In this document: positions 1-64,000 of the stretch, piece after piece
Numbering within the stretch: the first letter of the stretch is position 1
Layout: every line of letters starts with the position of its first letter
Source: a virus
Length of the DNA stretch: 64,000 nucleotides
Reading direction: 5' to 3' (one strand)
IMG/VR virus record: IMGVR_UViG_3300026183_000930
Coordinates: 32,001 to 96,000 of that record
Translations under genes and position numbers: made by a program
Notes under the pieces: generated by a model
Databases searched by the model: none
The model's input: the letters and a program-made list of their open reading frames with translations, nothing else
What the model was told of the DNA's origin: nothing

Positions 1-1457
1 CAATCACAGTTTTAGAAGATTCTAAAATTTTGTTTGCGGCACATTCAGAAAGATATTCTAGAATCAAAAACGATGAATATTTAAACGAACAAATAGTCAA
101 TGATGCATTACAGTATGGAATACCAGAAAAAATAATTTGGTATGAAAAACCTTTGCTTAAGAAAACAAGACAGATATATGCTGGACAATGGTCTGAGGCT
201 CTGTCAAATAAAAACTTACCAAAAAATTATTTGAAACAGTTTTTTGATTTTATTGAACCAATGCCCAAAATAAAATATGTTCCTCATCACCAAAGTCATG
301 CGGCCGCTGGTGCTTACACTTCTCCTTTTAACAAAGCAACAGTTGTGGTACTAGATGCTATTGGTGAATGGGACAGTTGCAGTGTTTGGAAATATGATAG
401 AAGTAAAACTGTTAGTCCTTTAAAAAAATTAGAATCATCTAGATACCCACACAGTTTTGGATTACTGTATTCGGCATTTACTCAGCGTTGCGGACTCAAA
501 CCCAACGAAGAAGAATATATTTTAATGGGTATGTCTGCTTATGGCAAACCAATTTATGCTGATCAAATAAGAAAAGATTTCATTGAAAATGTGTTTCCTT
601 TTAGATTAAAAATTAATCCTCATGCTGGTATTGGTAATTATTTGCCAGAAGCATCAAACGAAGATCTTGCAAGTTCAATACAATTTATTGCTGATGAAGT
701 CATATTTAGATATGTGTCTGCCGCAATTAATTTAACAAAAGAACGTAATTTAATTTTTATGGGCGGTGTTGCACTTAACTGTTTATCAAATAGAAAACTG
801 TTAAACATCTGTGACAGTATATGGATTATGCCTAACCCGGGTGATGCTGGTAATTCATTAGGTGCCGCCTGTTTAGAACACGGACCAGTTTATTGGGAGT
901 CACCATTTTTGGGAACAGAAATCAAAGGTGAGTATCCTGTTGATGAAATCATACAAGAACTAACAAAAAATAAAATATGTGGAGTAGCCAATGGTCGTGC
1001 AGAGTTTGGGCCAAGAGCATTAGGCAATAGATCATTACTTGCTGATCCACGTGGATTAGAAATCAAAGACAAAGTAAATGAAATCAAACGCAGACAAAAG
1101 TTTAGACCTTTTGCACCAAGTATTCTATCTGAACATCTCAGCGATTACTTTGATGTAAACACAAATCAAAGTCCATACATGCAATTTATTGCTGATGCTA
1201 AACCTAATACAATAAAAGAAATGCCAGCAATAATACATGCCGATGGTACTGCTAGAGTACAAACAGTTTCACAAAATGACAATCCAGGATTTAGAAAATT
1301 GCTTGAAGCATGGTATGAAAAAACAGGTTGTCCAATGTTATTAAATACTAGTCTAAACATTAGAGGAGAACCTCTAGTTAACAATGAACAAGATGCAGAA
1401 GCGTTTGAAAAAAAATATAACGTAAAAGTTTTTACAAAAGGAGTTAACAATAAATGA
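1..1457 (+). CDS. Carbamoyltransferase (NodU/CmcH/TobZ family); probably begins upstream of the window
   Basis: Motifs HHQSHAA, DAIGE, EYILMGMSAYG, GGVALNC, GRAEFGPRALGNRS, FRPFAP, LNTSLN. Confidence 0.9.
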   Translation, partial: ITVLEDSKILFAAHSERYSRIKNDEYLNEQIVNDALQYGIPEKIIWYEKPLLKKTRQIYAGQWSEALSNKNLPKNYLKQFFDFIEPMPKIKYVPHHQSHAAAGAYTSPFNKATVVVLDAIGEWDSCSVWKYDRSKTVSPLKKLESSRYPHSFGLLYSAFTQRCGLKPNEEEYILMGMSAYGKPIYADQIRKDFIENVFPFRLKINPHAGIGNYLPEASNEDLASSIQFIADEVIFRYVSAAINLTKERNLIFMGGVALNCLSNRKLLNICDSIWIMPNPGDAGNSLGAACLEHGPVYWESPFLGTEIKGEYPVDEIIQELTKNKICGVANGRAEFGPRALGNRSLLADPRGLEIKDKVNEIKRRQKFRPFAPSILSEHLSDYFDVNTNQSPYMQFIADAKPNTIKEMPAIIHADGTARVQTVSQNDNPGFRKLLEAWYEKTGCPMLLNTSLNIRGEPLVNNEQDAEAFEKKYNVKVFTKGVNNK

Positions 1458-2719
1458 AAAAGAAAGTTGCAATGATAGGTGTTGGCAAACTAGGTGAACC
1501 TTGTGCTGAAGCCATGTCAGAATATCATGACGTTGTAGGTTATGATGTATTACCAAGAACACCAAAGTTTCCAATCAAAGAATCAATTCAAGAAGCAGTG
1601 GCTGATAGAGATCTTATTTTTATTGCCGCTCCTACACCTCACAATGCCAAGTATGATGGAAGACATCCTACAGCACACTTAGACAACAAAGATTTTGATT
1701 ATACTATTGTAAAAAACATTCTTAAAGAAGTAAACAAATTTGTAAACAAAAAACAGTTGGTAATTTTAATTTCAACAGTGCTTCCAGGCACAGTAAGAAG
1801 AGAGCTTGAACCATTGATAACAAATGCAAGATTTGTTTACAATCCATATTTGATTGCCATGGGCACAGTCAAATGGGATTTCTTAAATCCAGAAATGGTC
1901 ATGATTGGCACAGAAAATGGATCAGAAACTGGTGATGCCAAAGAACTTGTAGACTTTTATAAAACCATGATGCAGAATGATCCAAGATATGTTATTGGCA
2001 CATGGGATGAATGTGAATGTATCAAAGTATTCTACAACACATTTATTTCTGCAAAAATATCATTGGTAAACATGATACAAGATGTTGCTGAAAAACAAGG
2101 CAACATAAATGTGGATGTTGTTACCAAAGCACTTGCTGATTCCGATCAAAGAATTATGGGACCAAAATACATGACAGCAGGCATGGGTGATGGCGGCGCT
2201 TGTCATCCAAGAGACAATATTGCACTGCGTTACATGGCAGAAAATTTAGGACTGGGTTACGATTTGTTTGATGCTGTAATGAAAGCAAGAGAAATACAAG
2301 CAGAAAATCTTGCTAAGAAATTAGTCAGTTATGGCAATCCTGTAATTATTGTTGGTAAAGCATACAAACCAAATGTCAAATACATTGATGGATCTTACAG
2401 CATACTTGTGGGTCATTATGTAGAACAAAATGGAACACAACTGTATTATCATGATCCTTTGTGTGGAGAAACTGCGCCAGAAACAGCAGGACCATACACT
2501 TACTTAATGGCACATGATCCATCAGTTTCGTTCTTGATGAGCAAAAAACCCACCGAGGGTGAAGATATCAGCATAGCATTTCAACCAGGATCAGTCATTG
2601 TTGATCCATGGAGAAAGATGAAATCAGTGGATCAATGTCAAGTGGTTTCATACGGTAACACAAGAACTGACAAAAAGCCTGAGCTAGTAGTACTGCCTGT
2701 TAATAATAAAACAGCATAA
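1454..2719 (+). CDS. UDP-glucose/GDP-mannose dehydrogenase family protein
   Basis: Rossmann GVGKLG, STVLPGT, catalytic-type GGACHPRD, GKAYKP. Confidence 0.88.
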   Translation: MKKKVAMIGVGKLGEPCAEAMSEYHDVVGYDVLPRTPKFPIKESIQEAVADRDLIFIAAPTPHNAKYDGRHPTAHLDNKDFDYTIVKNILKEVNKFVNKKQLVILISTVLPGTVRRELEPLITNARFVYNPYLIAMGTVKWDFLNPEMVMIGTENGSETGDAKELVDFYKTMMQNDPRYVIGTWDECECIKVFYNTFISAKISLVNMIQDVAEKQGNINVDVVTKALADSDQRIMGPKYMTAGMGDGGACHPRDNIALRYMAENLGLGYDLFDAVMKAREIQAENLAKKLVSYGNPVIIVGKAYKPNVKYIDGSYSILVGHYVEQNGTQLYYHDPLCGETAPETAGPYTYLMAHDPSVSFLMSKKPTEGEDISIAFQPGSVIVDPWRKMKSVDQCQVVSYGNTRTDKKPELVVLPVNNKTA

Positions 2720-2727
2720 ATACTAGT

Positions 2728-3849
2728 ATGAAATACATTGAGCTAATCACAGAAGCCCCAAATCCTGACAAAGAACAGGCACAGCGAGACTTAGATAGAC
2801 TGAATTATATCAATACCTATCTAAAAAACAATCCTGCTGAGTTGGGTAGATTTCACAAAGCACTTAGACAAAAAGAAAGAGAACAAAAAGTTGCCGCAGG
2901 AGATATGGATGCTGATGATATTTTACCAAAATTAGATCTAAAAAGAACTGATCCAGAAAGAGATCACAAGCCTCTTGTGAAACGTTTCATTGAAGCCATG
3001 GTACAAGCAGATGGTGATGAAGATGACATGATTAACTTTGTTAACACTTATGGCAAAGTCAGTTACATAGACACAGAAAAACTAAGAACTGAAGGTGCAA
3101 GACAAGATATTAAATCATGGTTAGGCGGACGTGGTGAAGTGAGTGATCAATTCATTTACAGTTTGTTTTCTAGTTTGTTTCCAAAAGACTCTTATGGTGG
3201 TCCAGGAGAAACTGCCATGGCATTGTTATCTCCATCAATCACAAGACCAGAAGGCAACAAAGGTGACTTAATTGTTGACAAAGTCAAAGTAGAAGTCAAG
3301 GGTGAAGATGCCAAGGGTGGAGGAAGATTTAAAGATGAAGCCACAAGTATTGGTACTCCTGACATCAAACCAATATATGCCAAAGTGTTAGCCAAACAAC
3401 CAGACATAAAAGTTGACGGACTTGATTTGCCAACATATGACAGAATATCTTCCAGCACAAAAGACAAAGTTATTAAGAACAAGTTTCCATTATTAAATGT
3501 TGCAAGAGCAATTGATCTTGTTGACAACAAACTAGCAGATGACTTTATGAAAGAAATGTTAACAAAAACATTTGTGAAGTCAGCAGAAAACTACAGCAGT
3601 TTGTTTAAGAACTGGAGACAGATGAATCATGCTCAGTTGAATCGTGCCGCAACAAAAATGAGCTATTTGAATTACAAAACAGAATTAGATGCCAAAGGTT
3701 TTGAACACATTCTGTTAATTAACAAACCAAAAGCAGTGTCACTATATTTTAATACAAATGACTTTGATACAGCAAGAGAGCTATTTAAGTTAGGATCAGT
3801 AGACTTCGGTGACAAGCAAAACATGGGCGCCGCCCAAGCATCATTGTAA
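2728..3849 (+). CDS. Hypothetical late protein, possible PD-(D/E)xK-like domain
   Basis: 373-aa ORF, ATAAATA 5 nt before ATG; GPGE...GDL...VEVKG pattern. Confidence 0.55.
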   Translation: MKYIELITEAPNPDKEQAQRDLDRLNYINTYLKNNPAELGRFHKALRQKEREQKVAAGDMDADDILPKLDLKRTDPERDHKPLVKRFIEAMVQADGDEDDMINFVNTYGKVSYIDTEKLRTEGARQDIKSWLGGRGEVSDQFIYSLFSSLFPKDSYGGPGETAMALLSPSITRPEGNKGDLIVDKVKVEVKGEDAKGGGRFKDEATSIGTPDIKPIYAKVLAKQPDIKVDGLDLPTYDRISSSTKDKVIKNKFPLLNVARAIDLVDNKLADDFMKEMLTKTFVKSAENYSSLFKNWRQMNHAQLNRAATKMSYLNYKTELDAKGFEHILLINKPKAVSLYFNTNDFDTARELFKLGSVDFGDKQNMGAAQASL

Positions 3850-3899
3850 TCGCTAAAACATAGTATAAAGTCTAAGATTTTAAATTAAATAATAATGTT

Positions 3900-4634
3900 A
3901 TGAAATTACGAGATTACATTCTAGGTATACCTATCTTTATAATATTGATGTATATCATCATAACCAAAGTGCTATTTGGCAGTTCATTACCAGAATTTCA
4001 AAAAGCAGAAAAGACTTGGTTAACCTTTTCTAGTTACAATCGTACTGATATTGGTAATTTATCATTAATGAATCAAAGAGGATACGGAGTATATCCTGCT
4101 GAACCAATTGTACATTCGTGGGAAATAAAAAACAACAGTAACCAAGAGTTTCACGGCATAGTTAATTTAATTTTAGAAAAGCAAGATAACTCAATAAAAA
4201 TGTATTACACATTTAACAATTTGAGAAACGAAATAAAAATACCTCCAGGGGCAACAGTACGTGTCACATTACTTGGATATCTTAATCCAGAAATTTTATT
4301 AACTGATAAACTTAAAAACTATTACAATAGATCACTATCAATTAGTTTAGTTGTACATGATATAAATGAGTATGATACCTTTTATTGGGACTCTAGAAGT
4401 TATTATTTTGCACATGAACATTATAATACAGAAACAGATGATTACAAATTAGCATCAATTCAATTTATTAATGAAACATGCAGTCAATTAAAAGAAAAAT
4501 ATGCTGTAAGATGGAATATACAACCAAAAATTTGTTACAACAGAAATCAAGATAGTAACGTAAGCAATGTAGATGTTAAAGCAGGATCATCACCTGCAAG
4601 ATCATCACCTGTACCAATGTCAGTTCCTTATTAA
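3900..4634 (+). CDS. Hypothetical protein with N-terminal membrane anchor
   Basis: 244-aa ORF, hydrophobic N-terminus. Confidence 0.6.
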   Translation: MKLRDYILGIPIFIILMYIIITKVLFGSSLPEFQKAEKTWLTFSSYNRTDIGNLSLMNQRGYGVYPAEPIVHSWEIKNNSNQEFHGIVNLILEKQDNSIKMYYTFNNLRNEIKIPPGATVRVTLLGYLNPEILLTDKLKNYYNRSLSISLVVHDINEYDTFYWDSRSYYFAHEHYNTETDDYKLASIQFINETCSQLKEKYAVRWNIQPKICYNRNQDSNVSNVDVKAGSSPARSSPVPMSVPY

Positions 4635-4639
4635 AACAG

Positions 4640-4903
4640 TTAAACTATTTCTTCAACAATACCTAATACTTCTGCTAAGAATAACACTGCACCAGCCAGC
4701 ATCATAAACAATCCTGAATCAGCAATAAAAATATCTGAATACATGTTTGCTGACCACAAGACATAACCTGCCCAGCCTAACAATCCTGATGCTACAAATC
4801 TAAAAATGCTTTTGATTATACTAACTGAAAAATGACCTTTGCCTGGATCTTTTGTTGCGATTTTCATTTTGATTTTATCCATTCTAAGAAATGACTTTAA
4901 CAC
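4640..4903 (-). CDS. Small membrane protein (true start may be a downstream Met, MDKIK or MKIAT)
   Basis: Two hydrophobic helices, ends LGIVEEIV. Confidence 0.6.
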   Translation of the reverse strand: MLKSFLRMDKIKMKIATKDPGKGHFSVSIIKSIFRFVASGLLGWAGYVLWSANMYSDIFIADSGLFMMLAGAVLFLAEVLGIVEEIV

Positions 4904-5122
4904 TACTTGGAAGGCCTTGCTGTGAACTCACCTCCAACTTTCGGATAGCAGATCACATCTATAATTTTGCAAGGTTTAGATATGAAACCTACTTCCAACC
5001 ACCTCCATCTAAACCGAGCCACTTGGCCGCTTAAAAGACTTTAGTGTGCATTACTCCCCTGCCGAAGAGTTATTCTGCCACAAGTGCTAAGAATTAATTA
5101 CTTTCTTAGTTTGTGTTAAAGT
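4894..5122 (-). ncRNA. Putative structured, pseudoknotted ncRNA (~230 nt)
   Basis: Closing 10-bp helix ACUUUAACAC/GUGUUAAAGU, several internal helices, UUGGAAG/CUUCCAA pseudoknot, promoter placed to start at the 5' helix. Confidence 0.65.
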
Positions 5123-5129
5123 TAATAGT

Positions 5130-5158
5130 AATATAACACAAGAGAGTATTCTTGTCAA
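5130..5158 (-). promoter_or_regulatory. Sigma70-type promoter driving the putative ncRNA
   Basis: TTGACA-N17-TATATT with extended TG. Confidence 0.75.
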
Positions 5159-5171
5159 CCTTTTTTTTAAA

Positions 5172-5330
5172 TTATTTTTTAAATGGATTTAAGCCTTTGA
5201 TCTTGTCTGAAACACCTTTTGTGGCCTGTTTAGTTTTGTTGGCCATAGATTTAGTCAAACCTTTTGCTTTGCCTGTGACATCTGGCATTTTAGGCATTTT
5301 GATCTTGGGCATTTTAATTTTATCAAACAT
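5172..5330 (-). CDS. Small basic hypothetical protein (MFDKIKMPKIKMPKMP..., 52 aa; not in ORF track)
   Basis: Translated by hand; AAAGGA RBS upstream. Confidence 0.5.
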   Translation of the reverse strand: MFDKIKMPKIKMPKMPDVTGKAKGLTKSMANKTKQATKGVSDKIKGLNPFKK

Positions 5331-5611
5331 AATAAATTCCTTTATTTGAAGTTGTATTTATTTCAGTTTTTTATCTTTTTGTCGTTGTACCACTTTTTCA
5401 ATTGGGAATAGAACCACATTTTTATACTGTAACAAACTGATTCTCCACTTTAAATACTCAATATATTTCATTGCTTTTTTATTTATAATAGCACTTTTTG
5501 AAGATAAATAAATGGTGACGATATATAATTAAATCAAAGGTTGCAAAAAATTAAAAAATATTATATAATACGATCTGTTTTTAAAAAAATCCAAAGGAAA
5601 GGAATAATAAT

Positions 5612-6547
5612 ATGAAAAAAACAATAGCAATCATCGTGGCGGCAGTCGTGGTAGTATTAGCATGGCTATTTTGGCCATCAAAACCAGCTGAAGCATCTGA
5701 GATTGAAGTTGGCAGTGCCCAAGTGGAATTCTACGGTACTTTGAACTACAAACTCAGCAACGACGAGAATTCAAGTGGTAACACTTATACCAAAGCCGAA
5801 AACAACGGTTCAATTCTAGGAGTGAATGTGTCTGAATCAATCACAGACGGCATTTCTGGTTTTGCTACAGTTGAACTAGGTTTAGATGCTGATGACAGCA
5901 ACAACAATCCATTAGACTCAAGACTGGCTTTTGCTGGTATTGACTTTGGAACAATTGGTGCCATTTCAGCAGGTAGACAAGCATCACCATTCACATCAAA
6001 TGTATCTGGTCACACAGACGTGTTTGAAGTGTACGGTTCAGGTGCAGACCAAAGTTTATTTGTACGTGACACAAACACTATTGCATACAGCAATAAAGTT
6101 GGTGCACTGACATTTGATGGTTTGGTCAAAATAGATGGCTCAACAGGTCAAGACGGTATTGATGTGCAAGAAGGCACAGTGTCAATATCAGAAGGCATGG
6201 TTTCAGCATCAGCAGGTGCTTCAAGAGACAGAGTCAATGATATCAACTATTATGGTGCAGGTGCCACAGTGGATCTAGAAATAGCCACAGTTGGTTACAC
6301 TCACACTATCAAAGATGCGGCAACAGACGTTACTGCCAATGAATACATTGTGTCAAAAACAATTGATGCAACCACATTCACAGGCGGCTACGGCAAAGTT
6401 GAAGATTCAACAGCCTACTACACAGCAGGTGTATCTCACAACTTTAGCGAACAGTTGTCATCATATGTGGAATATCAACAGCAGGACAACACCGGTGCCA
6501 CACTGGACACTGAAAGTTATTCAGCTGGTATCAAGTTCACATTCTAA
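5612..6547 (+). CDS. Gram-negative porin
   Basis: Signal peptide, FYGTLNY, SRLAFAGI, GAISAGRQ, C-terminal YSAGIKFTF; strong RBS. Confidence 0.88.
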   Translation: MKKTIAIIVAAVVVVLAWLFWPSKPAEASEIEVGSAQVEFYGTLNYKLSNDENSSGNTYTKAENNGSILGVNVSESITDGISGFATVELGLDADDSNNNPLDSRLAFAGIDFGTIGAISAGRQASPFTSNVSGHTDVFEVYGSGADQSLFVRDTNTIAYSNKVGALTFDGLVKIDGSTGQDGIDVQEGTVSISEGMVSASAGASRDRVNDINYYGAGATVDLEIATVGYTHTIKDAATDVTANEYIVSKTIDATTFTGGYGKVEDSTAYYTAGVSHNFSEQLSSYVEYQQQDNTGATLDTESYSAGIKFTF

Positions 6548-6577
6548 TACATTCTAATACATTGTGATAAAAACATT

Positions 6578-6603
6578 AAAGCCCGCTCCGGCGGGTTTTT
6601 TTG
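6578..6603 (+). terminator. Rho-independent terminator after porin
   Basis: GCCCGC-TCCG-GCGGGT followed by T-run. Confidence 0.8.
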
Positions 6604-6609
6604 TGGCTG

Positions 6610-7704
6610 TTATGAATTACTGATAATATTAGTTAATGTTTTATTTGCTGTGCAATGCAATAAACACACTGTACATTTGTCATGATGACCAGCAAAACTG
6701 TCAGGCAACCATTTTGTATAGAGATCATGTTCAAGCATGTCGAGGATAGTGTTGCTTTTACTGAGTTGATTGAAATTTAATTTGTACATTTTATCAAACA
6801 TGGCACTCCAATCTTTCCATCTGCTTCTACCATATTTCCAATTACCTTCATCTTCTACAGCCCAAAAACAACAAGGCCACAGTTTGCCCCATTGATCCAC
6901 AAACAGATAACCTTCTTTGGTTGTTCTACAGTCTATGGAAACAGATTGATCTTGATCCAGTGTGTGCCATGATTTGGCTTGTTGTTCTATTTTTGCAGGG
7001 TCACTAGCTTCTGCTGGTTTTATGGTAAAACCTTGTTGTTTGATTTTTTGATCCACTTTGTTTATTTTGGGTGAATATTTTTTAGAGTTCACATTTATTG
7101 TGCTGTCTGGTTTTGAAAAACGATTGCTCACAACAGTGGAGAACTGTGTGAATCCCATTTTTTTAGACAGCTCACGTGCCTGCTCCACTTGATGCTGATT
7201 GTGATCAAATATGATGTACTTCCATTCAGCCTGACCTCCAGCATCTATAAACGCCTGTGCGTTGGCCATTATGCGATCAAAGTCAGTGTTGATTCTGTAC
7301 AATGCATTTGTGTCTGCCAACCCATCGATGCTGAATCTTATTGTGAAATTGTTTTTGTGTGCCAGTCTACGATAGAATTCTGGTGTTCTTGCACCACCGT
7401 TTGTTTCCATAAACACATCTTTGTAGTACTGCAACCCAATGTCTATTATTTGTTCTATGTTGGCATGACTGACTGCATCGCCAGTGGTACCACAGAATGA
7501 TGCTGTGATGTTGCCAGCATGTGAACCCAATCCCTGTGCTATGGTTTCAAACAGTGCAGGCGATATGCTGGTCAAATGCAATTGATTTGTATCTCCACTG
7601 TGTTGCCATTCCAACATCTGTGTTCTAGCACAACCCGGACAACCTGCGTTGCAACGATTTGTTATGTTGAATTCTATGTAGTTGATCTGTTCCGGAGCAA
7701 TCAT
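6610..7704 (-). CDS. Radical SAM protein with C-terminal Cys-rich (SPASM/twitch-like) domain
   Basis: CNAGCPGC, ETNGG, FSIDG, PCC, CxxC. Confidence 0.85.
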   Translation of the reverse strand: MIAPEQINYIEFNITNRCNAGCPGCARTQMLEWQHSGDTNQLHLTSISPALFETIAQGLGSHAGNITASFCGTTGDAVSHANIEQIIDIGLQYYKDVFMETNGGARTPEFYRRLAHKNNFTIRFSIDGLADTNALYRINTDFDRIMANAQAFIDAGGQAEWKYIIFDHNQHQVEQARELSKKMGFTQFSTVVSNRFSKPDSTINVNSKKYSPKINKVDQKIKQQGFTIKPAEASDPAKIEQQAKSWHTLDQDQSVSIDCRTTKEGYLFVDQWGKLWPCCFWAVEDEGNWKYGRSRWKDWSAMFDKMYKLNFNQLSKSNTILDMLEHDLYTKWLPDSFAGHHDKCTVCLLHCTANKTLTNIISNS

Positions 7705-7738
7705 TCTATACGTATTTATTGATTATGTAAATACTGTT

Positions 7739-8026
7739 ATGAACAAACAACAAGTGTTAGACAGTTTAAAACAGTTGATTCCTTATCGCAAGTATCAAAA
7801 CGAAGGCCATGAAGCAGTGCATATTGCTGACACCATAGGACCCGATCGTGTGTTCAACGACAGATCCATCTGTGCTTTGATCAGTGCTATCCATGAAATC
7901 ACTGACGATCCAGACATCAAGCAGTTGGCACTGGAAGCCATATGGATGTCAGGTCGTATGCACAAATCCATACGTGAAGCCAAACACAGCAATGACATAT
8001 GGCCCGATGTTCTTCGCGACGATTAA
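7739..8026 (+). CDS. Hypothetical protein (start MNKQQ)
   Basis: GTAAATA-N5-ATG at 7727-7741. Confidence 0.6.
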   Translation: MNKQQVLDSLKQLIPYRKYQNEGHEAVHIADTIGPDRVFNDRSICALISAIHEITDDPDIKQLALEAIWMSGRMHKSIREAKHSNDIWPDVLRDD

Positions 8027-8460
8027 CCACACAAGGCCCTGCCTTGTGTATGTGCGGAGTTTACTCTGCACTTAGGCCTCTCGGCGGTTATCAGGAGTAA
8101 GAGGCATCCAATTTCCTTTATTCTACTAGATCGGGCAGGCCAACGGTGCAAGAGATATCTCTCAAATCTAGTCAACCGCACACAGGCTACTCAGAATACC
8201 TTCTAGTCTAGAAGTCATGATCCAGATTCCATAGATTTCAGTCACTGTTGTCACAGTAGTCAAAAGTACTAACCCTGCTGTCAGACTTGCTGTAAGGTGC
8301 TTAAAATGTGTTTAAAAGGTGTTTTTAACGTGTATATATGCTAGATCATTCTTCACAGCCTCTCAACGGTGGGTCACGCTCAGGAGGGCGTGGTGGGTTT
8401 CCGCGGCGTTTTCACATACATTGCTCTCTTACAATAAACGGGGTCACATACAATTGGTCG
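8027..8460 (+). ncRNA. Putative large structured RNA or origin-like element between convergent genes
   Basis: GC-richer, many hairpins with G-U pairs favouring + strand; 5' TGTATGTG pairs with 3' CACATACA. Confidence 0.4.
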
Positions 8461-8464
8461 TATG

Positions 8465-8668
8465 CTATTTGCTGAGCCTGTTGACAATACGATCATGTGA
8501 TGACACTTTTTCAGTTATCACATATCCTTTGGCTCCGTTATATGGGTTCTGCATATAACTTTCATTAGTCCAATAGTGTTTTAAGAAAACAAAATTGCCA
8601 TCAGATAGTTTTGTTGGATACCAAGCAAATGCTTTCTTCCATCTTGATCGCAATTGTGGAAGATTCAT
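8465..8668 (-). CDS. Hypothetical protein
   Basis: 67-aa ORF, FAWYPTKL motif, in minus-strand run. Confidence 0.6.
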   Translation of the reverse strand: MNLPQLRSRWKKAFAWYPTKLSDGNFVFLKHYWTNESYMQNPYNGAKGYVITEKVSSHDRIVNRLSK

Positions 8669-8678
8669 AAATTGAAAA

Positions 8679-8834
8679 CTAAATTTTCCAACTTTTCAAT
8701 TGGTCTTTAGTAGGCTTCATTGGTTTGAGCTTTTCTATTTTGCCACCTTTTTCCAAAAACTTTTTCATCTTTTCATCTAATTGACGTTGCAGTTCTTCTG
8801 GTGATGGTTTTACATAGTCTCTTTTAATTGTCAT
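8679..8834 (-). CDS. Small protein with SutA-like RNAP-binding motif (51 aa; not in ORF track)
   Basis: MTIKRDYVKPSPEELQRQLDEKMKKFLEKGGKIEKLKPMKPTKDQLKSWKI; overlaps HIT gene stop. Confidence 0.55.
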   Translation of the reverse strand: MTIKRDYVKPSPEELQRQLDEKMKKFLEKGGKIEKLKPMKPTKDQLKSWKI

Positions 8835-9271
8835 AGCTTTTTATTATTTAGTGTGCTGAGTGTGGCTTCCACAATTTCTTCAATTGAATATTTGCCATAC
8901 ATCTTTTTTTCTAATTCTTTATCTACTTTTTTGTAATTGCCTTTTTCTGGAATAACATGTCTAACTCCGCCTCTTGGGTCTTCCATGTCTCCTTTACGTC
9001 TTGGAATCAAATGCACATGTGGCCACATCACAGTTTGCCCTGCTTCTGCTCCAATGTTCTGTCCTATGTTGTAACTGTCACAATAACCTTTTTGTACCCA
9101 ATCATAACCCCAAGCATAGGCGGCTTTGTAGCATTTACTTAAATGTTCCCAGTCTTCTACTTTAGGAACAAACAACACATGACCTTCTGTGACCGGAAAT
9201 CCATCTTTGAACACTGTGTAATCTCTAGTGTCTATTACAACGTCTTTCCAAGGTATGTCTTTGAATTCCAT
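8831..9271 (-). CDS. HIT family nucleotide hydrolase
   Basis: AGQTVMWPHVHLIPR, GHVLFVPK. Confidence 0.92.
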   Translation of the reverse strand: MEFKDIPWKDVVIDTRDYTVFKDGFPVTEGHVLFVPKVEDWEHLSKCYKAAYAWGYDWVQKGYCDSYNIGQNIGAEAGQTVMWPHVHLIPRRKGDMEDPRGGVRHVIPEKGNYKKVDKELEKKMYGKYSIEEIVEATLSTLNNKKL

Positions 9272-9537
9272 TATTCAGTTACCTCAATTATCTTTTCTAT
9301 TCTAAAAGCTCTCCAACCTTTTGCATTTACATCCCATACACTCAGTGTTTCAGGTTTTGGTTCTTTGTTGTTTTGTTTGCTTTGAACTTTGGCTGGTTCT
9401 GGTAACAAACTTTCTTGTAGAGTACAAGTCATTTCTCTAAACTCTCCATTCAGTTTGTTAAACTTAACAGTTATTGTTCCTTGTTTTAATTTTTCAATCA
9501 GTTCAGATCTTTGTTTTTTAATTTGTTCTATGTTCAT
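9271..9537 (-). CDS. WYL_2/Sm-like (DUF2693-type) phage protein
   Basis: VKFNKLNGEFREMTCTL...VWDVNAKGWRAFR. Confidence 0.75.
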   Translation of the reverse strand: MNIEQIKKQRSELIEKLKQGTITVKFNKLNGEFREMTCTLQESLLPEPAKVQSKQNNKEPKPETLSVWDVNAKGWRAFRIEKIIEVTE

Positions 9538-10022
9538 GATAAGTTATACTCAAAGTTTTGTGTTTCTTCATTGATGTGTATTTGCTTGGCTCCATGCCTA
9601 ATATGAAAGTGTGTAGCCATTGGTGTTAAAGGTGACAGTGTAACTAACCTATCAATCAAAGAATCTTTTTTACATTGTTCTTTTAATTTTTTAATAATTT
9701 CTTTACCTGCTCCTCTTTTTCTACTCCACACAGTGTAAGCAACAGCCACATTCTTTTCATCTAGTTTTGTATCAACTCTTGACATGTAATCCATTTCTCT
9801 CACAGTGTAAGGTACTTCAGGACAAAAAGCAACACACACAATTGCTTCAACTTCATTTTCATATTTCAATCCAAATATTTTTCTGCCATTTGTGATTCTA
9901 AATCCCAATGTGAGTTCAGGCCTTACTGGATCTTCTGACACATCAATGTCATCTAGTTCAACCAGCTCTGTGCCTTTGACCCATTTAAAAAAATCATTTA
10001 TGTTGTCTTTAAACTTTTTCAT
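9534..10022 (-). CDS. Hypothetical protein, GNAT-like
   Basis: AYTVWSRKRGAGK, TLSPLT, FHIRHGA. Confidence 0.6.
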   Translation of the reverse strand: MKKFKDNINDFFKWVKGTELVELDDIDVSEDPVRPELTLGFRITNGRKIFGLKYENEVEAIVCVAFCPEVPYTVREMDYMSRVDTKLDEKNVAVAYTVWSRKRGAGKEIIKKLKEQCKKDSLIDRLVTLSPLTPMATHFHIRHGAKQIHINEETQNFEYNLS

Positions 10023-10384
10023 ACTATTTTTCTTCTTCTCTTTTTGAATTTTGTGTTGTTAACTCCTGGATTGTCTCTGATCCATTTTTCCAATGCAATA
10101 CGTTTTGCTTTGGCTTCTTCCCAAATTTTGTTTCGTTTTTCTCTGTAAATCTGTATGTCTTCATCAGTGTGATATCTTTCTTTGTCTGTAAGAGCATTCC
10201 ATTCTTTCCTGGTTATTTTCATTCTTGTCTGACACACTGGTGCACTCATGTAGACCCATTTTGTTCCTATCACTACCCACAACATACGTAGGCCACATAA
10301 TGCAAACTTGTTGTCCCATAATCCAACTTGCCATCGTTCTGCTTTTTGCCATTTCTTTGCTTTAGGAGGTTGATAAACCGACAA
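10019..10384 (-). CDS. Hypothetical protein
   Basis: ORF overlapping neighbours in operon-like run. Confidence 0.55.
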   Translation of the reverse strand: MSVYQPPKAKKWQKAERWQVGLWDNKFALCGLRMLWVVIGTKWVYMSAPVCQTRMKITRKEWNALTDKERYHTDEDIQIYREKRNKIWEEAKAKRIALEKWIRDNPGVNNTKFKKRRRKIV

Positions 10385-10676
10385 CTGAACTCTCCGCTAT
10401 CTGTTCTGGATTCACTCCGGTTTTTTGTTTAAGTTTTAAAATGATATTGTCAATGTCTTGCTCTGACTGATGTCCTTTTACAGTGTCGCCTGGCATTGTG
10501 ATATTTTGTACTTCAACCATTTTACCATTGTCATTAAACATGCCTATTTCATATAATCCATCTTTGTAACCATATGATCCTGAATGCTTGACCACACTCA
10601 AAGTCAAATGTCCAAAATTAATTTTTGCTGACACGCCATCTAAATAAGATTCAAATTTGATATCATTAAATTTCAT
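10362..10676 (-). CDS. Hypothetical phage protein
   Basis: SVVKHSGSYG..GLYEIG motif; promoter upstream. Confidence 0.65.
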   Translation of the reverse strand: MKFNDIKFESYLDGVSAKINFGHLTLSVVKHSGSYGYKDGLYEIGMFNDNGKMVEVQNITMPGDTVKGHQSEQDIDNIILKLKQKTGVNPEQIAESSVVGLSTS

Positions 10677-10699
10677 TTGTTTGCCTTTTGTTTTGTTAT

Positions 10700-10728
10700 A
10701 TAATATAGCAAAATGCTATTATTGTCAA
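10700..10728 (-). promoter_or_regulatory. Sigma70-type early promoter
   Basis: TTGACA-N17-TATTAT. Confidence 0.65.
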
Positions 10729-10751
10729 CCTGTTAAGAGTCTTTGAATAGT

Positions 10752-10828
<77 letters not shown>

Positions 10829-10920
10829 ATTATTATCAACTATGTATTTGGTATTCTCTCTTAATTAAAATGTATAGTAACTATAACACAAATAGATTAT
10901 GTGTCAACCTGTTTCAGGTA

Positions 10921-11220
10921 TTATTTGATATCTTTGTCTGCTTGATTAAACTCTTCTGTGATTTGCTTGTTGTACTCTTGTTGAGTTTGATGTGGATTGT
11001 CTTGTGTTTTTTGTTTGAGTTTTATACACTCAGGATCGTTAGGTGCAAACACACAGCCAATTATTGCACCAATGCTTTTCATTTTACCAACTGAATCAAT
11101 TGTGGTTGGTTGTTTTGGTCCTTGTGTTTCTAATGATTTTTTAGCACAGCCAGACACAGCGATTGCAACTAACACTGCTACAATTATCATTATAAATTTT
11201 TTACTGTTGAAGAATTCCAT
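10921..11220 (-). CDS. Putative lipoprotein
   Basis: Lipobox VSGC after hydrophobic signal. Confidence 0.65.
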   Translation of the reverse strand: MEFFNSKKFIMIIVAVLVAIAVSGCAKKSLETQGPKQPTTIDSVGKMKSIGAIIGCVFAPNDPECIKLKQKTQDNPHQTQQEYNKQITEEFNQADKDIK

Positions 11221-11245
11221 TGTGAATATTTAATAATAAAAACTA

Positions 11246-11452
11246 CTACTTAGAATGCGGTGGCATTTTCTTTTCAACAAACCAAACATGTTTTTGTAGA
11301 ACAGGATCAAACTTTCTTTGTCTCAACTTCATTGTTCTCTTTTCACCTTTGGTTGGCTTTCTAACATAATACCTTGTGCCTGTGTCTGTTTTGTTGTCCT
11401 CAGGAACCAACATCTTAAGTTCAAATGTTTTCTTACTGCTTTTCTTTGCCAT
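11246..11452 (-). CDS. rpmG: Ribosomal protein bL33 (Zn-free type)
   Basis: TGTRYYVRK...KLRQRKFDPVLQKHVWFVEKK; no Cys. Confidence 0.85.
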   Translation of the reverse strand: MAKKSSKKTFELKMLVPEDNKTDTGTRYYVRKPTKGEKRTMKLRQRKFDPVLQKHVWFVEKKMPPHSK

Positions 11453-11461
11453 ACCTAATAT

Positions 11462-11680
11462 TTACTTTTTCAGCCATTTGTCCACATTGTATAATCTTGG
11501 ATTGAATCCTTCTGGCCATTTAAAATTAAACTCATATGTGTTGTCGTTTTTACACACAACCCTAATTTGATGTCCATTTACTTCGGAATCAGACCAATAC
11601 CTTTCATAGTTCTCTATGTCAATGACAGTGTGGGTTGGATTTTTATTTTTGTTTTTGTAAACTTTTTTTGTTTTTTTCAT
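11462..11680 (-). CDS. Hypothetical protein
   Basis: 72-aa ORF; TTGACA promoter about 11720-11747. Confidence 0.55.
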   Translation of the reverse strand: MKKTKKVYKNKNKNPTHTVIDIENYERYWSDSEVNGHQIRVVCKNDNTYEFNFKWPEGFNPRLYNVDKWLKK

Positions 11681-11756
11681 ATAGTTATAAGCAAACTTTG
11701 TAGAATGCTTATAACTATAATATACTTTGTATTGTGTAAAATGTCAACCTTACTGT

Positions 11757-11951
11757 TTACCAATTATTTGTGGATTTAACAGATTTATGACCTAGTATTT
11801 TGCCTTCATTTTTACCATGTTTTACCAAGTATCCTGAAGTTCCATTACCATTAATATCTACTTCTTTCTTTGCACTGAACATTACCATTGCCTTACGAGC
11901 AAGTGATGAGTTCTTTGCATAGTTTTTGAGTAGATGACTGAATCGTGCCAT
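11757..11951 (-). CDS. Small basic protein downstream of glutamine riboswitch
   Basis: 64 aa, RBS GGGGAGGGTGAT-ATG. Confidence 0.7.
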   Translation of the reverse strand: MARFSHLLKNYAKNSSLARKAMVMFSAKKEVDINGNGTSGYLVKHGKNEGKILGHKSVKSTNNW

Positions 11952-11976
11952 ATCACCCTCCCCGGTTAAAGTTTAG

Positions 11977-12024
11977 GTGCGTTCCTTCGCTTTATGCTAC
12001 TTCCGACCCTAATGGGTTGAACGT
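11977..12024 (-). promoter_or_regulatory. glnA-type glutamine riboswitch (glutamine-I)
   Basis: ACGUUC-A-ACCC-AUUA-GGGU-CGGAAGUA-GC-AUAAA-GC-GAAG-GAACG-CAC fits the three-way junction/E-loop consensus as I recall it. Confidence 0.8.
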
Positions 12025-12075
12025 ATTTGTATTTAGCATACCAGGTATGCAATTTTTTAATACTAGTTTACCCAT

Positions 12076-12104
12076 AAAAAAAGGGCGACACAAAGCCGCC
12101 CTTT
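12076..12104 (-). terminator. Rho-independent terminator
   Basis: AAAGGGCGGC-TTTGT-GTCGCCCTTT followed by T-run on minus strand. Confidence 0.8.
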
Positions 12105-12128
12105 AAATGTTTTTTATAAGACTAAAAA

Positions 12129-12371
12129 TTAGTCGTTAAAAGAAACTACTGCAGACACACCTGCGATTGTAGGTAATGTTGCTGTACCTTGTACTGCGAT
12201 GTATGAAGTTGTAGCATCGTCATCGTTCACACCTGCGATAGTGTGTGTTAATGCCAATTCAGCTACTGCATCTGCTGTAGGTGTAGTTGCTTTTGTGCAA
12301 GATAGTACAGAAGTTTTTGGACCTAAGCCGTTACCGCTTCTTACTACTGCGTTGTTTGAAATTACTGCCAT
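12129..12371 (-). CDS. Small Ala/Thr-rich probable virion protein
   Basis: Strong RBS AAGGAGA, late ATAAATA near 12451, structured leader, terminator. Confidence 0.6.
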   Translation of the reverse strand: MAVISNNAVVRSGNGLGPKTSVLSCTKATTPTADAVAELALTHTIAGVNDDDATTSYIAVQGTATLPTIAGVSAVVSFND

Positions 12372-12485
12372 TTTATTTCTCCTTAAAATGAATTTGTTAA
12401 ACCCAAATAGTCACAATCCTTTGAACTGTGATCTTAACTGGATGTACTTTTATTTATGAAAATAAAAAGAAATAAAGCACTAATT

Positions 12486-12938
12486 TTATACAAAACCAGC
12501 AAAAGTGCCGTTTTTATTAATGGTCAGCGTCTGTTTTCTGTTTTTGTCATTGTCAGCATAACTCACATGCACCCATCCACTGCGTGGATCAACACCATTA
12601 TAAAACTCCAATATCAACTGATCAAAATCACAGTTGTCTCTGATCCATTCTGCAACTTCTTTGTTGCTGACTGTGGGTACTTCAATGTCTGCCGCCTGTC
12701 CTACCATGTGCTGACTTTTGTTGCTAGAGCCAACTGCTTTGTTCAGTTTTGGACATCTGTATCCAGAATTAATAGTAACTGGACCAAATTGATTTCTCAC
12801 AGGCTGTAATACTTTTTCACAAAGTGTTTGTAAATTGGTAATCACACTGGGTTCATGTGGAGCATTGTTTATGCCTTTACGCAATGCGGTCTGTGACTTT
12901 AGCATTTCTGACAAAGAAAAATTTTCAGTTAATTGCAT
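12486..12938 (-). CDS. Peptidase M15A family (candidate endolysin)
   Basis: SGYRC..LN.AVG...SQHMVGQAADI, WVHVS. Confidence 0.9.
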   Translation of the reverse strand: MQLTENFSLSEMLKSQTALRKGINNAPHEPSVITNLQTLCEKVLQPVRNQFGPVTINSGYRCPKLNKAVGSSNKSQHMVGQAADIEVPTVSNKEVAEWIRDNCDFDQLILEFYNGVDPRSGWVHVSYADNDKNRKQTLTINKNGTFAGFV

Positions 12939-13355
12939 TTACAAATCTCCTTGTTTTCTGTTTTCCGAATAGTAAACATCAAACTCACCACCCGGATAAC
13001 GTTTTTTTAATTTATTTACATTTTCTTCAATTACTTCGTTTGGGTTAAGACCAAGGCTCCTACAAGCATTAATCCAATACCACATAATATCGCCCAACTC
13101 TCGTTTAAGATGAAATACAGTTTCATCGTCCAATGGTTTGCCTTGGAATATACATTTTTTAATGATTTCATTAAACTCGCCTCCTTCACTTGCTATACCA
13201 ATACCGCCTGTCAGCAGTAAAGATATATTAACACCTTTTTTTTCCAGTTCAGTCATTTGCTGAACCATTGGTGCCAATTCATTACTTTCAGCAGATGTCA
13301 CTGCTTGTACAAATTCTTTATATCGGTTTAGGTCAATCATTTTTGTTTTCTCCAT
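12939..13355 (-). CDS. MazG-like nucleoside triphosphate pyrophosphohydrolase
   Basis: SEGGEFNEIIKK...ELGDIMWY. Confidence 0.88.
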   Translation of the reverse strand: MEKTKMIDLNRYKEFVQAVTSAESNELAPMVQQMTELEKKGVNISLLLTGGIGIASEGGEFNEIIKKCIFQGKPLDDETVFHLKRELGDIMWYWINACRSLGLNPNEVIEENVNKLKKRYPGGEFDVYYSENRKQGDL

Positions 13356-14506
13356 GTTTCATCTCCAGGCCACAATGGCAACTGTGTTCCTGGTGCTCTT
13401 TTTGGTATTTTTGAGTCAGCACTTGATACGCAAGTTGGTGATATACATTGTTGTGGTCGATCAAACAACTTGAATCCTGTTTCAATGTTTCCAATAGGCT
13501 TGTCATGACAACTGTAACTTCTTTTTATACTGCCATCTGGTTCTCTAATAATAATTGATCTATAACCAGAACTACATTCCCAGCCATTAAATCTATTAAA
13601 ATTAAAAGCATTAAATCTTTCTGCTTGATCCATGTACCATTCTTTGTGTTCAGAGTCTTTGAACTCTACTTGAAAGTGTTGTGGTATATTTTCTTTTTCA
13701 AAATTTTGATATATTGGATCAGGTATTTTATTAAATGTGGCTTTGGGTCTTTCAACATTTTTGTTTTTGTGTTCTGTGAAAGCACGTTGTGGCATTCCAT
13801 TGTGTAACTTTTCCAACATCTCATCTGTGTAGCCTTCAACAACTTTTGACGCTGTAGGATCTGATTGAGGTTTGAGCGTGACGTTAATACCTCTGTTGTG
13901 GAAATACAATGATTCCTCATATAGTTCATCGAACCATTCTGGTACCATGACTTGGTTGATTGTGACCTGCACATCCCATTCTTGTGCAAAACAAAGTTTG
14001 TCTGCAAACTGTTCTCTTTTCTCTTGTGTGTTAACGTGTTCCCTGTGGTATGAAGCCGTGATACTGGCTCTATGGAACGGTGCGACTGTGTTGACATATT
14101 GTTCAAACCATTTCATATTTCTACTGCAATTACTGGTCATGTGTACTGATGTGTAATTGGTATTGCTTACATCTTGTGCAAGGTGTTGGAGAATGTCCAA
14201 GTACCCAGGATGAAATGTGGGCTCTCCACCTGACAATGAAAAATGAAATGAATTGAATCCTCGTTCTCTGGCTTGCCGTTTGATTTCATCAATAGTGAGT
14301 AAACACAGTTCAGTGGGTCTGTGATCTTTTTTGTCTGATCTTGCATAGGGCCAACAGTAACTACATCTGTAATTACAGAACCTACCAAGCAACCAACTGA
14401 CAGTGAACATGTCACGATACAACATGGTACGTTGTCCAACTCTGACTAGATCGTCAAAAGGAATTTTGGTAAAATCGTATTCGCTCCATTTTAAATCATT
14501 ACTCAT
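13337..14506 (-). CDS. Radical SAM protein
   Basis: CNYRCSYC, SGGEPT. Confidence 0.88.
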   Translation of the reverse strand: MSNDLKWSEYDFTKIPFDDLVRVGQRTMLYRDMFTVSWLLGRFCNYRCSYCWPYARSDKKDHRPTELCLLTIDEIKRQARERGFNSFHFSLSGGEPTFHPGYLDILQHLAQDVSNTNYTSVHMTSNCSRNMKWFEQYVNTVAPFHRASITASYHREHVNTQEKREQFADKLCFAQEWDVQVTINQVMVPEWFDELYEESLYFHNRGINVTLKPQSDPTASKVVEGYTDEMLEKLHNGMPQRAFTEHKNKNVERPKATFNKIPDPIYQNFEKENIPQHFQVEFKDSEHKEWYMDQAERFNAFNFNRFNGWECSSGYRSIIIREPDGSIKRSYSCHDKPIGNIETGFKLFDRPQQCISPTCVSSADSKIPKRAPGTQLPLWPGDETWRKQK

Positions 14507-14513
14507 GTGTATA

Positions 14514-15503
14514 CTATAACACTAATTCTGTTATGTGTCTATCAATTTTAGAGTCAAACAACAGTTTTTTATTGTGTCTTAATCTTTGTTCTAAATTATT
14601 AATCACAGGTTTTTCTTTAATAAACTTTTCTAATTCGTTAACAGCACCAATATATCTCAGCACATGATCAGTTTGGTTATCATAGATATGATCTATAACA
14701 TCATCAAACACATCAAATCCTTGCTGTCTAAAATAACTCACAGTACCTGGTAATGCTATCCATATTGGTATTTGCAAATTGGCAAAAGCCTTATATGATT
14801 TTTCAGTAACAAACAAAAGGTCATAATTTAATTCTTCAGCAGTGTAACTGTGTGCGTATCCTACATCATTGGTGTGTCCATACGACTCAGTTATTAAAGA
14901 CACTAGAATATTTTGATATAAACTATTGCTTTGTTCTCTATCGTTACGACTATGCTCATTGTCAAACTCATAATCAATCACAAGTTTCTTATTATTTGTA
15001 TAAAGGTCTTTTATATAGTTTACTGATTGTTTGTCTGTTTGCCATGTTTCAAGTTGTTTGAGGTCATTATCATAATTGCCATGATATCTGTTTAACAAAC
15101 TAACTTTGCCTAATGACATTAGATTTCTTTTATATAGTTCACTAACAACAAACATTCTGTGAAGTTTTGATGTTGCGTTCAAACAGATAAAATTATACTT
15201 GGTTGATACTGTATCATTTAAATGTATACTATTATTTGTAATACTGTAAACATACTCATAACGAAAATAGTCAAATGGCTTGCAATTTTTACATTCAAAG
15301 TTAAGATTACCATGTAACAAAATTTTATCAGTGCCAGAAATGCTTTTAATAAATTTTTTATTTTTGTGTACATAGCCTTCATAAAAGTTAAAAACTTTAT
15401 ACTTGCTTTCATGCTTGGTTATACTACTACTAATATCTGATAAAGGATACACTGAATCTCCCAACATTTGTTTGATTAGACTTTTATTATTAAAGTTTGT
15501 CAT
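14514..15503 (-). CDS. Hypothetical protein, possibly glycosyltransferase-like
   Basis: FICLN...HR, SLITES, FVTEKSYK, GFDVFDDVIDH. Confidence 0.55.
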   Translation of the reverse strand: MTNFNNKSLIKQMLGDSVYPLSDISSSITKHESKYKVFNFYEGYVHKNKKFIKSISGTDKILLHGNLNFECKNCKPFDYFRYEYVYSITNNSIHLNDTVSTKYNFICLNATSKLHRMFVVSELYKRNLMSLGKVSLLNRYHGNYDNDLKQLETWQTDKQSVNYIKDLYTNNKKLVIDYEFDNEHSRNDREQSNSLYQNILVSLITESYGHTNDVGYAHSYTAEELNYDLLFVTEKSYKAFANLQIPIWIALPGTVSYFRQQGFDVFDDVIDHIYDNQTDHVLRYIGAVNELEKFIKEKPVINNLEQRLRHNKKLLFDSKIDRHITELVL

Positions 15504-16285
15504 AGTTTTGCTTTTTTATTTCTAAAATCTTGTTGCTCTGTTTTCCATTCTGGCGTTTGTGTGTCTACTGGGTTGTTCCATATTTTATTGTTCCATTCCA
15601 ACATCCAACTTTTTGATTTGTCAGATATAGTTATTTCAGTCAGTACAGTTTCAATATACTGAACATGTTCTTCAGGTGTTGGGTGCAATTCTTCTTGTGG
15701 CTTTCCATTGGTTATAGTGGTTGGTCTTGATTTAGAATGCCAATCATTTTGAAATACAACTTCAAAATAACTTTTTCTTATATCCGGAAAAAGATTTTGG
15801 TATAACTGGTACACTTCATTGTATGAGTTATTCATTTTGGTGTTCCATTGATTAAACATTTTTTCAATTGGTACCATGCTTAAAAAATACCAAGTACATC
15901 CTGACAGTCTAAGAATATCCCTAACTGCTTTTATATAAGCACAGTCTCTAACAAAAAATCCTTCTTGATCGCAGTAGTTTTTTACAAATTGCTTATCGTA
16001 ATATGTTTGAGTGTATATGTTTCCAGAATTTAACCAGTCTTGATTTATTCTTCTGTCTTCACGCATTACATTGGTCCAACACACAATCACTAAATCATCT
16101 TTGTTAAATTTGTAGTGTTGGTCCGCTTGTGAAACATGATTGAATGCAAAGTGATTGCCACTGCCACTAGAACCATAATTGTAGTATTCTGGCATGTCGT
16201 AGCCAACAGCATCTGCCCAAGTAGGCCAAATATAATTTGTAAAACTGCAACCAAATGCAAAAAATCTTTTAAACATATTCTTCAT
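15500..16285 (-). CDS. SGNH-hydrolase-like hypothetical protein
   Basis: FGCSFT, GSGN, HP near C-terminus. Confidence 0.6.
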   Translation of the reverse strand: MKNMFKRFFAFGCSFTNYIWPTWADAVGYDMPEYYNYGSSGSGNHFAFNHVSQADQHYKFNKDDLVIVCWTNVMREDRRINQDWLNSGNIYTQTYYDKQFVKNYCDQEGFFVRDCAYIKAVRDILRLSGCTWYFLSMVPIEKMFNQWNTKMNNSYNEVYQLYQNLFPDIRKSYFEVVFQNDWHSKSRPTTITNGKPQEELHPTPEEHVQYIETVLTEITISDKSKSWMLEWNNKIWNNPVDTQTPEWKTEQQDFRNKKAKL

Positions 16286-17036
16286 TCTTTATCTTATCAA
16301 GTGTATACTTCAATGAGTAATCTTGTTCTACTTTACCAAAGTGTGATAAGTCTCTAGCCAAATCTTTTTTATAGTCTGCTTGATAATTTAATCTTCCAGT
16401 TGGTATCACAATTAAATTTATACTGTTTTGTTTACACTGTTGTTTAATAAATTCAAGCATAGAATATCGGTACCACTTGCTATTACTATCATCTATTATA
16501 TCAATTAATGGTCTTGATTCATTGATTTTGCAACTCATTAGCTCTTCTTGTTCAAATTGGCAAGTTGAAACCACAGTCTCTTGATCCCACCAATTGAATC
16601 TTTCCATAGGTGGTTCTTTTAATACAACAGTTTTTGGTTTCAATATTGGTATCCAATAGCACAATCTTTGAGCCACGTGTTGCCAATCTGCGCCACCGCA
16701 GGCAATGTTATGATAAGGAACGTTTAATTGTTCTGCCACACGCGATGCCCATAATACATCTAGAGAAAGCCCAACTCCTACAGTTTGACTGCAACCTGTA
16801 AACAGCATTTCACAAGGTATATCAAAACTGTCACATCTGTACCCATGCTCATTGAAACTGTAAGTTATTTCTTTATCAAGCCACCCATTCATTTCAAGCA
16901 GTTTTTTAGTTTTTTTATCTGCAATATGTTTGTTAAAAGATTTTTCACTATCCATATCCAGCCAGAAATGAGTAGAATTTCCACAACGTTCGTAATGAGA
17001 TCTTCCCCAAATTTTTAATATTTTTTTTTGCTTCAT
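16269..17036 (-). CDS. SGNH-hydrolase-like hypothetical protein
   Basis: GCSQTVGVG, NIACGG, ARDLSHFG. Confidence 0.6.
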   Translation of the reverse strand: MKQKKILKIWGRSHYERCGNSTHFWLDMDSEKSFNKHIADKKTKKLLEMNGWLDKEITYSFNEHGYRCDSFDIPCEMLFTGCSQTVGVGLSLDVLWASRVAEQLNVPYHNIACGGADWQHVAQRLCYWIPILKPKTVVLKEPPMERFNWWDQETVVSTCQFEQEELMSCKINESRPLIDIIDDSNSKWYRYSMLEFIKQQCKQNSINLIVIPTGRLNYQADYKKDLARDLSHFGKVEQDYSLKYTLDKIKNEEYV

Positions 17037-17120
17037 TGGTGTCCTTTTTTTATTAACTTTTTAAAGCATATCATTATCTATTTATCTGCCATATTAAATA
17101 CACAAAAGGTACTTACTTAG

Positions 17121-17582
17121 ATGTCAAACTCTTATTGTTTTAAATTAATTCCTAATAAAAATGTAATGGGTCATACCTATACCTGTTTAGAAGATGATAT
17201 TAATTTAAAAGCATGGCAAAATATCAGCAGTGCCACATTCTTTGATATTAAAATTGTTCCTAGGTTTGATATAGATGTTTATAAACCTATCTTAACAAAA
17301 ATTAAAGAAATTATCAAAACAAAAGATTGTGTTGTTCATTTTTCAAATGAGTTCACAGATAGATGGACAACTAAACACGAAAAGTTTTTTTGGGAGCTTT
17401 TAAAAAGACTTGAAGGAGAAAAATTTTCTCTGGAACTTCAAGTAAGGCCGTTGTTAGCAGGACATTATGATAATTTAATTGAAAAGATAAAAAACTACGC
17501 TTCTAGCAATAACATCTTGTTTTGTGAATTTTCTATATCAAGAACAAATTTTGTTGAACACACCCTTTACAAAAATTATTGA
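17121..17582 (+). CDS. Hypothetical protein
   Basis: 153-aa ORF. Confidence 0.5.
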   Translation: MSNSYCFKLIPNKNVMGHTYTCLEDDINLKAWQNISSATFFDIKIVPRFDIDVYKPILTKIKEIIKTKDCVVHFSNEFTDRWTTKHEKFFWELLKRLEGEKFSLELQVRPLLAGHYDNLIEKIKNYASSNNILFCEFSISRTNFVEHTLYKNY

Positions 17583-17632
17583 ATACAGGTAGGTTGTCGT
17601 AAAAAGAAATAACAAAATTTACTAATTTTGAA

Positions 17633-17722
17633 TTATCTTTTCTTTTTGTTTCTTCTTCTGGCTCGTCTTTTTTTAGAGCCTCTTTTTCGTCTACCACGAT
17701 GTGTTTTATCTTGTCTTGCCAT
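17633..17722 (-). CDS. 29-aa Arg/Lys-rich peptide MARQDKTHRGRRKRGSKKRRARRRNKKKR (not in ORF track)
   Basis: Translated by hand; TATAAATA late motif (17731-17738) 8 nt upstream. Confidence 0.65.
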   Translation of the reverse strand: MARQDKTHRGRRKRGSKKRRARRRNKKKR

Positions 17723-17746
17723 AGTGAGCGTATTTATAACTCAGTC

Positions 17747-17791
17747 AAAAAAAAGCCCCGGACTAGTGTAACCAAATGTTACTGCCGGGGT
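17747..17791 (-). terminator. Terminator of the repeat RNA
   Basis: ACCCCGG...CCGGGGC hairpin followed by U8. Confidence 0.75.
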
Positions 17792-18123
17792 AAACAAAAA
17801 TACTTTTTTGTCTGTTATCATATTCGAGCTTGTTGGCAGAATTTTATAAGCCTTTTTAAGAACATTCGTTCCGCTAACTGCCAGCTCGAACAATATGAGC
17901 ATTTTTAAACTACTGGAGTCGCTCAAAGCAAAGACATTTTTAAGCCACTATAGCCGTCTTTAAATAAAGGCACTCTTTATATCCTAAACGGAAGCCTTTT
18001 AAATGTAAGCCTTTTTACTTGCTACTGCATCGCTTACTAAAACGAAAGCCTATTTAAACTACTAGAGTCGCTTTCAATACTTGCTAAAGCATTTTTAAAC
18101 CTAAGTCGCTTTGTGTTGCAAGT
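17747..18123 (-). ncRNA. Tandem seven-module structured RNA (unknown family)
   Basis: Units at 17849-17875, 17896-17925, 17930-17961, 17966-17999, 18005-18037, 18044-18075, 18086-18112; covarying stems and conserved UAAAAA(U/G) bulge. Confidence 0.75.
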
Positions 18124-18272
18124 GTAATTAGTTATGACCTAAGATTGTTCTATATGTATCCAGTTAATATTTTTTTTATTAACACATCATATATCTGTTA
18201 TACTGCTTTTTTATTTTGCCACTTGGCCAATTAAGTAATTGTGCAATGAATGTTTGAACAGGAGATACTACT

Positions 18273-18587
18273 ATGGACAGGAACAAAATAGAACAGTTAG
18301 AAGAAAGACTTGATGAACTTGAAACAAAACTTGACGACATCATGTCTGTGCTGGAAATGGATAATGAGCATGATGATTACGAGTACGAAAATGATGAGCA
18401 TGACAATGAAGATGAAATTTGTGAAGATTGTTATGAGGCTCCATGTGCTTGTTACAACCATGATGATGAAGACAACGATTTTGAAGATGATGAAGATGAG
18501 GACGAAGAATACGTAGACGAAAACGATTGGGATTCATCTAATGATGATGAAGACGAAGATGAATATGACGACGAAAATGACAAATAA
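18273..18587 (+). CDS. Extremely acidic protein with N-terminal coiled coil and CxxC..CxC
   Basis: 104 aa, long Asp/Glu runs, RBS AGGAGA. Confidence 0.7.
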   Translation: MDRNKIEQLEERLDELETKLDDIMSVLEMDNEHDDYEYENDEHDNEDEICEDCYEAPCACYNHDDEDNDFEDDEDEDEEYVDENDWDSSNDDEDEDEYDDENDK

Positions 18588-18666
18588 ATCACTTATTACT
18601 AGGTCAGCATAGTTTCTATGCTGACTATAGTAAAACATTATAAAAATTAATAATATTAATTAACTG

Positions 18667-18695
18667 TTGACACCCTTGTAAATTTAATATACTAT
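18667..18695 (+). promoter_or_regulatory. Sigma70-type promoter
   Basis: TTGACA-N17-TACTAT. Confidence 0.6.
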
Positions 18696-18722
18696 GTAAC
18701 AAATACAAGGTAAATATGAATT

Positions 18723-19277
18723 ATGTTGTGGTATAAAAAATTCAAAATAAGTATGCCTCAGGATTTGAAAAACGTTTGTAAAACTTACATAACTCAATTT
18801 GATCATGAACCTTTTTGGACATACAAATCAGTGGCTGATTCTAAATTATGGACAGTGCCACCACTAGGACCAAACAGAGTCAGAATGTACGATATTGTTC
18901 CAAATGAAACATTAGAACAATTTGAAAAAATGAGAAAACTAGTGACTGACATTTCTATGCTAGATGTTGAAGATAAGTTACCAGTCACTACCTTATGGGA
19001 ATATGACGAAAAGTTTACTCATTGCCCAGTACACATTGACCACGGAGGAGAACACACAGGATCATTAATAAACTCTATATCAGGCAATTTTAAACTGCAT
19101 TTGCATTCCAAAGACAAACAAGATGCACCTATTATAGATACAGTTGATGTAGATGAGTCAACTCTACTTGCATTAAATAACACTGAATTTCCACATTCAG
19201 TTGAAGGACAAGGATTACTGTTGGTGTTTGGCACAGATAAAAAAATAAATCCACAGGAGTATTTTGCAGATGTATGA
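18723..19277 (+). CDS. Putative cupin/2OG-Fe(II) oxygenase-like protein
   Basis: HxD (HID) plus distal His (PHSV). Confidence 0.5.
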   Translation: MLWYKKFKISMPQDLKNVCKTYITQFDHEPFWTYKSVADSKLWTVPPLGPNRVRMYDIVPNETLEQFEKMRKLVTDISMLDVEDKLPVTTLWEYDEKFTHCPVHIDHGGEHTGSLINSISGNFKLHLHSKDKQDAPIIDTVDVDESTLLALNNTEFPHSVEGQGLLLVFGTDKKINPQEYFADV

Positions 19278-19779
19278 TTTAGAAAATTACAATTGGTGTC
19301 ATGTACAAGATTATAACGTTGAACAATTTGACTTGCCAACATTTATAGATGCCAACAAACAAACATCAGATGGCACATGGTGGAACATATACGAAAGCAG
19401 AGAACAATTCAGCGAACACACAGCTCAATTGAGAAAAGAATTAGAAACTATGTTTGATGATGAATTTCCATACATGGGAGTATGGGATTACTATCCAGGG
19501 TTTGTTGATATTCAAGGACCACACTTTGATAAAGGCAATTTAGAAAATGCAGTTATTTTTATGGTACCAAGGGGTGAACTTACAGTCACACTGCATGATC
19601 CAGAAAACAAAGAAGTACTTGATTCTAAAACACTGTCTGGTAATAACATAATGGTGTTACATCATACAAAGTTCATGCACGATGTCAAAGGAGTTGGTGA
19701 ACTAGTAGTTTTTGGATTATCTAAAAAGTTTGACACAGAAAAGTTTTTTAAAAAAGACAAACTGTCTTTTGAAAAGTAG
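19270..19779 (+). CDS. Putative cupin/2OG-Fe(II) oxygenase-like protein, paralog of upstream ORF
   Basis: HFD plus MHDV; shares W.Y, LH, G.L.VFG..KK pattern with upstream ORF. Confidence 0.5.
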   Translation: MYDLENYNWCHVQDYNVEQFDLPTFIDANKQTSDGTWWNIYESREQFSEHTAQLRKELETMFDDEFPYMGVWDYYPGFVDIQGPHFDKGNLENAVIFMVPRGELTVTLHDPENKEVLDSKTLSGNNIMVLHHTKFMHDVKGVGELVVFGLSKKFDTEKFFKKDKLSFEK

Positions 19780-19798
19780 TAAACAGTTAGGCATATAA

Positions 19799-20662
19799 AT
19801 GCAAACAATTAACATACCAATAATAGATGATGTGTACAGTGTTCTAGAACAACAAAAATACATGTTGCCTTACGACAAAGGTCAAGCACTCAAAGAACTA
19901 GAATCAGTTGAAACTGCTCACAGAAAATGGGTCAATGAAATTGTCGATCTATCAGACTTTCCACACTGTTACTTTGTTAATGGTCTAGAAGATGCTATAC
20001 ATCATTGGAAACTTACAGAAACACGACCATGGCAAAAACTTGAAGGCGAATATGACTATCCTGATACTATAGGTGAATCAGCCACAGTGTGTTGTGATGT
20101 GCCAGGACAGTATATGAATCAAGAACTTGGCAGATCAGCCATACCTGCAGATGTTAAAAATGATAGACCTTTGTATCTATCAATACCTTCTCATGCAGAT
20201 GGAAATTTTTTTAGTCCTAAGCCAATCAATGCTCCAGTGATACTTGATTGTTCCTTTGTTGGATCCACAAATATTCAAACAATAAATGTTCCAAAAAACA
20301 CTGAACAAGTTTTCTTTGATTTCACAAGAGGGTTTGGAAAAGTTGTACAAGGTATTGGTTTGGTTTATACCAAACAGCCACATGCTTCATTGGAGAAACT
20401 AAAAGAATTGGAAAATTGGAATTACATTGGTGTAAAAATAATTAATTCATTAATATCTAACTTTGCAGTAGATGAAATGTGGAACAGACACAAAGACCAA
20501 CAATTTAAAATTTGCAATGATCATAATATCAAACCGGCTGATTGCTTTTACATGGCAACATCAAGACATGAAGATTATAAAAATCATAGACTAATGAGAT
20601 GGAACGACACTGCAAAAATTTGCATCACCTCATTGTTTGATAAATATAATAAACGGAGATAA
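19799..20662 (+). CDS. Hypothetical protein, possibly a degenerate PLP-transferase-like fold
   Basis: FVNG..DAI, LSIPS..DGN, ILDCSF; no clear catalytic Lys. Confidence 0.4.
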   Translation: MQTINIPIIDDVYSVLEQQKYMLPYDKGQALKELESVETAHRKWVNEIVDLSDFPHCYFVNGLEDAIHHWKLTETRPWQKLEGEYDYPDTIGESATVCCDVPGQYMNQELGRSAIPADVKNDRPLYLSIPSHADGNFFSPKPINAPVILDCSFVGSTNIQTINVPKNTEQVFFDFTRGFGKVVQGIGLVYTKQPHASLEKLKELENWNYIGVKIINSLISNFAVDEMWNRHKDQQFKICNDHNIKPADCFYMATSRHEDYKNHRLMRWNDTAKICITSLFDKYNKRR

Positions 20663-20670
20663 AAATAAAA

Positions 20671-21543
20671 ATGAACAAACAGATACTAGATTATACAAAT
20701 GAAGAATTTACACAATTGGTAAATCAAATTGTGGACAAAGGTTCTATAGTATTACACGATCAAAATTTAACTAGACAACAACTTGCTGAAGTTTGTGCTA
20801 GAATGGGAGAAGTTGAAGAATTAGATTACTTTATGAATCCAAAAGATTCTCCACAGATCAGTATTGTGTCTGGTAAAGTTGTTGATGGTAAACCAATTGG
20901 TATGTTTGGTCCAACGGAATTAGAATGGCATGCCAACGGAACTGGTAGATACAACTTCAAAGAAATCTGTGTAAGTTTATATTGTGTTGAAGAATGTGTT
21001 GACACTGTGCTTTCTATTGTGGATCAGAAAAAAGCATTTGAAGAACTGTCAGAAGAAGATAAGAATTATTATCGTAATATAGACATACACTTGAATAATG
21101 AAAAAGGTGTGGCACCATCAATATGGAGAGACGATGGAATCTATTCAAAAGCATACAAAACAGTAGGCGAAGAAAGTTTTAGACAAGGTAAAGAACATTA
21201 CAAAGAAACAATTGATAGACGACCATTAGTTGCAAAACATCCTGTTGACGGCAAAGAATATTTTTATCCAATGTTCATATATCTTTACAAAGCATTCTAC
21301 AGAGATGGCAATGGTGCAGAAGTAGAAGACTTTGAAGCATTTAAAAATAAACTATACAATGTAATCACAAGATCAAAATATATGGTACACCATGTGTTTA
21401 GAAAAGGTGACCTGTTGTTTATGGATCAATTGTTAACTAGTCACAGAAGAAGTGCTGTCAAAAACAAAGATAGACAGTTGTGGAGAACAGCATTTGATTA
21501 TTCTAAATCAGTTACTGACTATAAACCAGTTATTTTTGAATAA
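20671..21543 (+). CDS. TauD/TfdA family dioxygenase-like protein
   Basis: LEWHANG, PLVAKHPVDG, GDLLFMDQ..SHRR, RQLWR. Confidence 0.8.
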   Translation: MNKQILDYTNEEFTQLVNQIVDKGSIVLHDQNLTRQQLAEVCARMGEVEELDYFMNPKDSPQISIVSGKVVDGKPIGMFGPTELEWHANGTGRYNFKEICVSLYCVEECVDTVLSIVDQKKAFEELSEEDKNYYRNIDIHLNNEKGVAPSIWRDDGIYSKAYKTVGEESFRQGKEHYKETIDRRPLVAKHPVDGKEYFYPMFIYLYKAFYRDGNGAEVEDFEAFKNKLYNVITRSKYMVHHVFRKGDLLFMDQLLTSHRRSAVKNKDRQLWRTAFDYSKSVTDYKPVIFE

Positions 21544-21549
21544 AATTAA

Positions 21550-21858
21550 TTAATCTTTATTAAGAATTCTACTAACGTTAGTTTCAACAACACGTTTGAG
21601 TTTTTCAATGTCAAGATAGATTTCAACATCTTTTGTGTTTTCCCAAAGTTTTGAAATTTCTTGATAGTTGACAACTCCTACATTAGGAGAAACTCCCTGT
21701 ATTTCTTCATTGGTTAAATCTTTGTGATCTCCGTTACTGTAAATTACTCTAACTCCTTTCACAAAACCAATAGGAACTTCTTGCGGGAATATTTCTCCTA
21801 ACAATTTATCAAATTCACCAGTGTCTTTATCTGGATCTGATGCTTTAAATTTACGCAT
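21550..21858 (-). CDS. Hypothetical protein
   Basis: 102-aa ORF. Confidence 0.6.
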   Translation of the reverse strand: MRKFKASDPDKDTGEFDKLLGEIFPQEVPIGFVKGVRVIYSNGDHKDLTNEEIQGVSPNVGVVNYQEISKLWENTKDVEIYLDIEKLKRVVETNVSRILNKD

Positions 21859-22468
21859 TAGATTTTTCTTTTAGTAGTGGTGATGCAGGTGCACCTGATT
21901 TTGGTCTACCTCTAGGTCTTTTTGTTTCGTCATTTATACCTGGTGATATTGATTCTGCTTGAGCTCTTTTCTTTCTTGCATCTTCTTCCATTAGTTGTGC
22001 TTGAATGATAAGATTTCTAGCCTGACCTTTTCTTTCTTGTTCTTCAGTTAGTTCACCTTGAGGCGCACTAGGTCTCTGTAACTCTGCCACATCCGGTGAT
22101 GGTGCTAACGCTTCAGTGACATTTTTTAAATTTGTGTTGTGCTCTACTAGAGTGATTTCTTTGTTTGGTGCTGGTGTCAATACAATTTCTTCAACTGGTA
22201 CTTTAGTTAACCAGTTTTTTCTATGAAGTGTTTGTAAAATGCTTTCACCATCAAAGAAGTATTTTCTATTTAGAACATCATAACAATCATTGTTTGCCTG
22301 TGCTTCAAGTGATTCAATTGCACTCATTAGTCCGTCATGATATCTGTCTAACAGAGTTCCTGTGTCAACCACAAGAGCATTAGCAGTATCATTTGGAACT
22401 TCTCTAAAGACTACAACATACTTTCTTTTTGATTTAGAGTTGTAACCTAAATGTTTCAAATGGGCCAT
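21851..22468 (-). CDS. Hypothetical phage protein (start MAHLKH)
   Basis: RBS AGGAGA before 22468; C-terminal RGRPK. Confidence 0.7.
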   Translation of the reverse strand: MAHLKHLGYNSKSKRKYVVVFREVPNDTANALVVDTGTLLDRYHDGLMSAIESLEAQANNDCYDVLNRKYFFDGESILQTLHRKNWLTKVPVEEIVLTPAPNKEITLVEHNTNLKNVTEALAPSPDVAELQRPSAPQGELTEEQERKGQARNLIIQAQLMEEDARKKRAQAESISPGINDETKRPRGRPKSGAPASPLLKEKSNA

Positions 22469-22469
22469 A

Positions 22470-22832
22470 TTATTCTCCTTGTTTTGTCTCAGTAGAAGCT
22501 GGTGCTTCTGCTGGTGCAGGTGCAGATGTTTCTGCTGGTGCTTCTGCTGGTGCAGGTGCAGATGTTTCTGCTGGTGCTTCTGCTGGTGTTGTTTCACCCT
22601 GTGCTTTGGCTTCTGCTTCTGCTTTTGCTTTTTGTTGATCAGCAATCATTTTTAAAAATTTAGCAAATTTGTCAGCAACTGCTCCGACTTGTGAAAGTTC
22701 ATTGGCTCTGAAAGCACCTCTTGATGATGCTAAATCTACAATGTTAAGCATTGATTGTACATCAGCAATTTGAATACCTGTAGGTTCTGTTGGAGCCTGT
22801 TGTGTTTCTTGATTAGTAACTACTTCAGTCAT
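22470..22832 (-). CDS. Hypothetical protein with Pro/Ala/Glu tail
   Basis: RBS AAGGAGA; SRGAFRANEL motif. Confidence 0.7.
   Translation of the reverse strand: MTEVVTNQETQQAPTEPTGIQIADVQSMLNIVDLASSRGAFRANELSQVGAVADKFAKFLKMIADQQKAKAEAEAKAQGETTPAEAPAETSAPAPAEAPAETSAPAPAEAPASTETKQGE
22498..22588. repeat. 36-bp coding tandem repeat (about 2.5 copies; PAEAPAETSAPA)
   Basis: GCTGGTGCTTCTGCTGGTGCAGGTGCAGATGTTTCT repeated. Confidence 0.85.
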
Positions 22833-23026
22833 TTATTATTTCTCCTTATTAATTTTTAATTAAAACACATTTTAATTGATACTTTTATTTATCATCTAAA
22901 AAGATCTTTTATTATTTTATAATCAAATACTACATGATTTTAAAATATAAGTCAACTTTTTAATACAACTTTTAGAAATCAATAACACAGTTGTTATGCT
23001 TTTACAAGTTCTCCGTAAATATTTTT

Positions 23027-23518
23027 ATGAGAAAACTACTCTTAACCTTATTCTTGTTGTGCTTTTTACCATTTAATTCATTTGCTGAAAACCACGAAGC
23101 CGAACTTGAAAAACAACTTGAGATACAAGAAAAGATCACAAGCATAAGAGACCTTACATCTTGTGGAGTTCTATACTACAATCTCAGTTTATATTTTGCT
23201 GTTGCACACAGTATAGGTGTAGAGTTTAACCACGATCCACAATTACTGGAAACTTATAAAACCATACACCAAAACGCATTTACAAAACACAAACAGTTTA
23301 GTGACAAAAATTTTGAAGTGTATTCTGAATTGATTGCAATGGGTGTTCCAGAAACATTTGCATCTCAACCAGGATATGCTGGACAACGAATGGCCATTGA
23401 CAGTATCACTGCTATGACCAAAAGTCTAACTGAAGACATATCAAAAGGTAATACCTTTCTTACAGGCTTGTTAGATGTTTCAGATACTTGTGATCAAATC
23501 CTATTAGAACTAGACTGA
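23027..23518 (+). CDS. Secreted hypothetical protein
   Basis: Signal peptide MRKLLLTLFLLCFLPFNSFA; GTAAATA-N5-ATG. Confidence 0.65.
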   Translation: MRKLLLTLFLLCFLPFNSFAENHEAELEKQLEIQEKITSIRDLTSCGVLYYNLSLYFAVAHSIGVEFNHDPQLLETYKTIHQNAFTKHKQFSDKNFEVYSELIAMGVPETFASQPGYAGQRMAIDSITAMTKSLTEDISKGNTFLTGLLDVSDTCDQILLELD

Positions 23519-24729
23519 TCTTCTTCGTAATGACAAGTTACACCAAACGGTGCTTGTAACTCTTTGTCATAATTGCTATGTATAACCCAAAGTGTGTCAC
23601 AGTAATTTGGGTCACCCCATGACCCCCAAGGATAACCATCTGTGAACACAATCAGTTTCTTAGGTTCAATGCCTTGTTCTTTCATAAATGTCCAATTGGC
23701 ATCAAACTCTGTTCCACCAAATCCTTGTGGTTGATATGTGGTGATATCTCTGTCTGGTGTAAACACTTCTGGATTATGAACTTCTGTGTCAAAACTCCAA
23801 ACATGAATCTTGTAATCAGTGTACTGATCCATAATACTTTTGACTTCACTAAAAAACACATTCAATTGTCTTTCACTAATTGATCCTGATGTGTCTACTG
23901 CTACACAGATATCAATAGTTTCTGAATTTTTAAGTCCAGGAAATATTGCATCAGTGTGCCAAGACTTTCTGCTGGGTTTCATAAAAGTAAAGTCATCTTT
24001 GATCACTGAAGTTATCTGCTGATCCAACATAGATTTCCAATCCAGTTTGGGTTCAGTTAAATCTTTGATCATTCTTTCAACACTTTTAGGAACATTACCT
24101 GCACCGGCAATCTGAGCTGAATTCAACATTGCATTTTTAACTTCATCTTTGATCTGATCTTTTTCTTCTTTGGTCAAAGCCTTAGGACCTTTTTGGTTGC
24201 CAGGTGCATTTGCAGATCCTGAGTCTTTTTGTTTTTCCATTTCTTCAATCAACTTGTCTATGTGCATGTCAAGAGTTTCTTGTTTTTCTACTTGACGAGC
24301 ATACAGGTCTTCATAAATTTCTTCTGTGTATTTGTCACTGTATGAAGGATCCCATAATCCCACTTCAGGCATTTTACCAATGTGCTGATTTTTAAGATCA
24401 TCATTGATCACATAGTCACCTGCCATGTTCCAATACTGTGGATCCCTTGTGGCACGTCTATCAAAGTGATCATAAACACAGTGCATCACTTCATGAGCAA
24501 TCACAAAGTCCAATTCATCATCTGAAAGAGCACCAAGAAAATTTTTGTTATAATAAAGATGTTTGCCATCAGTGGCCGCAGTAGGGCACCATTCTGTTCC
24601 ATCTTTGACAATAAGCCTTGTGGCCATATTACCAAAGAAAGCATGATTCATCAACAGTCTAACACGTGATTGAACTATTCGTTTTTTAACTTCATCACTG
24701 TCAAATTCTTTTACTTTTTTTTCTGCCAT
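23494..24729 (-). CDS. DUF2201-type metallopeptidase plus VWA domain protein
   Basis: TAATDG, HEVMH, DTSGS, GGT, FTDG. Confidence 0.88.
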   Translation of the reverse strand: MAEKKVKEFDSDEVKKRIVQSRVRLLMNHAFFGNMATRLIVKDGTEWCPTAATDGKHLYYNKNFLGALSDDELDFVIAHEVMHCVYDHFDRRATRDPQYWNMAGDYVINDDLKNQHIGKMPEVGLWDPSYSDKYTEEIYEDLYARQVEKQETLDMHIDKLIEEMEKQKDSGSANAPGNQKGPKALTKEEKDQIKDEVKNAMLNSAQIAGAGNVPKSVERMIKDLTEPKLDWKSMLDQQITSVIKDDFTFMKPSRKSWHTDAIFPGLKNSETIDICVAVDTSGSISERQLNVFFSEVKSIMDQYTDYKIHVWSFDTEVHNPEVFTPDRDITTYQPQGFGGTEFDANWTFMKEQGIEPKKLIVFTDGYPWGSWGDPNYCDTLWVIHSNYDKELQAPFGVTCHYEEDQSSSNRI

Positions 24730-24734
24730 AACCA

Positions 24735-24839
24735 TTACAGTACCAACCCTGCCAATATTGCTAAAGTAAATCCAAATACTAACCAACCTGCTATGTAACC
24801 TGTACCAAATGCAAGTATTCTTTTTATTAAGTGTATCAT
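24735..24839 (-). CDS. 34-aa hydrophobic peptide MIHLIKRILAFGTGYIAGWLVFGFTLAILAGLVL (not in ORF track)
   Basis: RBS AAGGAGAG; promoter at 24864-24891. Confidence 0.55.
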   Translation of the reverse strand: MIHLIKRILAFGTGYIAGWLVFGFTLAILAGLVL

Positions 24840-24863
24840 TCTGCTCTCCTTGTTATATTATAT

Positions 24864-24891
24864 ATAATAGCACAAAATTGGATTCTGTCAA
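24864..24891 (-). promoter_or_regulatory. Sigma70-type promoter
   Basis: TTGACA...TGCTATTAT. Confidence 0.65.
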
Positions 24892-25027
24892 CCTCTAAAA
24901 ATCGCTTAAATTTGCTTTTTAAACAGGGTTTTAATTTAGGGTGTTCAAATGTACTAAAAACAAAAAGACCCCGCTTAAAAGACCTTAAAATGCGTTTAAA
25001 CCAGGTTTTTTCTGGGTGTTTAGTCAT

Positions 25028-25054
25028 AAAAAAAGGAACAGTAATGTTCCTTTT
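25028..25054 (-). terminator. Terminator after AAA ATPase
   Basis: AAAAGGAACA-TTAC-TGTTCCTTTTTTT. Confidence 0.75.
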
Positions 25055-25075
25055 AATATCCTTTGTAGAAAGGGC

Positions 25076-25124
25076 GGAAAGCCTACTTATTTGATAAGAG
25101 CAGAGAGAGGTAAGCAGGCTCTCC
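25076..25124 (-). promoter_or_regulatory. 3'-UTR hairpin whose loop is antisense to the AAA ATPase RBS
   Basis: 14-bp stem, 21-nt C/U-rich loop; 14/15 complement to leader 26219-26233. Confidence 0.6.
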
Positions 25125-25130
25125 ATATGT

Positions 25131-26213
25131 TTACGCCTCTGTAATTAGAGAGCCGTATCTTTTGTAAAAGTCATCAAAACTAGACAACTTTTTAGGGTTA
25201 AATGGTAGACTGTAAGTCTTAAGAGCAGTTCTGGCTCCTAACACTACCATTTCAGTTTCAAAGTTATTCATCATAAACTTTAAGAAACAGTCTGCCATTT
25301 TATGCCAGTCATCCATCTTTTTGGATTTCTGAGCATTTTCACACTCACCTTTTAACTCATAACACATTGAAGTGATCAGAGTGTACATAGCACTAATCTC
25401 TTTTGTCTTTAGAGATTTCACTTTGCCTTTTAGAATTTCTGATGGATTTGGAAGATCCCCAGAAATCTTTCTGTGAGCCTGAAACTTGGTTGCAAGACCT
25501 TCACCAACAGCACCAGAAATAATATCTGTCATCTGTACAGTTGGCATTTCGTCATCTATCACTTCAGAAACGAAACTCCATGATCTTGGTGTTGCAAAAC
25601 CTCTTGAACTTGATGATGGATCAAAATCATATAAGTCTTGTTTTGCAAATGTTAAATAACCTACAACTTCAGGATGAATTTGGTTTTCTGTAGCCCATAC
25701 TAACCAATCATCAAAGTTAGGTTCCATTTCAATATGAATTACCCTGTTTGCAAGTGGACTAGGCATTCTGTAAGTAACACCTTTGTCACTTTCTCTGTTA
25801 CCGGCCGCCACTACTGACACACCTTTGGGCAACACATAAGTACCAATTCTTCTGTTAAGAATCAACTGATACGCCGCCGCCTGGGTAGCCATTGGAGCCG
25901 CATTTAATTCGTCCAAAAACAATATGGCTGTGCTTTTAGGATCTGAAGGTAGATCAACTGGTGGTGCCCAATCCATTTTGTTTTGTGATTTGTTGTAATA
26001 TGGAATACCTCTAAGATCAGTAGGTTCCATAAGAAGCAAACGTAGATCAATAACTTCACGATCAAGTTTTTGACCTATCTGTGCAATGATATCTGATTTA
26101 CCAATACCTGGAGGTCCCCATATCATTACTGGTCGTTGCTTTTTGATTAGATGCTCTACTTCTGCTATTGCATCTGATGGTCTAGTAGTTCTGTGTGTAC
26201 TAACTTTTGACAT
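25131..26213 (-). CDS. MoxR/CbbQ-like AAA+ ATPase
   Basis: GPPGIGKS, LFLDELN, AAGNR, TPRSW; adjacent to VWA partner. Confidence 0.9.
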   Translation of the reverse strand: MSKVSTHRTTRPSDAIAEVEHLIKKQRPVMIWGPPGIGKSDIIAQIGQKLDREVIDLRLLLMEPTDLRGIPYYNKSQNKMDWAPPVDLPSDPKSTAILFLDELNAAPMATQAAAYQLILNRRIGTYVLPKGVSVVAAGNRESDKGVTYRMPSPLANRVIHIEMEPNFDDWLVWATENQIHPEVVGYLTFAKQDLYDFDPSSSSRGFATPRSWSFVSEVIDDEMPTVQMTDIISGAVGEGLATKFQAHRKISGDLPNPSEILKGKVKSLKTKEISAMYTLITSMCYELKGECENAQKSKKMDDWHKMADCFLKFMMNNFETEMVVLGARTALKTYSLPFNPKKLSSFDDFYKRYGSLITEA

Positions 26214-26254
26214 TTGTTTTACCTCTTTCTGCTTTTGTTAAACTCTATATTGTA

Positions 26255-26282
26255 ATAATAACACAAAACAGAATTCTGTCAA
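26255..26282 (-). promoter_or_regulatory. Sigma70-type promoter
   Basis: TTGACA...TGTTATTAT. Confidence 0.65.
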
Positions 26283-26333
26283 CCAGAAAAATACTGTAAA
26301 AAAATGTTGATTTTGCTAGGTTTTTAAAGAAAA

Positions 26334-26771
26334 TTAAAATTTTTCTTCTGGTAAAGAGGGAGGTTCTTGGTAGTTTTCGTCTATGTATCTTGCTCTGGCC
26401 CATTTGTCAAGATCGCCATCTTGTAGTTTTATATCCAAAGAATCCTTGCCATTGAACAATATCAATTGTTTATTGTCTAAATAATAAGGATAGTTTAGTT
26501 CTCGTTCAAGATATTTGATGTGTACATTTTTGACTTGGAAACCCTGTTTCAAAGGTATAACATAAGTTTTAAACATTGTCTTCAATTCAAACAAACCTGC
26601 TTTGTTTATTCTAAGACTGTTTCTTGCATTGTATTCGTTGTGCCAAATCAAAGGTGCATCTGAATCACCATAATATGGAATATCTTGTTGTTTTTTGATT
26701 GCTTGATCAACAATGCTGTTTCGTTGTTTGAGTAATAGATTAATTACTGTCTGACGATTTAGTTTGCTCAT
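26334..26771 (-). CDS. Hypothetical protein
   Basis: 145-aa ORF. Confidence 0.65.
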   Translation of the reverse strand: MSKLNRQTVINLLLKQRNSIVDQAIKKQQDIPYYGDSDAPLIWHNEYNARNSLRINKAGLFELKTMFKTYVIPLKQGFQVKNVHIKYLERELNYPYYLDNKQLILFNGKDSLDIKLQDGDLDKWARARYIDENYQEPPSLPEEKF

Positions 26772-27063
26772 CTTGTTGTTCTGTTATAACTTTTCCAGAA
26801 GTAAGTTTTACCACTTGAAAATCTTTGCAATTAAATCGTTTGTTTAATCTTTCAGCAAGATTAAAAGCATGACCTGAATTTGAAAAGGATACTTTTTTGT
26901 ATTTTGGTCCTGGGTAATTTACCAAAGTATTCATACTTCTTAAATTAATAGGTTTACCTTGATAGAACACAGAATAGATTGCATCCGCTTTCAATACTTG
27001 CTCTGCTTTGTACGACTTTGGATTTGTGTATTCTAGTATTATGTCTGGTTTAGGTCTGCTCAT
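26740..27063 (-). CDS. Hypothetical phage protein
   Basis: MSRPKP..., PKYKKVSFSNSGHAFNLA. Confidence 0.7.
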   Translation of the reverse strand: MSRPKPDIILEYTNPKSYKAEQVLKADAIYSVFYQGKPINLRSMNTLVNYPGPKYKKVSFSNSGHAFNLAERLNKRFNCKDFQVVKLTSGKVITEQQDEQTKSSDSN

Positions 27064-27119
27064 TTGTGTGTTCCATTTCTGTTATATACGTATATTATTT
27101 ATCATAATTTAATAGAAAA

Positions 27120-29093
27120 TTACATATAACTTACTAAAACTTTAGCACTTCCTGTTGTGGAAGAACCAATGTTTAAGTAAGCAACGATATCCGAATCTGA
27201 ACCTGTGGCATATTGGTATGCTGGTTGCACTGCATAAGTGCCTATTGATGTTAAATCAATGTCATCGTTTTCAACAAGTCTAGCATTGTCACTTGCATCA
27301 CCCACAGTTAATGTTGCGTTGGCATCATCAAATGCTTGAGTGACTTCTACTGATACTAGAGTGACTCTTGCATTGTTTGAAACTGTACCAATTGTTGTGT
27401 TACCTGTACCACCTGCCTGTGTGACTGTGGCTGTGATTGTTTTTGCGTCAACATCCGCTGAATCTTCATCTGAAAGTTGTATCCATGATGTACCGTTGTA
27501 AATCATGTACTTCCATTCACTGTTGCCTGAATCAATCACGTATGCTGTGTCGCCTGTCTGTGCCGACAAGGCATTGAGAGCAAAATTGTTTGCCACTACT
27601 GTTGTACCACCTGATGTTCTAATACCTTGTTCAACTGTGACTGCTAGAGGTGGACGACCATTGTGTACTGAAAACACACCTAAATCATTCAAAGGTGTAC
27701 CAGTGGTTTGGTCTAACAGTATTTCTCCACCATCTGTTCTTGTTAGTTTTAATGATGAACCTGTTGAAGCACTTGTGGATAGATCCCAACCTGTACCTGA
27801 ATTTGGACCTGCTACAGGATTGCCTGAACCATCATTGCTTGTGTTAACAATAGTGATTGATCCACCTGTTGATTCTGTTAGCACACAGTTTGAACCTGAA
27901 ACTGATGCTGTGATGTTTGTTGGTGCCGCGGCATTGATATCATCTGCAATATCTTGTGCAATACCAACTGCAACACCATATGCGGCTTGACCCGCTGTGG
28001 TTGTTGAAAATGAAACTGCTGTTCCGTTGATTGTGATTGCACCACCTGGATACACACCAACTAGTCCATACACCAAACTCTGTGAGGCTGTTGTTGCCGT
28101 GGTTGGTGTAGGTGCGGATGAAGCCGTAACACCATGTGTTGCTGTGCCACCATTGATATCTAATATTGTTTGTGCTAGTGTTGTACTTGTCAATGTGACT
28201 GCTGTCTCGTTAATTTCTAATACATCACTTGCTGTCACTGTTGGATTAACCACTGTGCCAGTAACTGATGATTCTATAGGATCTGCTATTTTTAAAAACT
28301 GTATCTTTCCTGATGTTGATGTTGTTGTAAATGCACCAGGCGTGGCCGTGTCTGCATACACAAAGTCACCAACTGATCCTGGTATCTCAGGTAAGAAGTC
28401 AATAATTCGTGTGTTTGGTCTCAGCATGAATTGATTAGCACCAACTGTGTTTGTTACTGTGCCAATCACTTTGTCTGTGGTTGATGAATTTGTTTTTACA
28501 AAACCAGTTGACCCACACGACACAAGATCACCTACACCAAATCCATGTGCTGTTTTGTCTAATACATAGTGCATCTGTGGATTTAGATATTGAAATCTTG
28601 AATTGATGTTTAGGTAAAAGTCTGATGATGTAATAGAAACTGGTACTGGATCAAGCATTGGATGACCATTTTCATTCAATTGAAATATCACACAATATCC
28701 TGTTCCAAATATACCTGAACCAATAGATGATCTAAATGTGTTGTATCTCAACCAATCTTCAACCACCATTGTAACTGTTGATGCTGTTTTTGAACTAATT
28801 GAAACAATTCTACAACAAGTTCCTGTAGTAGCACCTGCAATCCAATCACCTACCTGTACATCAAGTCCGTTGTACTCAAAGTCTTTTCTTGTCAAGTGTG
28901 ATCCGTGTGTTTGTGCTGAAACTGTACCTGTGATTTCCCATTGATAGTATTTTGGATTAGAACCGCCTGACCACCATTTGTCACCTTGGCCATCATTTTC
29001 TGTCCACTGTGCATTATTGTTAATTGACGTTACGTTAATACTTAAAACTTTTGCTGGTTTGTTTACATCAATGTAATTTGTTTTGTAGGCCAT
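27120..29093 (-). CDS. Virion structural/tail-associated protein
   Basis: 657 aa, Thr/Ser/Gly-rich beta character, follows tail fibre. Confidence 0.7.
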   Translation of the reverse strand: MAYKTNYIDVNKPAKVLSINVTSINNNAQWTENDGQGDKWWSGGSNPKYYQWEITGTVSAQTHGSHLTRKDFEYNGLDVQVGDWIAGATTGTCCRIVSISSKTASTVTMVVEDWLRYNTFRSSIGSGIFGTGYCVIFQLNENGHPMLDPVPVSITSSDFYLNINSRFQYLNPQMHYVLDKTAHGFGVGDLVSCGSTGFVKTNSSTTDKVIGTVTNTVGANQFMLRPNTRIIDFLPEIPGSVGDFVYADTATPGAFTTTSTSGKIQFLKIADPIESSVTGTVVNPTVTASDVLEINETAVTLTSTTLAQTILDINGGTATHGVTASSAPTPTTATTASQSLVYGLVGVYPGGAITINGTAVSFSTTTAGQAAYGVAVGIAQDIADDINAAAPTNITASVSGSNCVLTESTGGSITIVNTSNDGSGNPVAGPNSGTGWDLSTSASTGSSLKLTRTDGGEILLDQTTGTPLNDLGVFSVHNGRPPLAVTVEQGIRTSGGTTVVANNFALNALSAQTGDTAYVIDSGNSEWKYMIYNGTSWIQLSDEDSADVDAKTITATVTQAGGTGNTTIGTVSNNARVTLVSVEVTQAFDDANATLTVGDASDNARLVENDDIDLTSIGTYAVQPAYQYATGSDSDIVAYLNIGSSTTGSAKVLVSYM

Positions 29094-29096
29094 CTA

Positions 29097-32000
29097 TTAA
29101 GCCCCCATCACAAATCTCACCCAAGCATGAGTGGTTGTACCAAACGATCTTGAAGCACCTGTTTCTGATTCACTAACTCTAATATTTAAACTTGAGAAAG
29201 AACCAAATGCTGTTGGTGATCCTGATGATCCGCCACCTGGTACTTTTCTCAGTGTAGTACCTGTTGAGCCCAGTGTGTTCATGTTATATTCATTTGATGG
29301 ATAGTTGTAACCATAAAACATAACTGATAGCGGTGGAGTTGTGTAACCTGTAAAGTTAACTGTCAAATCACCACCTGTTGCTGAATCAATTGATACACTT
29401 GATACACCCGATGATGTATCTGAAATACTAGATATGTCACCGTTAGTTGCATAATTGATTTTAAATTCTTCATACTCAGTACCTGCTGATCCACCTCCAC
29501 CTGCGATTGTGATAGTTTTAGTTGCACCTGTACCTGATGCTGTAACACCTGCACCAACAAAGTTAAGTGTTGTGGCCGCTGTTGCTAATGATGAACCTTC
29601 ATCTTGTACTGTCAATGCACTGCCACCTGACTGTGCCACCCAAGCATAGTCTGAACCATTCCATGATAACACAAATCCTGATGTTGGATTTGATTGGTTT
29701 AAGTGTGTGTCTACATCTGAGTCTGTGTATAAATCTGTTGTCAATGCAACTGTACCATCAGCATCTGGTAAGTTAATTGTTCTGTCTGCTGTTGGATCAA
29801 TTGCTTGAAGTTTTGTTTCATTTGCATCTGCTGTTGAACCTTCAAACGCAATACTTGTGATGCTGTTGATGTCTGCCGCTAAACTCAATGATACATTGTT
29901 TGCGGCAATATCTGCATTAATCTGTCCTGTTGTTCCTAGGAATGTTAATGTTTCAGTTGCTGTGTCAAATGTGTGTGTTCCTGTGTTACCTGCTATGCCA
30001 AATGTGCCACCACCTGCATTTTTCCATTTGAATGAAGTTGAGGCATGATCGTAGTATAAAACTTTTCCGTCATCACCTGCTCCTGTTACTGCGTCAACAT
30101 CTGACAATGTTGTTAAACCTGAGCCAGTTAAACTTGTTAGGTAACCCGCAGTTGAATGATCTCCCCAACTGTATGCTGTGTCCCAGTTAGTTGAGTTTGT
30201 AAGTTGTGAATCATTTGCCATCTTGTTCCAACTGCCACCATGTGCAAAATACATAGCACCATCTGAATGACTGTGTGCTATTGCGCCATGATAAGTTGTT
30301 GCATTTGGAAATGCGGCTTGGTTGGCATAGTAGAAAGGAATAACTGCTGTTGTTGTTGTGGTTGCTCCTCTGCCTGTTACTGTAGCAAGTGTGTCTGCTT
30401 CTGCTGTCAAGTAACTTTGTAGATCTGAAATCTGTGATTCTGTAATTGACAATGCTGTTTGGTGCTGTGTTACTGAACTCTGTGTGATGTTCGCATCTGG
30501 AACATTTGCCCAAGTAACTGCACTTGATAGGTCATTTGTCTCTGCTGTCAGGTAACCTGCCGTGCCGTGGTCTCCCCAACCATAAGCAGTATCCCATTGA
30601 CCAACTTTTGCGTCACTGATGACATTTGTGCCCATGTCAATGTTAGAATTAACATTAACAACACCTGTACCATTTGGTGTTAATGAAATATTGCCACTTG
30701 ATGCAGTTGTTTCAATTGTTAAGTTGCCTGCCGCTGATACACTTGGTGATGCACCTGTTGTTGTTACTGATCCAACTGTTAATTCATCTGTAGTTTTGTT
30801 GTAAGTAAAACCAGCATCGCCACCCATAACACCACCGTCATTGAACTGTACTTGTGTGTCTGAACCGGCCGCTGTTGAAGCCGTTACTGTTGCGTTCTCC
30901 CATTGTGATGTTGATGAGTTGTATTTTAAAAACTGATTGTTTGCCAACGATGCCAATGTGACATCAGTCATTTCACCTAATTCGTTTGCTGTTGCTACCT
31001 GTGAGTCAACGTATGCTTTAACAGATTGCTGTGAAGGAATTTTTGTAGCACTGTCTGATACCATGTTGTCTTCATCAATCAACCAGTTGCCTGTGATTCT
31101 TGAATCAACTCTTGTATCTGTGTAATATAAATTTGTGCCTTCAGTTAGGTTAGTTGTTGTCTTTGTACCTAATCTTGTGTCAAAGTCTGTGTTGAAACTT
31201 GTGTAACCTGTGTTGTCAATCCAAGCATAGTCTGATCCATTCCAAGATAAAACATATCCTGCTGTTGGATTTGATTGGTTTAGATGTGCATCAACATCTG
31301 AATTTGTATAACCATCTGTGATACCATATCCTGCAAGTGTAGTTGGTTTGCCTGTTAGTGAAGCAAACGATTGTGCTGGTACACTTGTTAGATAACCTGC
31401 ACTTGCATGATCACCCCAACCAAATGCTGTGTTCCAGTTGGCTGAGTTGTCAGTCAGTATGCTGTAAGATCCTGCACTTGCACCACGTAACATGATGCCT
31501 TGTGATGTAAAGTCGCCATCTACTACCACATCTGCATGTGATGTTTCTGCTGTCAAATAACTTTGTAGATCTGAAATCTGTGATTCTGTGATTGTTAAAT
31601 TTGCTTGGTGCTGTACCACACTTGATGATGTGATATTTGCATCTGGTACATTTGCCCAAGTAACTGCTGAACTCAAATCATTTGTTTCTGTGAAACTTGT
31701 CAAGTAACCAGCAGTTGAGTGATCGCCCCAACTGTATGCTGTGTCCCACTGACCAACTTTTGTGTCAGTAATGACATTTGTTCCCATGTCAATGTCATTG
31801 CCGTTTGCGTCCAGTGTTCCACCTAATTGAGGAGTAGTGTCCTCAACAAGATTAGACATTGTTCCGCCACCGCCTGCTGACTGAGCCACCCAAGCATAAT
31901 CACTTCCGTTCCAACTTAGAACATATCCTGCTGTTGGATTTGATTGGTTTAGGTGTGTGTCTACATCTGAATCTCCATAACTACCTGACTGTGCCACCCA

Positions 32001-34031
32001 AGCATAGTCTGACCCATTCCATGATAACACAAATCCTGATGTTGGATTTGATTGGTTTAGATGTGAATCAATTGAAGCATTTAATCCTGCTACTGTTTGA
32101 TACGTTCCTAGATCTGAGATCTGTGATTCTGTGATTGTTAAATTTGCTTGGTGTTGTACCACACTTGATGATGTGATGTTCACATCTGGTACATTTGCCC
32201 AAGTAACTGCACTTGATAGATCGTTTGTTTCTGTGAAACTTGTCAAGTAACCAGCAGTTGAGTGATCACCCCAACCAAATGCTGTGTTCCAGTTAGCCGA
32301 ACCTGCCGCTACTATTCTTGCATCTGCTCTTGCATCTGTATAGTATAAATTTGAAGATCCTTCTGGTAATCCATCTGTGTCTGCCAACGCACCCGATTCA
32401 GTTTTCCATTTGAATGAAGTTGAGGCATGATCGTAGTATAAAATTTTTCCGTCATCTCCAGCACCTGCCACTGCATCTACATCTGACAGTGAAGTCAGTG
32501 TTGAACCAGTTAGATCTGTTAGGTAACCTGCTGTTGAATGATCACCCCAACTGTGTGCTGTGTCCCAATTTGTGATCTTGGCACCTGTGATACCAGTTGA
32601 CGTTAATCTTGCATCTATGTCAGTGTTGGCTCTTGCTGTGGTATAATATAAGTTTGTTACACCTTCTGATAAATCATCTGTAGTCTTTGCCGCTATCTTG
32701 GCATCAATGGCCGCATTGGCTCTGGCTTCAGTGTAATATAAGTTTGTGCCTTCTGTTAAATCTGTTGTTGTGTTTGCAGACAAGTCTGTTGATACTGTGC
32801 CTACTACCCAAGCACTACCGTTCCATTTCAAAGCATTGTTTAATGCAACACCTGATGTGTCAACATCAGTTAAATCATTTATACTTGCCGCGGCAATACG
32901 AGCATCTGCTCTTGCATTTGTAAAGTACTGATTAGTACCTTCTGCTAAATCTGTTGTTGTGAAACTTGTTAAATCTGATAGGTATCCTGGATCTGCTACA
33001 AACTCAACTGCACTTGCACCTGCATTAACTTTCACAAAGTAACCGGCCGCACCTGCATAGTTTGTTGGAGTGTCTGTTAATCCCACAAGTGTGGAAGATC
33101 CACCTCCACCGCCGCCGCCAGTCATATTGCCTGGTTCCCATGCTGATGAAACTGAATTATAAATCAGTACCTGACCATTTGCCGCTCCGGCTGAGTTGAC
33201 ATCTGTCAATGCTCCCAAGTTGGTAGCACCTGCATCAACTGTTGATACCCAAGCACTGCCATTGTATTTTAACACATGACCACTTGCAACACCTGTTGTG
33301 TCAACATCTAGTAAATCATTTATTTCATGATCTGAAATACTTGTTACTGTGCCTGCTCTTGTGGCAGTACCATGAAACTCTACTGCGTATACATCTGAAT
33401 ATCTGTTTGAGTTGTCACCAATTGATCTTGTGTTATCAGCATCTGGCAACATATCACCTGATGTAGGTTGATATCTTGCATCTGCTTCTGTTTTTGAATA
33501 TACGCCTAAGTTTGTTCTTGCAGTTGACACATCTGCCACTGCCGCTAAATTATCTGATTTTTGTAAAAATGCTGATGATGACAATCCACCCACTGTGCCT
33601 GCATCAACATTTGCACTGTCAACTGACACTAACACTTCTGTGCCTGATGCTGTCAATGTTATTCCTGTGCCTGCTGTTATACTTTTTAATCTAATGTTAC
33701 CTGTTGTGATATCAACAAATAAGCCTTCGCCACCACCTAGATTTAATCCTGATGTGACTGAGCTTGTAGCCGATATTGTTACATTGTCGGTGTTCTCTGT
33801 GATTGTAACATTGTTGCCAGCAACTAGTGATCTAAACTGTAAATCTGTTCCACTTGCTTGTTTGAATACACCACTACCAGTGCCAACATTTGCTCCACCT
33901 GTGATAGCAGAACCTGAATTAGTTACTGTGGCATTAACAAATGCCTGTTGTGTATCATCATATACTAGTGTTTGATTCGTCGTAGGACTTTGTACGTTAA
34001 AATTTGGGTCTGTGTTTGATCCTATTGCCAT
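29097..34031 (-). CDS. Long tail fibre / repeat-rich virion protein
   Basis: 1644 aa with repeated modules (WGDHSTAGYL, EGTNLYYT, HLNQSNPT..VLSWNGSDYAW). Confidence 0.8.
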   Translation of the reverse strand: MAIGSNTDPNFNVQSPTTNQTLVYDDTQQAFVNATVTNSGSAITGGANVGTGSGVFKQASGTDLQFRSLVAGNNVTITENTDNVTISATSSVTSGLNLGGGEGLFVDITTGNIRLKSITAGTGITLTASGTEVLVSVDSANVDAGTVGGLSSSAFLQKSDNLAAVADVSTARTNLGVYSKTEADARYQPTSGDMLPDADNTRSIGDNSNRYSDVYAVEFHGTATRAGTVTSISDHEINDLLDVDTTGVASGHVLKYNGSAWVSTVDAGATNLGALTDVNSAGAANGQVLIYNSVSSAWEPGNMTGGGGGGGSSTLVGLTDTPTNYAGAAGYFVKVNAGASAVEFVADPGYLSDLTSFTTTDLAEGTNQYFTNARADARIAAASINDLTDVDTSGVALNNALKWNGSAWVVGTVSTDLSANTTTDLTEGTNLYYTEARANAAIDAKIAAKTTDDLSEGVTNLYYTTARANTDIDARLTSTGITGAKITNWDTAHSWGDHSTAGYLTDLTGSTLTSLSDVDAVAGAGDDGKILYYDHASTSFKWKTESGALADTDGLPEGSSNLYYTDARADARIVAAGSANWNTAFGWGDHSTAGYLTSFTETNDLSSAVTWANVPDVNITSSSVVQHQANLTITESQISDLGTYQTVAGLNASIDSHLNQSNPTSGFVLSWNGSDYAWVAQSGSYGDSDVDTHLNQSNPTAGYVLSWNGSDYAWVAQSAGGGGTMSNLVEDTTPQLGGTLDANGNDIDMGTNVITDTKVGQWDTAYSWGDHSTAGYLTSFTETNDLSSAVTWANVPDANITSSSVVQHQANLTITESQISDLQSYLTAETSHADVVVDGDFTSQGIMLRGASAGSYSILTDNSANWNTAFGWGDHASAGYLTSVPAQSFASLTGKPTTLAGYGITDGYTNSDVDAHLNQSNPTAGYVLSWNGSDYAWIDNTGYTSFNTDFDTRLGTKTTTNLTEGTNLYYTDTRVDSRITGNWLIDEDNMVSDSATKIPSQQSVKAYVDSQVATANELGEMTDVTLASLANNQFLKYNSSTSQWENATVTASTAAGSDTQVQFNDGGVMGGDAGFTYNKTTDELTVGSVTTTGASPSVSAAGNLTIETTASSGNISLTPNGTGVVNVNSNIDMGTNVISDAKVGQWDTAYGWGDHGTAGYLTAETNDLSSAVTWANVPDANITQSSVTQHQTALSITESQISDLQSYLTAEADTLATVTGRGATTTTTAVIPFYYANQAAFPNATTYHGAIAHSHSDGAMYFAHGGSWNKMANDSQLTNSTNWDTAYSWGDHSTAGYLTSLTGSGLTTLSDVDAVTGAGDDGKVLYYDHASTSFKWKNAGGGTFGIAGNTGTHTFDTATETLTFLGTTGQINADIAANNVSLSLAADINSITSIAFEGSTADANETKLQAIDPTADRTINLPDADGTVALTTDLYTDSDVDTHLNQSNPTSGFVLSWNGSDYAWVAQSGGSALTVQDEGSSLATAATTLNFVGAGVTASGTGATKTITIAGGGGSAGTEYEEFKINYATNGDISSISDTSSGVSSVSIDSATGGDLTVNFTGYTTPPLSVMFYGYNYPSNEYNMNTLGSTGTTLRKVPGGGSSGSPTAFGSFSSLNIRVSESETGASRSFGTTTHAWVRFVMGA

Positions 34032-34073
34032 CTTTGCTCCTTAATCTTTAAAATATTTATCAAAAAACATAGT

Positions 34074-34427
34074 TTAATAGTTCAACAAAATTTTGTCAAT
34101 TGTACCCAAATTTGTTGCTTGTGGAGTGACTACTGCACGTAGATACAAAAAATTACCTCTAAATGTATAACCATCCACTGTTGACTGATTGTTGTACGTT
34201 GCGAACTGACCATTTTTGAGTGTGATGTTAAACCAATCTGCACTTGTTGGTGTTTCAGCCAATGTTGCTTGTATTTCAACCTGTCCTAAAAAATTTGTTG
34301 GGTATATTGCAATGGTATGAAGACCGTCAGTGAATCCATAAAATGAATCTCCTGCAATTTTATCACCTGTGACTGCCGTAGCACCAGAGACTGTGCTAGA
34401 CAACATATTTACACTATTCTTTGACAT
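34074..34427 (-). CDS. Probable virion protein
   Basis: ATAAATA-N5-ATG, upstream of fibre. Confidence 0.6.
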   Translation of the reverse strand: MSKNSVNMLSSTVSGATAVTGDKIAGDSFYGFTDGLHTIAIYPTNFLGQVEIQATLAETPTSADWFNITLKNGQFATYNNQSTVDGYTFRGNFLYLRAVVTPQATNLGTIDKILLNY

Positions 34428-34512
34428 ACTGTTATTTATCCAAAATTTAAATCACGGGGTTAAACTAACTTACAAAAAAATTAGTGATCTAGCCCGAATC
34501 TAACAGTATTTA

Positions 34513-34809
34513 TTAATCTGTAACTTTGATAGTGTACTCAGAGAAAGGTGGGTAGTTATTGATTGCTGTTTCCAAACTTGAAGCAGTCCAACCACTGCTT
34601 GTACGCTCAACTCCAAGTGACACAGTGTTGTTTTTGATATCTCCCACATAAGAGATTGTGGCTCTCAAAGCCACACAGTTCACAACATAACCGTAATCTG
34701 TTTTTGAAATGTTTTTTGGTTCGCTGTCTTCAAAGAAACTTATGTTGTAGATATGATCTGCAGATGTTTCTTTGTTTTTAGAATTTTTATGATGCTGTTT
34801 GATTTCCAT
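34513..34809 (-). CDS. Hypothetical protein
   Basis: 98-aa ORF. Confidence 0.55.
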   Translation of the reverse strand: MEIKQHHKNSKNKETSADHIYNISFFEDSEPKNISKTDYGYVVNCVALRATISYVGDIKNNTVSLGVERTSSGWTASSLETAINNYPPFSEYTIKVTD

Positions 34810-35233
34810 TAGTACCTGCCTGCATTTCTTCGTATGTTCTGAAATCTGTTGCAGTTTCTAACGGCACTGGGTAATAAATTTCGCAACCATTTTCTCCATC
34901 TTCAGATACTTCAATTTTCATATCTCGTTTTGGATATTTTTCGCTAATTGTTTTATGTAAATCATCTGCCATCATTTCGCAACTCTTGTAATCTAACTCA
35001 AGTGTTTTATCATCATACAATCTTTCTAACCATCTTTTAAACTGAATAAATTCAATATCTCTGTCATCATGAAATACTTCAATAGACACTTTGAAATGAA
35101 ATATATGTCTGTGTGGATAGCCTAAAAATGAAACATCATCCCATTCACCTGTTGCTAGGTTTGGATCATCCAATGCCGCAGGGTATTTGTGAATTCCTTC
35201 TTTTCTAAATGTTACCCAAATCAGTTTTTTCAT
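34787..35233 (-). CDS. QueD-like (6-carboxy-tetrahydropterin synthase, T-fold)
   Basis: EGIH, HRHIFH, DRDIEF, SCEMMA, VSEDGENG. Confidence 0.7.
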   Translation of the reverse strand: MKKLIWVTFRKEGIHKYPAALDDPNLATGEWDDVSFLGYPHRHIFHFKVSIEVFHDDRDIEFIQFKRWLERLYDDKTLELDYKSCEMMADDLHKTISEKYPKRDMKIEVSEDGENGCEIYYPVPLETATDFRTYEEMQAGTNGNQTAS

Positions 35234-35245
35234 ACGTGTTCCTTT

Positions 35246-35776
35246 CTATTCAATTACTTCATCTGTGCTGTATGATTCCCAAGAAGTTTTCACTAACGGA
35301 TTCATTAGTTCTTCAAGTTTGTTACACCATACACCACTGTTGGTTATGTTAAAATCTATGTCATCAATTTTGATTGTTATTCTCTTTGAATAACTTTCAG
35401 CATGAGCTATTGGTAAAGAATACATGATATGAAAGTATTCGTTTTCTTTAAACTCATCTAGTTCTGTTAAATCAAAATCTTTTGAAATATCAAGTGTTAC
35501 TTTGTGTGCTTTGGAAATTAAACTTTTAATGATTTCTCTCAGTTTCATATATTTAGAATCATCCCACTTGGTGTTTCTAAAACACATGTTTGCTCCCAAA
35601 TAAATGTGTCTACAAGTATTTTCTTTGGCTCTAAGAGCAATTTTTTTTGGATTACGAAACCCTACAACAAATAGAGTTTTTTCACCATAAAAAGGAGTCT
35701 TCTCTACTTCTGTTCCAGTAAAGTAGATTACATCAGTTAACTGTTTTTCATTACTGTAATCTCTTTTCATTACCAT
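35246..35776 (-). CDS. Hypothetical protein
   Basis: GTEVE.TP..GEKTLFVVG, HIYLGAN. Confidence 0.65.
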   Translation of the reverse strand: MVMKRDYSNEKQLTDVIYFTGTEVEKTPFYGEKTLFVVGFRNPKKIALRAKENTCRHIYLGANMCFRNTKWDDSKYMKLREIIKSLISKAHKVTLDISKDFDLTELDEFKENEYFHIMYSLPIAHAESYSKRITIKIDDIDFNITNSGVWCNKLEELMNPLVKTSWESYSTDEVIE

Positions 35777-35779
35777 TTG

Positions 35780-35980
35780 TTATTCCTTTTCAAGTTGTTT
35801 ACAAGTTTCTTTATTGGCTTGTAAACCAGTGTCTTTGTCATATATCCAAACATATGAATAAGCAATTTGTCCATCATTAGTTTCTGTGCATTTTTTACCA
35901 AAACTCAAACTTGGATTTTTTGGCACAGCACAAGATGTAACTGCAAACAATACTAATAAAAATAAAATTGACTTTTTCAT
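35780..35980 (-). CDS. Small lipoprotein
   Basis: Lipobox VTSC. Confidence 0.6.
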   Translation of the reverse strand: MKKSILFLLVLFAVTSCAVPKNPSLSFGKKCTETNDGQIAYSYVWIYDKDTGLQANKETCKQLEKE

Positions 35981-35986
35981 ATTTTC

Positions 35987-36598
35987 CTATTCTGGTGAAA
36001 CAGGATCAGTTAATACTGACATCTGTTCTAATCTATTTTTTGGTTCAAATGTTTCCTTTAAGTAGTTGATCATGTTGTCTGGTGTTGTTTCAATATAAGG
36101 ATCATCATCTGTTCCTTCATTGTTGATGCCTGGCTCTTGCCACCATTTTTCAACTACACCATCGTTAATAACACACATGTATCTCCAACTTCTGTTTCCA
36201 AACCCTAAATGATTTTTGCCAATCAACATACCCATAAATCTTGTGAAGTTTCCCGAACCATCTGGAATCATTTTTACATTTTTAACATTCATATGTATAC
36301 TCCAAGCATTCATCACAAATGAATCATTTACTGACACACAGTAAATTTCATCTATGCCCATTGCTTGAATATTGTTGTATTCTTTTTCAAATCCTGGCAA
36401 TTGTAGTGATGAACAAGTTGGTGTAAATGCACCCGGCAAACTGAATACCACAACTCTTTTGCCTTTGAAATATTCATCAGTTGTTTTATTAAGCCACTGT
36501 CCGCCAATAGCACAGCCGCCGTCAGTTTCAACTTCGTCACCAACTCTGGTTCTAAATGTTACTTTTGGAATTTTAAATCCTTCCATCATAAACTTCAT
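35987..36598 (-). CDS. Peroxiredoxin (Prx5-like)
   Basis: LPGAFTPTCS, SVNDSFVM, RSWRY. Confidence 0.92.
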   Translation of the reverse strand: MKFMMEGFKIPKVTFRTRVGDEVETDGGCAIGGQWLNKTTDEYFKGKRVVVFSLPGAFTPTCSSLQLPGFEKEYNNIQAMGIDEIYCVSVNDSFVMNAWSIHMNVKNVKMIPDGSGNFTRFMGMLIGKNHLGFGNRSWRYMCVINDGVVEKWWQEPGINNEGTDDDPYIETTPDNMINYLKETFEPKNRLEQMSVLTDPVSPE

Positions 36599-36615
36599 CC
36601 TTTATTAATAAGTTT

Positions 36616-36680
36616 GGGACTACCCGAAGATAGTCCCGGTTCCATAATGATTAAACAATGAGGGACAAGAACGTTTAATC
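36616..36680 (-). promoter_or_regulatory. Tandem 3'-UTR hairpins of clamp gene; first loop antisense to its own start codon
   Basis: GAUUAAAC-[GUUCUUGUCCCUCAUU]-GUUUAAUC then GGGACUAUC-UUCG-GGUAGUCCC. Confidence 0.55.
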
Positions 36681-36695
36681 TTATAGAAATCATTT

Positions 36696-37442
36696 TTAGT
36701 TGCTTGTCCTTGCAGGTAATACATACTCATACAAACCAATACCTGAATCAATTGCAATTTTCATTGCACCTTGTTCTGCAAAAGATATTGATGCTTGTGA
36801 AGTATCACTTAATTTCAAAATACTCAATGTTTGTGCTAAAGGCCAACTCCATCCTCTTTTGATTTCTGTAGTTACTCCTTTACTGATTGGTATTTCTACT
36901 CTGTCATTTGATCCATCACCAATATAAAACTTTAATGTGTCACCATCAGTTTTTGCAACAAATGTTGGTTGAACACTGCTCATCACTCCAGCAAAGTAGC
37001 TCAAATCTTTTAAATTTTGTTGTGTGGGTTGAATTGTCAAATCCCAATTTACACCTTTGAACTTAACAGTCTTAAGTTTTTCTTCAATCAACTGCGATAC
37101 CATAAATCTATAATTTGCTGTGTATCCATTGCCTGATGTAAATTTTAATTCTTCTGGCACTTGTTCGCCATTTCTTTCATTTGTAACAACTTCAATGTTT
37201 GCTGTCTTGTCAGCATATCCTTCAAAGTTTAAATATCCTGCTAATACTGGCAGTTTACCTAAACCCATTGTGCCTTTAAATTCACTTACAGGATTATGTA
37301 ATTTTCCTTTAAGAACAACTGTTCTATCATCATCCATTGCTTCAATTTCAGTTGCAGTACCATCGCCGCCATTTACTTTGACTGATTGAATAAAACCTAA
37401 TGAATGAGTGTGTTTGACTATGTCTAAGAGTACATCCCTCAT
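36696..37442 (-). CDS. Sliding-clamp-like DNA polymerase accessory protein
   Basis: 248 aa directly after DNA polymerase; C-terminal YEYVLPA; clamp loader in window. Confidence 0.6.
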   Translation of the reverse strand: MRDVLLDIVKHTHSLGFIQSVKVNGGDGTATEIEAMDDDRTVVLKGKLHNPVSEFKGTMGLGKLPVLAGYLNFEGYADKTANIEVVTNERNGEQVPEELKFTSGNGYTANYRFMVSQLIEEKLKTVKFKGVNWDLTIQPTQQNLKDLSYFAGVMSSVQPTFVAKTDGDTLKFYIGDGSNDRVEIPISKGVTTEIKRGWSWPLAQTLSILKLSDTSQASISFAEQGAMKIAIDSGIGLYEYVLPARTSN

Positions 37443-37507
37443 AATATTTTCCTTTCAATGTTCATAAACTAATAATAACAAAATAATATTGGAAAGTCAA
37501 ATGTTTT

Positions 37508-40222
37508 TTATCCAATTTCAAATATGGAATCAAAGTTATTAACATGTTGCGTTTCTTTTAATTCCCAACCCAATACTCCAATTAAGTTTTTAATTTTCTG
37601 ATCAATAATGGTTTTTTCCATTTCTTCATGATCAAATGGTAACTCTTTAAACCATCTTGGTAGATTCAGTTCATCAATTGGGTAAGCAATTGATGTATAA
37701 TTCATTGGATTGGGTTTGAGTTTACACACAATAACTTTTTGTCCATCCATAATAGGTAAACTGTATCTATCTCTGTAGGCTTTTCTAAGATCATTCCAAT
37801 TTAAACTGGCTCTAACATGTCCTGGCATAATTGGTTTTTTAATTGCATTAGTATTGTCCAAATTTGCCATACTTGCTGTTTGATTATTATATGCAGTAAC
37901 AATTCCCAAATACTTGGTCAAATTGTTTACTCGTTTAGGTGTTCCTTTTTCCCAACCGTCTCTTTTTCCAAATTCATTTTTAAAATCAGCAATCATATCA
38001 AAACAATCTTGTTTTGTTTTACCAATTAGTACCATTGTTAATAGTTCTTCAAGAAATCTCTGTACAAATTCTGGAGTATCTGATCTTTTTAGATCAACAC
38101 CCATTGCTTTTATTTTACCGGGCTTACCATCTATATCTTGTCTGTTGCCTTCTAAGTCATAAATTAATGCCGCATATCTTTTCTTTGTGATATACAATCC
38201 TGACTCAGCAACAATTTCTCTACCTGCTTGGATAATCTTACCTGCTTCTGTTGAAACATTAAATGAGTTAGTCATAAAACTTGGAAAAGAATTATTTACT
38301 TCATTACCAATTTGATCATACAGTGATATTACTGAATCTTTGGTCCATGGCACATGACCTGCTTCAACATCTTGCTTAACTGATGGATATGCACTAAAAT
38401 AAACTGAATCAGTGTCACCATATATAATTGATTCTCCAGTGTGATTATAATCATTGCAGATTATTTGGTTTGTTTGTGATGCCATGTGTTTTGTGATTGT
38501 TCTTCCTGACAGTGTTACTGATTGACCAATACGAGTATCAAAAAATCTACAGCCTGGATTTAGAATAGCACCATACAATGAATTCAAGTTAATCTTTTTA
38601 ACAAGTTGTCTTTTGTCCCAAAACTCTCGTTGTTTTTGATTTTCTGCTTCACGCATATTCTTTTGCATGACTTTTCTTTCTGAATACCAAAATTCAAGCA
38701 AACCAGGAACAACTGCTTTGACGTCAGTTCTAAAAATAGTACCATTAGCACTCAAGCACCAATCTTGTCCTGATTCAAAAATAATCTTATACCATTCTGC
38801 ACCACTTTTTGAATCTGAGAATCCATCTTCAAAATCACAAACAATTTCTACACCAATATCTTTTTCAATAACTGCTTTGTATTCTAATGTACCAAACAAA
38901 CCTTCCCAGGCATCTGCGGCTGACTTGCCTTCTTTCATTTTGTTGTCAATATACTTTTTAGTACTTTCTAATCTTAGTTGTCCTACAATGGTTTCCGGAC
39001 CCATATTCAAACTTCTAATCACACTTGGATACAGTGAGTTAATATCTAAACTGCCAATCCAATTGTGTAATCCTTTTTTAGGAAATGCCACATAGGCTCC
39101 AACAGCAGGTGTTGTATCAACATTGTCACCTTTCTTTCTGTCTGGAATAACAAATCCTCTTTTGTGTGATTCATTGATAATTGCTTGTTCAGTAACTGCT
39201 ACAGCACCCATTGTAGTTTGTAGTAGCACTGTGTTAGCATGAGCCAATTCATTTGCTAGATCAATAAATTTTAATTTGTCATCAAGTTTGGCCAACAATG
39301 CCACGTCTTGTCTTGAATATGCAATAAACTTTTCAAAGTCATTGTTATATAACTGATCAAGTGTGCCATCATATGGAACTTTTTTTTCACCAATTTCATA
39401 ATCACCAATTGCATCAAGTCTATATGAATGCATTTCATGATATGTGTATTTTCTGTACAGTTCTAGATAATCTAAATGCACACGACCAATCAAGTCGTAT
39501 GTTTCTTGCTCGTTACCATATTTGATGTATTTTCTTTTTCTTGGATATTTGTCCCATAAGCAATATCTTGATAGATCAGCTCTGCTGAGAATCAATTGTG
39601 TCCTGTTAATAATGTAAGGAATATCAAATCCTTCTGAGTTCCATCCACTCAATATATCAGCGTCATCAATAAGTTTTAAAAACATATCAAGAAGTTCTTT
39701 TTCATCATGACACAACACAGTGTTGTCATACTTGACTGAAATTGCTTCTGCTATTTCTTGATCTAATTTCTCAGGTTTCAAACACAAAGTGATCAATCGT
39801 TGATCTTCAGGTAACCAATTCAAATAGAGTGTTATGGCTGTGATTTTTTCATGTGGATCATGTGCAGGTGCAAAACCTCTATCTTTGTTGAAGTCTACCT
39901 CAATATCAAAAAAGCACACATGAGGAACAGGAGAATCAATTCCCAAATAGTTTTCTTCCAAACATCTAAAAATTGGGTTTATATCAGATTCATGCAGTTT
40001 TTGATGACTGTATAGTTTTCTTTCTCTATCAAATTCTTTGATATGTTTTGTTGAAAATCTTGACACTGGTCTACCGTATATTGATCTGTGTTTTCCTTTT
40101 GGATCTGGATAATAGAAAACATAGTTTGTTGAGTATTGTCGATATTCTCTTTTGCCTTTTACTCTTTCAACTACATTAATTCTGTCTTTGTCTCTTTCCA
40201 GAAATGCATCAATATAACTCAT
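37508..40222 (-). CDS. Family B DNA polymerase
   Basis: Exo FDIE, GWNSEGFD; Pol LDINSLYPS, KINLNSLYG, YGDTDS. Confidence 0.97.
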   Translation of the reverse strand: MSYIDAFLERDKDRINVVERVKGKREYRQYSTNYVFYYPDPKGKHRSIYGRPVSRFSTKHIKEFDRERKLYSHQKLHESDINPIFRCLEENYLGIDSPVPHVCFFDIEVDFNKDRGFAPAHDPHEKITAITLYLNWLPEDQRLITLCLKPEKLDQEIAEAISVKYDNTVLCHDEKELLDMFLKLIDDADILSGWNSEGFDIPYIINRTQLILSRADLSRYCLWDKYPRKRKYIKYGNEQETYDLIGRVHLDYLELYRKYTYHEMHSYRLDAIGDYEIGEKKVPYDGTLDQLYNNDFEKFIAYSRQDVALLAKLDDKLKFIDLANELAHANTVLLQTTMGAVAVTEQAIINESHKRGFVIPDRKKGDNVDTTPAVGAYVAFPKKGLHNWIGSLDINSLYPSVIRSLNMGPETIVGQLRLESTKKYIDNKMKEGKSAADAWEGLFGTLEYKAVIEKDIGVEIVCDFEDGFSDSKSGAEWYKIIFESGQDWCLSANGTIFRTDVKAVVPGLLEFWYSERKVMQKNMREAENQKQREFWDKRQLVKKINLNSLYGAILNPGCRFFDTRIGQSVTLSGRTITKHMASQTNQIICNDYNHTGESIIYGDTDSVYFSAYPSVKQDVEAGHVPWTKDSVISLYDQIGNEVNNSFPSFMTNSFNVSTEAGKIIQAGREIVAESGLYITKKRYAALIYDLEGNRQDIDGKPGKIKAMGVDLKRSDTPEFVQRFLEELLTMVLIGKTKQDCFDMIADFKNEFGKRDGWEKGTPKRVNNLTKYLGIVTAYNNQTASMANLDNTNAIKKPIMPGHVRASLNWNDLRKAYRDRYSLPIMDGQKVIVCKLKPNPMNYTSIAYPIDELNLPRWFKELPFDHEEMEKTIIDQKIKNLIGVLGWELKETQHVNNFDSIFEIG

Positions 40223-40278
40223 AGATTTTTTGCCCTTGTTTTTATTATATTAACAGTTATAATAAAAGTTGTCAACTG

Positions 40279-40548
40279 TTATTTGATATTAAATGCTTTG
40301 GCTAACTTCTGTGGTTCCATACCATCTATCTGGTACACTTGTTCTGATGTGAAATCTAAATATTCTCCATCTGCAATACTTCTGCCACGAAAGTGTGAAT
40401 CATCAATAACTGACTCAACGGCAAACACTCCTTTAACAGGAAAAGGCGTACTGCCAAACCCAGTCACAGTATGCTCCACTTCCATTTCAGTTTCTTGTTT
40501 GATGATTTTATTAGATACTAGTTTCTTAATTATTTGTTTTTTATCCAT
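40279..40548 (-). CDS. Hypothetical protein
   Basis: IDGMEP.KLA motif. Confidence 0.65.
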   Translation of the reverse strand: MDKKQIIKKLVSNKIIKQETEMEVEHTVTGFGSTPFPVKGVFAVESVIDDSHFRGRSIADGEYLDFTSEQVYQIDGMEPQKLAKAFNIK

Positions 40549-41143
40549 AGTCTTTTATTTCCTTTATTGTGATTGCCTTTACTATTTTTACATTTTCAGA
40601 TGCTAACTTGGCCAACATCAGATCTTTATCATCCAAACAATACAGTTTTGGATAACAAACAAAAGGAGAATAAACACCTTTTGCCATCATTGTTCCTTTG
40701 TTTTCTACTGCTAATCTTTTTACTCGCTGTGTTGTTTCATCATCAGCCATGCCATAGTCAACAAAATATCTATATTTGTTATAGTACAAAGAATTTTTAA
40801 CTGCATGATTATCAGACTTGAGTACTGATAAATGATAATCATTTACCGGACCTTCGATTTTCATTTCTTCTTTGTCAAATATAGAAACAATTCTTTTTAA
40901 CATTTCAAAATTTTGTATATAATACCAATTTGTATCTCCTCTGTTACCCCATGCCACTTCTGGATACAGAATTGATGCTGTTATATCTCTATCTGGATCA
41001 AACCAGGATTCTCTTGCTATGTCTAAAACTTCGCTAAATTTTTCAGTTTCGTAACTTGTTGTTTCTAAAGTAAAGTTACGAGTTCTTGTGACTCTATAAG
41101 GATACTTTGTTTTGAAAAGTTTAGTGCTTGGTTGTATTTTCAT
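40541..41143 (-). CDS. Hypothetical protein
   Basis: 200-aa ORF. Confidence 0.65.
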   Translation of the reverse strand: MKIQPSTKLFKTKYPYRVTRTRNFTLETTSYETEKFSEVLDIARESWFDPDRDITASILYPEVAWGNRGDTNWYYIQNFEMLKRIVSIFDKEEMKIEGPVNDYHLSVLKSDNHAVKNSLYYNKYRYFVDYGMADDETTQRVKRLAVENKGTMMAKGVYSPFVCYPKLYCLDDKDLMLAKLASENVKIVKAITIKEIKDYG

Positions 41144-43352
41144 ACTTGATAACTAGTTCTCCGTTTGCTTCGTCTACAATTACTTTTCCGCCTGTTATTA
41201 GTTTACCAAACAACAATTCTTTAGACACTGGTTTTTTAATGTGCTGATCAAACACTCGTTGCATTGGTCTTGCACCCATTGATGGATTATAACCTTTGTC
41301 CAATACCCAACGTTTTGCATTTTCAGTCATTTCAATTGTTATTGATTTGTCTTCTAACAGTTTATTAGTTTCATTTAAATTTTTATCAACTATACGTAAA
41401 ACATTTTGTTTATCAAGTTTAACAAACTTAACTATTCCATCAAGTCTGTTTCTAAATTCTGGTGTGAAGAATCCTTTGATATAGTTATCGTCTTCACCTT
41501 GTCTATCAGTTTTACCAATTCCCATTGGTGGTTTTTCACTTTCTGCGGCACCCAAATTTGATGTCATAATCAAAATAACTTTTTCAAATGAAACAGTTTT
41601 GCCTGTTGATGATGTTAATCTACCATCATCCATTACTTGTAGTAATACTTGTAATACTTCTGGTGCGGCTTTTTCAACTTCATCTAGCAATAGCACACAG
41701 TTTGGATTGTCTTCTACATCATTGATTAGTTGTCCTGATCCTGTTGACCCTTCTGCATAACCCACATATCCTGGAGGTGCACCAATCAGTTTTGATGTTG
41801 AATGTCTTTCTTGATATTCACTCATATCATATTTTAATAATTTAATACTTAAATTGTCAGCAAGTTGTCTACAAGTTTCAGTTTTACCAACACCAGTTGG
41901 TCCTACAAACAAATAAGATCCAATTGGTTTGTTTGAAGGTCTAAGTCCTGCTTTGGCTATCAAAATACTGTCTACTAAAGTTTCTATTGCTGTGTCTTGG
42001 CCAAAAACTTTCTTCTTTACATTGCCTTCTAAATCAGCATAATGATCAGTTTGTTTGATATTAATCATTTCAATTGGCACTTTGCTGATTCTACTAACAA
42101 CGTTTTGTGCAACATCTAAAGTCACTATTGGCTTGTCAGCCAATTTGGTTCTCACTGCTGATGCATCTAACACATCAATTGCTTTGTCTGGAAAGAATTT
42201 GCCGTGTATATGCTTTTCACACATGTCAACAATTTGCTCAAGCACACCTTCTTCAAATTTAACTTCATGAAATGCTTCATAAACTGGTGCAATGCCTTTG
42301 ACAATTAATTTTGTATTCTCAACATTAGGTGGATCAATGTCATACTTTTGAAACCTACGCATTAATGCTCTATCTTTTTCAATGTTTTCTCTGTATTCTT
42401 CAGGAGTAGTTGCACCAATACAATTTAGTTTTCCTCTAGCAAGTAATGGTTTTAAAAGATTTGCCAAATCCATGTTACTACTTCCGGCTGTACCGGCTCC
42501 TGTTATCATGTGTATTTCATCAATGAATAAAATGATATCATCTTTTTGTGCTAAAGTATCAAGAACTAATTTAGCACGTTCTTCAAAGTCACCTCTATAT
42601 TTTGTTCCGGCAACAAGAGCACCAATATCTAAAGAAAAAACTGATTTGTTTAACAATGGTTTAGGTACATCTTTTTCTATAATCTTTTTTGCCAGTCCTT
42701 CTGCAATAGCAGTTTTACCAACACCCGGATCACCAACTACAATGACATTATTCTTTTTACGTCTTGCTAAGATATGAGCTATATCATCAATTTCTTGACT
42801 TCTACCTATGATGTCATCGATGTCACCTTTTTCAGCAACTTCATTTAAATTTTGACAGTATGTTTCAAACTTACCAGAATTCTCTTCAGCAGTTCCCATG
42901 GCTTGTTCCATGGCCTGTTTATTGATTGCATCTTTGGTAATAAACTGTACTAATGAATTTCTTGTGACTCCGTGCTTTTTTAAATAAAATAATGCATAAC
43001 TTTGTTTTTCACTCATGATACTTACAAGAATATCTCGTGGCATCAAAGTTTTTCTTCCAGAAAAAATAACCTGTGTCACTGCTCTATTAAACACTCTTTC
43101 AGTTGCTTGAGTTTTTCTAGGCTTTGAACCATCATGAACAATGTCATTCATGTTTTGATCTAAATGATTAACAATATCAATTTTTAAAGCAGTCACATCA
43201 GTTTTTACTTCTGCTAAAATTTTACCTATTAATGGTTCTTGTAACAGTGATAACAATAAATGTTCCAGTGTTATGTATTCATGATTTCGATCAGAAGCCA
43301 GTTCGGCCGCTCTGTCTAATAATGATTCAATTCTATCTCCGTCTGATGCCAT
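41121..43352 (-). CDS. clpA: ATP-dependent Clp protease ATP-binding subunit ClpA
   Basis: Clp N-domain HEYITLEHLL; GDPGVGKT and GPTGVGKT; no long ClpB middle domain. Confidence 0.92.
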   Translation of the reverse strand: MASDGDRIESLLDRAAELASDRNHEYITLEHLLLSLLQEPLIGKILAEVKTDVTALKIDIVNHLDQNMNDIVHDGSKPRKTQATERVFNRAVTQVIFSGRKTLMPRDILVSIMSEKQSYALFYLKKHGVTRNSLVQFITKDAINKQAMEQAMGTAEENSGKFETYCQNLNEVAEKGDIDDIIGRSQEIDDIAHILARRKKNNVIVVGDPGVGKTAIAEGLAKKIIEKDVPKPLLNKSVFSLDIGALVAGTKYRGDFEERAKLVLDTLAQKDDIILFIDEIHMITGAGTAGSSNMDLANLLKPLLARGKLNCIGATTPEEYRENIEKDRALMRRFQKYDIDPPNVENTKLIVKGIAPVYEAFHEVKFEEGVLEQIVDMCEKHIHGKFFPDKAIDVLDASAVRTKLADKPIVTLDVAQNVVSRISKVPIEMINIKQTDHYADLEGNVKKKVFGQDTAIETLVDSILIAKAGLRPSNKPIGSYLFVGPTGVGKTETCRQLADNLSIKLLKYDMSEYQERHSTSKLIGAPPGYVGYAEGSTGSGQLINDVEDNPNCVLLLDEVEKAAPEVLQVLLQVMDDGRLTSSTGKTVSFEKVILIMTSNLGAAESEKPPMGIGKTDRQGEDDNYIKGFFTPEFRNRLDGIVKFVKLDKQNVLRIVDKNLNETNKLLEDKSITIEMTENAKRWVLDKGYNPSMGARPMQRVFDQHIKKPVSKELLFGKLITGGKVIVDEANGELVIKYENTTKH

Positions 43353-43355
43353 ATG

Positions 43356-44195
43356 TTATTTCAACTTTCTTAATTCATTTAGTATATTATTATTTAAACC
43401 TTTTGGTGTGAAAGGTTTTAATACAACATAAAGATCGCCATAAGTTCCATTTGGCTTGGGCATGCCTTTACCTTTAAATCGTACAGTTTGTGTTGGTTGA
43501 CTTTCTTGTGGTAAATCCCAAGAAATTTTTTCTCCAGAAATATGATCTAAACTGATTTTACTTCCTAACAATACGTCTATTACACTTATTTGATAATCCT
43601 GATATAAATCAAAATTTCTTTTTACATAAGTTGGGTGATTCATAACTGTTAAATGTATCATTAAATTTCCTGGTTGTAGTTCTTTATAACTGTGATCTCC
43701 TAACCCTCGTAATCTTATAATAGTTCCTGTTTCAGCATTGGCTGGAATTTTTACTGTGACTTTCTTTTGACCTGAAGGTGTGTCTATTGACAATATTTTT
43801 TCTTCTTGTGTATAAATGTCTTCTATTCTGCATTGTAATGATAGTTTAATGTCTCTGTTACGCAAAGGTCTACGAAAAGGTGAGCCAAAACTGCCTCCAA
43901 AAAATTCTTCAAACAGATCTCCAACATTTTCAAAAACCTGTTCTCCGTTTCTGCCATATGAACTTCTACGAAATCCTGCTTGTTGCGGATCTGTGGTACC
44001 ATATTGATCATACATTTTTCTTTTGTCTTTGTTTGATAAAATCTGATATGCTTCATTGATATCTTTGAATTTTGCCTCATCGCCACCTTTGTCAGGGTGA
44101 TACTCGGCGGCTTTTTTTCTAAAAGCTCGTTTGATATCAGACTCTGATGCTGACTTGTCAATTTCTAAGATGTTATATGGATTTATCATACACAT
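43356..44195 (-). CDS. DnaJ/CbpA-like co-chaperone (no Zn finger)
   Basis: J-domain HPD; C-terminal GKGMP..GDLYV. Confidence 0.92.
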   Translation of the reverse strand: MCMINPYNILEIDKSASESDIKRAFRKKAAEYHPDKGGDEAKFKDINEAYQILSNKDKRKMYDQYGTTDPQQAGFRRSSYGRNGEQVFENVGDLFEEFFGGSFGSPFRRPLRNRDIKLSLQCRIEDIYTQEEKILSIDTPSGQKKVTVKIPANAETGTIIRLRGLGDHSYKELQPGNLMIHLTVMNHPTYVKRNFDLYQDYQISVIDVLLGSKISLDHISGEKISWDLPQESQPTQTVRFKGKGMPKPNGTYGDLYVVLKPFTPKGLNNNILNELRKLK

Positions 44196-44224
44196 AATAT
44201 AACATGAATTTGTAAAAAGTCAAG

Positions 44225-44611
44225 TTATTTTATGTCTTTTTCTGTGGTTTCAGAATTGTAATCTTCGTAATACTTTTTGTATTCTTCCAACAGTGTGTTT
44301 GTTTCTTGAAGTTTTGCTCTGATCTGTGCAAAGTTTTTGGCCAATAACTCATAGTCCTTGTCTGATAGACCAAACAGCACAGGATCTAAACCTTGTTCTG
44401 CCATTTTGGCAAACACTTCATCTGCATTGTCACTGTGGATAATTATCCATTGTATTTGCTCTAGTTGTAAAGGAGTAGGCAATTCATAATTTAATTGTTG
44501 TCTTGGTTCTTCAACTTGAAATATTTTTATTTTCTTTTCTCCGCCAATTGAACAACCAGTAAGTAAAACTGCTGTAACTAATATCAAAATAATCTTATTC
44601 ATATGGTACAT
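44225..44611 (-). CDS. Putative o-spanin lipoprotein
   Basis: Lipobox LTGC; overlaps i-spanin. Confidence 0.65.
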   Translation of the reverse strand: MYHMNKIILILVTAVLLTGCSIGGEKKIKIFQVEEPRQQLNYELPTPLQLEQIQWIIIHSDNADEVFAKMAEQGLDPVLFGLSDKDYELLAKNFAQIRAKLQETNTLLEEYKKYYEDYNSETTEKDIK

Positions 44612-45068
44612 AAGAAGGATTTGCTAGTGCCGGACATTCTGGATTAATTTCCGACTTTTTAGTTGCCTTCAACTCCTCTTCAGTGTGTGGTGCACCTGAT
44701 GCCAATTCTATACATCTTATGGCATTGTCAGATCCTTTGTTGAATATTCTTTCAACTGGTGCTGTTTTTTCAATTGCCAGTTTGCCCACGTCTCTTTTGC
44801 CTTTGTTGAATCTTTTGTCTAGTTCATCTAAATCTTTTTTAAGTGTGTTGATCAACTTGTTCAACTGTTTGTTAGATTCTAGTATCTCTTCAAAATCTTG
44901 TTTTTGTTTTTGCAGTAATTCTTTTTGTGATTCTACACTACGTTCAAGTTCAATTTGATTGGCTTTTAGTATAGCATTGTCAGAACGCAACTTCATCACA
45001 TATAGTCCTGCACCTGCAATAGATGAGATTATTAATCCTACCAAAATGATTTTAACTGTGCTGAACAT
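44595..45068 (-). CDS. Putative i-spanin
   Basis: N-terminal TM, long coiled coil, C-terminal Cys. Confidence 0.65.
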   Translation of the reverse strand: MFSTVKIILVGLIISSIAGAGLYVMKLRSDNAILKANQIELERSVESQKELLQKQKQDFEEILESNKQLNKLINTLKKDLDELDKRFNKGKRDVGKLAIEKTAPVERIFNKGSDNAIRCIELASGAPHTEEELKATKKSEINPECPALANPSYVPYE

Positions 45069-45862
45069 TACTTGTTCCTTTTATCTAGTATTTCTTTCAA
45101 AGTGTTATAATATTCACTCACTGAGTGATCTCTTAAACCATCACCAATTCTTGAAAACTGTCCTCTAAACCAATCTAAAAATAGCCCCCAAGCATTTTTG
45201 CCACCAATAAAAATTTTCTTTCTTTGAGAAAGATAACATAACCTACCAATGTGTCTGAAACCCATCATAGCCAAAGGTACTTTTGTTACAACATCATTGT
45301 TGTTTCTCACACGCCATACAGGAGTTTTAACAAAGTCTTTGAAATTCCAAGCACCGACTCTTGGTCCACCATATGTGTAACAACATCTAATAGTAAATCC
45401 TTCTTCGTCTTCTAATCTGTTTGTAGATATCAATGCACCTGCACCACCTAGTGAATGACCAGTAACATAGATATCAAACCAACTGTTGCTGTTTCTGTTT
45501 ATGATTTCTTTTATGTAATTACGAAGTTTTGGATAAACTTTGTCTACATACTCTTTGAAACCTCTGTGTACACTTGCTTGGTGTCCAACAACTTTTCTAA
45601 ATTTCAAATCAGCAAGTATGTCTTCCATTTCAGATACTTCTGTGCCTCTCCATGTAATAAAAATTTTTTTCTCAGTGATTGAATAAACAACATAACACTG
45701 AGTGCCGTTGTTTTCTATCATTTGATATTTGTATTGTCCTAATCCTAAGGCTCTAATTTTATGTATAAAAGATTTTGGTGTAAAATAAGCCGCTTGTGAT
45801 AAACCAGCAAGTTTGACTGCTAATTCAAGATCAAACTCTTTTTTGTGTTTAATATCTTCCAT
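45068..45862 (-). CDS. Lipase class 3
   Basis: WRGTE, VHRGF, GHSLGGA, GGPRVG, DVV..VP, DHS. Confidence 0.9.
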   Translation of the reverse strand: MEDIKHKKEFDLELAVKLAGLSQAAYFTPKSFIHKIRALGLGQYKYQMIENNGTQCYVVYSITEKKIFITWRGTEVSEMEDILADLKFRKVVGHQASVHRGFKEYVDKVYPKLRNYIKEIINRNSNSWFDIYVTGHSLGGAGALISTNRLEDEEGFTIRCCYTYGGPRVGAWNFKDFVKTPVWRVRNNNDVVTKVPLAMMGFRHIGRLCYLSQRKKIFIGGKNAWGLFLDWFRGQFSRIGDGLRDHSVSEYYNTLKEILDKRNK

Positions 45863-45864
45863 TT

Positions 45865-46155
45865 TTATTTTTTTTCAAGTTTGTCAAGTCTGTTTTTGAT
45901 ATCTTCAATTTCTTTTGTTAGTTGTGGATGTACTTTTCTCCAAGCACCCAAATCTTGATTTAACCAAGTCCAGCCATATCTATCTCTAAAGAAATCAATT
46001 GTTGCGTCCCATTTACCATATACCCAAATTGCCGCTCTAGTGTTACGCATATAAGCAATAAACAATGCACCAAATGTTGCACCAGCCAATGCTGTCCATA
46101 TCCACAGTCTGTCTGTGAACATTGCATTGATCATTGATGTAATATATTCCCACAT
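45865..46155 (-). CDS. Small membrane protein
   Basis: One TM helix; in lysis cluster. Confidence 0.6.
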   Translation of the reverse strand: MWEYITSMINAMFTDRLWIWTALAGATFGALFIAYMRNTRAAIWVYGKWDATIDFFRDRYGWTWLNQDLGAWRKVHPQLTKEIEDIKNRLDKLEKK

Positions 46156-46164
46156 GACTGTTTT

Positions 46165-46332
46165 TTAATTTTTTATTGCTTTGTAAATTTTATATAAACC
46201 GTATGCTAGTCCGCCATATGCTAAAAGTTTTGCCAAAGGACCAAACACAATTACTATTAAACAGAAAAGAACAATACCTATGCCCTCAACTGATTCAAAA
46301 GATTTAATTTTTTCTAATATACTGTTAATCAT
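46165..46332 (-). CDS. 55-aa two-TM protein, holin-like (not in ORF track)
   Basis: MINSILEKIKSFESVEGIGIVLFCLIVIVFGPLAKLLAYGGLAYGLYKIYKAIKN; RBS AAGGAGA. Confidence 0.5.
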   Translation of the reverse strand: MINSILEKIKSFESVEGIGIVLFCLIVIVFGPLAKLLAYGGLAYGLYKIYKAIKN

Positions 46333-46341
46333 AACTTCTCC

Positions 46342-46746
46342 TTATTTGACTTCTATTTCAACCATTCCGTTTTTATAGAATTCAACATTCCATTTATCAA
46401 TTGAAACTACTTGTTTAATGTCTTCTAAAACTTTCATAAAAGAATCAGTAAGTGTTTCGTCTCTGTGCATCTCAACAAACACCAAATAATTACCTTCTTC
46501 ATCTGGTGATGGAGAAACTTCTGTATCAAGAATGTTGTGAGCACCTCGCTCAATAAAACTTGCCAAATCTTGTGCTGGATCCAAATCTTTTACATAAAAA
46601 GACACTACCACCACATTTTCAGGTGAGCCACTTTTGGGTTCAAAATCATCCACAGTAATCTCTGGAAGAACAAGGTCTTCCAAATCACCAGGTCTAAGTC
46701 CCTCAAATATCTGTTTCTGATGCGTTTCCAGATTGTCTAGTCTCAT
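46342..46746 (-). CDS. Hypothetical phage protein
   Basis: 134-aa ORF. Confidence 0.65.
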   Translation of the reverse strand: MRLDNLETHQKQIFEGLRPGDLEDLVLPEITVDDFEPKSGSPENVVVVSFYVKDLDPAQDLASFIERGAHNILDTEVSPSPDEEGNYLVFVEMHRDETLTDSFMKVLEDIKQVVSIDKWNVEFYKNGMVEIEVK

Positions 46747-47203
46747 CGTTTAATCCTTTTTGTTCACCTTTAACAATTTCTTCTTGATCTAATTCATTTT
46801 TGTCATAAATCATAACATATTTTTTTGGTACTCTAATTTTAACAACCCAAACAGGTATTTCATCTATTTTTGGCTTTTTAGTGCCTGGCTCATAGTCATC
46901 TGGCGTTTTGATTCTTCTGGGTTCATTGTAATGATCTTCTCTAAAAGAAACTTTACATTTTTTATCAGTTAGTCTTTCAGCACCCATTGGGTTTGGCATT
47001 TGTTTATAAGGGTACATAATTGATACTTCGCACCAATATCTTGACAGATGTGGTCCATCAACTATTTCGCCTTCCATCCAATTTTCGTAAGAGTACACAT
47101 TTAAATCGTCTAAAAACTTGTCAAATTCAATTAACACATCTAACAATGACGCATTTTTGTGAATTTGATAGTGATTGTGTACAGTATCGTTAATGTTTAT
47201 CAT
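46703..47203 (-). CDS. Hypothetical phage protein
   Basis: ATAAATA-N5-ATG; NWMEGEIVDGP, MPNPMGA. Confidence 0.7.
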   Translation of the reverse strand: MININDTVHNHYQIHKNASLLDVLIEFDKFLDDLNVYSYENWMEGEIVDGPHLSRYWCEVSIMYPYKQMPNPMGAERLTDKKCKVSFREDHYNEPRRIKTPDDYEPGTKKPKIDEIPVWVVKIRVPKKYVMIYDKNELDQEEIVKGEQKGLNDETRQSGNASETDI

Positions 47204-47234
47204 ACAAGTATTTATCCAAAAAATACTATTTGAT

Positions 47235-47465
47235 TTATAACGATGAAGCGTCTAGCTCAATTAATTGGGTATATCCGCCTATGCTTTTGTCATCAATGTA
47301 TATTTGAGGCATAGTTCTGTGCCCTTTACTGATAACAAAATCTCTTGCTTCTGTATTTTCTTCAATATTAACTTCTTCAAATTGAAGGTTTTTACCTTTT
47401 AACCAACTTTTAGCCATTGAACAGTAACCACAACTGTTTTTTGTGTATACTTTAATATTTGCCAT
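47235..47465 (-). CDS. Glutaredoxin
   Basis: CGYC, TMPQI, IGGY. Confidence 0.92.
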   Translation of the reverse strand: MANIKVYTKNSCGYCSMAKSWLKGKNLQFEEVNIEENTEARDFVISKGHRTMPQIYIDDKSIGGYTQLIELDASSL

Positions 47466-47467
47466 TT

Positions 47468-48541
47468 TTATCTCCCAAATGTTGTATCTTCAGGTGCTGG
47501 TCTTTCACCCAAAGGAATGTTGTAATAAAATATTTTTTCGTTACGATATATTCCAATTTTTATAATATCGCCTGGATCATAATCCCATAATGCTTCTATA
47601 AGTTCAATCTGTGTTGAAATTTTAGTATCATTTACAGAAACAATAAAGTCACCTTCTAGTAACCCTATTTCTTTTGCTGGCTGGCCATCAACTAACGATG
47701 AAATATAAATTATTGTGTCAATACCGTTGTCAAGCATTTTTTGATATAGTTCTTCATCTTCTAAGCCACCCATTGCTATACCAATCGAAGGTCTTTGATG
47801 TATGCCTCTGTCAATCAATCTTGTTACAACCCTGTCAACAAGTTTTGCAGGAATACTGTAACCATACCCAATATAAAATTTTGTAGGTGAAAATATTAGA
47901 ACATTAACTCCAACTACTTCTCCGTCTTCGTTAAACAAAGGACCACCACTGTTGCCTGGATTAATCACTGCGTCGGTTTGTATATAGTTAACAAAACTGT
48001 CAGCCGGATTAGGTCTATGAGTTGCACTCACAACTCCGCTAGTCAATGACCATACCATTGATAATCCATGACCATATGCATAAACATCATTGCCAAGTTC
48101 TACAGGCTGTTTTGCAAATTCTAAAATTTCGTGAGGCTGATTTGTGTTTACTTTTAATACTGCAATATCAATACTTTTGTCATAACCAACAACTGTTACA
48201 TTCTTTATTGCAAAAGGATAATGAGGCATCCATATTTGAATATTATCCATATTACGAATAACATGATAATTAGTCACAATGTGTTTGTCATTAATCCAAA
48301 ATCCTGTGCCCATGCCTGATAAATTTCTTTCTAGTTCTTCTGTTTTTGGAGGATTTTCTGGATTAAGAAATTTTTCAAACTTTTCTGTAGACCCTTGATC
48401 TGGTTCTACAAGATCTTCGCTACTGGCATTGTATACTAATACAATTCCTTTAGATATTTTTTCCCAATCAAGATTGTTTTCATGTGCATTGACATTTATT
48501 GGTAATACTATTAAACATAAAATTAAAAAAACTCTTATCAT
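47468..48541 (-). CDS. HtrA/DegP-like serine protease with PDZ domain
   Basis: TNYHV, DIAVL, INPGNSGGPL. Confidence 0.93.
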   Translation of the reverse strand: MIRVFLILCLIVLPINVNAHENNLDWEKISKGIVLVYNASSEDLVEPDQGSTEKFEKFLNPENPPKTEELERNLSGMGTGFWINDKHIVTNYHVIRNMDNIQIWMPHYPFAIKNVTVVGYDKSIDIAVLKVNTNQPHEILEFAKQPVELGNDVYAYGHGLSMVWSLTSGVVSATHRPNPADSFVNYIQTDAVINPGNSGGPLFNEDGEVVGVNVLIFSPTKFYIGYGYSIPAKLVDRVVTRLIDRGIHQRPSIGIAMGGLEDEELYQKMLDNGIDTIIYISSLVDGQPAKEIGLLEGDFIVSVNDTKISTQIELIEALWDYDPGDIIKIGIYRNEKIFYYNIPLGERPAPEDTTFGR

Positions 48542-48756
48542 TAAAACGACCCACCATCAAATAAAGATTCTCTGGGTTTTTGAATTTCTGCTGTTTCATT
48601 TTGCACTGAAGGAAATTTTGCCGACAGTATTTCAGATATTTCTAATGCTAACAGCACTGCTTTATCAGTGTCAAGACGTATTTCTTTTTGACGCAATGAT
48701 TTTGCATTTTTTACTATCTTATTAAAATGTTCTAAATTAGGATAACCCATGTTCAA
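48541..48756 (-). CDS. Hypothetical protein
   Basis: C-terminal DGGSF. Confidence 0.6.
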   Translation of the reverse strand: MNMGYPNLEHFNKIVKNAKSLRQKEIRLDTDKAVLLALEISEILSAKFPSVQNETAEIQKPRESLFDGGSF

Positions 48757-48760
48757 CCTT

Positions 48761-49240
48761 TTATATTTTTTGTTTCTTTTTGAAAGTACTTATATTTATG
48801 TTTGCTTCCATTTCGTTTTTGAATGGTCCAATCCAATTTAGGCATTTTTCTTCAAGTGTTTCCAACTTTGGATTGTAAGAAAAGAATGTACCACCCTCAA
48901 ATTGCACTCCATAATAACCAGCACAAAACAACTCTTTTCCACTAGGCGTTTTTGTAAAAATTGGTATATTTTGTTTCCATGTTGTGTTCCATGGTTTAAC
49001 TTTTGTTGGATATCCTTCAAACTCACTGGTTTCTTTGACTAAATCAGAAGTTTTTAATTCAGCAGAAAAAATATCACTGTTAAAAAATTCATTGACTTGT
49101 GTTTTTGTAAAAGTTTGTTTGTTATTTTCTTTGATCAATAAAAAACTATCAGTATCTTTTTTTTCCACTGTTGCAACATTGACATTATCATCTTTGACTA
49201 TCCAAAATTTATCTTTGATAATTTCTTTTGCGTATAACAT
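48761..49240 (-). CDS. Hypothetical phage protein
   Basis: FCAGYY, GPFK. Confidence 0.65.
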   Translation of the reverse strand: MLYAKEIIKDKFWIVKDDNVNVATVEKKDTDSFLLIKENNKQTFTKTQVNEFFNSDIFSAELKTSDLVKETSEFEGYPTKVKPWNTTWKQNIPIFTKTPSGKELFCAGYYGVQFEGGTFFSYNPKLETLEEKCLNWIGPFKNEMEANINISTFKKKQKI

Positions 49241-50208
49241 TAATTGTATCCGTTGTTTAGATATTTTGCATGATCTGTTGGGTTTTCAGCAAGTTTAGTC
49301 AAATTATATTTGTTACAAAATTTCATAAATCTCACACCAACTTGATCTATGTGCTTGGCATTTTGAGCATCTGCAATCTGCTTGAACACATCAACTTTAA
49401 CTTCTTCTGGTTGTTGTGTTAAATCAATAAGATGTTTGTTTCTTTCATAACAGTCTTTGACTCTATATTCATTACCATTATGATCAGTCCATCTTGCTAA
49501 CATAAAATTGTTCCATGCAAACCCTTGATTGTCTTTGTCATTAAATGCTTCTTTGATTTTAGTTGCTCTCACTCCAGGATAAGCACTAAACACATTGTCA
49601 GATGAGTCACCTCTGATACATTTTTCAAACAACATGTACTCTGGTTCAGGAGCCAATTTAGGTTGTTTTGTTTTTTTATCTATAATAGGATTATCTTTTT
49701 CATCATAATAACCACTTGAAGTGATTATTTGATTGGTCATTCCATTATAAATTGAAACTAAAGGATTAATCAATTGAAAGAAATCACTATCTGTACTTAC
49801 AATAATATTTCTAGCATCTTTATGAGCTTTGACCCATAATGCAATACAGTCATCTGCTTCTGCAATTGATGATCTCAAAGTAGAACAATTTGTTTGCTTG
49901 ACTATATAATCAAGAAAGTCATCATATGCTTCCCACCAAAATCTATCTTCTTCTTGTTCTTTAACTGATCTTTTGTCTGCAACTACTTTTCTATTTTTCT
50001 TATAAGGTTCATATACATCTTTACGCCAACTTCTGCCTTCCATACAAAAAACAACATGTCCTGCATTGAACATCTGATGAGCTTTCTTAACTGAATTAAA
50101 CATTATGTGGAATGCTAGTCCAATTTTCTCATCTAAACTTGTTGCACGACCAGAAACATGTCTAGCTCGAAAAAACATATTTTGTGTATCAACTAGTATA
50201 TAATTCAT
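49240..50208 (-). CDS. T4 RNase H-like 5'-3' exonuclease
   Basis: LVD, SWRK, YKKNR, EADD, STDSDF.QL, GDSSDNV. Confidence 0.9.
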   Translation of the reverse strand: MNYILVDTQNMFFRARHVSGRATSLDEKIGLAFHIMFNSVKKAHQMFNAGHVVFCMEGRSWRKDVYEPYKKNRKVVADKRSVKEQEEDRFWWEAYDDFLDYIVKQTNCSTLRSSIAEADDCIALWVKAHKDARNIIVSTDSDFFQLINPLVSIYNGMTNQIITSSGYYDEKDNPIIDKKTKQPKLAPEPEYMLFEKCIRGDSSDNVFSAYPGVRATKIKEAFNDKDNQGFAWNNFMLARWTDHNGNEYRVKDCYERNKHLIDLTQQPEEVKVDVFKQIADAQNAKHIDQVGVRFMKFCNKYNLTKLAENPTDHAKYLNNGYN

Positions 50209-50216
50209 TTTGTTTT

Positions 50217-50663
50217 TTATCCTTGATTGTGTCTACGATCTGTTTGTTGCAAATAGAGTTCATTTTCAACCCATAAACCATTTTTCATAAAGCCCCATTC
50301 TTTTCTTTTCTTGCCCATGTAAAATATACTCCAGCAAGGTATTTCGTTGCCATCTTTATCTTTTGCTAATTCTAAATAATGTAAATCTTCTGCTTTTCTA
50401 AATCTTATGTGTCCCGGACCTCTCCAAAATTTGCCTTCTGGAGTGTGTTCCCAATAGCCACCTTTAATAATCATAGCACCCCAATCCCATGGATGATCAT
50501 GCAGTGTGGGTTCATCACTAACTAAAACTTTGTGTAATGTTACGTTAAATGGAAAATCTTTTCTATCTTTTAAAAAAAGATAATACCTTACCAAATAAGG
50601 TATTTCGCCATATCTGTCATATATAATTCTTTTTCTGCTTTTAAAAAAATTAACTATACTCAA
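50217..50663 (-). CDS. Cupin-like hypothetical protein
   Basis: LHDHPW, GGYWEH, WGF. Confidence 0.65.
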   Translation of the reverse strand: MSIVNFFKSRKRIIYDRYGEIPYLVRYYLFLKDRKDFPFNVTLHKVLVSDEPTLHDHPWDWGAMIIKGGYWEHTPEGKFWRGPGHIRFRKAEDLHYLELAKDKDGNEIPCWSIFYMGKKRKEWGFMKNGLWVENELYLQQTDRRHNQG

Positions 50664-51162
50664 CTTTCCCGTCCCCTATTTCAGTTTTGTTTTCTTTGAT
50701 GTTGTCTTTTAATTCTTGTACGACATCAGAATCCATTTCTTCCATCATTACATTTCTACAAAGATCATTAAACCACTTGTTTACAACATCCTCGTCTTTT
50801 TCACCTGTGTATCCTGCTGTTACTAAATCATCAACAAACTTTTGATTCCAATCAAGTTCAAACCAACCATTTTTTGGCTTTGCTGGATTAAAGTTTGTTT
50901 TTAACACACCAACATATGGTTCATTTTTGATTGTTGAAACTTGCTTGTCATGTTCAACATCAGATAATTTGCCATACTTTTTATCAACACCCAATAATGC
51001 TATTTGTTTTTCTTCATCATTAGTTATTTCAAGATCAATCAACTTCTTTTCAAGTTCTTCACCTGCTAGATTGTATTTGGCTTTTGAAATCTCTCTTTGT
51101 TTTTTATCTTTTTGCCAATATTCTTTTGTAAAAATAAAAGGCATTTTTATTTTATTTTTCAT
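50650..51162 (-). CDS. Hypothetical phage protein
   Basis: FELDWN..FV, WF.DLCR. Confidence 0.7.
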   Translation of the reverse strand: MKNKIKMPFIFTKEYWQKDKKQREISKAKYNLAGEELEKKLIDLEITNDEEKQIALLGVDKKYGKLSDVEHDKQVSTIKNEPYVGVLKTNFNPAKPKNGWFELDWNQKFVDDLVTAGYTGEKDEDVVNKWFNDLCRNVMMEEMDSDVVQELKDNIKENKTEIGDGKVEYS

Positions 51163-51198
51163 ATGAGTCCTTTCTTTCGCATATTATCTATCCAATCT

Positions 51199-52071
51199 TT
51201 ACGTTCCCCAGGCGTTTCCGAAGATATCGACGTGTAATCTAGGTGTGTATCTCCAGCCTCGTTCCATTGCGAGTTCGGCCACTCGTTTAGTGTTGAGTTT
51301 GTACTCTTCTGATCGTCCGCCGAGTGGCATGATGTAAACCGGAACTTCAATACCTTGTTTTGTATACTCTTGTACAGCTCTGGTAACTTCATCCACGTCA
51401 TCATTATCAGAAACCACAAACTTGAAATACATATCACTGTTAGCCACACTGTAATAACTATGAGCAACATTAGGCTTAATAGCATCACTCCAAGACTCGC
51501 CTGATACGGAAAGTTTCGGAGAGCAACTAAAAGTAAATTGTATCCTTGTTTGATTTTCAAGATAATCTCTGAAATCATTGTGTAAAGTCTGTGTTGTATT
51601 TGTTTCAAATGTGACATTTTTCAAATCTCTCATTCTAGGATGTTCAAATAATTCAATGTAAAGTCTTTGCCATCCCAACAAAGGCTCTCCACCTGTCATA
51701 ATAAGATGAACGTCTTGACCATTTGACATTGTCCATTTGCCTTCTGGTGTTAAACTTAACAAATGATCTACAACTTCATCTACTGTTTTATCCATCATGT
51801 ATTTTTTAAATTCAGGATAGATACTAGCATACGTATCACAACCAGTATGCACAATTGGTAAATCTTCAAATTTTTCTACTTTGTCTAATATACCATTGTC
51901 TAACAGTTCTTTAACTTCTGTGTTGTATTTTCCTTTGACTGTGTTTTTTGCTATACCAAAGTTCATACAACGAAAATTACAACCAAAGGTACGTAAAAAC
52001 ACACTTGGTACTCCTACAAATTTACCTTCACCTTGCACACTGTAAAATGCTTCACTATATCTTAATTTCAT
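51199..52071 (-). CDS. queE: 7-carboxy-7-deazaguanine synthase (radical SAM)
   Basis: FYSVQGEG..VGVPSVFLR.FGCNFRC...CDT, TGGEP, SPKL, PRLH. Confidence 0.92.
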   Translation of the reverse strand: MKLRYSEAFYSVQGEGKFVGVPSVFLRTFGCNFRCMNFGIAKNTVKGKYNTEVKELLDNGILDKVEKFEDLPIVHTGCDTYASIYPEFKKYMMDKTVDEVVDHLLSLTPEGKWTMSNGQDVHLIMTGGEPLLGWQRLYIELFEHPRMRDLKNVTFETNTTQTLHNDFRDYLENQTRIQFTFSCSPKLSVSGESWSDAIKPNVAHSYYSVANSDMYFKFVVSDNDDVDEVTRAVQEYTKQGIEVPVYIMPLGGRSEEYKLNTKRVAELAMERGWRYTPRLHVDIFGNAWGT

Positions 52072-52126
52072 TTTTCACCTATTTCTTATATATTATACAT
52101 TATTTAGAAAAAATGTCAACTAAAGA

Positions 52127-52648
52127 TTACTGTTTTAGATTCTCTAAAATAGAGTTAATAATTGGGCTTTCTACTGCGTCTCGTTTCCACCAATCTTCCC
52201 ATGGATAAACCAACCAAACATCTTTTTTGTCCTTGTCAATCGAAGTACCATACCAATCCACTGCAAAATTACTTGGTTTGTTGTAATGTAAACAACAAAA
52301 CCTAGCATCTAAACCTTTGTAGTTCTGTAAAATATCCTGTTTTAGTTTTTTAAAAGTGTCTCCTGTATCGCAGATGTCATCAACTATACATATTTTTTCA
52401 ACTTTTGAAAAGTTTTCAGACTGTGTGTTCCAACTTGGATGATCTCTTAATGCCGCTTCAATAGGAACAAAGGGTTTTCCTAAAAAATGGCTTAACATAA
52501 TTCCTGGAACTAAACCACCTCTGCTTAATCCAACTATTATATCAGGAACAAAATCATCTTTGTTCATTTTTTCTATTATTAAAGTCAGATAAGATGCAAC
52601 TGTGGCATGATTAATATATTTTTTACTCAAAGTCACTGTATACCTCAT
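52127..52648 (-). CDS. Purine (xanthine/guanine-type) phosphoribosyltransferase
   Basis: GLSRGGLVPG, IVDDICDTGDT, WLVYPWE. Confidence 0.88.
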   Translation of the reverse strand: MRYTVTLSKKYINHATVASYLTLIIEKMNKDDFVPDIIVGLSRGGLVPGIMLSHFLGKPFVPIEAALRDHPSWNTQSENFSKVEKICIVDDICDTGDTFKKLKQDILQNYKGLDARFCCLHYNKPSNFAVDWYGTSIDKDKKDVWLVYPWEDWWKRDAVESPIINSILENLKQ

Positions 52649-53738
52649 TTACTTGTTTATTAACTTGAACAAACGTTGCACATTTAGGCATGTCCTTTAA
52701 TCGCCTTGCACCAATATAGGTACAACTGCTACGCACACCTCCTAAAATATCTTGCACTGTTGATTCAATTTTACCTTTGTAAGGAATTAGCACTTCTCTT
52801 CCTTCTGAAGATCTGTACTCTTTCATTCCTCCAAAATGTTTGTTGTTGGCCGCTTTTGAACTCATACCATAGAATTGAACAAACTGCTTTTCTTGATAAT
52901 GAGGTAAGTAGTTGCCATTTTCTAAACGTGTTGCTTCACCATTAGCAAAATGTTTAGTAATTACTTTTCCGCCGCCTTCATCATGGCCAGCAAACATGCC
53001 TCCTAGCATGACAAAATCTGAACCAGATGCAAATGCTTTTGATACATCTCCAGGAACAACACAACCACCATCTGCAATGACCATGCCTCCAACACCGTGT
53101 GCCGCATCGGCACACTCAATCATTCCTGACAGTTGAGGAACTCCAATACCAGTTTTTAATCTAGTAGTACAAACTGATCCTGGTCCTATACCGCATTTTA
53201 CAATATCAGCACCTTTTAATATCAGTTCTTCTGTTGCTCCTCCTGTAATAACATTACCAGCAATGATAGTTTTGTCAGGATACATATCTCTAACTTGACT
53301 AACAAAGTCAATAAACCTTTGATGATATCCGTTAGCAACATCAATTGTAATAAAATTAATATCTGGCCAACGTCTTAAAATTTCTTGCATGTTAGCAAAA
53401 TCTTGTGCCTCATCATCTTTAATTTTACTTGTTCCAGTACATACACTTACATATTTTAATTTTAATCCATTGCCAACAGCACTTGCCCAATCATCAACTG
53501 AATAATGTTTGTTCATAACTGTTAAAATTCTGTGTTTCTGTAAAACTTTGGCTACTTCAAATGTGCCAACGCCGTCCATGTTGGCGGCCATAATAGGTAT
53601 GCACTTGAGTGATTTTTTACTGTGAAGAAAAGTAAACTCTCTTTCCATAACAACATCACTTCTTGATGTTAATACTGATCTTTTGGGTTCTAATAAAACG
53701 TCTCTGTAGTCTAATTTAATATCTGGTTTAATTCTCAT
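52623..53738 (-). CDS. guaC: GMP reductase
   Basis: [49 protein letters not shown]. Confidence 0.93.
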
Positions 53739-53759
53739 TTTTATAACCTTATAAGAAAC

Positions 53760-53783
53760 TTGTAGGGGGAATTCCCCCTACAA
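53760..53783. terminator. Palindromic hairpin between permease and guaC
   Basis: TTGTAGGGGGAATTCCCCCTACAA. Confidence 0.5.
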
Positions 53784-53798
53784 TAAAACATAGTCTTA

Positions 53799-55091
53799 TT
53801 ATACTGCAATGAAGTAAATTAAACTTACTAGTGCAATAGCAAGACTGCCTCCGTTTAATTCCGCATGTTTACCACTTGCGGCTTTGATAACCACATAGGC
53901 TATGAAACCTAATGCAATACCATAAGCAATACTAAATGTCAAAGGCATAATTACAGCCGCCAACACAGCCGGAGCATATTCGCTTACGTCATCCCAATCA
54001 ATATCTTTGAGATTTCTCAAAAAGTATGTTGCAATGAATATCAATGCAGGTGCAGTTGCAAATGCTGGAATACTCTGTGCCAAAGGAGCAAAGAATAAAC
54101 ACAATGCAAATAATATTGCAACTGTGACAGACGTTAATCCTGTTTTTCCACCTTCTTTGATACCAGCACCTGATTCAATATAAGATGTTGTGTTTGAAGT
54201 TCCTGCTAATGCACCCACTGATGTAGCAACAGAATCTGATAATAAAGCTCTATCAATTCCTTCAACTTCACCGTTTTTGTTTACTTTACCTGTAAGGTTA
54301 GCCACAGAAGTCAAAGTACCTGCTGTGTCCATAAAGTCAACAAATAAGAATGCAAATGCAGTTCCAATAAATCCTGCTGTTGCAATCAAACTAAAGTCTA
54401 AACTAAATGCATGAGCTGGACTTGGTATTGCACCTGCCACACCATTTAGATCAGATATTCCAAATACCCAAGCAATGATACTCACTGCCAAGATACCAAT
54501 TATGATTGCACCTGGTACTTTTCTTTTGTCAAGAATTGCCATCACAGCAAAACCTAAACCTGCAAGTAACACTGGCCACGATGAAATATCACCTAAGCCA
54601 ACTAATGTTGCTGGATTGTCTACCACAATACCTGCATTTTTAAAACCAATGATAGCAAGGAATAAACCTATACCTGCACCAACACCTAATTTCATTGAAC
54701 GCGGTATTGAATTGATAATATATTTTCTTGCTGGTGTTACACTCAAACCAATAAACACCAAACCTGCAATGAATACTGCCGCTAGTGCCTGTTGAAAAGT
54801 ATATCCCATACCAAAGATTACACCAAATGTAAAGAACGCATTAAGTCCCATACCTGGTGCTAGAGCCACAGGCCAATTTGCCCATAATCCCATAATTAAT
54901 GTACCTACCACTGCGGCAATAATTGTTGCTGTAAACACAGCACCAAAAGCCATTCCTGTACCTTCTGTTGAAAGTATTGCAGGATTGACCACAGTAATAT
55001 AGGCCATTGTTAAAAATGTAGCCAAACCTGCCATTACTTCAGTTTTGACTGTTGTACCGGCTTTAGACAAGCCGAATAGTTTTTCTAACAT
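53799..55091 (-). CDS. NCS2/AzgA-family purine permease
   Basis: TFLTMAYI..VNPAIL, LAPGMGLNAFF, YIESGAG, MPLTFSIA. Confidence 0.93.
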   Translation of the reverse strand: MLEKLFGLSKAGTTVKTEVMAGLATFLTMAYITVVNPAILSTEGTGMAFGAVFTATIIAAVVGTLIMGLWANWPVALAPGMGLNAFFTFGVIFGMGYTFQQALAAVFIAGLVFIGLSVTPARKYIINSIPRSMKLGVGAGIGLFLAIIGFKNAGIVVDNPATLVGLGDISSWPVLLAGLGFAVMAILDKRKVPGAIIIGILAVSIIAWVFGISDLNGVAGAIPSPAHAFSLDFSLIATAGFIGTAFAFLFVDFMDTAGTLTSVANLTGKVNKNGEVEGIDRALLSDSVATSVGALAGTSNTTSYIESGAGIKEGGKTGLTSVTVAILFALCLFFAPLAQSIPAFATAPALIFIATYFLRNLKDIDWDDVSEYAPAVLAAVIMPLTFSIAYGIALGFIAYVVIKAASGKHAELNGGSLAIALVSLIYFIAV

Positions 55092-55110
55092 AGTTTTCCT
55101 CCTATTAGAT

Positions 55111-55791
55111 TTAGTTGCTGTGCCCTTTCATAGACAAGCAAATTTTATAAAATTCATCTCGTGTTGCTGGATCATCTTTAAATGCTCCTAACATGATTGC
55201 AGTTGTCATATCTGACTCATGCTCTCTTACACCCCTATGTGTCATACAGTGATGTTCTGCTTTCACTACCACAGCAACGTTTTTAGTATGAGCATACTCT
55301 TGCAATTCTTCTGCAATTTGTGTAGTCATCTCTTCCTGTATCTGTGGTCGTTCCGCAATGTGATGAATAATTCTGTTGAATTTACTTAAACCAATAACTT
55401 CACCATTTGGAATAATACCCACCCATGCTTTACCTACAATGTTTTGAAAATGATGAGCACAGGTTGATTTGATTGATATTGGTCCTGATGTGTACATACT
55501 TTTGTAACCCATGTTGGGAAAACTTGTGACCTTTGGCATTGGTCTGTATCTTCCACCAAACACTTCTTTGACCCACATTTTTGCCACACGTCTTGCTGTG
55601 TCTTTTGTGTTGTGATCGTTGTCAGTGTCAATTACTAGTGTTTGTAACACATCATAAAACTTATTTTCTACTTCTTGTTGAAGAAGATCAATTTCACCTT
55701 CTTTGATATACTCGCTGATATTGTCATTGCAATGATATCTGGCCTTTGCTTCTTCAAGTCTTTGTTTGATTTGTTTGCTTATTTCTGTCAT
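55111..55791 (-). CDS. folE: GTP cyclohydrolase I
   Basis: TARRVAK, STCAHH, GLSKF, PQIQE, HHCMTHRGV. Confidence 0.95.
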   Translation of the reverse strand: MTEISKQIKQRLEEAKARYHCNDNISEYIKEGEIDLLQQEVENKFYDVLQTLVIDTDNDHNTKDTARRVAKMWVKEVFGGRYRPMPKVTSFPNMGYKSMYTSGPISIKSTCAHHFQNIVGKAWVGIIPNGEVIGLSKFNRIIHHIAERPQIQEEMTTQIAEELQEYAHTKNVAVVVKAEHHCMTHRGVREHESDMTTAIMLGAFKDDPATRDEFYKICLSMKGHSN

Positions 55792-55821
55792 TTGTTTCTC
55801 CGAGTTATAGTCGTGGATGAC

Positions 55822-56862
55822 TTAAGAAGGAATTTTTGTGAGGTCAATCTTCTTATATGCATCGCTATTCAACCAGTTTACTGTATCTTGACATATTTTG
55901 TCAATCTCTGAATTTATTGGATTCCAATTTAACATTTTTGTTGTTTTTGAAATATCTGCTGAAACATGAGTAGGGTCACCTTCTCTTTTTGGAAACTCTT
56001 TCACAGGAATTGTTTTACCTAATGCTTTTTCCATCGATGAAACTACTTGTTTAACACTGAAACCTTTGCCGGCACCTACATTAAACACTTCAGCAATAGG
56101 TTGTTGTTGATTTTCTAAAAAGTCATTTGCTAATTTAAATGCTTTTGCAACATCCCATACATGTGTGTAATCTCTAATTGCTGTGCCGTCTGGTGTGTCA
56201 TAGTCAGTGCCAAATATTGTGAAGTGTTCTTTTCTACCTGCGGCCACTTCAACCACATTTGGAATCAAATGTGTTGGTTTGATTCTAACTTCACCTATTT
56301 CACAATCAGGTGATGCACCACAAACATTAAACAATCTCAGTGCAACTGATTTTAAATCATATGCTCTAGCATAATCTTTCAAAACTTCTTCAACCATTAA
56401 CTTTGATTTACCATAACTTGTTAAAGGTCTTTTTGATACATCTTCTGTTATTGGTGGTGTATGACCATCTCCATATACAGATGATGTTGAAGCAAAAACA
56501 AACTTTTTTACTCCGTGCTTGACACACATATCTAACAGTTGAATTGTACCGTAGACATTGTTACGATAATATTTGCTTGGTTCAGTTACCGAAGGACCTA
56601 CTAAACTGTTTGCCGCTAAATGAAAAACACAATCAAAATTGTTTTTTTGAAAAAGTTCATCAAGCATTGGTAAGTCTGCTTCTTTGTTATAATCAAGACT
56701 GTGTCCTTGTGCAAATCTATTTGCAAAAGGTCTTGTTCCTAAGTTTCTATCAATAGATAGAACTTGATATCCACTTTCTAAAAGATATTTGCTAACATGA
56801 GAACCCACATAACCAGTTCCACCTGTTACCAAAACTTTTTTAATACTTTGAGTTTGCGACAT
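55822..56862 (-). CDS. galE: UDP-glucose 4-epimerase-like
   Basis: GGTGYVG, YGKSK, FGTDYDTPDGT.IRDY.HV. Confidence 0.9.
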   Translation of the reverse strand: MSQTQSIKKVLVTGGTGYVGSHVSKYLLESGYQVLSIDRNLGTRPFANRFAQGHSLDYNKEADLPMLDELFQKNNFDCVFHLAANSLVGPSVTEPSKYYRNNVYGTIQLLDMCVKHGVKKFVFASTSSVYGDGHTPPITEDVSKRPLTSYGKSKLMVEEVLKDYARAYDLKSVALRLFNVCGASPDCEIGEVRIKPTHLIPNVVEVAAGRKEHFTIFGTDYDTPDGTAIRDYTHVWDVAKAFKLANDFLENQQQPIAEVFNVGAGKGFSVKQVVSSMEKALGKTIPVKEFPKREGDPTHVSADISKTTKMLNWNPINSEIDKICQDTVNWLNSDAYKKIDLTKIPS

Positions 56863-58018
56863 AATCTCTATACCTATTTCCGCTTCTTAGCCATTGTTCG
56901 CCATGGCCTTGCATGATATCGATCATACGGTCGATAGTTCCGTTGTTCCAATCTGAAATTCTTCCTTGATTACCATGTGGTTTTTGCAAAGACATTTTTA
57001 TTTTGTCAATTGCATCTCTTTTGCTCCATGGCACATATAATCTTGTGTGATCATTTGCAAATGTTTCAGGGAAACTTCTGTATGCTGGATAAACAACATT
57101 ACATCCTAATGCATCTGCTTCACTTACTGTGTTTGACACCCAATCCTGTAAAGCACAATTGAATAGAACTTTACTTTTGTTTACTAGATCATAATAATCA
57201 TTCTTTTTGAGATTTTCATAAACTTTAAATCTACCATTGGTGCTGATTTCTAAATCTTTTGCTCTTTCAACATATTTGACATTGTTGCTTCTCAAAGGAC
57301 CTCCAGACAGTATTGCAAACTCAACATCTGGTCTTTGTTGTAATACTTCTTGTACTATGTCCATAAAAAAGTCTGGTTGTTTTTCTTGATCAAATCTTGC
57401 CGCAAACACAACACGATTATCACGTTCTTCCCAACTATTGATTTTTGCAACTCTGCTTACTACTTCTTCTTTGCCAAAGCTCAAACCTGATATGTTGTAA
57501 ATGGGTGCTGACCAATTGGCAATTCTCATGTGTGCAACCATTTCTTCATTGGTAGCAAGTATATTCACATTTGGAATTTCATTGCACATCTGTTCATACA
57601 AACTCATCCATTTAGCCATGCCCCAAACATGAACAAAGTCATCTGGGTCTACTGCCTGTGCTAGACATCTCAAATAAATTTTTGGTCTGTGTTGTTCTGG
57701 TACTTGACAAAGAATATATGGTAATGATTCCATACCTGGTTGAAACATGTCTTCGAAAAACACAGCATCTTCAGATGTTACATCACCGTTACGCATCATC
57801 TGTACTAGATTCATAATCTGACTCATGCCAAAATAACTTCTGCCATGTGCATCTAACACTTGTCCTACGGAAATTGATTTGGTATTATCAATTGTTTCTC
57901 CAGGCACAATAACATAATCAATGTTTCTTCTTTTAAAAGCTCTTTCTGACCAGTCTTGTAACTGAAGTGTGTATCTTCCCTCATATGGTTCTAATCCCAT
58001 GTAAAACAGTTTTCTCAT
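56840..58018 (-). CDS. GT-B (GT4-like) glycosyltransferase
   Basis: RFDQEKQP, D.VS.TVSEA..LGC, FPE. Confidence 0.75.
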   Translation of the reverse strand: MRKLFYMGLEPYEGRYTLQLQDWSERAFKRRNIDYVIVPGETIDNTKSISVGQVLDAHGRSYFGMSQIMNLVQMMRNGDVTSEDAVFFEDMFQPGMESLPYILCQVPEQHRPKIYLRCLAQAVDPDDFVHVWGMAKWMSLYEQMCNEIPNVNILATNEEMVAHMRIANWSAPIYNISGLSFGKEEVVSRVAKINSWEERDNRVVFAARFDQEKQPDFFMDIVQEVLQQRPDVEFAILSGGPLRSNNVKYVERAKDLEISTNGRFKVYENLKKNDYYDLVNKSKVLFNCALQDWVSNTVSEADALGCNVVYPAYRSFPETFANDHTRLYVPWSKRDAIDKIKMSLQKPHGNQGRISDWNNGTIDRMIDIMQGHGEQWLRSGNRYRDYVANSKY

Positions 58019-58030
58019 AATTTTATACTA

Positions 58031-58618
58031 CTACCTTTCTTGTAATTTGTCAAAGTTTTTTTCAGTCTCTTTTACCATCTCAAAATGTTTTTCCAATGTC
58101 CAATCATGAATATTAACTCTGTGGTTGTGTTGTGTTACAAATTCACTTTCAATACCTGCTTGAATATAACGTTGAAAAGGATTTATCCAACTGGGTGTTT
58201 TGGTTCCAAGTCCTTCTTCTTGTAAAAGTCTATCTGATTTGTTAGACAATTTTACCATAGGCATACACAACACTTGATTAAATGTTAACAAGCCATCAAT
58301 GTAAGCATCAATCAAAAGATTTTGTGGTATTAAATGTTCTTCTGTGTATCCTTCATCTTGTACTTGTTCTATGTAATGACATCCCACTTGTTCTAGCACA
58401 AGATACTTCTGACATCTACGTAAAAATAAATTAATTTGTCTACGAGCTTCTTGTGTTTGTTGTGCTGTCAGTTTACCACTTAAAACTTCTTGCTTCATAG
58501 CATCACATTTGGGCTGATACCATTGATAGAAATCTTTGGTGTTGTCTGTGTTTCTACCTAGCCTTGATCTTGTTGGTGGGGTCCAGGATTCTAACTTTTC
58601 AATTTGTTCTGTGATCAT
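58031..58618 (-). CDS. Hypothetical protein, possible His-Me finger (EHxxP)
   Basis: EEHLIPQ, PFQRY..AGI. Confidence 0.5.
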   Translation of the reverse strand: MITEQIEKLESWTPPTRSRLGRNTDNTKDFYQWYQPKCDAMKQEVLSGKLTAQQTQEARRQINLFLRRCQKYLVLEQVGCHYIEQVQDEGYTEEHLIPQNLLIDAYIDGLLTFNQVLCMPMVKLSNKSDRLLQEEGLGTKTPSWINPFQRYIQAGIESEFVTQHNHRVNIHDWTLEKHFEMVKETEKNFDKLQER

Positions 58619-59703
58619 GCTACTGCCACCATTTCAAGTGGTGACCAGAATCCTTCACACACATTATTTGTTTCAATTTCCATGCTTGATCCTTTACCAT
58701 GTGTGGGCAATTCAAGTTTTGTTTGATCATCAGTTTTCATAAGATAAACTTCTCTTATAAAATTACACATGGCCTCAGGTGCTGACCAACTTGCTCCTGG
58801 TCTCACATATTCCCATTGACGTTTGGCTTTGGTATGTGCTGTGTGACTTGAACCAAATTCTGTTTTGATTGGCTTTAAAACTCTTTCACACCAATCATCT
58901 GATAACTTTATATTAAGTTCTCTACTCAAACGTGACAATTCATACAAACCAATATAAACACCTTGATCAACTTCTTCTTGATTAGGAAATGTTTTTGTTA
59001 TTGACTGCAGAATGTCGTGTAGTGCTGTTCCAGTCTTATCAAGCTCTATACCTTTGTAAGCATATTTGAAATGACTGAAAAAATGTTTGCCTGTTCCACG
59101 TGTGTTTGAGTTTGCTCTTGTTTTTTTATCTTCAAGATCAATATCAAGTGTGTCAAATTGATCTTGTAGTGTACGAGCTTGTACTGATTTAATTTCTCTT
59201 GATCCTAATTTGTATCTTGTCAAACTGTTTCTATGCAAATCAGCAGGTGTTAATCTTTTTACACCTGTGTCATTCAACAGTTCAAAGGCATATGAGGCAA
59301 ATGCAGGATCTTCTGTTTCCACAGGACAACAAGGCACACTGTCGTAACCTAACAATGCTAATGTCACTATTCTGTGCTGACCATCATATGTGAAAAGTCT
59401 TCCGTCCCAAACACCGTCTTTGATAATTTTTACACCAGCCGCTGGCATACACACACGTGGATCAAATTTACGCATGATGTTAACCACGTGTTTTAGAATA
59501 ACATCTCGTTGTACTTCGTAATCAATCCAAATTGACTCAACTGGTTCCCATTCTACATTTTTTGGAAACCCTAACTTGGAATTATCAATCTTTTGTTTGA
59601 ATTGATCTAGATGTTGTTCAGTTATACCAAACTCTTGTTGAAGATTGTTTTTGATTTCTGGCAATATATCGACAAGTTTTTTTGCCAATCTTTGTTGTTG
59701 CAT
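58615..59703 (-). CDS. ParB/Srx-like DGQHR-domain protein
   Basis: VQR, YDGQHR, F..LN. Confidence 0.7.
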   Translation of the reverse strand: MQQQRLAKKLVDILPEIKNNLQQEFGITEQHLDQFKQKIDNSKLGFPKNVEWEPVESIWIDYEVQRDVILKHVVNIMRKFDPRVCMPAAGVKIIKDGVWDGRLFTYDGQHRIVTLALLGYDSVPCCPVETEDPAFASYAFELLNDTGVKRLTPADLHRNSLTRYKLGSREIKSVQARTLQDQFDTLDIDLEDKKTRANSNTRGTGKHFFSHFKYAYKGIELDKTGTALHDILQSITKTFPNQEEVDQGVYIGLYELSRLSRELNIKLSDDWCERVLKPIKTEFGSSHTAHTKAKRQWEYVRPGASWSAPEAMCNFIREVYLMKTDDQTKLELPTHGKGSSMEIETNNVCEGFWSPLEMVAVA

Positions 59704-59757
59704 TTGTTTCTCCTTCTTTACCAGTACAATACTGGATTGGTTGAAATATATACTATA

Positions 59758-59785
59758 ACTATAACATATTTTTCAAATATGTCAA
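59758..59785 (-). promoter_or_regulatory. Sigma70-type promoter
   Basis: TTGACA...TGTTATAGT. Confidence 0.6.
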
Positions 59786-59991
59786 CCTTGTTTTTTCAAG
59801 TATTCTTCTTTGGATATGTCATAGAAAACTATACAATCATAATCTTCTTTTATCTTGTTAAATATGTCCCAGGATTGTTTTTTGGTGATTTTACCATGAT
59901 ATTTCCAACTGACTTTGTTGTTTTTAACTTGATATATTTTAATATAGCCTGTAAACTCGTCCATATTATTCAATGTCAAATATTGAATCAA
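59782..59991 (-). CDS. Hypothetical protein
   Basis: Short ORF after DpdA-like gene. Confidence 0.4.
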   Translation of the reverse strand: MIQYLTLNNMDEFTGYIKIYQVKNNKVSWKYHGKITKKQSWDIFNKIKEDYDCIVFYDISKEEYLKKQG

Positions 59992-61438
59992 AATTAGACA
60001 CTGTTTCTTGTACTACTTTCTTTTCTTTTTGTACCAGAGCTGGCACTGATTCAACTAGACTGTCAAATGTGGTTGTTTTAGGTGCTCCTGAAAATTTTGC
60101 TTTGCTTAATCCGTTTAACAATGAACTGTGTTTTTCAATTAATTCAAAAGGTTTTTCAGATTGGAATACTTCTGTAGTAAGATCCACAAACTCCAAAACA
60201 TTTTCTGGAATACTTTTAACATCGTGTGCATCTGTTCTACGATTGGCTTCTTGCACTGCTTCAATCTGTTGATACACATTATGAGCCATCAACAACACAT
60301 AACTCAAACTGTCCCAACTTGTTTTTGATTCAAAATCTTCACCTCTACAACAGATATCACCTTCCATGTAACAATCCATTACTGGTGAGTTGTTTACATA
60401 AGTTTCATATTCACCTGGAATAATATCAGCATACTTTCTATCAAAATTGCCTGCATATTTTTTGTTGTCTTTGGCTTTGTCCATTGTGAATCCAAAACGT
60501 GGATTCTTTCTCATCATATCAAATTCATTAACTGTGTAAACAAGTCCTCTTGCTACGCTGACAAATGCTGATGCTGAATCAAATGACACTTCTATGTTTG
60601 GATTGATTTTAACAAGTTCTCTTTTGATTGCTGTTAACATCACTGCTGGCTCCAGTGCTGACGTACCTAAGAAATGAATCCAATCTTTGCCATTAAACCA
60701 ACCACCATCTCTCATTTTGATCATTCTATACAAGATCAGTTTCCACCATCTCATGTGTTCACCGCCCATAGCCCAACCTTCAAATGCTCTGTCGCCATAC
60801 ACTTTTGGGTCACTAAATGGTGCCATTGTATCAAACCATTCGTCTGCACTTGCTATGTCATTGCCTTGAATCACATTCAAAAACTTTGTAGCACCCGGAA
60901 CTCTGTTATTAACAAACCATTCGTTGTTGTAGGCTGTGTATGCCATACAATCTTTCACAGTGTTAACACCAATACCCAAGTTAACTGAAAAACTTGGTAT
61001 ATCCAAACACATACTCCAATCAGCAGTGTGTTCTAACCATCTAAGAATCTGCATTCTTATTTCATCGTTTTTGTGTCCTGGTGTAAAAAAATTATCCCAA
61101 TCAAATTTAAGAATACCTTTTGCTACCTGAAATCCTCCACTGTCACCTAGTATTACAGTTTTGTCTCTGGGTCTGTCTTGCACAAATGCTTCTTGTACCT
61201 TTGACTTTTCAATATCTAATTTGGCATGCCCTGCCGAATACAAACTCCATTTGTAGTTGAACATTCCTTTGTCATCATACAAATATTTCAAACTGTCTAA
61301 GCCTTTAGGCAGTCCTTTTGGCACTCGGTCTCCCCATTTTTCTTCAGCATTCTTTGATAATAAGTCTGCATAGATAAAACTGATTGCTGGCAAAAACACA
61401 GCATAGTCTTTGTTAGATTCTGTTAAATTTATACTCAT
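59966..61438 (-). CDS. TGT-fold transglycosylase, DpdA-like
   Basis: GDSGGFQ, LDIP, NVIQG, AMGG, HFLG, SFDSAS; context with folE/queE. Confidence 0.78.
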   Translation of the reverse strand: MSINLTESNKDYAVFLPAISFIYADLLSKNAEEKWGDRVPKGLPKGLDSLKYLYDDKGMFNYKWSLYSAGHAKLDIEKSKVQEAFVQDRPRDKTVILGDSGGFQVAKGILKFDWDNFFTPGHKNDEIRMQILRWLEHTADWSMCLDIPSFSVNLGIGVNTVKDCMAYTAYNNEWFVNNRVPGATKFLNVIQGNDIASADEWFDTMAPFSDPKVYGDRAFEGWAMGGEHMRWWKLILYRMIKMRDGGWFNGKDWIHFLGTSALEPAVMLTAIKRELVKINPNIEVSFDSASAFVSVARGLVYTVNEFDMMRKNPRFGFTMDKAKDNKKYAGNFDRKYADIIPGEYETYVNNSPVMDCYMEGDICCRGEDFESKTSWDSLSYVLLMAHNVYQQIEAVQEANRRTDAHDVKSIPENVLEFVDLTTEVFQSEKPFELIEKHSSLLNGLSKAKFSGAPKTTTFDSLVESVPALVQKEKKVVQETVSNFDSIFDIE

Positions 61439-61626
61439 TGTTTTTCTCCTGCCCAGTCTATTTTACCGTTTTCAATTGCTTCATATGTTGCATGGTCACG
61501 ATCATCAAGAATAATTTCTTGTTGTAACCCAGCAATAAGTCTTTCAACATCATTTTTGTTTATTGGCTTTTTATTTGTTCCTTTTAACTTTTTCCAAAAC
61601 ATTGTTCTTGATAATCTTTTTTTCAC
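61435..61626 (-). CDS. Hypothetical protein
   Basis: Overlapping ORF in operon. Confidence 0.5.
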   Translation of the reverse strand: MKKRLSRTMFWKKLKGTNKKPINKNDVERLIAGLQQEIILDDRDHATYEAIENGKIDWAGEKQ

Positions 61627-62552
61627 TTTTTATTTCTAATTCTTTCAAGTTCAACCATTGTGGCCGCTAAATTGATTTCAGGGTCAACAACTATAGAATG
61701 ATTTACTAAACCATTTCTAATTGATAATAATGCTTTACCTTTTGATAAATCATCTTCACCAAACCATTCAAGATTCTCATACATTTTTCTATAAACTTTT
61801 TCATACTGTTCAGAATCAGCATTGTTGATTATAAACTCTCTTGCACTTTTAATATCTCCATTTTGGAACATGGCCACATAAGTTACTTCAACTTCACCTT
61901 CTTGTGTGTCACCACTTTGAGGAACAGTTAATTCACCTGTCTGTGAATTCATTTGACATGTATTAATACATTTTCTTAAATCTGGATAAGTTGCTTTGAC
62001 ATAAGTTTGTAATACTTCAACTCCAAACTTAATTTGTTCTTGTGTTAATATTTCACCAACTCTTACTGTGAACATTGTTTCATCTAATTTGAGAATTTTA
62101 AAACCTTGACATCTAGAATGTATTGCAGGAATAATTCTACGTTCATAATTACAAGTCAATAAAAATCTACAAGTTGATGCATACTGCTCCATTACACCAC
62201 GCAATGCCGCTTGACCATTTGGTGATATGTAATCTGCCTCATCAAGTATAATGTATTTGAAATCACCAAAAGGCATTGTTTGTGAAAAGTTTGTAATCTT
62301 ATCTCGTATAACATCTACAGAGTTTTCACTTGATGCATTAATTTGTAATACATCACCCCAGTCAACTTCTAGTTCATGTAATAGCAGTTTTGCTAAAGTA
62401 GTTTTTCCTGTGCCCGGTGATCCGCTAAAAAGTAAATGTGGTATTGCTTTTGATTCAAGCCAAGACATGACTTGACTTTTTTGTGCTTCATCTCTAAAAA
62501 CGTAATCAGTTACTTTTTTAGGTCTATACTTTTCTACCCAAAGTTCTTTCAT
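61623..62552 (-). CDS. Clamp loader ATPase subunit (gp44/RFC-like)
   Basis: LWVEKYRP, GSPGTGKT, LDEAD, SRC. Confidence 0.93.
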   Translation of the reverse strand: MKELWVEKYRPKKVTDYVFRDEAQKSQVMSWLESKAIPHLLFSGSPGTGKTTLAKLLLHELEVDWGDVLQINASSENSVDVIRDKITNFSQTMPFGDFKYIILDEADYISPNGQAALRGVMEQYASTCRFLLTCNYERRIIPAIHSRCQGFKILKLDETMFTVRVGEILTQEQIKFGVEVLQTYVKATYPDLRKCINTCQMNSQTGELTVPQSGDTQEGEVEVTYVAMFQNGDIKSAREFIINNADSEQYEKVYRKMYENLEWFGEDDLSKGKALLSIRNGLVNHSIVVDPEINLAATMVELERIRNKK

Positions 62553-62845
62553 TTATTTGTTGCCTCTATCTTTGTTTCATATTTTGTTTTAAAGTAATCA
62601 TGTGTAACGTACGAAGCAGTAACAAAGCCTGCCGCAAATACTAACACGTAAATCACAGTAGTTTTTAAATTCTTCTTGAACCCACCTTTACCTTTATTTC
62701 TTTTGTATGCTCTCCACATCCACCAAAAACCTGCAATGGTTAAAATAACACCTATTGCAATTACCCAGGGATTGTTGGCTATTGCAACTCCTGAAGCACC
62801 AAAGATTAAAAACAGCAATCCATTTATATAACACATTGGACACAT
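62549..62845 (-). CDS. Membrane protein with N-terminal CPMC
   Basis: Three hydrophobic segments; RBS AAGGAGG. Confidence 0.6.
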   Translation of the reverse strand: MCPMCYINGLLFLIFGASGVAIANNPWVIAIGVILTIAGFWWMWRAYKRNKGKGGFKKNLKTTVIYVLVFAAGFVTASYVTHDYFKTKYETKIEATNK

Positions 62846-63006
62846 TATCCAGCCTCCTTTATTCGTTGCCTCACGTGTAAATTTTACTCATGAAGTTTAT
62901 TACAGTGTCAACGTTGTTCCAATATAGTGTGTATACAAAACATAAGAACACAGTAATCATCACTGCTTTGATCATGTTTTTATATTATACGATTTTTTAG
63001 AATTTG

Positions 63007-63285
63007 TCAAATATAAAGTTTTAAGATAGTTGGAATTTTTTTGTCATTATATGTAATTGTTAATTCTTCACATCCAGAATCTTCCCAATACCAATCTTTT
63101 CCATAAATGTATCCCATCTGTCCTAGTTTGTTACTAAGATGAGCAACTGCATCTACTTCTCTGTAATTGGCATTCAAGGCTCCACCTTCTACGCTGGTGC
63201 CAGATGATTCTCCAATATAATGATCTCTTTGTGATAGTTTGTCAGTATCTAATACTAACTCGTTTTTGAATTTGTTTTGTTGCAT
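63007..63285 (-). CDS. Hypothetical protein
   Basis: 92-aa ORF. Confidence 0.55.
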   Translation of the reverse strand: MQQNKFKNELVLDTDKLSQRDHYIGESSGTSVEGGALNANYREVDAVAHLSNKLGQMGYIYGKDWYWEDSGCEELTITYNDKKIPTILKLYI

Positions 63286-63289
63286 AAAT

Positions 63290-63643
63290 TTAATATGTTG
63301 TACTGCCTACGTTTGTGTCTCTAGGTTCGTCATCTGAAACCATAAGAATACTTTTACCTTCTGCTAATCGAAGATCAAATATTTCGCCATTTTCTTCTAA
63401 ATTGAAACCTTCACTCCAACGACCATGTTCCATCAGCACCCATTGTCCAACTTTTACATAGTCAATTTTAGAACCCACAGCATACACACGAGCCCAACGT
63501 GGATGAATACCACGTTCTGTGGCATCATCATCTGGTAACAAAATACCTCCAGCAGTTTTTTGTATACCTTTTTGCATATTTCTTACTAGTATTCTGTCAC
63601 TTAAAGGTTTTATAGGACCTTTGATACACTGTAATGATGCCAT
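63290..63643 (-). CDS. groES: GroES-like co-chaperonin
   Basis: IKPLSDRILV, TAGGILLP, V.AVG, VKVG. Confidence 0.88.
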   Translation of the reverse strand: MASLQCIKGPIKPLSDRILVRNMQKGIQKTAGGILLPDDDATERGIHPRWARVYAVGSKIDYVKVGQWVLMEHGRWSEGFNLEENGEIFDLRLAEGKSILMVSDDEPRDTNVGSTTY

Positions 63644-63646
63644 TTA

Positions 63647-64000
63647 TTATTCTTCCACTTCTTGGATTTCAATATCACCGTTTGGTAGTTCAACTTCTTT
63701 AGTCTTTTTGACTTTAGTTTTTCTAACAACAGTTGAAGAAGCCTTTGGTGTTTCTGCTTTCATTTCAGTTACACCTGTATCAACATTATCTTTTATAGAT
63801 ACTGTTTTTACAACTGCTTTTGGATTTGCATTGTAGTATTCTCTTCCAACTTCTTCTTTTCTTTTGACAATTTTGCCATTAGGACCAAGTTTGTCTCCAC
63901 GAGCATTTACTTTCATGTTACCAAGAGCAATTTCTTCTTCGTTTTTCAACATCAGAGCATCCATGTCAATCATAGTTCCTCTGTTTGTTCTTTTTTGTAC
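63647..64000 (-). CDS. Hypothetical phage protein; may start upstream of the window edge
   Basis: GNMKVNARGDKLG motif. Confidence 0.65.
   Translation of the reverse strand, partial: VQKRTNRGTMIDMDALMLKNEEEIALGNMKVNARGDKLGPNGKIVKRKEEVGREYYNANPKAVVKTVSIKDNVDTGVTEMKAETPKASSTVVRKTKVKKTKEVELPNGDIEIQEVEE

Follow-up and report, generated by a model that had tools for sequence, protein, structure and literature searches.

A probable autonomous RNA gene, related to manA, in an uncultured marine jumbo phage

What is a structured, apparently noncoding stretch of about 230 nt doing in a phage genome? An earlier note on this DNA had described a promoter-driven RNA of unknown family and offered three options, an independent noncoding RNA, a ribozyme, or a complex leader for the small membrane ORF that follows it. 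We find that the first option fits best, because the RNA has a conserved promoter of its own, paired ends, conservation that is confined to it and ends sharply, and varied downstream genes. The stretch is probably an autonomous RNA gene of a diverged manA subgroup, encoding a folded RNA that would act in its own right, most likely by self-association.

The DNA analysed here, a stretch of 64,000 nt referred to as the window, is part of a 124-kb IMG/VR virus record (IMGVR_UViG_3300026183_000930) to which CheckV assigns a completeness of 35%. The T4-type DNA polymerase of the source phage is 43–50% identical to those of 346–490-kb jumbo myoviruses and, given this kinship and the low completeness of the record, the source appears to be an uncultured marine jumbo phage. 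The elements of the locus are as follows, with R1 denoting our own covariance model of the RNA.

5130–5158, minus strand: predicted sigma-70-type promoter, with -35 box TTGACA at 5158–5153, a 17-nt spacer, TG at 5138–5137 and -10 box TATATT at 5135–5130 (11/12 matches)
4894–5123, minus strand: RNA body of about 230 nt, bounded by the predicted start and the last base of P0 (R1 match 4887–5134, 294 bits)
4640–4882, minus strand: downstream membrane-like ORF of 80 aa, its AUG 12 nt past helix P0, outside the conserved RNA module

The start of the RNA is predicted near 5123 on the minus strand, behind a promoter that the earlier note had already read as TTGACA-17-TATATT, and a promoter-like site, as defined by our own regular expression, lies upstream of the RNA in 52/55 aligned homologs. 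Two further observations of that note are borne out, that the region is richer in G+C than its flanks (0.43 at 4900–5099 vs 0.31–0.35 in flanking 200-nt windows) and that it holds no ORF, as the strand and frame of the longest stop-free stretch differ from one to another of the 28 distinct homologs. The predicted fold has a minimum free energy of −69.3 kcal/mol (z = −2.75), and 2/200 shuffled sequences fold equally well.

Relatives of the RNA

The RNA is carried by 74 loci, namely the window, 5 viral loci, 33 metagenomic loci and 35 further viral loci, a count in which some contigs, e.g., the 306,714-bp one, are present in both the viral and the metagenome collections. A scan for the 3' hairpin pattern found homologous viral loci in 5 of 7 stretches, and a looser pattern run over metagenomes found homologous metagenome loci in 33 of 35, the other two (L109 and L122) being chance matches. 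The first-arm pattern returned the 35 further viral loci, all 35 of which are confirmed by the covariance model at E ≤ 2e-48; an initial P3 pattern in viral contigs gave 13 stretches, none of them homologous. Together these loci hold 28 distinct full-length sequences, all from IMG/VR and JGI/TARA-type metagenome contigs, and a distant-mode blastn search of INPHARED phage records gave no match. The remainder of the 124-kb record holds no second copy, and each record searched carries one RNA. Similarity among the homologs starts at the -35 box and ends directly past the 3' strand of P0, with unrelated sequence on either side; no relatives of the 373-aa neighbour protein were found in the related-locus search.

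Secondary structure and covariation

The structure was evaluated on two alignments. The first (A1, MAFFT, 24 rows of which 23 are distinct) was scored against a structure of ten helices, and 97.8% of its cells are paired, with compensatory changes in 22/52 pairs; 0/500 shuffles do as well, and controls in which pairing partners are slid give 40–46% paired cells and 0–4 compensatory pairs. The second (A2) comprises 55/74 matches in 28 distinct rows, leaving aside 12 matches whose RNA duplicates that of another row and 7 truncated where their contigs end; here 26/61 pairs are compensatory vs 2–5 in slid controls, with the qualification that A2 was fitted to the model and hence is biased towards it, as A1 is not. 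In the predicted fold that covariation shows, helix P0 joins the two ends of the RNA, and inside it lie hairpin P1 and a four-way junction in which P2 closes P3–P6.

5113–5122, minus strand: P0 5' strand (ACUUUAACAC), paired with 4894–4903
4894–4903, minus strand: P0 3' strand (GUGUUAAAGU), paired with 5113–5122
5087–5109, minus strand: P1 hairpin, 5109–5103 with 5093–5087, 9-nt loop; 5/7 pairs compensatory
5081–5085 (ACUUG) with 4905–4909 (CAAGU), minus strand: P2, closing the four-way junction; 100% paired, 3/5 compensatory
5048–5078, minus strand: P3, base 5078–5076 with 5050–5048, tip 5070–5064 with 5059–5053, loop GGCA
5000–5046, minus strand: P4 domain, 5046–5043 with 5003–5000, 5039–5036 with 5010–5007, inner hairpin 5028–5025 with 5020–5017
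4943–4989, minus strand: P5, 4989–4986 with 4946–4943 (weak), 4985–4978 with 4960–4953, 17-nt loop 4977–4961
4910–4935, minus strand: P6, 4935–4930 with 4915–4910, invariant 14-nt loop, stacked directly on P2

The 10-bp closing helix of the earlier note is P0, and an equivalent end-to-end duplex is found in 28/28 distinct homologs, built from at least 8 different helix sequences and matched by at most 2/200 shuffles per sequence. Its CUAAGAA/UUCUUAG and ACUCUUC/GGGGAGU helices, which correspond to P1 and the tip of P3, both covary. The internal loop of P3 has GAAUA on its 5' side and AA on its 3' side, and pair 64/90 within this arm is A-U in 16 and G-C in 7 rows of A1. RNAalifold had proposed a pairing GGCAGA/UCUGCU, which we reject because pair 64/90 covaries and 64/190 does not. 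Each helix of P4 is 98–100% paired with 2–3 compensatory pairs, and pair 207/228 of P6 covaries between A-U and G-C. In P5, the inner 8 bp are 99.1% paired, with 3 one-sided changes and 1 compensatory one, and the outer 4 bp are 78.2% paired, with both-sided changes in 4 pairs. An unfiltered list of every covarying pair of columns is dominated by clade effects and was excluded as evidence.

The four other helices of the earlier note are not confirmed as a set: among the 28 sequences they are jointly 87.8% paired, a level that 469/500 shuffles match, with 1 compensatory pair. CACUUG pairs with the 3'-terminal CAAGU to form P2 rather than with the CAAGUG of the P4 hairpin, and in the helix proposed as GGUUUAGAU the distal AGAU pairs with GUCU (P4; 100% paired, 3/4 compensatory) instead of AUCU, pair 129/155 of the original proposal being unpaired in 23/28. 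The suggested pseudoknot between UUGGAAG and CUUCCAA is not conserved: only 79.1% of its cells pair, with no compensatory change, and the bases of its 3' strand are part of two covarying helices, P6 and P2.

Relation to the manA family

At gathering scores, an Rfam 15 scan of the window finds only a tRNA and a glutamine riboswitch, both elsewhere. A targeted scan of 4700–5350 aligns the RNA over the full length of manA (RF01745, model positions 1–192) at 21.4 bits (E 0.0025 in 651 nt), under the gathering score of 55.2 bits, and besides manA gives three matches of E 2.6–6.7, none of them on the RNA strand inside the RNA body. The "unknown family" of the earlier note does not hold, in a way that the note itself had anticipated: the cmscan comparison with manA that it had recommended yields a match that is weak but in register. 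A genome-level RF01745 search of the phage's own record, which scored 2 candidates at its first look, returned nothing, and it was the direct cmscan that gave the 21.4-bit match. Among the relatives, the variant in a 306-kb, 87%-complete record scores 22.9 bits (E 1e-4, the sole match in that record) and two more variant types score 24.4 and 19 bits, while for 4/8 variant types a 44-kb scan shows no manA match at E ≤ 1. At 19–24.4 bits the variant is not a manA by the Rfam gathering score; positive controls score 60.3 bits (L095) and 64 bits (Pelagibacter phage Mosig). A weak tmRNA-like match beside the RNA in L179 (12.2 bits, E 0.6) is treated as noise.

The reverse comparison agrees. With filters off, the best match of R1 falls on the bona fide manA of phage Mosig (29.6 bits, E 4e-8; the next at 11 bits) and on the manA of G030 (14.6 bits, E 4e-4; 60.3 bits by Rfam), both aligned in register; as R1 went through a shortened calibration, its E-values are approximate. 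A new RNA family unrelated to manA, its layout due to convergence or to chance sub-threshold matches, would account for RF01745 scores far under the gathering score, for a central third (P4 and P5) that does not align with manA, and for the failure of R1 with default filters to find the true manA in L095 and G030. We regard this as distinctly improbable, since the matches are reciprocal, in register and full-length, and the best match is the right locus in every stretch or record searched; the two also share a near-identical P6 5' strand, the P3 internal loop, P0 and the promoter type. Synteny argues in the same direction. In L098 the variant comes after a terminator that lies behind a major head gene; this gene shares 82% identity with the head gene ahead of true manA in L095 and G030, and the same tail-like gene follows the variant in L098 and true manA in G030, so that the two RNAs sit at the same intergenic position in sister phages. 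Both true manA examples inspected (L095 and L181) have a TTGACA-17-TATATT promoter and P0-like end pairing, neither of which is in the Rfam model.

In structure, too, the variant resembles manA, a marine-phage RNA of about 200 nt. RF01745 aligns well with it in P1, in the helix that closes the junction, in the GAAUAA...UAA-bearing first arm and in the final hairpin, and leaves the middle unaligned. The manA-type layout, in which a hairpin at the 5' end precedes a junction that a short, 5-bp helix closes and the last hairpin stacks on that helix, is present as the covarying P1, P2 and P6, with P2 aligning to the closing helix of the Rfam model and the 5' strand of the last hairpin near-identical (UUGGAGGUGA in both Mosig and the variant). 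The first arm also has the purine-rich internal loop that manA conserves (GAAUAA / UAA), GAAUA(A) and (U)AA being aligned with high posterior probability, and the habitat, marine phages and metagenomes, is that of manA. The differences are concentrated between these elements: the central stem with three hairpins and the long second-to-last hairpin of manA are not seen in the variant, where the three-hairpin P4 domain is cut to one hairpin, GGUGGU is a strand of a covarying helix rather than the hairpin loop of the manA consensus, and P5 is built on another stem, with a loop of 17 nt. The host phages of the variant are jumbo myoviruses. We therefore consider it likely that the RNA represents a diverged manA-type subgroup with rebuilt P4 and P5 arms, which is not a member of manA by Rfam score. 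The manA family is known; literature searches on manA RNA and on RNA-only phage cages gave no description of this variant subgroup, and the subgroup appears to be new and uncaptured by Rfam 15.

Neighbouring genes, transcripts and possible loop contacts

If the RNA were a cis-acting leader or riboswitch, it would be the 5' UTR of its downstream gene, which in the window is the 80-aa membrane ORF, and would control that gene by sensing a ligand or protein. A cis-regulatory role has a precedent in the literature, as manA was first classed as a probable cis-regulator and riboswitch candidate (Weinberg et al. 2010, PMC2864571). The genes found downstream in the 55 aligned loci are listed below.

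26/55 loci: 140-aa ORF
17/55 loci: gp32-like SSB
3/55 loci: 80-aa ORF
2/55 loci: ClpP
1/55 loci: tail-like gene
1/55 loci: Rv2179c-like exoribonuclease
1/55 loci: radical SAM gene
4/55 loci: downstream gene cut by the contig end

An ORF lies 15–33 nt past the RNA with no intervening sigma-70-like promoter, by our regular expression, in 30/55 loci (26 with the 140-aa ORF, 3 with the 80-aa ORF and 1 with the exoribonuclease), as expected of a leader. The window offers a second point in its favour, a UUCUUAG at 4890–4884, 1 base ahead of the AUG of the 80-aa ORF, that copies the 3' strand of P1 and might compete for the P1 5' strand. Against a leader, the seven downstream genes are unrelated, and in 21/55 loci our regular expression finds an extra sigma-70-like promoter past the RNA and ahead of the next gene; ATAAATA, an A/T-rich motif that we take to resemble T4-type late promoters, directly precedes the ORF in the clade with the 140-aa ORF. 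Conservation stops at P0, with no conserved expression platform. The 80-aa ORF, moreover, has 207 relatives in IMG/VR, and blastn of the loci of 80 of these gives 0 matches to the RNA; two of the loci, read directly, place the ORF relatives next to other genes, and an R1 search of 45 phage records holding such relatives finds the RNA in 0/45.

At least part of the RNA stretch occurs in 19 RNA-labelled sequencing runs, with labels of salt marsh and estuary, of which four were placed on the window and all kept as contigs; run X1 placed no contig on the window despite a word share of 0.73. One contig of X10, 228 nt long and at depth 995, spans 4895–5103, with adapter sequence abutting 4895, 1 base inside the end of P0, and contigs on the flanking genes have depths of 7.1 and 2.9. 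An RNA-only contig at more than 100 times the depth of its flanks argues against a leader, with the caveats that contig depth is a poor expression measure and that DNA may contaminate RNA libraries. The discrete 3' end rests on this one contig of one run, and the 5' end is a prediction, since the contig stops at 5103, inside P1; contig cover is absent from 4561–4894 in X10 and from 5104–5179 in all runs placed, gaps that carry no information. Two other runs bridge the 3' end of the RNA and the 80-aa ORF, X9 with a contig at 4690–5054 (depth 132, from a relative of about 93% identity) and X14 with one at 4717–4937, so the RNA may also be a 5' leader in this lineage. The membrane-ORF leader of the earlier note is thus not general, given the ORF relatives that lack the RNA, but keeps these bridging contigs on its side, and we judge a leader or riboswitch unlikely as the explanation of the family.

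The coincidence of one contig's 3' end with the end of P0, together with a complex junction, would also be compatible with a self-cleaving or otherwise catalytic RNA, the ribozyme option of the earlier note. We give this hardly any credence: the targeted Rfam scan matches no ribozyme family at E ≤ 10, the ends of the RNA are paired rather than cleaved internally, and the related manA RNAs are reported as assemblies and not as catalysts (10.64898/2026.07.01.735769). Our reading is that the RNA is probably autonomous, abundant and stable.

How such an RNA might act is suggested by its loops. Two candidate contacts and one further motif are conserved among the homologs.

5015–5011 (P4 internal loop) with 4977–4973 (P5 loop), minus strand: GGUUU/AAACC, candidate long-range contact, 100% paired
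4973–4969 (P5 loop) with 4920–4916 (P6 loop), minus strand: CUUGC/GCAAG, candidate loop-loop contact, near-invariant

The GGUUU/AAACC pair is near-invariant, with a G-C to A-U change in 2/28 sequences (L179 and L150), and is compatible with intra- or intermolecular pairing. CUUGC/GCAAG shows no compensation and is broken in the same two sequences, and UGUGA/UCACA is nearly invariant; being near-invariant, the candidate loop contacts give no covariation signal. The loop of P1 differs in that its letters change. It holds a self-complementary hexamer (5100–5095, minus strand) that is palindromic in register in 83/84 cells (98.8%), with a middle pair that is U-A in 18 and A-U in 9 sequences and an innermost pair that is G-C in 2, and the exchanging positions are too near each other to pair inside one loop. 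In a column test, neither the percentage paired nor the covariation score is equalled by any shuffle (0/500), and sliding the register while retaining the three pairs gives 15–62% pairing. Tested one loop at a time against shuffles, the palindromes are not significant (p 0.005–0.83; in 4/16 distinct hairpins the perfect palindrome is just 4 nt long), as chance often makes an A/U-rich loop palindromic, and the in-register column test is the stronger of the two. The two true manA examples likewise have palindromic P1 loops.

A core that stays palindromic through changes of its letters is the mark of a two-fold contact in which the loops of two RNA copies meet, as in the dimerisation loops of retroviral genomic RNA; compared with those, the P1 loop is A/U-rich, its statistics are modest and the dimer is putative. 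We know of no biological function for any manA RNA. In vitro, manA is reported to assemble into an icosahedral cage of 60 subunits, into decamers and into octamers, with pentamers held by the intermolecular kissing loops L5-L7', L8-L9' and L3-L8' and a GNRA-receptor contact (preprint 10.64898/2026.07.01.735769), and by position CUUGC/GCAAG would match its L8-L9' pair. This oligomerisation is reported for manA itself, and in the variant we take the P1 palindrome and the complementary P5 and P6 loops, which would fit self-association through loop-loop contacts, as a lead only. With ROOL, GOLLD and OLE, large RNAs of bacteria and phages that assemble into multimers of RNA alone (10.1101/2024.12.08.627333) and are also named in the manA preprint, the likeness is one of kind, a stand-alone, ornate, phage-associated RNA gene with no known partner and, here, possible RNA-RNA assembly; those RNAs are several hundred nt long and gave no match in the Rfam gathering scan of the window.

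We propose that host sigma-70 RNA polymerase would start at about 5123 from the promoter at 5158–5130 and produce an RNA of about 230 nt, its two ends paired as P0 around P1 and the four-way junction, that would accumulate as a stable species trimmed to P0. Most likely it would then act by self-association through loop-loop contacts, as canonical manA is reported to do in vitro, with the self-complementary P1 loop and the complementary, invariant P5 and P6 loops as the predicted sites, and would not be a switch for one particular gene. Where a terminator is lacking, as in the window, in which none was seen after the RNA, transcription could run on into the next gene. Going further, and as a possibility we put forward tentatively, the RNA might be the protomer of an RNA-only closed assembly that is made abundantly during marine jumbo-phage infection and has a role in it, with the P1 loop as a two-fold contact and the P5-P6 and P4-P5 loops as ring contacts.

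An own promoter, paired ends, interchangeable neighbours and an apparently high RNA level speak for an RNA that stands by itself and against a 5' UTR switch, and a family that probably reaches below the Rfam threshold and into jumbo phages would mean that current annotation misses members. The variant would also be a natural RNA whose peripheral arms are rebuilt and whose palindromic loop covaries, and it offers concrete mutants and contacts for the study of assembly. Should the RNA indeed form closed assemblies, their geometry or stoichiometry would differ from those of canonical manA, given that P4 and P5 are rebuilt, and the family would be a natural series of RNA cage designs that might serve, e.g., to sequester or scaffold a host or phage component.

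Promoter-like sites and a repeat ahead of the small ORF

The diverged manA-type RNA (the variant RNA) has its own promoter, and other promoter-like sites with its pattern (TTGAC-N17-19-TAWAWT) occur elsewhere in the window, among them three on the minus strand:

11719-11747 (-), promoter-like site
44196-44223 (-), promoter-like site
52092-52119 (-), promoter-like site

We find six TTGAC-N17-19-TAWAWT sites in the window against 2.0 expected, a count reached in 3 of 100 shuffles. Between the variant RNA and the small membrane-like ORF, UUCUUAG at 4884-4890 (-) repeats the sequence of the 3' strand of P1, the 5' hairpin of the variant RNA, and is separated from the AUG of the ORF by a single base. 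From its sequence, this repeat is a candidate competitor that could pair with the P1 5' strand; its placement before the small ORF is common to three loci only.

Other genes and RNAs of the window

Several further features were identified in the same phage:

5612-6547 (+), porin gene, 311 aa, Gram-negative type
10752-10828 (-), single tRNA-Arg(TCT) gene
11757-11951 (-), 64-aa ORF
11976-12025 (-), glutamine riboswitch aptamer (RF01739, 55.6 bits)

The phage-encoded porin matches Pfam Porin_4 (E 6.5e-20) and Porin_1 (E 6.8e-11), and its gene lies two genes upstream of the variant RNA on the opposite strand. The 64-aa ORF lies directly downstream of the glutamine aptamer.

RNAs in other phage records

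Structured RNAs also occur in two phage contigs that carry the variant RNA and in an isolated pelagiphage:

L110 1457-1543 (+), freshwater-2 RNA (RF02980, 65 bits, above the family cut-off)
L150 1590-1670 (-), AdoCbl-II riboswitch (RF01689, 80.7 bits)
MT647606.1 2982-3189, bona fide manA RNA (64 bits) of Pelagibacter phage Mosig

L110 comes from a marine phage, and its freshwater-2 RNA is one gene 3' of the variant RNA; the contig with the AdoCbl-II riboswitch also holds the most diverged variant RNA. The manA RNA of Mosig, an isolated pelagiphage, is unannotated in its record, and is flanked by a hypothetical gene on one side and by rubrerythrin and gp32 genes on the other.

Leaders of the downstream genes

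The tail-like gene (N-terminus MGRPINK) has a leader that lies 3' of the variant RNA in the sister phage L098 (12262-12468) and 3' of true manA in L095 (1709-1852), and the two leaders have similarity blocks in common; in L095, manA is followed by a hairpin and then a U-run, resembling a terminator. In the SSB clade, where a gp32-like gene is downstream (L102, L121, L126, L104, L111 and L131), a second promoter, of the TTGACT/TATAAT type, lies 3' of the variant RNA, and behind it a conserved leader of ~90-160 nt, with an obvious hairpin (UUAGCA...UGCUA), precedes the gp32-like gene. This leader may be autoregulatory.

What the first reader, a model, noticed from the sequence alone, without database searches (positions are those of the whole stretch)
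17747..18123. Seven-module tandem RNA with covarying stems and a conserved UAAAAAK bulge
Seen on the minus strand, seven units with a ~35-47 nt period: AAAGC-GAC.UUAG.GUU-UAAAAAU-GCUUU; GAAAGC-GACU.CUAGU.AGUU-UAAAUAG-GCUUUC; GUAAGC-GAUGC.AGUA.GCAAG-UAAAAAG-GCUUAC; AAAGGC-UUCC.GUUUA.GGAUA-UAAAGAGU-GCCUUU; AAAGAC-GGCUA.UAG.UGGCU-UAAAAAU-GUCUUU; UGAGC-GACU.CCAGU.AGUU-UAAAAAU-GCUCA; AGC-GGAAC.GAAU.GUUCU-UAAAAAG-GCU. The outer stems differ in sequence but keep their pairing, so compensatory changes occur within one genome. The inner hairpins vary and the A-rich 3' bulge is conserved. G-U pairs work only on the minus strand. The first and last units sit on extended stems, a CTAATTA late-promoter-like motif lies just upstream, and a hairpin plus U8 terminator ends the array. 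Inference: a multivalent protein-binding decoy or scaffold RNA (CsrB-like logic, different motif), or an anti-defence decoy. Promoter, ~36-nt repeats, terminator, ORF is also the layout of type III antitoxin loci, whose RNases cut A-rich motifs. I do not recognise the family.
Basis: partly seen in the sequence, partly recalled or inferred. Interest (0 to 1): 0.92.

Follow-up and report, generated by a model that had tools for sequence, protein, structure and literature searches.

The report
New modular RNA of marine jumbo phages
A large uncultured marine phage makes a small RNA built from two to eight copies of one tiny hairpin that always shows the same A-rich bulge; no RNA catalogue lists it, and it most likely soaks up or organises an RNA-binding protein during infection.

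Summary
All seven units lie on the minus strand at 17747-18123.

- **Unit structure:** each has an outer stem, an invariant C-G pair, a G.U pair, a variable hairpin and a 3' bulge U-A-A-A-N-A-K.
- **Homologues:** arrays of 2 to 8 units occur in one other viral contig and in 10 of 37 pattern-selected metagenome contigs. They share the -10-like box, the nested last unit, a small hairpin and the U8 terminator.
- **Covariation:** over 30 distinct units, 88.1% of cells pair against 67.9% in shuffles (0 of 500 shuffles reach it).
- **Close strains:** 7 of 7 differences lie outside the stems and main bulges.
- **Expression:** contigs from four RNA libraries cover only 17793-18110 of a 3-kb stretch.
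- **Catalogue:** Rfam 15 gives no match.

It is not a type III toxin-antitoxin locus. No toxin gene follows it, and the downstream genes differ between lineages.

Function is untested. My best reading is a multivalent platform for a protein that binds A-rich RNA. One lead is an Hfq-like gene in the same phage record, but its link to the array is unproven.

The scan had noted this same stretch once before, in an overlapping window, and not on other DNA.

The parts
18131..18136 (-). -10-like box CATAAC. It is conserved as [C/G]ATAA[C/T], always 10 nt before TTGCA (TCGAG in the two-unit form). The predicted transcription start is near 18123-18124.
   Evidence: Read from the sequences of 6 lineages. 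That it acts as a promoter is inferred. The longer motif is not repeated in the window beyond chance.
18079..18123 (-). Unit 1 (18112-18086) held on the 6-bp stem ACUUGC (18123-18118) / GCAAGU (18084-18079).
   Evidence: The stem is kept in 6 of 7 array versions. One of these has a G-U variant and one has an extra nested stem.
18044..18075 (-). Unit 2, with bulge UAAAUAG.
18005..18037 (-). Unit 3. Its inner stem has two mismatches here and is perfect in relatives.
17966..17999 (-). Unit 4 ('X'), the odd unit with the 8-nt bulge UAAAGAGU. It is nearly invariant in sequence in every array of five or more units.
17930..17961 (-). Unit 5.
17896..17925 (-). Unit 6.
17823..17890 (-). Composite last unit. 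From outside in: outermost 7-bp stem, 6-bp stem, second bulge UAAAAUU (17846-17840), then the standard unit 7 (17877-17847).
   Evidence: RNAalifold recovers all four nested stems. The two outer stems change on both sides in the L340, L331 and L362 arrays.
17792..17813 (-). Conserved 9-bp A/U hairpin with a 4-nt loop.
   Evidence: Kept in all 9 aligned rows.
17747..17790 (-). Intrinsic terminator: a 6-bp G+C clamp, a variable inner stem and U8.
   Evidence: The inner stem differs between lineages but stays paired, as read.
17793..18110 (.). The stretch covered by contigs of four RNA libraries. The upper end is 18109-18110 in all four. The lower ends are 17793, 17804, 17816 and 17822.
   Evidence: table 8. 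Contigs do not show the strand.

Best explanation
The stretch is a stand-alone gene for a structured non-coding RNA. The primary transcript is about 375 nt and the abundant form about 290-320 nt. It belongs to an undescribed family found in a clade of uncultured marine and estuarine jumbo phages.

The RNA is a string of 2 to 8 small modules. Each module is a short helix interrupted on its 3' side by a seven-base bulge, U-A-A-A-N-A-K. The bulge lies between an invariant C-G pair and a conserved G.U pair. Stems and loops are free to change as long as pairing is kept.

Most likely mechanism (inferred, not shown): each module presents its A-rich bulge as one binding site. The whole RNA, made in large amounts, then acts as a multivalent sponge or platform for a protein that binds A-rich single-stranded RNA.

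The leading candidate partner is Hfq. This could be the host's Hfq, or the Hfq-like protein that this same phage record encodes about 48 kb away.

Shown: the structure, its conservation, the strand asymmetry, the variable copy number and the presence in RNA libraries. Inferred: protein binding, the identity of the partner and the consequence for the host.
For: **Structure and covariation**
- Seven units: 87.8% of cells pair against 67.5% in shuffles (0/500).
- 57 unit hits, 30 of them distinct, from 9 sources: 88.1% against 67.9%, covariation score 0.596 against 0.226 (0/500), slid partners 23-52%.
- The closing C-G pair is present in 30 of 30 distinct units. The G.U pair is present in 25 of 30 and is never replaced by G-C or A-U.

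**Strand**
- The conserved G.U pairs would be A.C mismatches on the plus strand.
- The model scores the plus strand of the array at 11.1 bits against up to 38.9 on the minus strand.

**Family**
- One viral contig carries 2 units plus the same 3' hairpin and terminator.
- 10 of 37 metagenome loci selected by a 3'-end pattern carry arrays.
- Unit counts are 2, 5, 7, 7, 7, 8 and 8 over seven array versions. In L340 the model finds 6 units and the seventh is read by eye.

**Last unit**
- RNAalifold on 9 rows predicts the nested stems, the hairpin and the terminator. 9 of 34 pairs show compensatory change.

**Selection**
- Among five near-identical strains, 7 of 7 distinct differences fall in loops, linkers, the second bulge or the terminator interior. 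None falls in the 207 paired or 50 main-bulge positions of 377.

**Expression**
- 6 RNA runs from 6 studies hold about half of the array's sampled words.
- Four were laid on 3 kb. All four cover only about 17793-18110, apart from short pieces on the acidic repeat that carry loose ends.
- In run X15 the contig carries the L329-strain variants. That strain's 180-260-nt flanks read match the window closely, yet no flank is covered, which argues against contaminating DNA.
- In run X16 the array contigs have mean word depth 374-925. Flanking contigs of the same phage have 5.5-7.2.

**Independence from neighbours**
- Flanking genes differ between lineages, so the RNA is not a leader of one gene.

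**Hfq lead**
- The record encodes a 77-residue protein that matches Pfam Hfq at 54.8 bits, with a cut-off of 27.
- The RNA ends in a U8 terminator. 30 of 30 distinct units contain an A-R-N-A-R-N hexamer in or at the bulge.
- That A-R-N repeats and U-tails are what Hfq binds is recalled knowledge and comes from no call.
Against: **No partner shown**
- No binding partner has been shown by any search.

**The Hfq link is only co-presence in one genome**
- G004 (242 kb, 55% complete) has the array but no Hfq match.
- G001 (73 kb, 20% complete) has an Hfq homologue at 56% identity but no array.
- Both are fragments, so neither counts strongly.

**Weak points in the Hfq reading**
- The A-R-N count is nearly automatic for a run of five A.
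- Two triplets is a short Hfq site.
- An invariant C-G pair and a G.U hinge are not needed for Hfq, and point to a partner that reads the shape as well.
- In the alignments the phage Hfq has D where the references have H in the YKH box. It also lacks the basic residues that the references carry near their N-terminus, so it may not behave like a standard Hfq.

**Folding**
- The modules are thermodynamically weak. Single-sequence folding is unremarkable (z -1.46) and does not recover units 1-3.

**RNA evidence**
- RNA contigs stop short of the terminator and begin 13-14 nt after the predicted start. The U-tail may therefore be absent from the abundant form.
- Contig depth is a poor measure of expression, and mixed strains are present in X16, so the roughly 100-fold ratio is only indicative.
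- Contigs do not show the strand.
Confidence: 0.4

Rival explanations
1. Anti-defence decoy. The modules mimic the natural substrate or inhibitor of a host defence RNase that acts at A-rich sites. The model is the way the pseudo-ToxI repeats of phage PhiTE mimic the ToxI antitoxin. Candidate targets are a type III toxin of the ToxN/AbiQ kind, a HEPN RNase or a Cas6-type enzyme.
For: - The period of the inner units is 36-38 nt. ToxI units are 36 nt, and PhiTE escape mutants expand from 1.5 to 4.5-5.5 repeats (passages read in PMC3475682).
- Copy number varies from 2 to 8 between relatives, with clear recent duplication of units in L342 and L359.
- The RNA is abundant.
- It lies in a variable region beside a hyper-acidic protein that is a conserved divergent neighbour in 3 lineages.
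- TenpI antitoxins are reported to have non-identical repeats (abstract and passages of PMC12283969).
Against: - No host is known, so there is no host antitoxin or repeat to compare with.
- No Rfam family reaches E <= 10 on any unit, including the antitoxin and CRISPR direct-repeat families that I recall Rfam holds.
- Units are nested hairpins with orthologous, individually conserved members such as unit X. They are not near-identical copies.
- RNA contigs bridge several units, so at least part of the RNA is not cut into monomers.
- About half of the units lack the AAAU context. The ToxN cut-site preference is recalled, not taken from a call.
Confidence: 0.2
2. RNA-only or ligand-binding device. 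The A-rich bulges dock into the minor grooves of neighbouring helices to build a compact particle, or each module is a minimal aptamer and the array buffers or senses a small molecule.
For: - An invariant C-G pair, a G.U pair and a fixed 7-nt bulge form the kind of core seen in small aptamers and tertiary motifs. That comparison is general knowledge, recalled.
- In 3 array versions (L331, L342, L359) glutamine riboswitches were found by Rfam within 0.2-4.3 kb of the array. In the window the riboswitch lies about 5.7 kb away, so the region is rich in RNA sensors.
Against: - A defined tertiary architecture should not tolerate 2, 5, 7 or 8 modules.
- Loops and stem lengths vary freely.
- No candidate ligand exists, and no regulated gene is conserved downstream.
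Confidence: 0.12
3. Ribonucleoprotein with a tiny basic peptide encoded next to it. The arginine/lysine-rich peptide would bind the bulged helices the way arginine-rich motifs bind TAR or boxB. In the window this peptide is the 29-residue ORF at 17722-17633.
For: - The window's strain group has a 29-residue ORF with 18 R/K directly behind the terminator.
- Four other array versions (L333, L342, L340, L331) have a convergent small ORF with a basic N-terminus next to the terminator. These are 49-71% identical to each other.
Against: - The two kinds of peptide are not alike, and neither is present in all lineages. L359 and G004 have other genes there.
- Neither peptide matches any Pfam family (window peptide only).
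- A- or T-rich DNA yields Lys-rich open frames easily, and part of the convergent ORF is simply the complement of the terminator.
Confidence: 0.08
4. Cis-acting leader or attenuator (riboswitch-like) that controls read-through of the U8 terminator into the gene behind it.
For: - The layout is promoter, structured RNA, terminator, ORF in the window.
- In L333, L342 and L331 a glutamine-riboswitch gene lies on the same strand within 0.2-0.3 kb. The riboswitch was tested in L342 and L331. L333 is inferred from its homologous 66-residue gene.
Against: - The downstream gene differs in every lineage and is convergent in four.
- The terminator is strong and conserved, and no alternative pairing with the array is evident.
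- RNA contigs show the array alone.
Confidence: 0.03

Closest known systems
CsrB / RsmY / RsmZ protein-sponge RNAs (general knowledge, recalled)
   Same: - A stand-alone abundant RNA with its own promoter and terminator.
- Many short hairpin modules, each showing the same short single-stranded motif.
- A module number that differs between relatives.
   Different: - The motif here is a 7-nt A-rich 3' bulge between a C-G and a G.U pair, not GGA in hairpin loops.
- It is phage-encoded.
- There is no Rfam match.
- The partner is unknown.
Type III antitoxin arrays (ToxI, CptI, TenpI) and the pseudo-ToxI repeats of phage PhiTE (PMC3475682, passages read; PMC12283969, abstract and passages read)
   Same: - Tandem units of about 36-38 nt.
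- A-rich segments between structured cores.
- Followed by a terminator.
- Copy number changes between related phages.
   Different: - No toxin gene follows.
- Units are diverged, nested hairpins with covarying stems. They are not near-identical pseudoknot units.
- Transcripts spanning several units are seen.
RNA anti-CRISPRs (Racr; PMC10651486, abstract seen in the search listing only)
   Same: A small phage RNA that could titrate a host RNA-binding defence protein by mimicry.
   Different: - Racrs mimic CRISPR repeats and are mostly solitary units.
- No Rfam family matches these units at E <= 10. I recall that Rfam holds CRISPR direct-repeat families.
- There are no spacers.
ncRNA001 and ncRNA002 of Pseudomonas jumbo phage PA5oct (PMC7318152, passages and Table 1 read)
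   Same: - Highly transcribed RNAs of unknown function (up to about 5% of phage reads) in a jumbo phage.
- That phage's AAA ATPase is the best isolate match (52% identity) to this phage's ATPase.
   Different: No module of this kind in either PA5oct RNA. The best model score is 12.4 bits.
Hfq-binding small RNAs that use A-R-N motifs plus a U-tailed terminator (class II sRNAs; recalled)
   Same: An A-R-N-A-R-N hexamer in 30 of 30 distinct units, a U8 terminator, and an Hfq-like gene in the same record.
   Different: - The A-rich sites are short bulges locked between helices and repeated up to eight times.
- No seed region or target is evident.
- Hfq dependence is untested.

Membership tests
Type III toxin-antitoxin locus (toxIN / cptIN / tenpIN) | Tandem direct repeats of about 34-45 nt encoding the RNA antitoxin | tested here: inconclusive
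   The period is 36-38 nt for the six inner spacings but the units are diverged. Tandem Repeats Finder reports nothing in the array.
Type III toxin-antitoxin locus (toxIN / cptIN / tenpIN) | Endoribonuclease toxin gene directly behind the repeats and terminator, on the same strand | tested here: not met
   The window has a 29-residue ORF there. Other lineages have unrelated or convergent genes. There is no PF13958 match in the 124-kb record. CptN and TenpN families were not searched by accession.
Type III toxin-antitoxin locus (toxIN / cptIN / tenpIN) | RNA processed into unit-length pieces | tested here: inconclusive
   RNA contigs of 288 and 317 nt span the whole array. Contigs cannot exclude partial processing.
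CsrB/RsmZ-type sponge RNAs | Repeated GGA motifs in hairpin loops; match to the Rfam models | tested here: not met
   Loops are variable and hold no conserved GGA. No Rfam match.
CRISPR repeat mimic (Racr) or CRISPR array | Units alike to a CRISPR direct repeat, with or without spacers | tested here: not met
   No Rfam family matches the units at E <= 10. That Rfam holds CRISPR direct-repeat families is recalled. Units abut each other with 2-10-nt linkers. Repeats of the unknown host could not be compared.
Riboswitch / cis-regulatory leader | Fixed position upstream of one conserved gene or gene class | tested here: not met
   Downstream and upstream genes differ between the seven array versions.
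Hfq-binding sRNA | Intrinsic terminator with a U-tail of six or more | tested here: met
   U8 behind a conserved G+C stem in all 9 aligned rows. RNA contigs do not reach it, however.
Hfq-binding sRNA | A-R-N repeat motif for the distal face | tested here: inconclusive
   30 of 30 distinct units have A-R-N-A-R-N, but any A5 run gives this and two triplets is short.
Hfq-binding sRNA | Binding to, or stabilisation by, Hfq | not testable with these tools
   Needs gel shift, co-immunoprecipitation or genetics.
Any Rfam 15 family | Score at or above the family's gathering threshold | tested here: not met
   The whole window at gathering thresholds gives only a tRNA and the glutamine riboswitch. The array searched with permissive filters gives one meaningless hit at E = 5.

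The most novel reading that the evidence does not exclude
A jumbo phage takes over its host's post-transcriptional control with a two-part kit. The first part is an extremely abundant RNA whose 2-8 locked A-rich bulges saturate the A-binding face of Hfq, or of another global A-rich-RNA binder. The second part is a phage-made Hfq variant that, in the solved-structure alignments, has lost the histidine of the YKH box and the basic rim-like residues. This would be the first phage-encoded protein-sponge RNA with a new recognition motif. It would also give a function to phage Hfq genes, which I could not find in 50,697 isolate phage records.
Probability: 0.2. Interest if true: 0.9.

Novelty: new variant of a known kind. 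Interest (0 to 1): 0.8.

Why it matters
Structured RNAs of phages are far less charted than their proteins. Jumbo phages are already known to make abundant RNAs of unknown role, for example in PA5oct.

This one offers a clean entry point:
- It has a 30-nt module with an invariant core (a C-G pair, a G.U pair and the U-A-A-A-N-A-K bulge).
- It shows strong natural covariation.
- Its copy number varies naturally.
- It is present in environmental RNA.

If it titrates Hfq or a defence RNase, it would be a new way for a virus to disarm or reprogram a cell with RNA alone. The module would also be a ready-made, tunable binding tag.

Even with function unknown, it is a well-supported candidate for a new Rfam family.

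Tried and rejected
**Searches through neighbouring genes**
- The 184-residue neighbour has 6 relatives in viral contigs. None has the array, and the best model hit is E 0.57.
- The 255-residue and 153-residue neighbours have no relatives.
- The AAA ATPase has one relative, and its 73-kb record has no array.

**Pattern searches**
- Loose bulge-only patterns flooded. Three bulges in a row gave 119 or more stretches, and none of the 80 loci scanned scored above 17.8 bits.
- Two bulges followed by GCT gave 114 or more stretches. Of the 75 loci scanned, none had an array, and L139, already known, was not rescanned.
- The hairpin-terminator pattern gave 22 stretches, of which only L139 is real.
- Single pattern-selected hits in L135 (33.3 bits) and L157 (26.9 bits) lie inside open reading frames and stand alone. 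I take them as chance. L272 is a simple direct repeat of a giant-virus bin, not this module.
- Bacterial and archaeal genomes: 16 pattern matches, none with an array. This tests only the exact 3' pattern.

**Other searches**
- blastn of 1 kb against 50,697 phage records found no match.
- The PA5oct ncRNAs do not share the module.
- RRM domains: no match in G000 or G004. A cold-shock domain gene lies two genes upstream of the array in G004 only.
- Promoter class: the conserved box is not repeated in the window beyond chance (4 matches against 5.06 expected), so no promoter class can be named.

**Ideas set aside after reading the sequences, without a formal test**
- A Bacteroidetes-type -7 box.
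- A loop-to-bulge pseudoknot.
- K-turn and UAA/GAN readings of the bulge. Units starting GG or UU do not fit these.

**Literature**
Five searches found no description of this RNA or of phage Hfq partners. Supplementary files were not consulted.

**Co-occurrence of the Hfq gene with the array on metagenome contigs**

**RNA runs**
Parts of the 3-kb stretch without cover in the RNA runs are not evidence that those genes are silent.
Full report
**What is there.**
Read on the minus strand, the region 18123-17747 holds seven small units. Each unit has these parts, in order:
- an outer stem of 3-7 bp;
- a C-G pair;
- an inner hairpin of 3-6 bp whose first pair is G.U;
- a loop of 3-7 nt;
- seven unpaired bases on the 3' side, U-A-A-A-N-A-K;
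- the return strand of the outer stem.

Start-to-start spacings are 37, 38, 38, 38, 36 and 48 nt. Unit 1 sits on a further 6-bp stem. Unit 7 is nested in two further stems with a second bulge, UAAAAUU. An A/U hairpin and a G+C-clamped terminator with U8 close the gene.

Tandem Repeats Finder sees no repeat here, so the units are alike in shape more than in letters.

**Is it more than chance?**
- On the seven units alone, 87.8% of pair cells are standard pairs against 67.5% when the 3' partners are shuffled. None of 500 shuffles reaches this, and partners slid by 1-3 columns give 19-57%.
- A covariance model built from the units scores them at 27.5-38.9 bits. Everything else in the 64-kb window scores 16.1 or lower, and the plus strand of the array scores 11.1.
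- No other copy exists in the 124-kb record.
- Against: plain energy folding is unremarkable (z -1.46) and misses units 1-3. The modules are weak helices that compete with each other.

**Relatives.**
Gene-neighbour searches failed, as did loose patterns.

A unit-consensus pattern found one real relative, a 242-kb viral contig (L139/G004). It has two units followed by a clearly homologous hairpin and terminator.

A pattern joining the last bulge to the terminator then found 37 metagenome stretches, and 10 of them carry arrays. Counting the window, there are seven array versions:
- the window's own strain group (four further near-identical contigs): 7 units;
- L333: 7 units;
- L342: 8 units;
- L359: 8 units;
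- L340: 7 units (6 by the model, 1 by eye);
- L331: 5 units;
- L362/G004: 2 units.

All share a [C/G]ATAA[C/T] box at a fixed 10 nt before the first stem, the composite last unit, the small hairpin and the terminator. The odd unit 'X', with its 8-nt bulge, is almost letter-perfect in every array of five or more units. Individual units therefore have orthologues and are kept separately.

**Covariation across the family.**
The model found 57 unit hits, 30 of them distinct. Of their pair cells, 88.1% pair against 67.9% in shuffles. The covariation score is 0.596 against 0.226 (0 of 500), and slid controls give 23-52%. This alignment was fitted to the model, which favours the structure somewhat.
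- The closing C-G pair is invariant (30 of 30).
- The next pair is G.U in 25 of 30 and never G-C or A-U.
- Bulge positions 2, 3 and 5 (counted on the model's columns) are A in 29-30 of 30.

RNAalifold, run on a plain MAFFT alignment of the 3' part, independently predicts the four nested stems of the last unit, the hairpin and the terminator. It finds compensatory changes in 9 of 34 pairs.

Among the five near-identical strains, all 7 distinct differences fall in loops, linkers, the second bulge or the terminator interior. None falls in the 207 paired or 50 main-bulge positions of 377. If sites were hit at random, the chance of this would be about (120/377)^7, or 3 in 10,000 (my arithmetic).

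**Is it an RNA?**
The conserved G.U pairs only work on the minus strand.

Six RNA runs from six studies hold about half of the array's sampled words. Four were laid on 3 kb around the array.
- In all four, the only pieces that fit well cover 17793/17804/17816/17822 up to 18109/18110.
- The other small pieces lie on the acidic low-complexity repeat and run on into unrelated sequence.
- In X15, X16 and X17 the contigs carry the variants of the L329 strain. Its 180-260-nt flanks read match the window closely, yet the flanks are not covered in X15 and X17. Contaminating DNA should have covered them equally.
- In X16, where flanking genes of the phage are seen (three pieces with 0-4 differences), they have mean word depth 5.5-7.2. 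The array contigs have 374-925.

The tool warns that contig depth is a poor measure, and mixed strains are present, so I take this as 'much more abundant', not as a ratio.

All four runs stop at 18109-18110, once directly followed by an Illumina adapter. This is 13-14 nt inside the predicted transcript. It may be a processed 5' end or a library effect. No contig reaches the terminator. The strand cannot be read from contigs.

**What it is not.**
- **Rfam 15:** only a tRNA and a glutamine riboswitch in the window at gathering thresholds. Nothing lies on the units with permissive settings.
- **Type III toxin-antitoxin locus:** the ORF behind the terminator is a 29-residue basic peptide confined to the window's strain group. 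Other lineages have other or convergent genes, and the record has no ToxN match.
- **Leader of one gene:** the neighbours differ. The acidic protein is a divergent neighbour in three lineages. In three array versions (L331, L342, L359) Rfam finds a glutamine riboswitch within 0.2-4.3 kb of the array. Its small-protein gene has homologues near the arrays of L333 and G004 too. The cassette is not at a fixed distance from the array.
- **PA5oct ncRNAs:** these abundant RNAs are the nearest precedent by phage kinship (PMC7318152, passages read). They do not contain the module.

**How it most likely works.**
Four features together are the signature of a multivalent binding RNA. I recall this design from CsrB/RsmZ:
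- a constant, rigidly framed single-stranded motif;
- free variation of everything else;
- a module number that ranges from 2 to 8, with evident duplication and loss;
- high abundance from an independent gene.

I therefore commit to a sponge or platform for a protein that reads A-rich single-stranded RNA, with confidence about 0.4.

One concrete lead turned up. The same phage record encodes a 77-residue Hfq-like protein (Pfam 54.8 bits). It has 23 homologues at 65-100% identity in metagenome proteins and none among 50,697 isolate phage records.

In the alignments to solved Hfq chains, it keeps the NGIKL segment. It has D for the H of the YKH box and lacks the basic residues that the references have near the N-terminus. 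Which faces of Hfq these residues belong to is recalled knowledge.

Every distinct unit contains an A-R-N-A-R-N hexamer (30 of 30), and the gene ends in a U8 terminator. Both are recalled features of Hfq ligands.

The link is weak, however:
- the hexamer is almost automatic in an A5 run;
- G004 has the array without Hfq, and G001 has Hfq without the array, although both are fragments;
- the invariant C-G and G.U hinge suggests a partner that also reads shape.

The main rival is an anti-defence decoy in the manner of pseudo-ToxI (PMC3475682, passages read). It fits the 36-38-nt period and the copy-number changes, but it lacks any host counterpart to compare with.

**Novelty and verdict.**
This is a real, expressed, well-conserved and uncatalogued RNA family of uncultured marine and estuarine jumbo phages, with a simple and unusual module. 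Its kind, a modular RNA that probably binds a protein many times, is known. Its motif, its phage origin and its possible pairing with a phage Hfq are new. Five literature searches found no description.

Interest 0.8.

Noticed in passing
G000:C1:98405-98572 (-), about 2.4 kb beyond the window's end; locus L383 1468-1701 (-): The phage record encodes a 77-residue Hfq-like protein (Pfam Hfq 54.8 bits). It has D in place of the H of the YKH box. It has 23 homologues in metagenome proteins and no match in 50,697 isolate phage records. The fragment G001 has a homologue at 56% identity.
   Followed up: partly
window 17633-17722 (-): A 29-residue ORF with 18 R/K lies directly behind the array terminator, preceded by TATAAATA. 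It is present only in the window's near-identical strain group and has no Pfam match.
   Followed up: partly
L333 3201-3431 (-), L342 6319-6549 (-), L331 8830-9120 (-), L340 2467-2616 (-): A convergent small ORF of about 40-50 residues, with a basic N-terminus and a conserved YQK-NLLT segment, abuts the array terminator in four other array versions. Its 3' end overlaps the terminator. It is unclear whether this is a real gene.
   Followed up: partly
window 18273-18587 (+): A hyper-acidic 104-residue protein with a coiled-coil-like N-terminus is the divergent upstream neighbour of the array in three lineages: the window group, L359 and L340 (53-59% identity over 44-60 residues).
   Followed up: partly
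window 11757-12025 (-); L342 6474-6806; L331 9018-9066; L359 1899-2227: A cassette made of a glutamine riboswitch (single or tandem) and a small basic protein of about 64 residues. In three array versions (L331, L342, L359) Rfam finds the riboswitch within 0.2-4.3 kb of the RNA array, and in the window it lies 5.7 kb away. Homologues of the small protein also lie near the arrays of L333 and G004.
   Followed up: partly
window about 7680-8180: This stretch is 92-100% identical in all reading frames to L333 and L342, while the flanking genes are only 67-77% identical. In L331 a related piece lies directly upstream of the array. There is no Rfam match. It could be a very conserved gene, a recent exchange or another RNA.
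   Followed up: partly
window 25131-26213 (-): The AAA ATPase (CobS-like) has its best isolate match in Pseudomonas jumbo phage PA5oct (52% identity). With CheckV completeness of 35% for 124 kb, this points to a jumbo phage of roughly 350 kb rather than a T4-like cyanophage.
   Followed up: partly
L191 (G004:C1) about 757-1020 in L384 coordinates; G004:C1:9229-9417 (+): In the two-unit relative, a cold-shock-domain protein gene lies two genes upstream of the array. A small Cys-rich acidic ORF precedes it.
   Followed up: no

Follow-up and report, generated by a model that had tools for sequence, protein, structure and literature searches.

The ATPase gene and its transcription unit

The window, i.e., the whole 64-kb stretch of viral DNA that was analysed, contains on its minus strand a gene for a MoxR-like AAA+ ATPase. 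The protein exceeded the Pfam cut-offs both of AAA_3 (27 bits, score 30.2) and of AAA_5 (22 bits, score 26.3), a homologue search yielded thousands of matches, and the Walker A motif GPPGIGKS was invariant across the alignment. The gene is predicted to form its own short transcription unit, which consists of a promoter, a leader of about 35 nt, an ORF of 1083 nt, a 3′-UTR of 105 nt and a terminator, both transcript ends being predicted. The following features were annotated, all of them on the minus strand:

26255..26282, minus strand: sigma-70-type promoter-like site, TTGACA-16-(TG)TATTAT, 11/12 consensus positions and a TG extension
26219..26233, minus strand: leader segment AGCAGAAAGAGGUAA, the 5′ partner of the pairing, which spans the Shine-Dalgarno (SD) sequence (from the sequence)
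25131..26213, minus strand: MoxR-like AAA+ ATPase gene, 360 aa (from the ORF list and Pfam profiles)
25076..25124, minus strand: 3′-UTR hairpin, stem of 14 bp including two G-U pairs, loop of 21 nt (from sequence and folding)
25124-25111, minus strand: 5′ arm of the hairpin, GGAGAGCCUGCUUA (from the sequence)
25110-25090, minus strand: hairpin loop, 21 nt, CCUCUCUCUGCUCUUAUCAAA (from the sequence)
25089-25076, minus strand: 3′ arm of the hairpin, UAAGUAGGCUUUCC (from the sequence)
25099..25113, minus strand: anti-leader or anti-SD segment UUACCUCUCUCUGCU, a 14/15 complement to the leader
25060..25073, minus strand: small hairpin of 5 bp, located past the large hairpin and ahead of the terminator, present in the MFE and the centroid structures
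25028..25054, minus strand: intrinsic terminator with a 10-bp stem (25054-25031), a 4-nt loop and 7 U (from folding)
23494..24891, minus strand: next transcription unit, given as context and outside the pairing, with a promoter-like site and the partner gene (from sequence and Pfam)

The transcript start was predicted to lie near 26248, based on the promoter-like site. The SD sequence of the gene is AGAGG, 8 nt ahead of the ATG (26213-26211), and the stop codon is a TAA at 25133-25131. At the end of the unit, a G+C-containing stem-loop is followed by a U run, as is typical for Rho-independent termination. The large hairpin has no U run and is therefore not a terminator. The phage is present in salt-marsh and estuary samples. 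Metatranscriptome contigs cover the gene and the 3′-UTR; such contigs cannot show ends, strand or level, and an uncovered part has no meaning. RNA-library contigs terminated at 26227 and 26237 and upstream depth was low, which is a weak hint of a transcript start. At the terminator, one contig stopped at 25033 and others read through. The contig joints had short sides (22-30 nt) with 90% likeness and were taken for other strains.

The next unit has a twin promoter-like site at 24891-24864 on the minus strand, followed by the partner gene (24786-23494, minus strand), the product of which contains the domains DUF2201_N (putative metallopeptidase, E 7e-39) and DUF2201 (vWA-like, E 2e-19). The DUF2201 partner gene represents the adjoining vWA-domain cofactor gene that is expected for a MoxR-type ATPase, and the same MoxR-vWA gene pair has been described for jumbo phages (PMC7824862).

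Complementarity between the leader and the 3′-UTR

The sequence-only reading had claimed that a 14-bp stem with two G-U pairs and a 21-nt loop is located just downstream of the stop codon, that the loop is an antisense of the gene's own leader including the SD sequence, and that a terminator follows. All three elements were retrieved by direct reading, including the terminator with its U run to 25028. The segment UUACCUCUCUCUGCU (25113-25099) is complementary at 14 of 15 positions to the leader segment AGCAGAAAGAGGUAA (26233-26219). It consists of the terminal 3 nt of the 5′ arm and the first 12 nt of the loop, the latter forming the 12-mer CCUCUCUCUGCU, and it is positioned 21-35 nt past the stop codon. 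The mRNA carries a 3′-UTR motif complementary to its own SD region, as has been found for icaR mRNA.

The 121-nt 3′ region was predicted to fold with -36.8 kcal/mol (z -4.58), and 1 of 200 shuffled sequences was equally stable; the hairpin by itself reached -20.6 kcal/mol (z -4.65). When the 64-kb window was searched for matches to the leader 15-mer with up to two mismatches, three sites were found versus 0.29 expected. One of them is the leader, the second is the loop on the opposite strand, and the third has two mismatches. Dinucleotide shuffles of the 105-nt 3′-UTR reached a complementarity of 14/15 in 1 of 3000 cases, and the observed duplex energy of -23.1 kcal/mol in 13 of 3000 cases. 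The window contains about 80 genes, and thus the match in the window is by itself only suggestive, and the case is carried by the comparative data described below. Whole-mRNA partition-function folding placed the SD sequence in pairing with the 3′ region with a mean probability of 0.79. However, shuffled tails reached 0.15-0.51 and nine loci of clades that lack the feature 0.00-0.63, and this approach was dropped as evidence since such controls score up to 0.5-0.6. A helix of 15 bp within a closed loop of 21 nt is impossible without strain or partial melting of the stem.

To analyse the gene specificity of the pairing, all 189 ORF-called genes in the 124-kb record were compared. For pairing between leader and 3′ region, the ATPase gene ranked first of the 189, indicating that the pairing is gene-specific, and the result was the same when the leader window was extended to +12. 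Among the 189 leaders, that of the ATPase gene was the second best partner for the ATPase 3′ region, and that of the DUF2201 partner gene only the 13th. The possibility that all genes of this phage fold back 5′ to 3′ was rejected, because a genome-wide excess was absent (5 and 3 genes at the 1% level versus 1.9 expected). The clamp gene was considered as a second instance and has 8 Watson-Crick and 2 G-U pairs, but it ranked at 4.8% and 18.1%, which is indistinguishable from chance.

The lineage of the window comprises seven distinct sequences, i.e., the window, L007 (identical to L092), L089, L090, L176, L177 and L180, the ATPase proteins of which are 70-75% identical. The hairpin was found at the same place in all seven, with differing stems (for example GGGGAGGUC/GACCUCCCC and GGGGGACUGAAUCU/AGAUCAGUUCCCC), and the loop 12-mer was identical in all seven and located at the 5′ side of the loop. 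Complementarity of at least 9 contiguous nt to the leader was also present in all seven sequences, in two registers. The leader register AGAGAGAGG is used by L007, L089, L090 and L177, and the register CAGAGAGAG by L176 and L180, both leaders of which are devoid of the GG of a good SD sequence. Within this lineage the loop and the leader did not covary. The loop is invariant while the leaders drift, which suggests that the loop is under an additional constraint, e.g., by another partner. An RNAalifold analysis of four 3′-UTRs of the lineage yielded 11 pairs, three double changes and a covariation term of 0; the alignment was spoiled by indels in the stem, and therefore the folds of single sequences were relied on.

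To cover the wider family, 161 homologous loci were examined, 151 of which were complete and 144 distinct. They are the 80 best candidates out of at least 594 and the 80 best out of at least 567, and are not a random sample; start codons were assigned by rule (the ATG nearest to the aligned start), and transcript ends were predicted. Each leader was combined with the 3′ regions of all loci and vice versa. For 14 leaders the own 3′ region was found among the best 1% of the 144 possible partners, and the same was true of the own leader for 10 tails, whereas 1.4 were expected in each case. At the 5% level these numbers were 24 leaders and 26 tails, compared with 7.2 expected. The window ranked first in both directions. 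In comparison to dinucleotide shuffles, z was below -3 in 12 of the 144 loci and below -2 in 28.

The most enriched class was complementarity close to the stop codon. Within the 27 nt surrounding the stop codon, an exact complement of the own leader with at least 8 nt was present in 28/144 loci (3.8 expected), and one with at least 9 nt in 23/144 loci (1.6 expected). After exclusion of the largest clade there were still 11 of 126 loci with at least 8 nt (2.4 expected) and 8 with at least 9 nt (0.7 expected). The distal 3′-UTR contained a complement to the own leader of at least 10 nt in 7/144 loci (1.5 expected). The complementarity proposed for the window was conserved not only in 7/7 sequences of its lineage, but also in other clades. 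In these, the SD sequence or the 5′ end was paired with the stop-codon region or with the terminator loop, and the sequences involved were unrelated. Clade-specific sequence pairs are GCGAGGUCUUA/UAAGACCUCGC, AGGGGUCUUA/UAAGACCCCU, AAGGGGUUAGUU/AACUAACCCCUU, GGAGCGCAA/UUGCGCUCC, GAAAGGAGUA/UACUCCUUUC, GGACACAGCC/GGCUGUGUCC, CACAGCCCU/AGGGCUGUG and AAGCCCAAA/UUUGGGCUU. The stop codon itself co-varied with the leader (UAA with UUA, UAG with CUA, and UGA with UCA).

Covariation was quantified for one clade with 15 aligned mRNAs. In the helix between the SD sequence and the region after the stop codon 84.5% of the cells were paired, and both sides had changed in five of the ten pairs. The helix between the 5′ end and the terminator loop was paired in 93.3% and contained one switch from A-U to G-C (10 versus 4 sequences). 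The terminator stem, which served as a yardstick, was paired in 88.1%, with both sides changed in five of seven pairs, while slid controls reached 40-53%. The covariation score of the clade was reached by none of 500 shuffles. Compensatory changes, which characterize the icaR-type interaction, are present in this clade in the form of natural covariation. In a clade with 18 rows, the terminator loop (UUCUCAG, CCCAG or GUCUAAG) is a complement of the outermost 5′ end (ACUGAGAA, ACUGGGAA or ACUUAGAC), and the partner of the SD sequence extends from the last codon across the stop codon into the following 8-10 nt. At least three anatomies exist, i.e., an anti-SD sequence in a hairpin loop, an anti-SD sequence fused to the stop codon, and kissing of the 5′ end and the terminator loop. 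Taken together, the comparative data give good support to a selected RNA-RNA contact between the region around the ribosome-binding site (RBS) and the 3′-UTR.

In two clades of 33 rows each the feature was almost absent, with no positives and one weak row in one clade. At the locus of PA5oct, the closest isolate, the terminator is plain and nothing complementary to the leader was found, and PA5oct was ruled out as a cultured model for the pairing. The DNA similarity to isolated phages comprised 14% of the query at 67% identity and pointed to the PA5oct group, without being informative for the UTRs. The absence from the two clades and from PA5oct indicates that the feature is dispensable for the gene family.

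Possible roles of the pairing

The best explanation, to which we assign a probability of about 0.58, is an icaR-like pairing in cis between the 5′- and the 3′-UTR that occludes the RBS of the ATPase mRNA. The hairpin loop of the 3′-UTR would display an anti-SD sequence and, once the 3′ end has been transcribed, would pair with the purine-rich leader, either that of its own mRNA or that of a sister copy. The pairing would begin on the 12 loop nucleotides and could spread into the three A-U pairs atop the stem. Coverage of the SD sequence would keep 30S subunits from binding, and the duplex may also render the mRNA susceptible to double-strand-specific cleavage. As a result, ATPase synthesis would have a built-in cap, and translation would be favoured while the transcript is nascent. 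Formation of the pairing in vivo, a repressive and not an activating effect, and an action in cis are inferred. Anti-SD-like sequences are generally depleted from genes, and thus the conserved one found here runs against the general trend; its conservation in a defined place implies use rather than accident.

A rather unlikely but still serious alternative is that the hairpin is the body of a trans-acting RNA, either as a stable 3′ fragment or as the 3′-UTR of the intact mRNA. The invariant CU-rich loop would then be the seed for other phage mRNAs, and the ATPase leader would be one target, resulting in feedback, or a by-product. An invariant 12-mer in seven of seven lineage members with changing stems and leaders is the pattern of an sRNA seed. 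Three further sites for the 12-mer with up to one mismatch were found in the 124-kb record, all with the complement in minus-strand transcripts, and the reversed-pattern control gave none. One of them, with a perfect match of 13 bp, is the RBS of a 193-aa gene. Another is a 22-bp match with one G-U pair inside a conserved 60-aa ORF, with about -50 kcal/mol compared to a background of -14.2 (sd 4.7) in 12,418 windows and a next non-self value of -37.6. However, this match could be a copy at the DNA level; the plus strand of the hairpin reads AERGKQA, and the identical seven residues are found in a homologue of the small protein. The loop paired with the leader of the gene at C1:11560-12141 with -22.9 kcal/mol, slightly better than with the ATPase leader (-21.1), and far better with the site in the 60-aa ORF; both results speak against the preferred reading.

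RNA-library contigs over 25033-25262, i.e., the end of the ORF and the 3′-UTR, exceeded the neighbouring upstream contig in depth by a factor of 2-5 in 4/4 runs (228.7 versus 108, 104 versus 19.7, 101 versus 36, and 62-120 versus 41). This is a weak hint of a 3′-derived sRNA, but contig depth can neither rank parts of a gene nor measure RNA levels, and the contig breaks coincide with branch points of the graph. In genome fragments of four relatives (70-75 kb, each about 20% complete), neither a further site nor a homologue of the 60-aa ORF was found; at this completeness the search for trans targets was empty rather than negative. The other clades argue against a trans seed as a general explanation, because their complementary 3′ segment is located outside of a conserved loop and co-varies with the own leader.

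It is quite improbable that the 5′-3′ pairing closes the mRNA in order to protect its ends from nucleases and/or to recycle terminating ribosomes, with a net effect that would be positive or homeostatic. In the clades with pairing at the stop codon, each ribosome that terminates would open the helix and release the SD sequence, so that translated copies would be open and idle copies shut. The 18-row clade would fit, as its 5′ end is paired with the terminator loop and its SD sequence with the stop region, and so would the strong enrichment of the stop-proximal class (23/144 with at least 9 nt). According to the work on hbs mRNA, complementarity of its 5′- and 3′-UTR overlaps the 5′ cleavage site, and pairing of the 5′ terminus is a known protection against 5′-end-dependent decay (PMC5737220). 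In the window, however, the anti-SD sequence lies in a hairpin beyond the reach of a terminating ribosome, and a clear pair of 5′ end and terminator loop was not seen. In addition, occlusion of the SD sequence is reported to normally lower translation and stability (PMC12697547).

It is tempting to speculate, at a rather doubtful level, that the MoxR-type phage ATPase genes have a conserved, modular closed-loop mRNA with history-coupled translation, and that the loop of the window lineage is additionally trans-acting. The 5′ end and the SD region would be held by the stop-codon region, the loop of a 3′-UTR hairpin or the terminator loop. Nascent or actively translated copies would be open, because terminating ribosomes would melt the helix that masks the SD sequence and could be handed back to the start, while idle full-length copies would lock. 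If true, this would be the counterpart of eukaryotic mRNA circularisation in a bacterial virus, found from covariation alone.

Very improbable is the absence of any RNA function, i.e., a chance match of a purine-rich leader and a pyrimidine-rich hairpin or inverted repeats acting at the DNA level (recombination, cassette mobility): the window match alone has a local p of about 0.0003-0.004, which is weak in view of about 80 genes and many noticeable kinds of patterns, and U tracts of terminators and CU-rich tails pair quite generally with purine-rich leaders, but chance leaves unexplained the conservation in the lineage, the tenfold excess over cross-locus pairs, the compensatory changes and the top rank among the 189 genes. 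For a DNA-level role speaks that the big clade has a promoter directly after the terminator, a layout which resembles the mobile promoter/stem-loop cassettes of T4-type phages. Against it, the paired segments coincide with landmarks of the RNA (transcript 5′ end, SD sequence, stop codon and terminator loop), and the two G-U pairs of the window stem would be A-C mismatches on the opposite strand.

Comparison with known systems

In type I toxin mRNAs of the hok/Sok type, the 3′ end of the full-length transcript pairs with the 5′ end and the mRNA is translationally inert. This fold-back resembles the contact of the 5′ end and the terminator loop in the 18-row clade, but in the phage locus a small toxin ORF, an antisense RNA and signs of an activating 3′ trimming are all missing. 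A hok-type fold-back was rejected, since the product is a 360-aa AAA+ ATPase and no Rfam family was found. The Rfam scan of 24000-27000 (E up to 10) yielded no family at threshold and seven sub-threshold chance matches, the best with 23 bits versus a gathering score of 48.4. The small RNAs derived from 3′-UTRs of enterobacteria have a terminator-bearing 3′ end and a conserved single-stranded seed. The phage 3′-UTR shares the terminator-bearing 3′ end, a conserved loop and candidate trans targets in the same genome; in contrast to these sRNAs, the complementary segment of most clades shows covariation with the own leader. Masking of an RBS by a 3′ end is exemplified by gene 1.2 of phage T7 and RNase III.

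The closest parallel for the preferred reading, RBS masking in cis, is icaR of Staphylococcus aureus, for which this logic was demonstrated by experiment and the anti-SD motif UCCCCUG in the 3′-UTR is proposed to block ribosome access and reported to promote decay by RNase III (PMC3868564). In both cases the mRNA is monocistronic and a 3′-UTR anti-SD sequence pairs, or is predicted to pair, with the SD sequence of the same mRNA species, and the icaR report, too, leaves the choice between cis and trans open (PMC3868564). As far as described, the differences are that icaR encodes a bacterial repressor and has a 3′-UTR of 390 nt, while the phage gene encodes a chaperone-type ATPase and uses the large loop of a dedicated hairpin just past the stop codon. 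Furthermore, the phage pairing is kept across many lineages with natural compensatory changes, and its repressive effect is presumed.

For hbs of Bacillus subtilis a 14-nt complementarity of the 5′- and the 3′-UTR (-19 kcal/mol) shortly upstream of the terminator has been reported, and mutants including a compensatory combination were built to test the effect on the 5′ decay pathway (PMC5737220). This link between the UTRs of a short monocistronic mRNA resembles the 5′-end and post-stop helices of the 18-row clade. The paired 5′ site of hbs is, however, described to be located just downstream of hp2 and to overlap the cleavage site between hp2 and the SD sequence (PMC5737220), whereas the usual partner in the phages is the SD sequence itself or the spacer between SD and ATG. 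Also in Bacillus subtilis, anti-SD-like 8-mers hundreds of nt downstream were reported to pair with the RBS and to lower expression (PMC12697547). Like the phage segment, these are pyrimidine-rich and far downstream, and they are reported to inhibit initiation and to promote decay; in contrast, they are described as deleterious and depleted from genes (PMC12697547), while the phage segment is conserved in a defined place. Conserved anti-SD sequences exist despite this general depletion.

The work on icaR, hbs and long-range anti-SD sequences in bacteria indicates that the mechanism as such is not new. Very few cases of bacterial UTR-UTR pairing are known (the literature search retrieved icaR, hbs and a citation of hilD), each based on mutants of one species. 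The same principle is now found in a virus gene family and backed by natural compensatory changes in several clades. These form a comparative data set for the role of bacterial 5′-3′ pairing, be it repression, timing, end protection or ribosome recycling. The segments may serve as small natural building blocks (about 50 nt) for self-limiting expression, and they hint at a critical dosage of the MoxR-type assembly chaperone in the state uncoupled from its vWA partner.

The sequence-only reading had stated that it knew of no description of such a feature in such phages. The literature search agreed with this and retrieved for phages only local hairpins that sequester the RBS, i.e., those of the T4 genes e, soc, 49 and I-TevI (PMC3014915). 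Common to these and the putative phage pairing is that translation is, or would be, prevented by holding the SD sequence or the AUG in a helix, and for T4 it is reported that the form of the transcript decides whether the helix forms (PMC3014915). As described for T4, the masking strand is located just upstream and belongs to longer early transcripts, whereas in the window it lies about 1.1 kb downstream, in the 3′-UTR of the same transcript.

The ATPase transcription unit and its 3′-UTR hairpin

The ATPase gene and its neighbor lie on the minus strand, with the following features:

26282–26255, minus strand: sigma-70-type promoter-like site of the ATPase gene (TTGACA-16-TATTAT with a TG extension)
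Between this site and the ORF, minus strand: ATPase leader, roughly 35 nt
26213–25131, minus strand: ORF of a MoxR-like AAA+ ATPase, 360 aa, with Pfam AAA_3 and AAA_5 matches above the cut-offs
Behind the ORF, minus strand: ATPase 3′-UTR, 105 nt, with one large and one small hairpin plus an intrinsic terminator
24891–24864, minus strand: second promoter-like site, nearly identical to the first, preceding the DUF2201 gene
24786–23494, minus strand: gene for a DUF2201 metallopeptidase/vWA-like protein, the next after the ATPase gene

Both promoter-like sites matched the consensus (TTGACA, 16-nt spacer, TG, TATTAT) equally well. The ATPase and its vWA/metallopeptidase partner thus each have a promoter-like site of their own, and the pair is split into two units with the terminator between them. 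In jumbo phages such an ATPase-plus-cofactor pair has been described and proposed to be a virion-assembly chaperone (PMC7824862). The 124-kb virus record that holds the window is estimated to be 35% complete; among isolates, the Pseudomonas jumbo phage PA5oct is nearest, with a protein identity of 52%.

The sequence-only reading had proposed that the loop of the large hairpin is complementary to the Shine-Dalgarno (SD) region of the same mRNA. The minus strand was read again, and all coordinates proved to be correct: 25124–25111 pairs with 25089–25076 (14 pairs including two G-U, 21-nt loop), and 25113–25099 is complementary to 26233–26219 at 14 of 15 positions. This leader segment includes the SD AGAGG, 8 nt 5′ of the ATG. 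The stability of the large hairpin is far above that of shuffles (z −4.65; entire 3′ region z −4.58). When the 3′-UTR was shuffled 3000 times with dinucleotides preserved, the 14/15 match came up only once and the observed duplex energy was reached 13 times; the 15-mer with at most two mismatches occurs three times in the 64 kb, versus 0.29 expected. Because many genes and patterns are open to a reader, the local rarity of the match would not be decisive taken alone.

The window's own lineage takes in relatives at 70–75% protein identity; closer ones (80–88%) are known from proteins alone. It consists of the window (also L087 and L088; L-numbers denote homologous ATPase loci in viral or metagenome contigs), L007 (identical to L092), L089, L090, L176, L177 and L180. 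In all seven distinct sequences the hairpin lies directly behind the ATPase ORF, and its stem is wholly different from one sub-lineage to another. The 12-mer CCUCUCUCUGCU at the 5′ side of the loop, which has at least 18 nt, is identical in 7/7. Every leader has kept at least 9 contiguous nucleotides complementary to the loop, in one of two registers: four sequences have AGAGAGAGG, and L176 and L180 have CAGAGAGAG, where the loop is still matched though the GG of a good SD is lost. The complementarity is thus conserved in homologues (7/7). Covariation of loop and leader was not found within these seven sequences; the stem co-varies, the loop is frozen, and the leader is still complementary.

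In L007/L092 (2640–2665) there is no terminator behind the hairpin. The purine-rich RBS region of the next gene (AAGAGAGAAGAAGGAAAG) starts about 20 nt 3′ of it and has a 7-nt complement in common with the loop, which might also contact this downstream RBS.

Leader-tail complementarity in the ATPase family

The family sample contained 160 homologous loci, i.e., the top 80 out of at least 594 viral-contig relatives and the top 80 out of at least 567 metagenome-contig relatives; three further loci were added by a later motif scan. With the window the set came to 161 sequences, of which 151 were complete in both flanks and the stop codon, and 144 were distinct after identical leader-plus-tail pairs had been merged. 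The ten incomplete and seven duplicate rows are left out of all counts. Every leader, from −25 to +3, was paired with all 144 3′ regions, a null that is conservative because close relatives are included.

With a 1% cut-off, 14 leaders had their own 3′ region among the top partners and 10 tails had their own leader, versus 1.4 expected; with a 5% cut-off the numbers were 24 leaders and 26 tails versus 7.2 expected. The window's pair ranked first in both directions, and in 12 of the 144 the own pair had z < −3 against shuffles. The excess was strongest in a 27-nt stretch around the stop codon, where an exact complement of at least 9 nt to the own leader was present in 23/144 versus 1.6 expected, and in 8/126 versus 0.7 with the largest clade left out. 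In the distal 3′-UTR, complements of at least 10 nt were found in 7/144 versus 1.5 expected.

The 20 rows that passed 5% both ways fall into three deep clades and one isolated row (FastTree, proteins). No such row was found in two clades of 33 rows each; one weaker row is present in one of the two. One of these 33-row clades has at least 11 members (L010, L011, L013, L015, L016, L019, L027, L028, L034, L035, L068; ends read) in which the DUF2201 cofactor gene starts within or directly at the ATPase stop codon, and therefore there is no 3′-UTR. This arrangement suggests translational coupling, and 5′-3′ complementarity was not found in that clade. The PA5oct locus has a plain terminator, and a leader complement was not found there. 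The pairing element was seen only at loci with ATPase and cofactor genes uncoupled as separate units, and from this association it is plausible that ATPase dosage is the reason for the element.

In L024, L030, L081, L116, L131 and their clade mates, the next gene's promoter, TTGACA...TATAAT, lies within 2–4 nt of the ATPase terminator; this terminator-promoter module presumably resembles T4-type mobile promoter/stem-loop cassettes.

The paired segments are unlike between clades (GCGAGGUCUUA/UAAGACCUCGC, AGGGGUCUUA/UAAGACCCCU, AAGGGGUUAGUU/AACUAACCCCUU, GGAGCGCAA/UUGCGCUCC, AAGCCCAAA/UUUGGGCUU). One pair, GAAAGGAGUA/UACUCCUUUC, is located in a large hairpin loop, like in the window, and two are in terminator loops (GGACACAGCC/GGCUGUGUCC and CACAGCCCU/AGGGCUGUG). 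In the 18-row clade the stop codon is part of the SD partner and co-varies with the leader (UAA/UUA, UAG/CUA, UGA/UCA), and the terminator loop is matched by a complement at the very 5′ end of the predicted transcript (ACUGAGAA/UUCUCAG, ACUGGGAA/CCCAG, ACUUAGAC/GUCUAAG).

Pair counts in 15 aligned whole mRNAs (helix; cells paired; pairs changed on both sides)
SD / post-stop helix; 84.5%; 5 of 10
5′ end / terminator loop helix; 93.3%; 1 of 7 (A-U to G-C, 10 versus 4 sequences)
Terminator stem (yardstick); 88.1%; 5 of 7
Slid controls; 40–53%; not applicable

The covariation score was reached by 0 of 500 shuffles, and the pair counts are conservative because register shifts in three rows were scored as broken pairs. 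The contacts fall on RNA landmarks: at the 5′ side the start of the transcript, the SD or the spacer between SD and AUG, and at the 3′ side the stop codon, a hairpin loop or the terminator loop. As they are also kept by compensatory change, their action is in RNA.

Gene specificity and other candidate partners

Among 189 genes called mechanically from the ORFs of the 124-kb record, the ATPase gene ranked first for own-leader/own-tail pairing. A genome-wide excess was not found in these genes (5 and 3 at 1% versus 1.9 expected); ranking and lack of excess were unchanged when the leader window was extended to +12. Rank 2 in the first test was another P-loop ATPase gene outside the window (G000:C1:8458–9516 in whole-record coordinates, minus strand, with a 3′ flank reaching about 8330; 352 aa, a weak match to Pfam AAA_16 below the cut-off). 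Its 7-bp hairpin GCAUCAU/AUGAUGC spans the stop codon and has a 21-nt loop with CCUCUCUUC, the complement of the gene's SD GAAGAGAGG; ACCUCUC is present in the loop of a second hairpin, with a terminator behind it. Judged from sequence, its 3′ design is the same as that of the window's ATPase gene.

In a clamp-like gene (window 36616–37450, minus strand) the 3′-UTR loop UGUCCCUCAU could pair with the start AUGAGGGAUG by 8 Watson-Crick and 2 G-U pairs. It was rejected as a further instance, as its cross-gene ranks of only 4.8% and 18.1% are indistinguishable from chance.

The invariance of the lineage loop suggests another partner, and the hairpin may act in trans on two candidates found elsewhere in the record. 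The first is the RBS region ACAGAGAGAGGUAA in the leader of a 193-aa gene (C1:11560–12141, minus strand; site L004:1495–1515, about C1:12140–12165), a perfect 13-bp complement of the loop with a duplex energy of −22.9 kcal/mol versus −21.1 with the own leader. The second lies inside the coding sequence of a conserved 60-aa ORF (site L003:1490–1515, about C1:113290–113315, minus strand, in ORF L003:1449–1631; L003 and L004 are pieces of the record), where the hairpin 5′ arm and loop match over 22 bp with one G-U. At about −50 kcal/mol (background −14.2, sd 4.7; next-best non-self −37.6) it is by far the top non-self partner in the 124-kb record. This match may instead be a copy at the DNA level, the 5′ arm and loop deriving from an inverted fragment of the 60-aa-protein gene: opposite the hairpin, a 42-codon plus-strand ORF (window 25016–25144) reads AERGKQA, the same seven residues as in the 60-aa-protein homologue P0123. 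Ten other clusters of this protein were found, and the stretch at the site, which codes GAERGEQA, is variable among homologues.

Proposed mode of action

The element is most likely a self-limiting device of the ATPase gene, a reading that follows the precedent of icaR and work on anti-SD-like sequences in B. subtilis. The SD would be accessible during transcription of the 1.1-kb ORF; as the hairpin emerges, its loop would capture the SD. Pairing would start on the 12 loop nucleotides and then spread into the weak stem top. What the sequences show is the complementarity, its excess, conservation and covariation, and its specificity for this gene; we infer that the pairing forms in vivo, in cis and with this timing, and that it represses the gene. 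Whole-mRNA folding predicts SD-3′ pairing but poorly separates it from controls.

In icaR, a 3′-UTR anti-SD pairs with the SD, makes it harder for ribosomes to bind and favors decay by RNase III (PMC3868564), and anti-SD-like sequences in B. subtilis are effective across hundreds of nucleotides and normally selected against (PMC12697547). A related end-to-end mRNA contact is described for hbs (PMC5737220), and T4 RBSs are masked by local upstream hairpins (PMC3014915). Of these, icaR is the closest worked example; 5′-3′ UTR pairing involving the RBS is already known from it as a mechanism class, and by its sequence the window's element would belong to the icaR type. New are the setting in a phage MoxR-type ATPase family, the presentation of the anti-SD in a hairpin loop, the variants that take in the stop codon and the terminator loop, and the backing by natural covariation across clades. 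T7 gene 1.2 is reportedly a DNA-phage case of a 3′ end masking an RBS. In agreement with the novelty supposed by the sequence-only reading, a description of 3′-UTR-to-RBS pairing in a DNA phage was not found in the literature searched.

RNA-library contigs cover the ATPase unit; one stops at the terminator and two continue past it, and contigs cannot establish transcript ends. In 4/4 metatranscriptome runs the contig over 25033–25262 (ORF end and 3′-UTR) was 2–5 times as deep as its upstream neighbor; as contigs cannot establish levels, this does no more than hint at a stable 3′ fragment. The contig breaks at 25233/25262 recurred in all four runs and are probably strain branch points.
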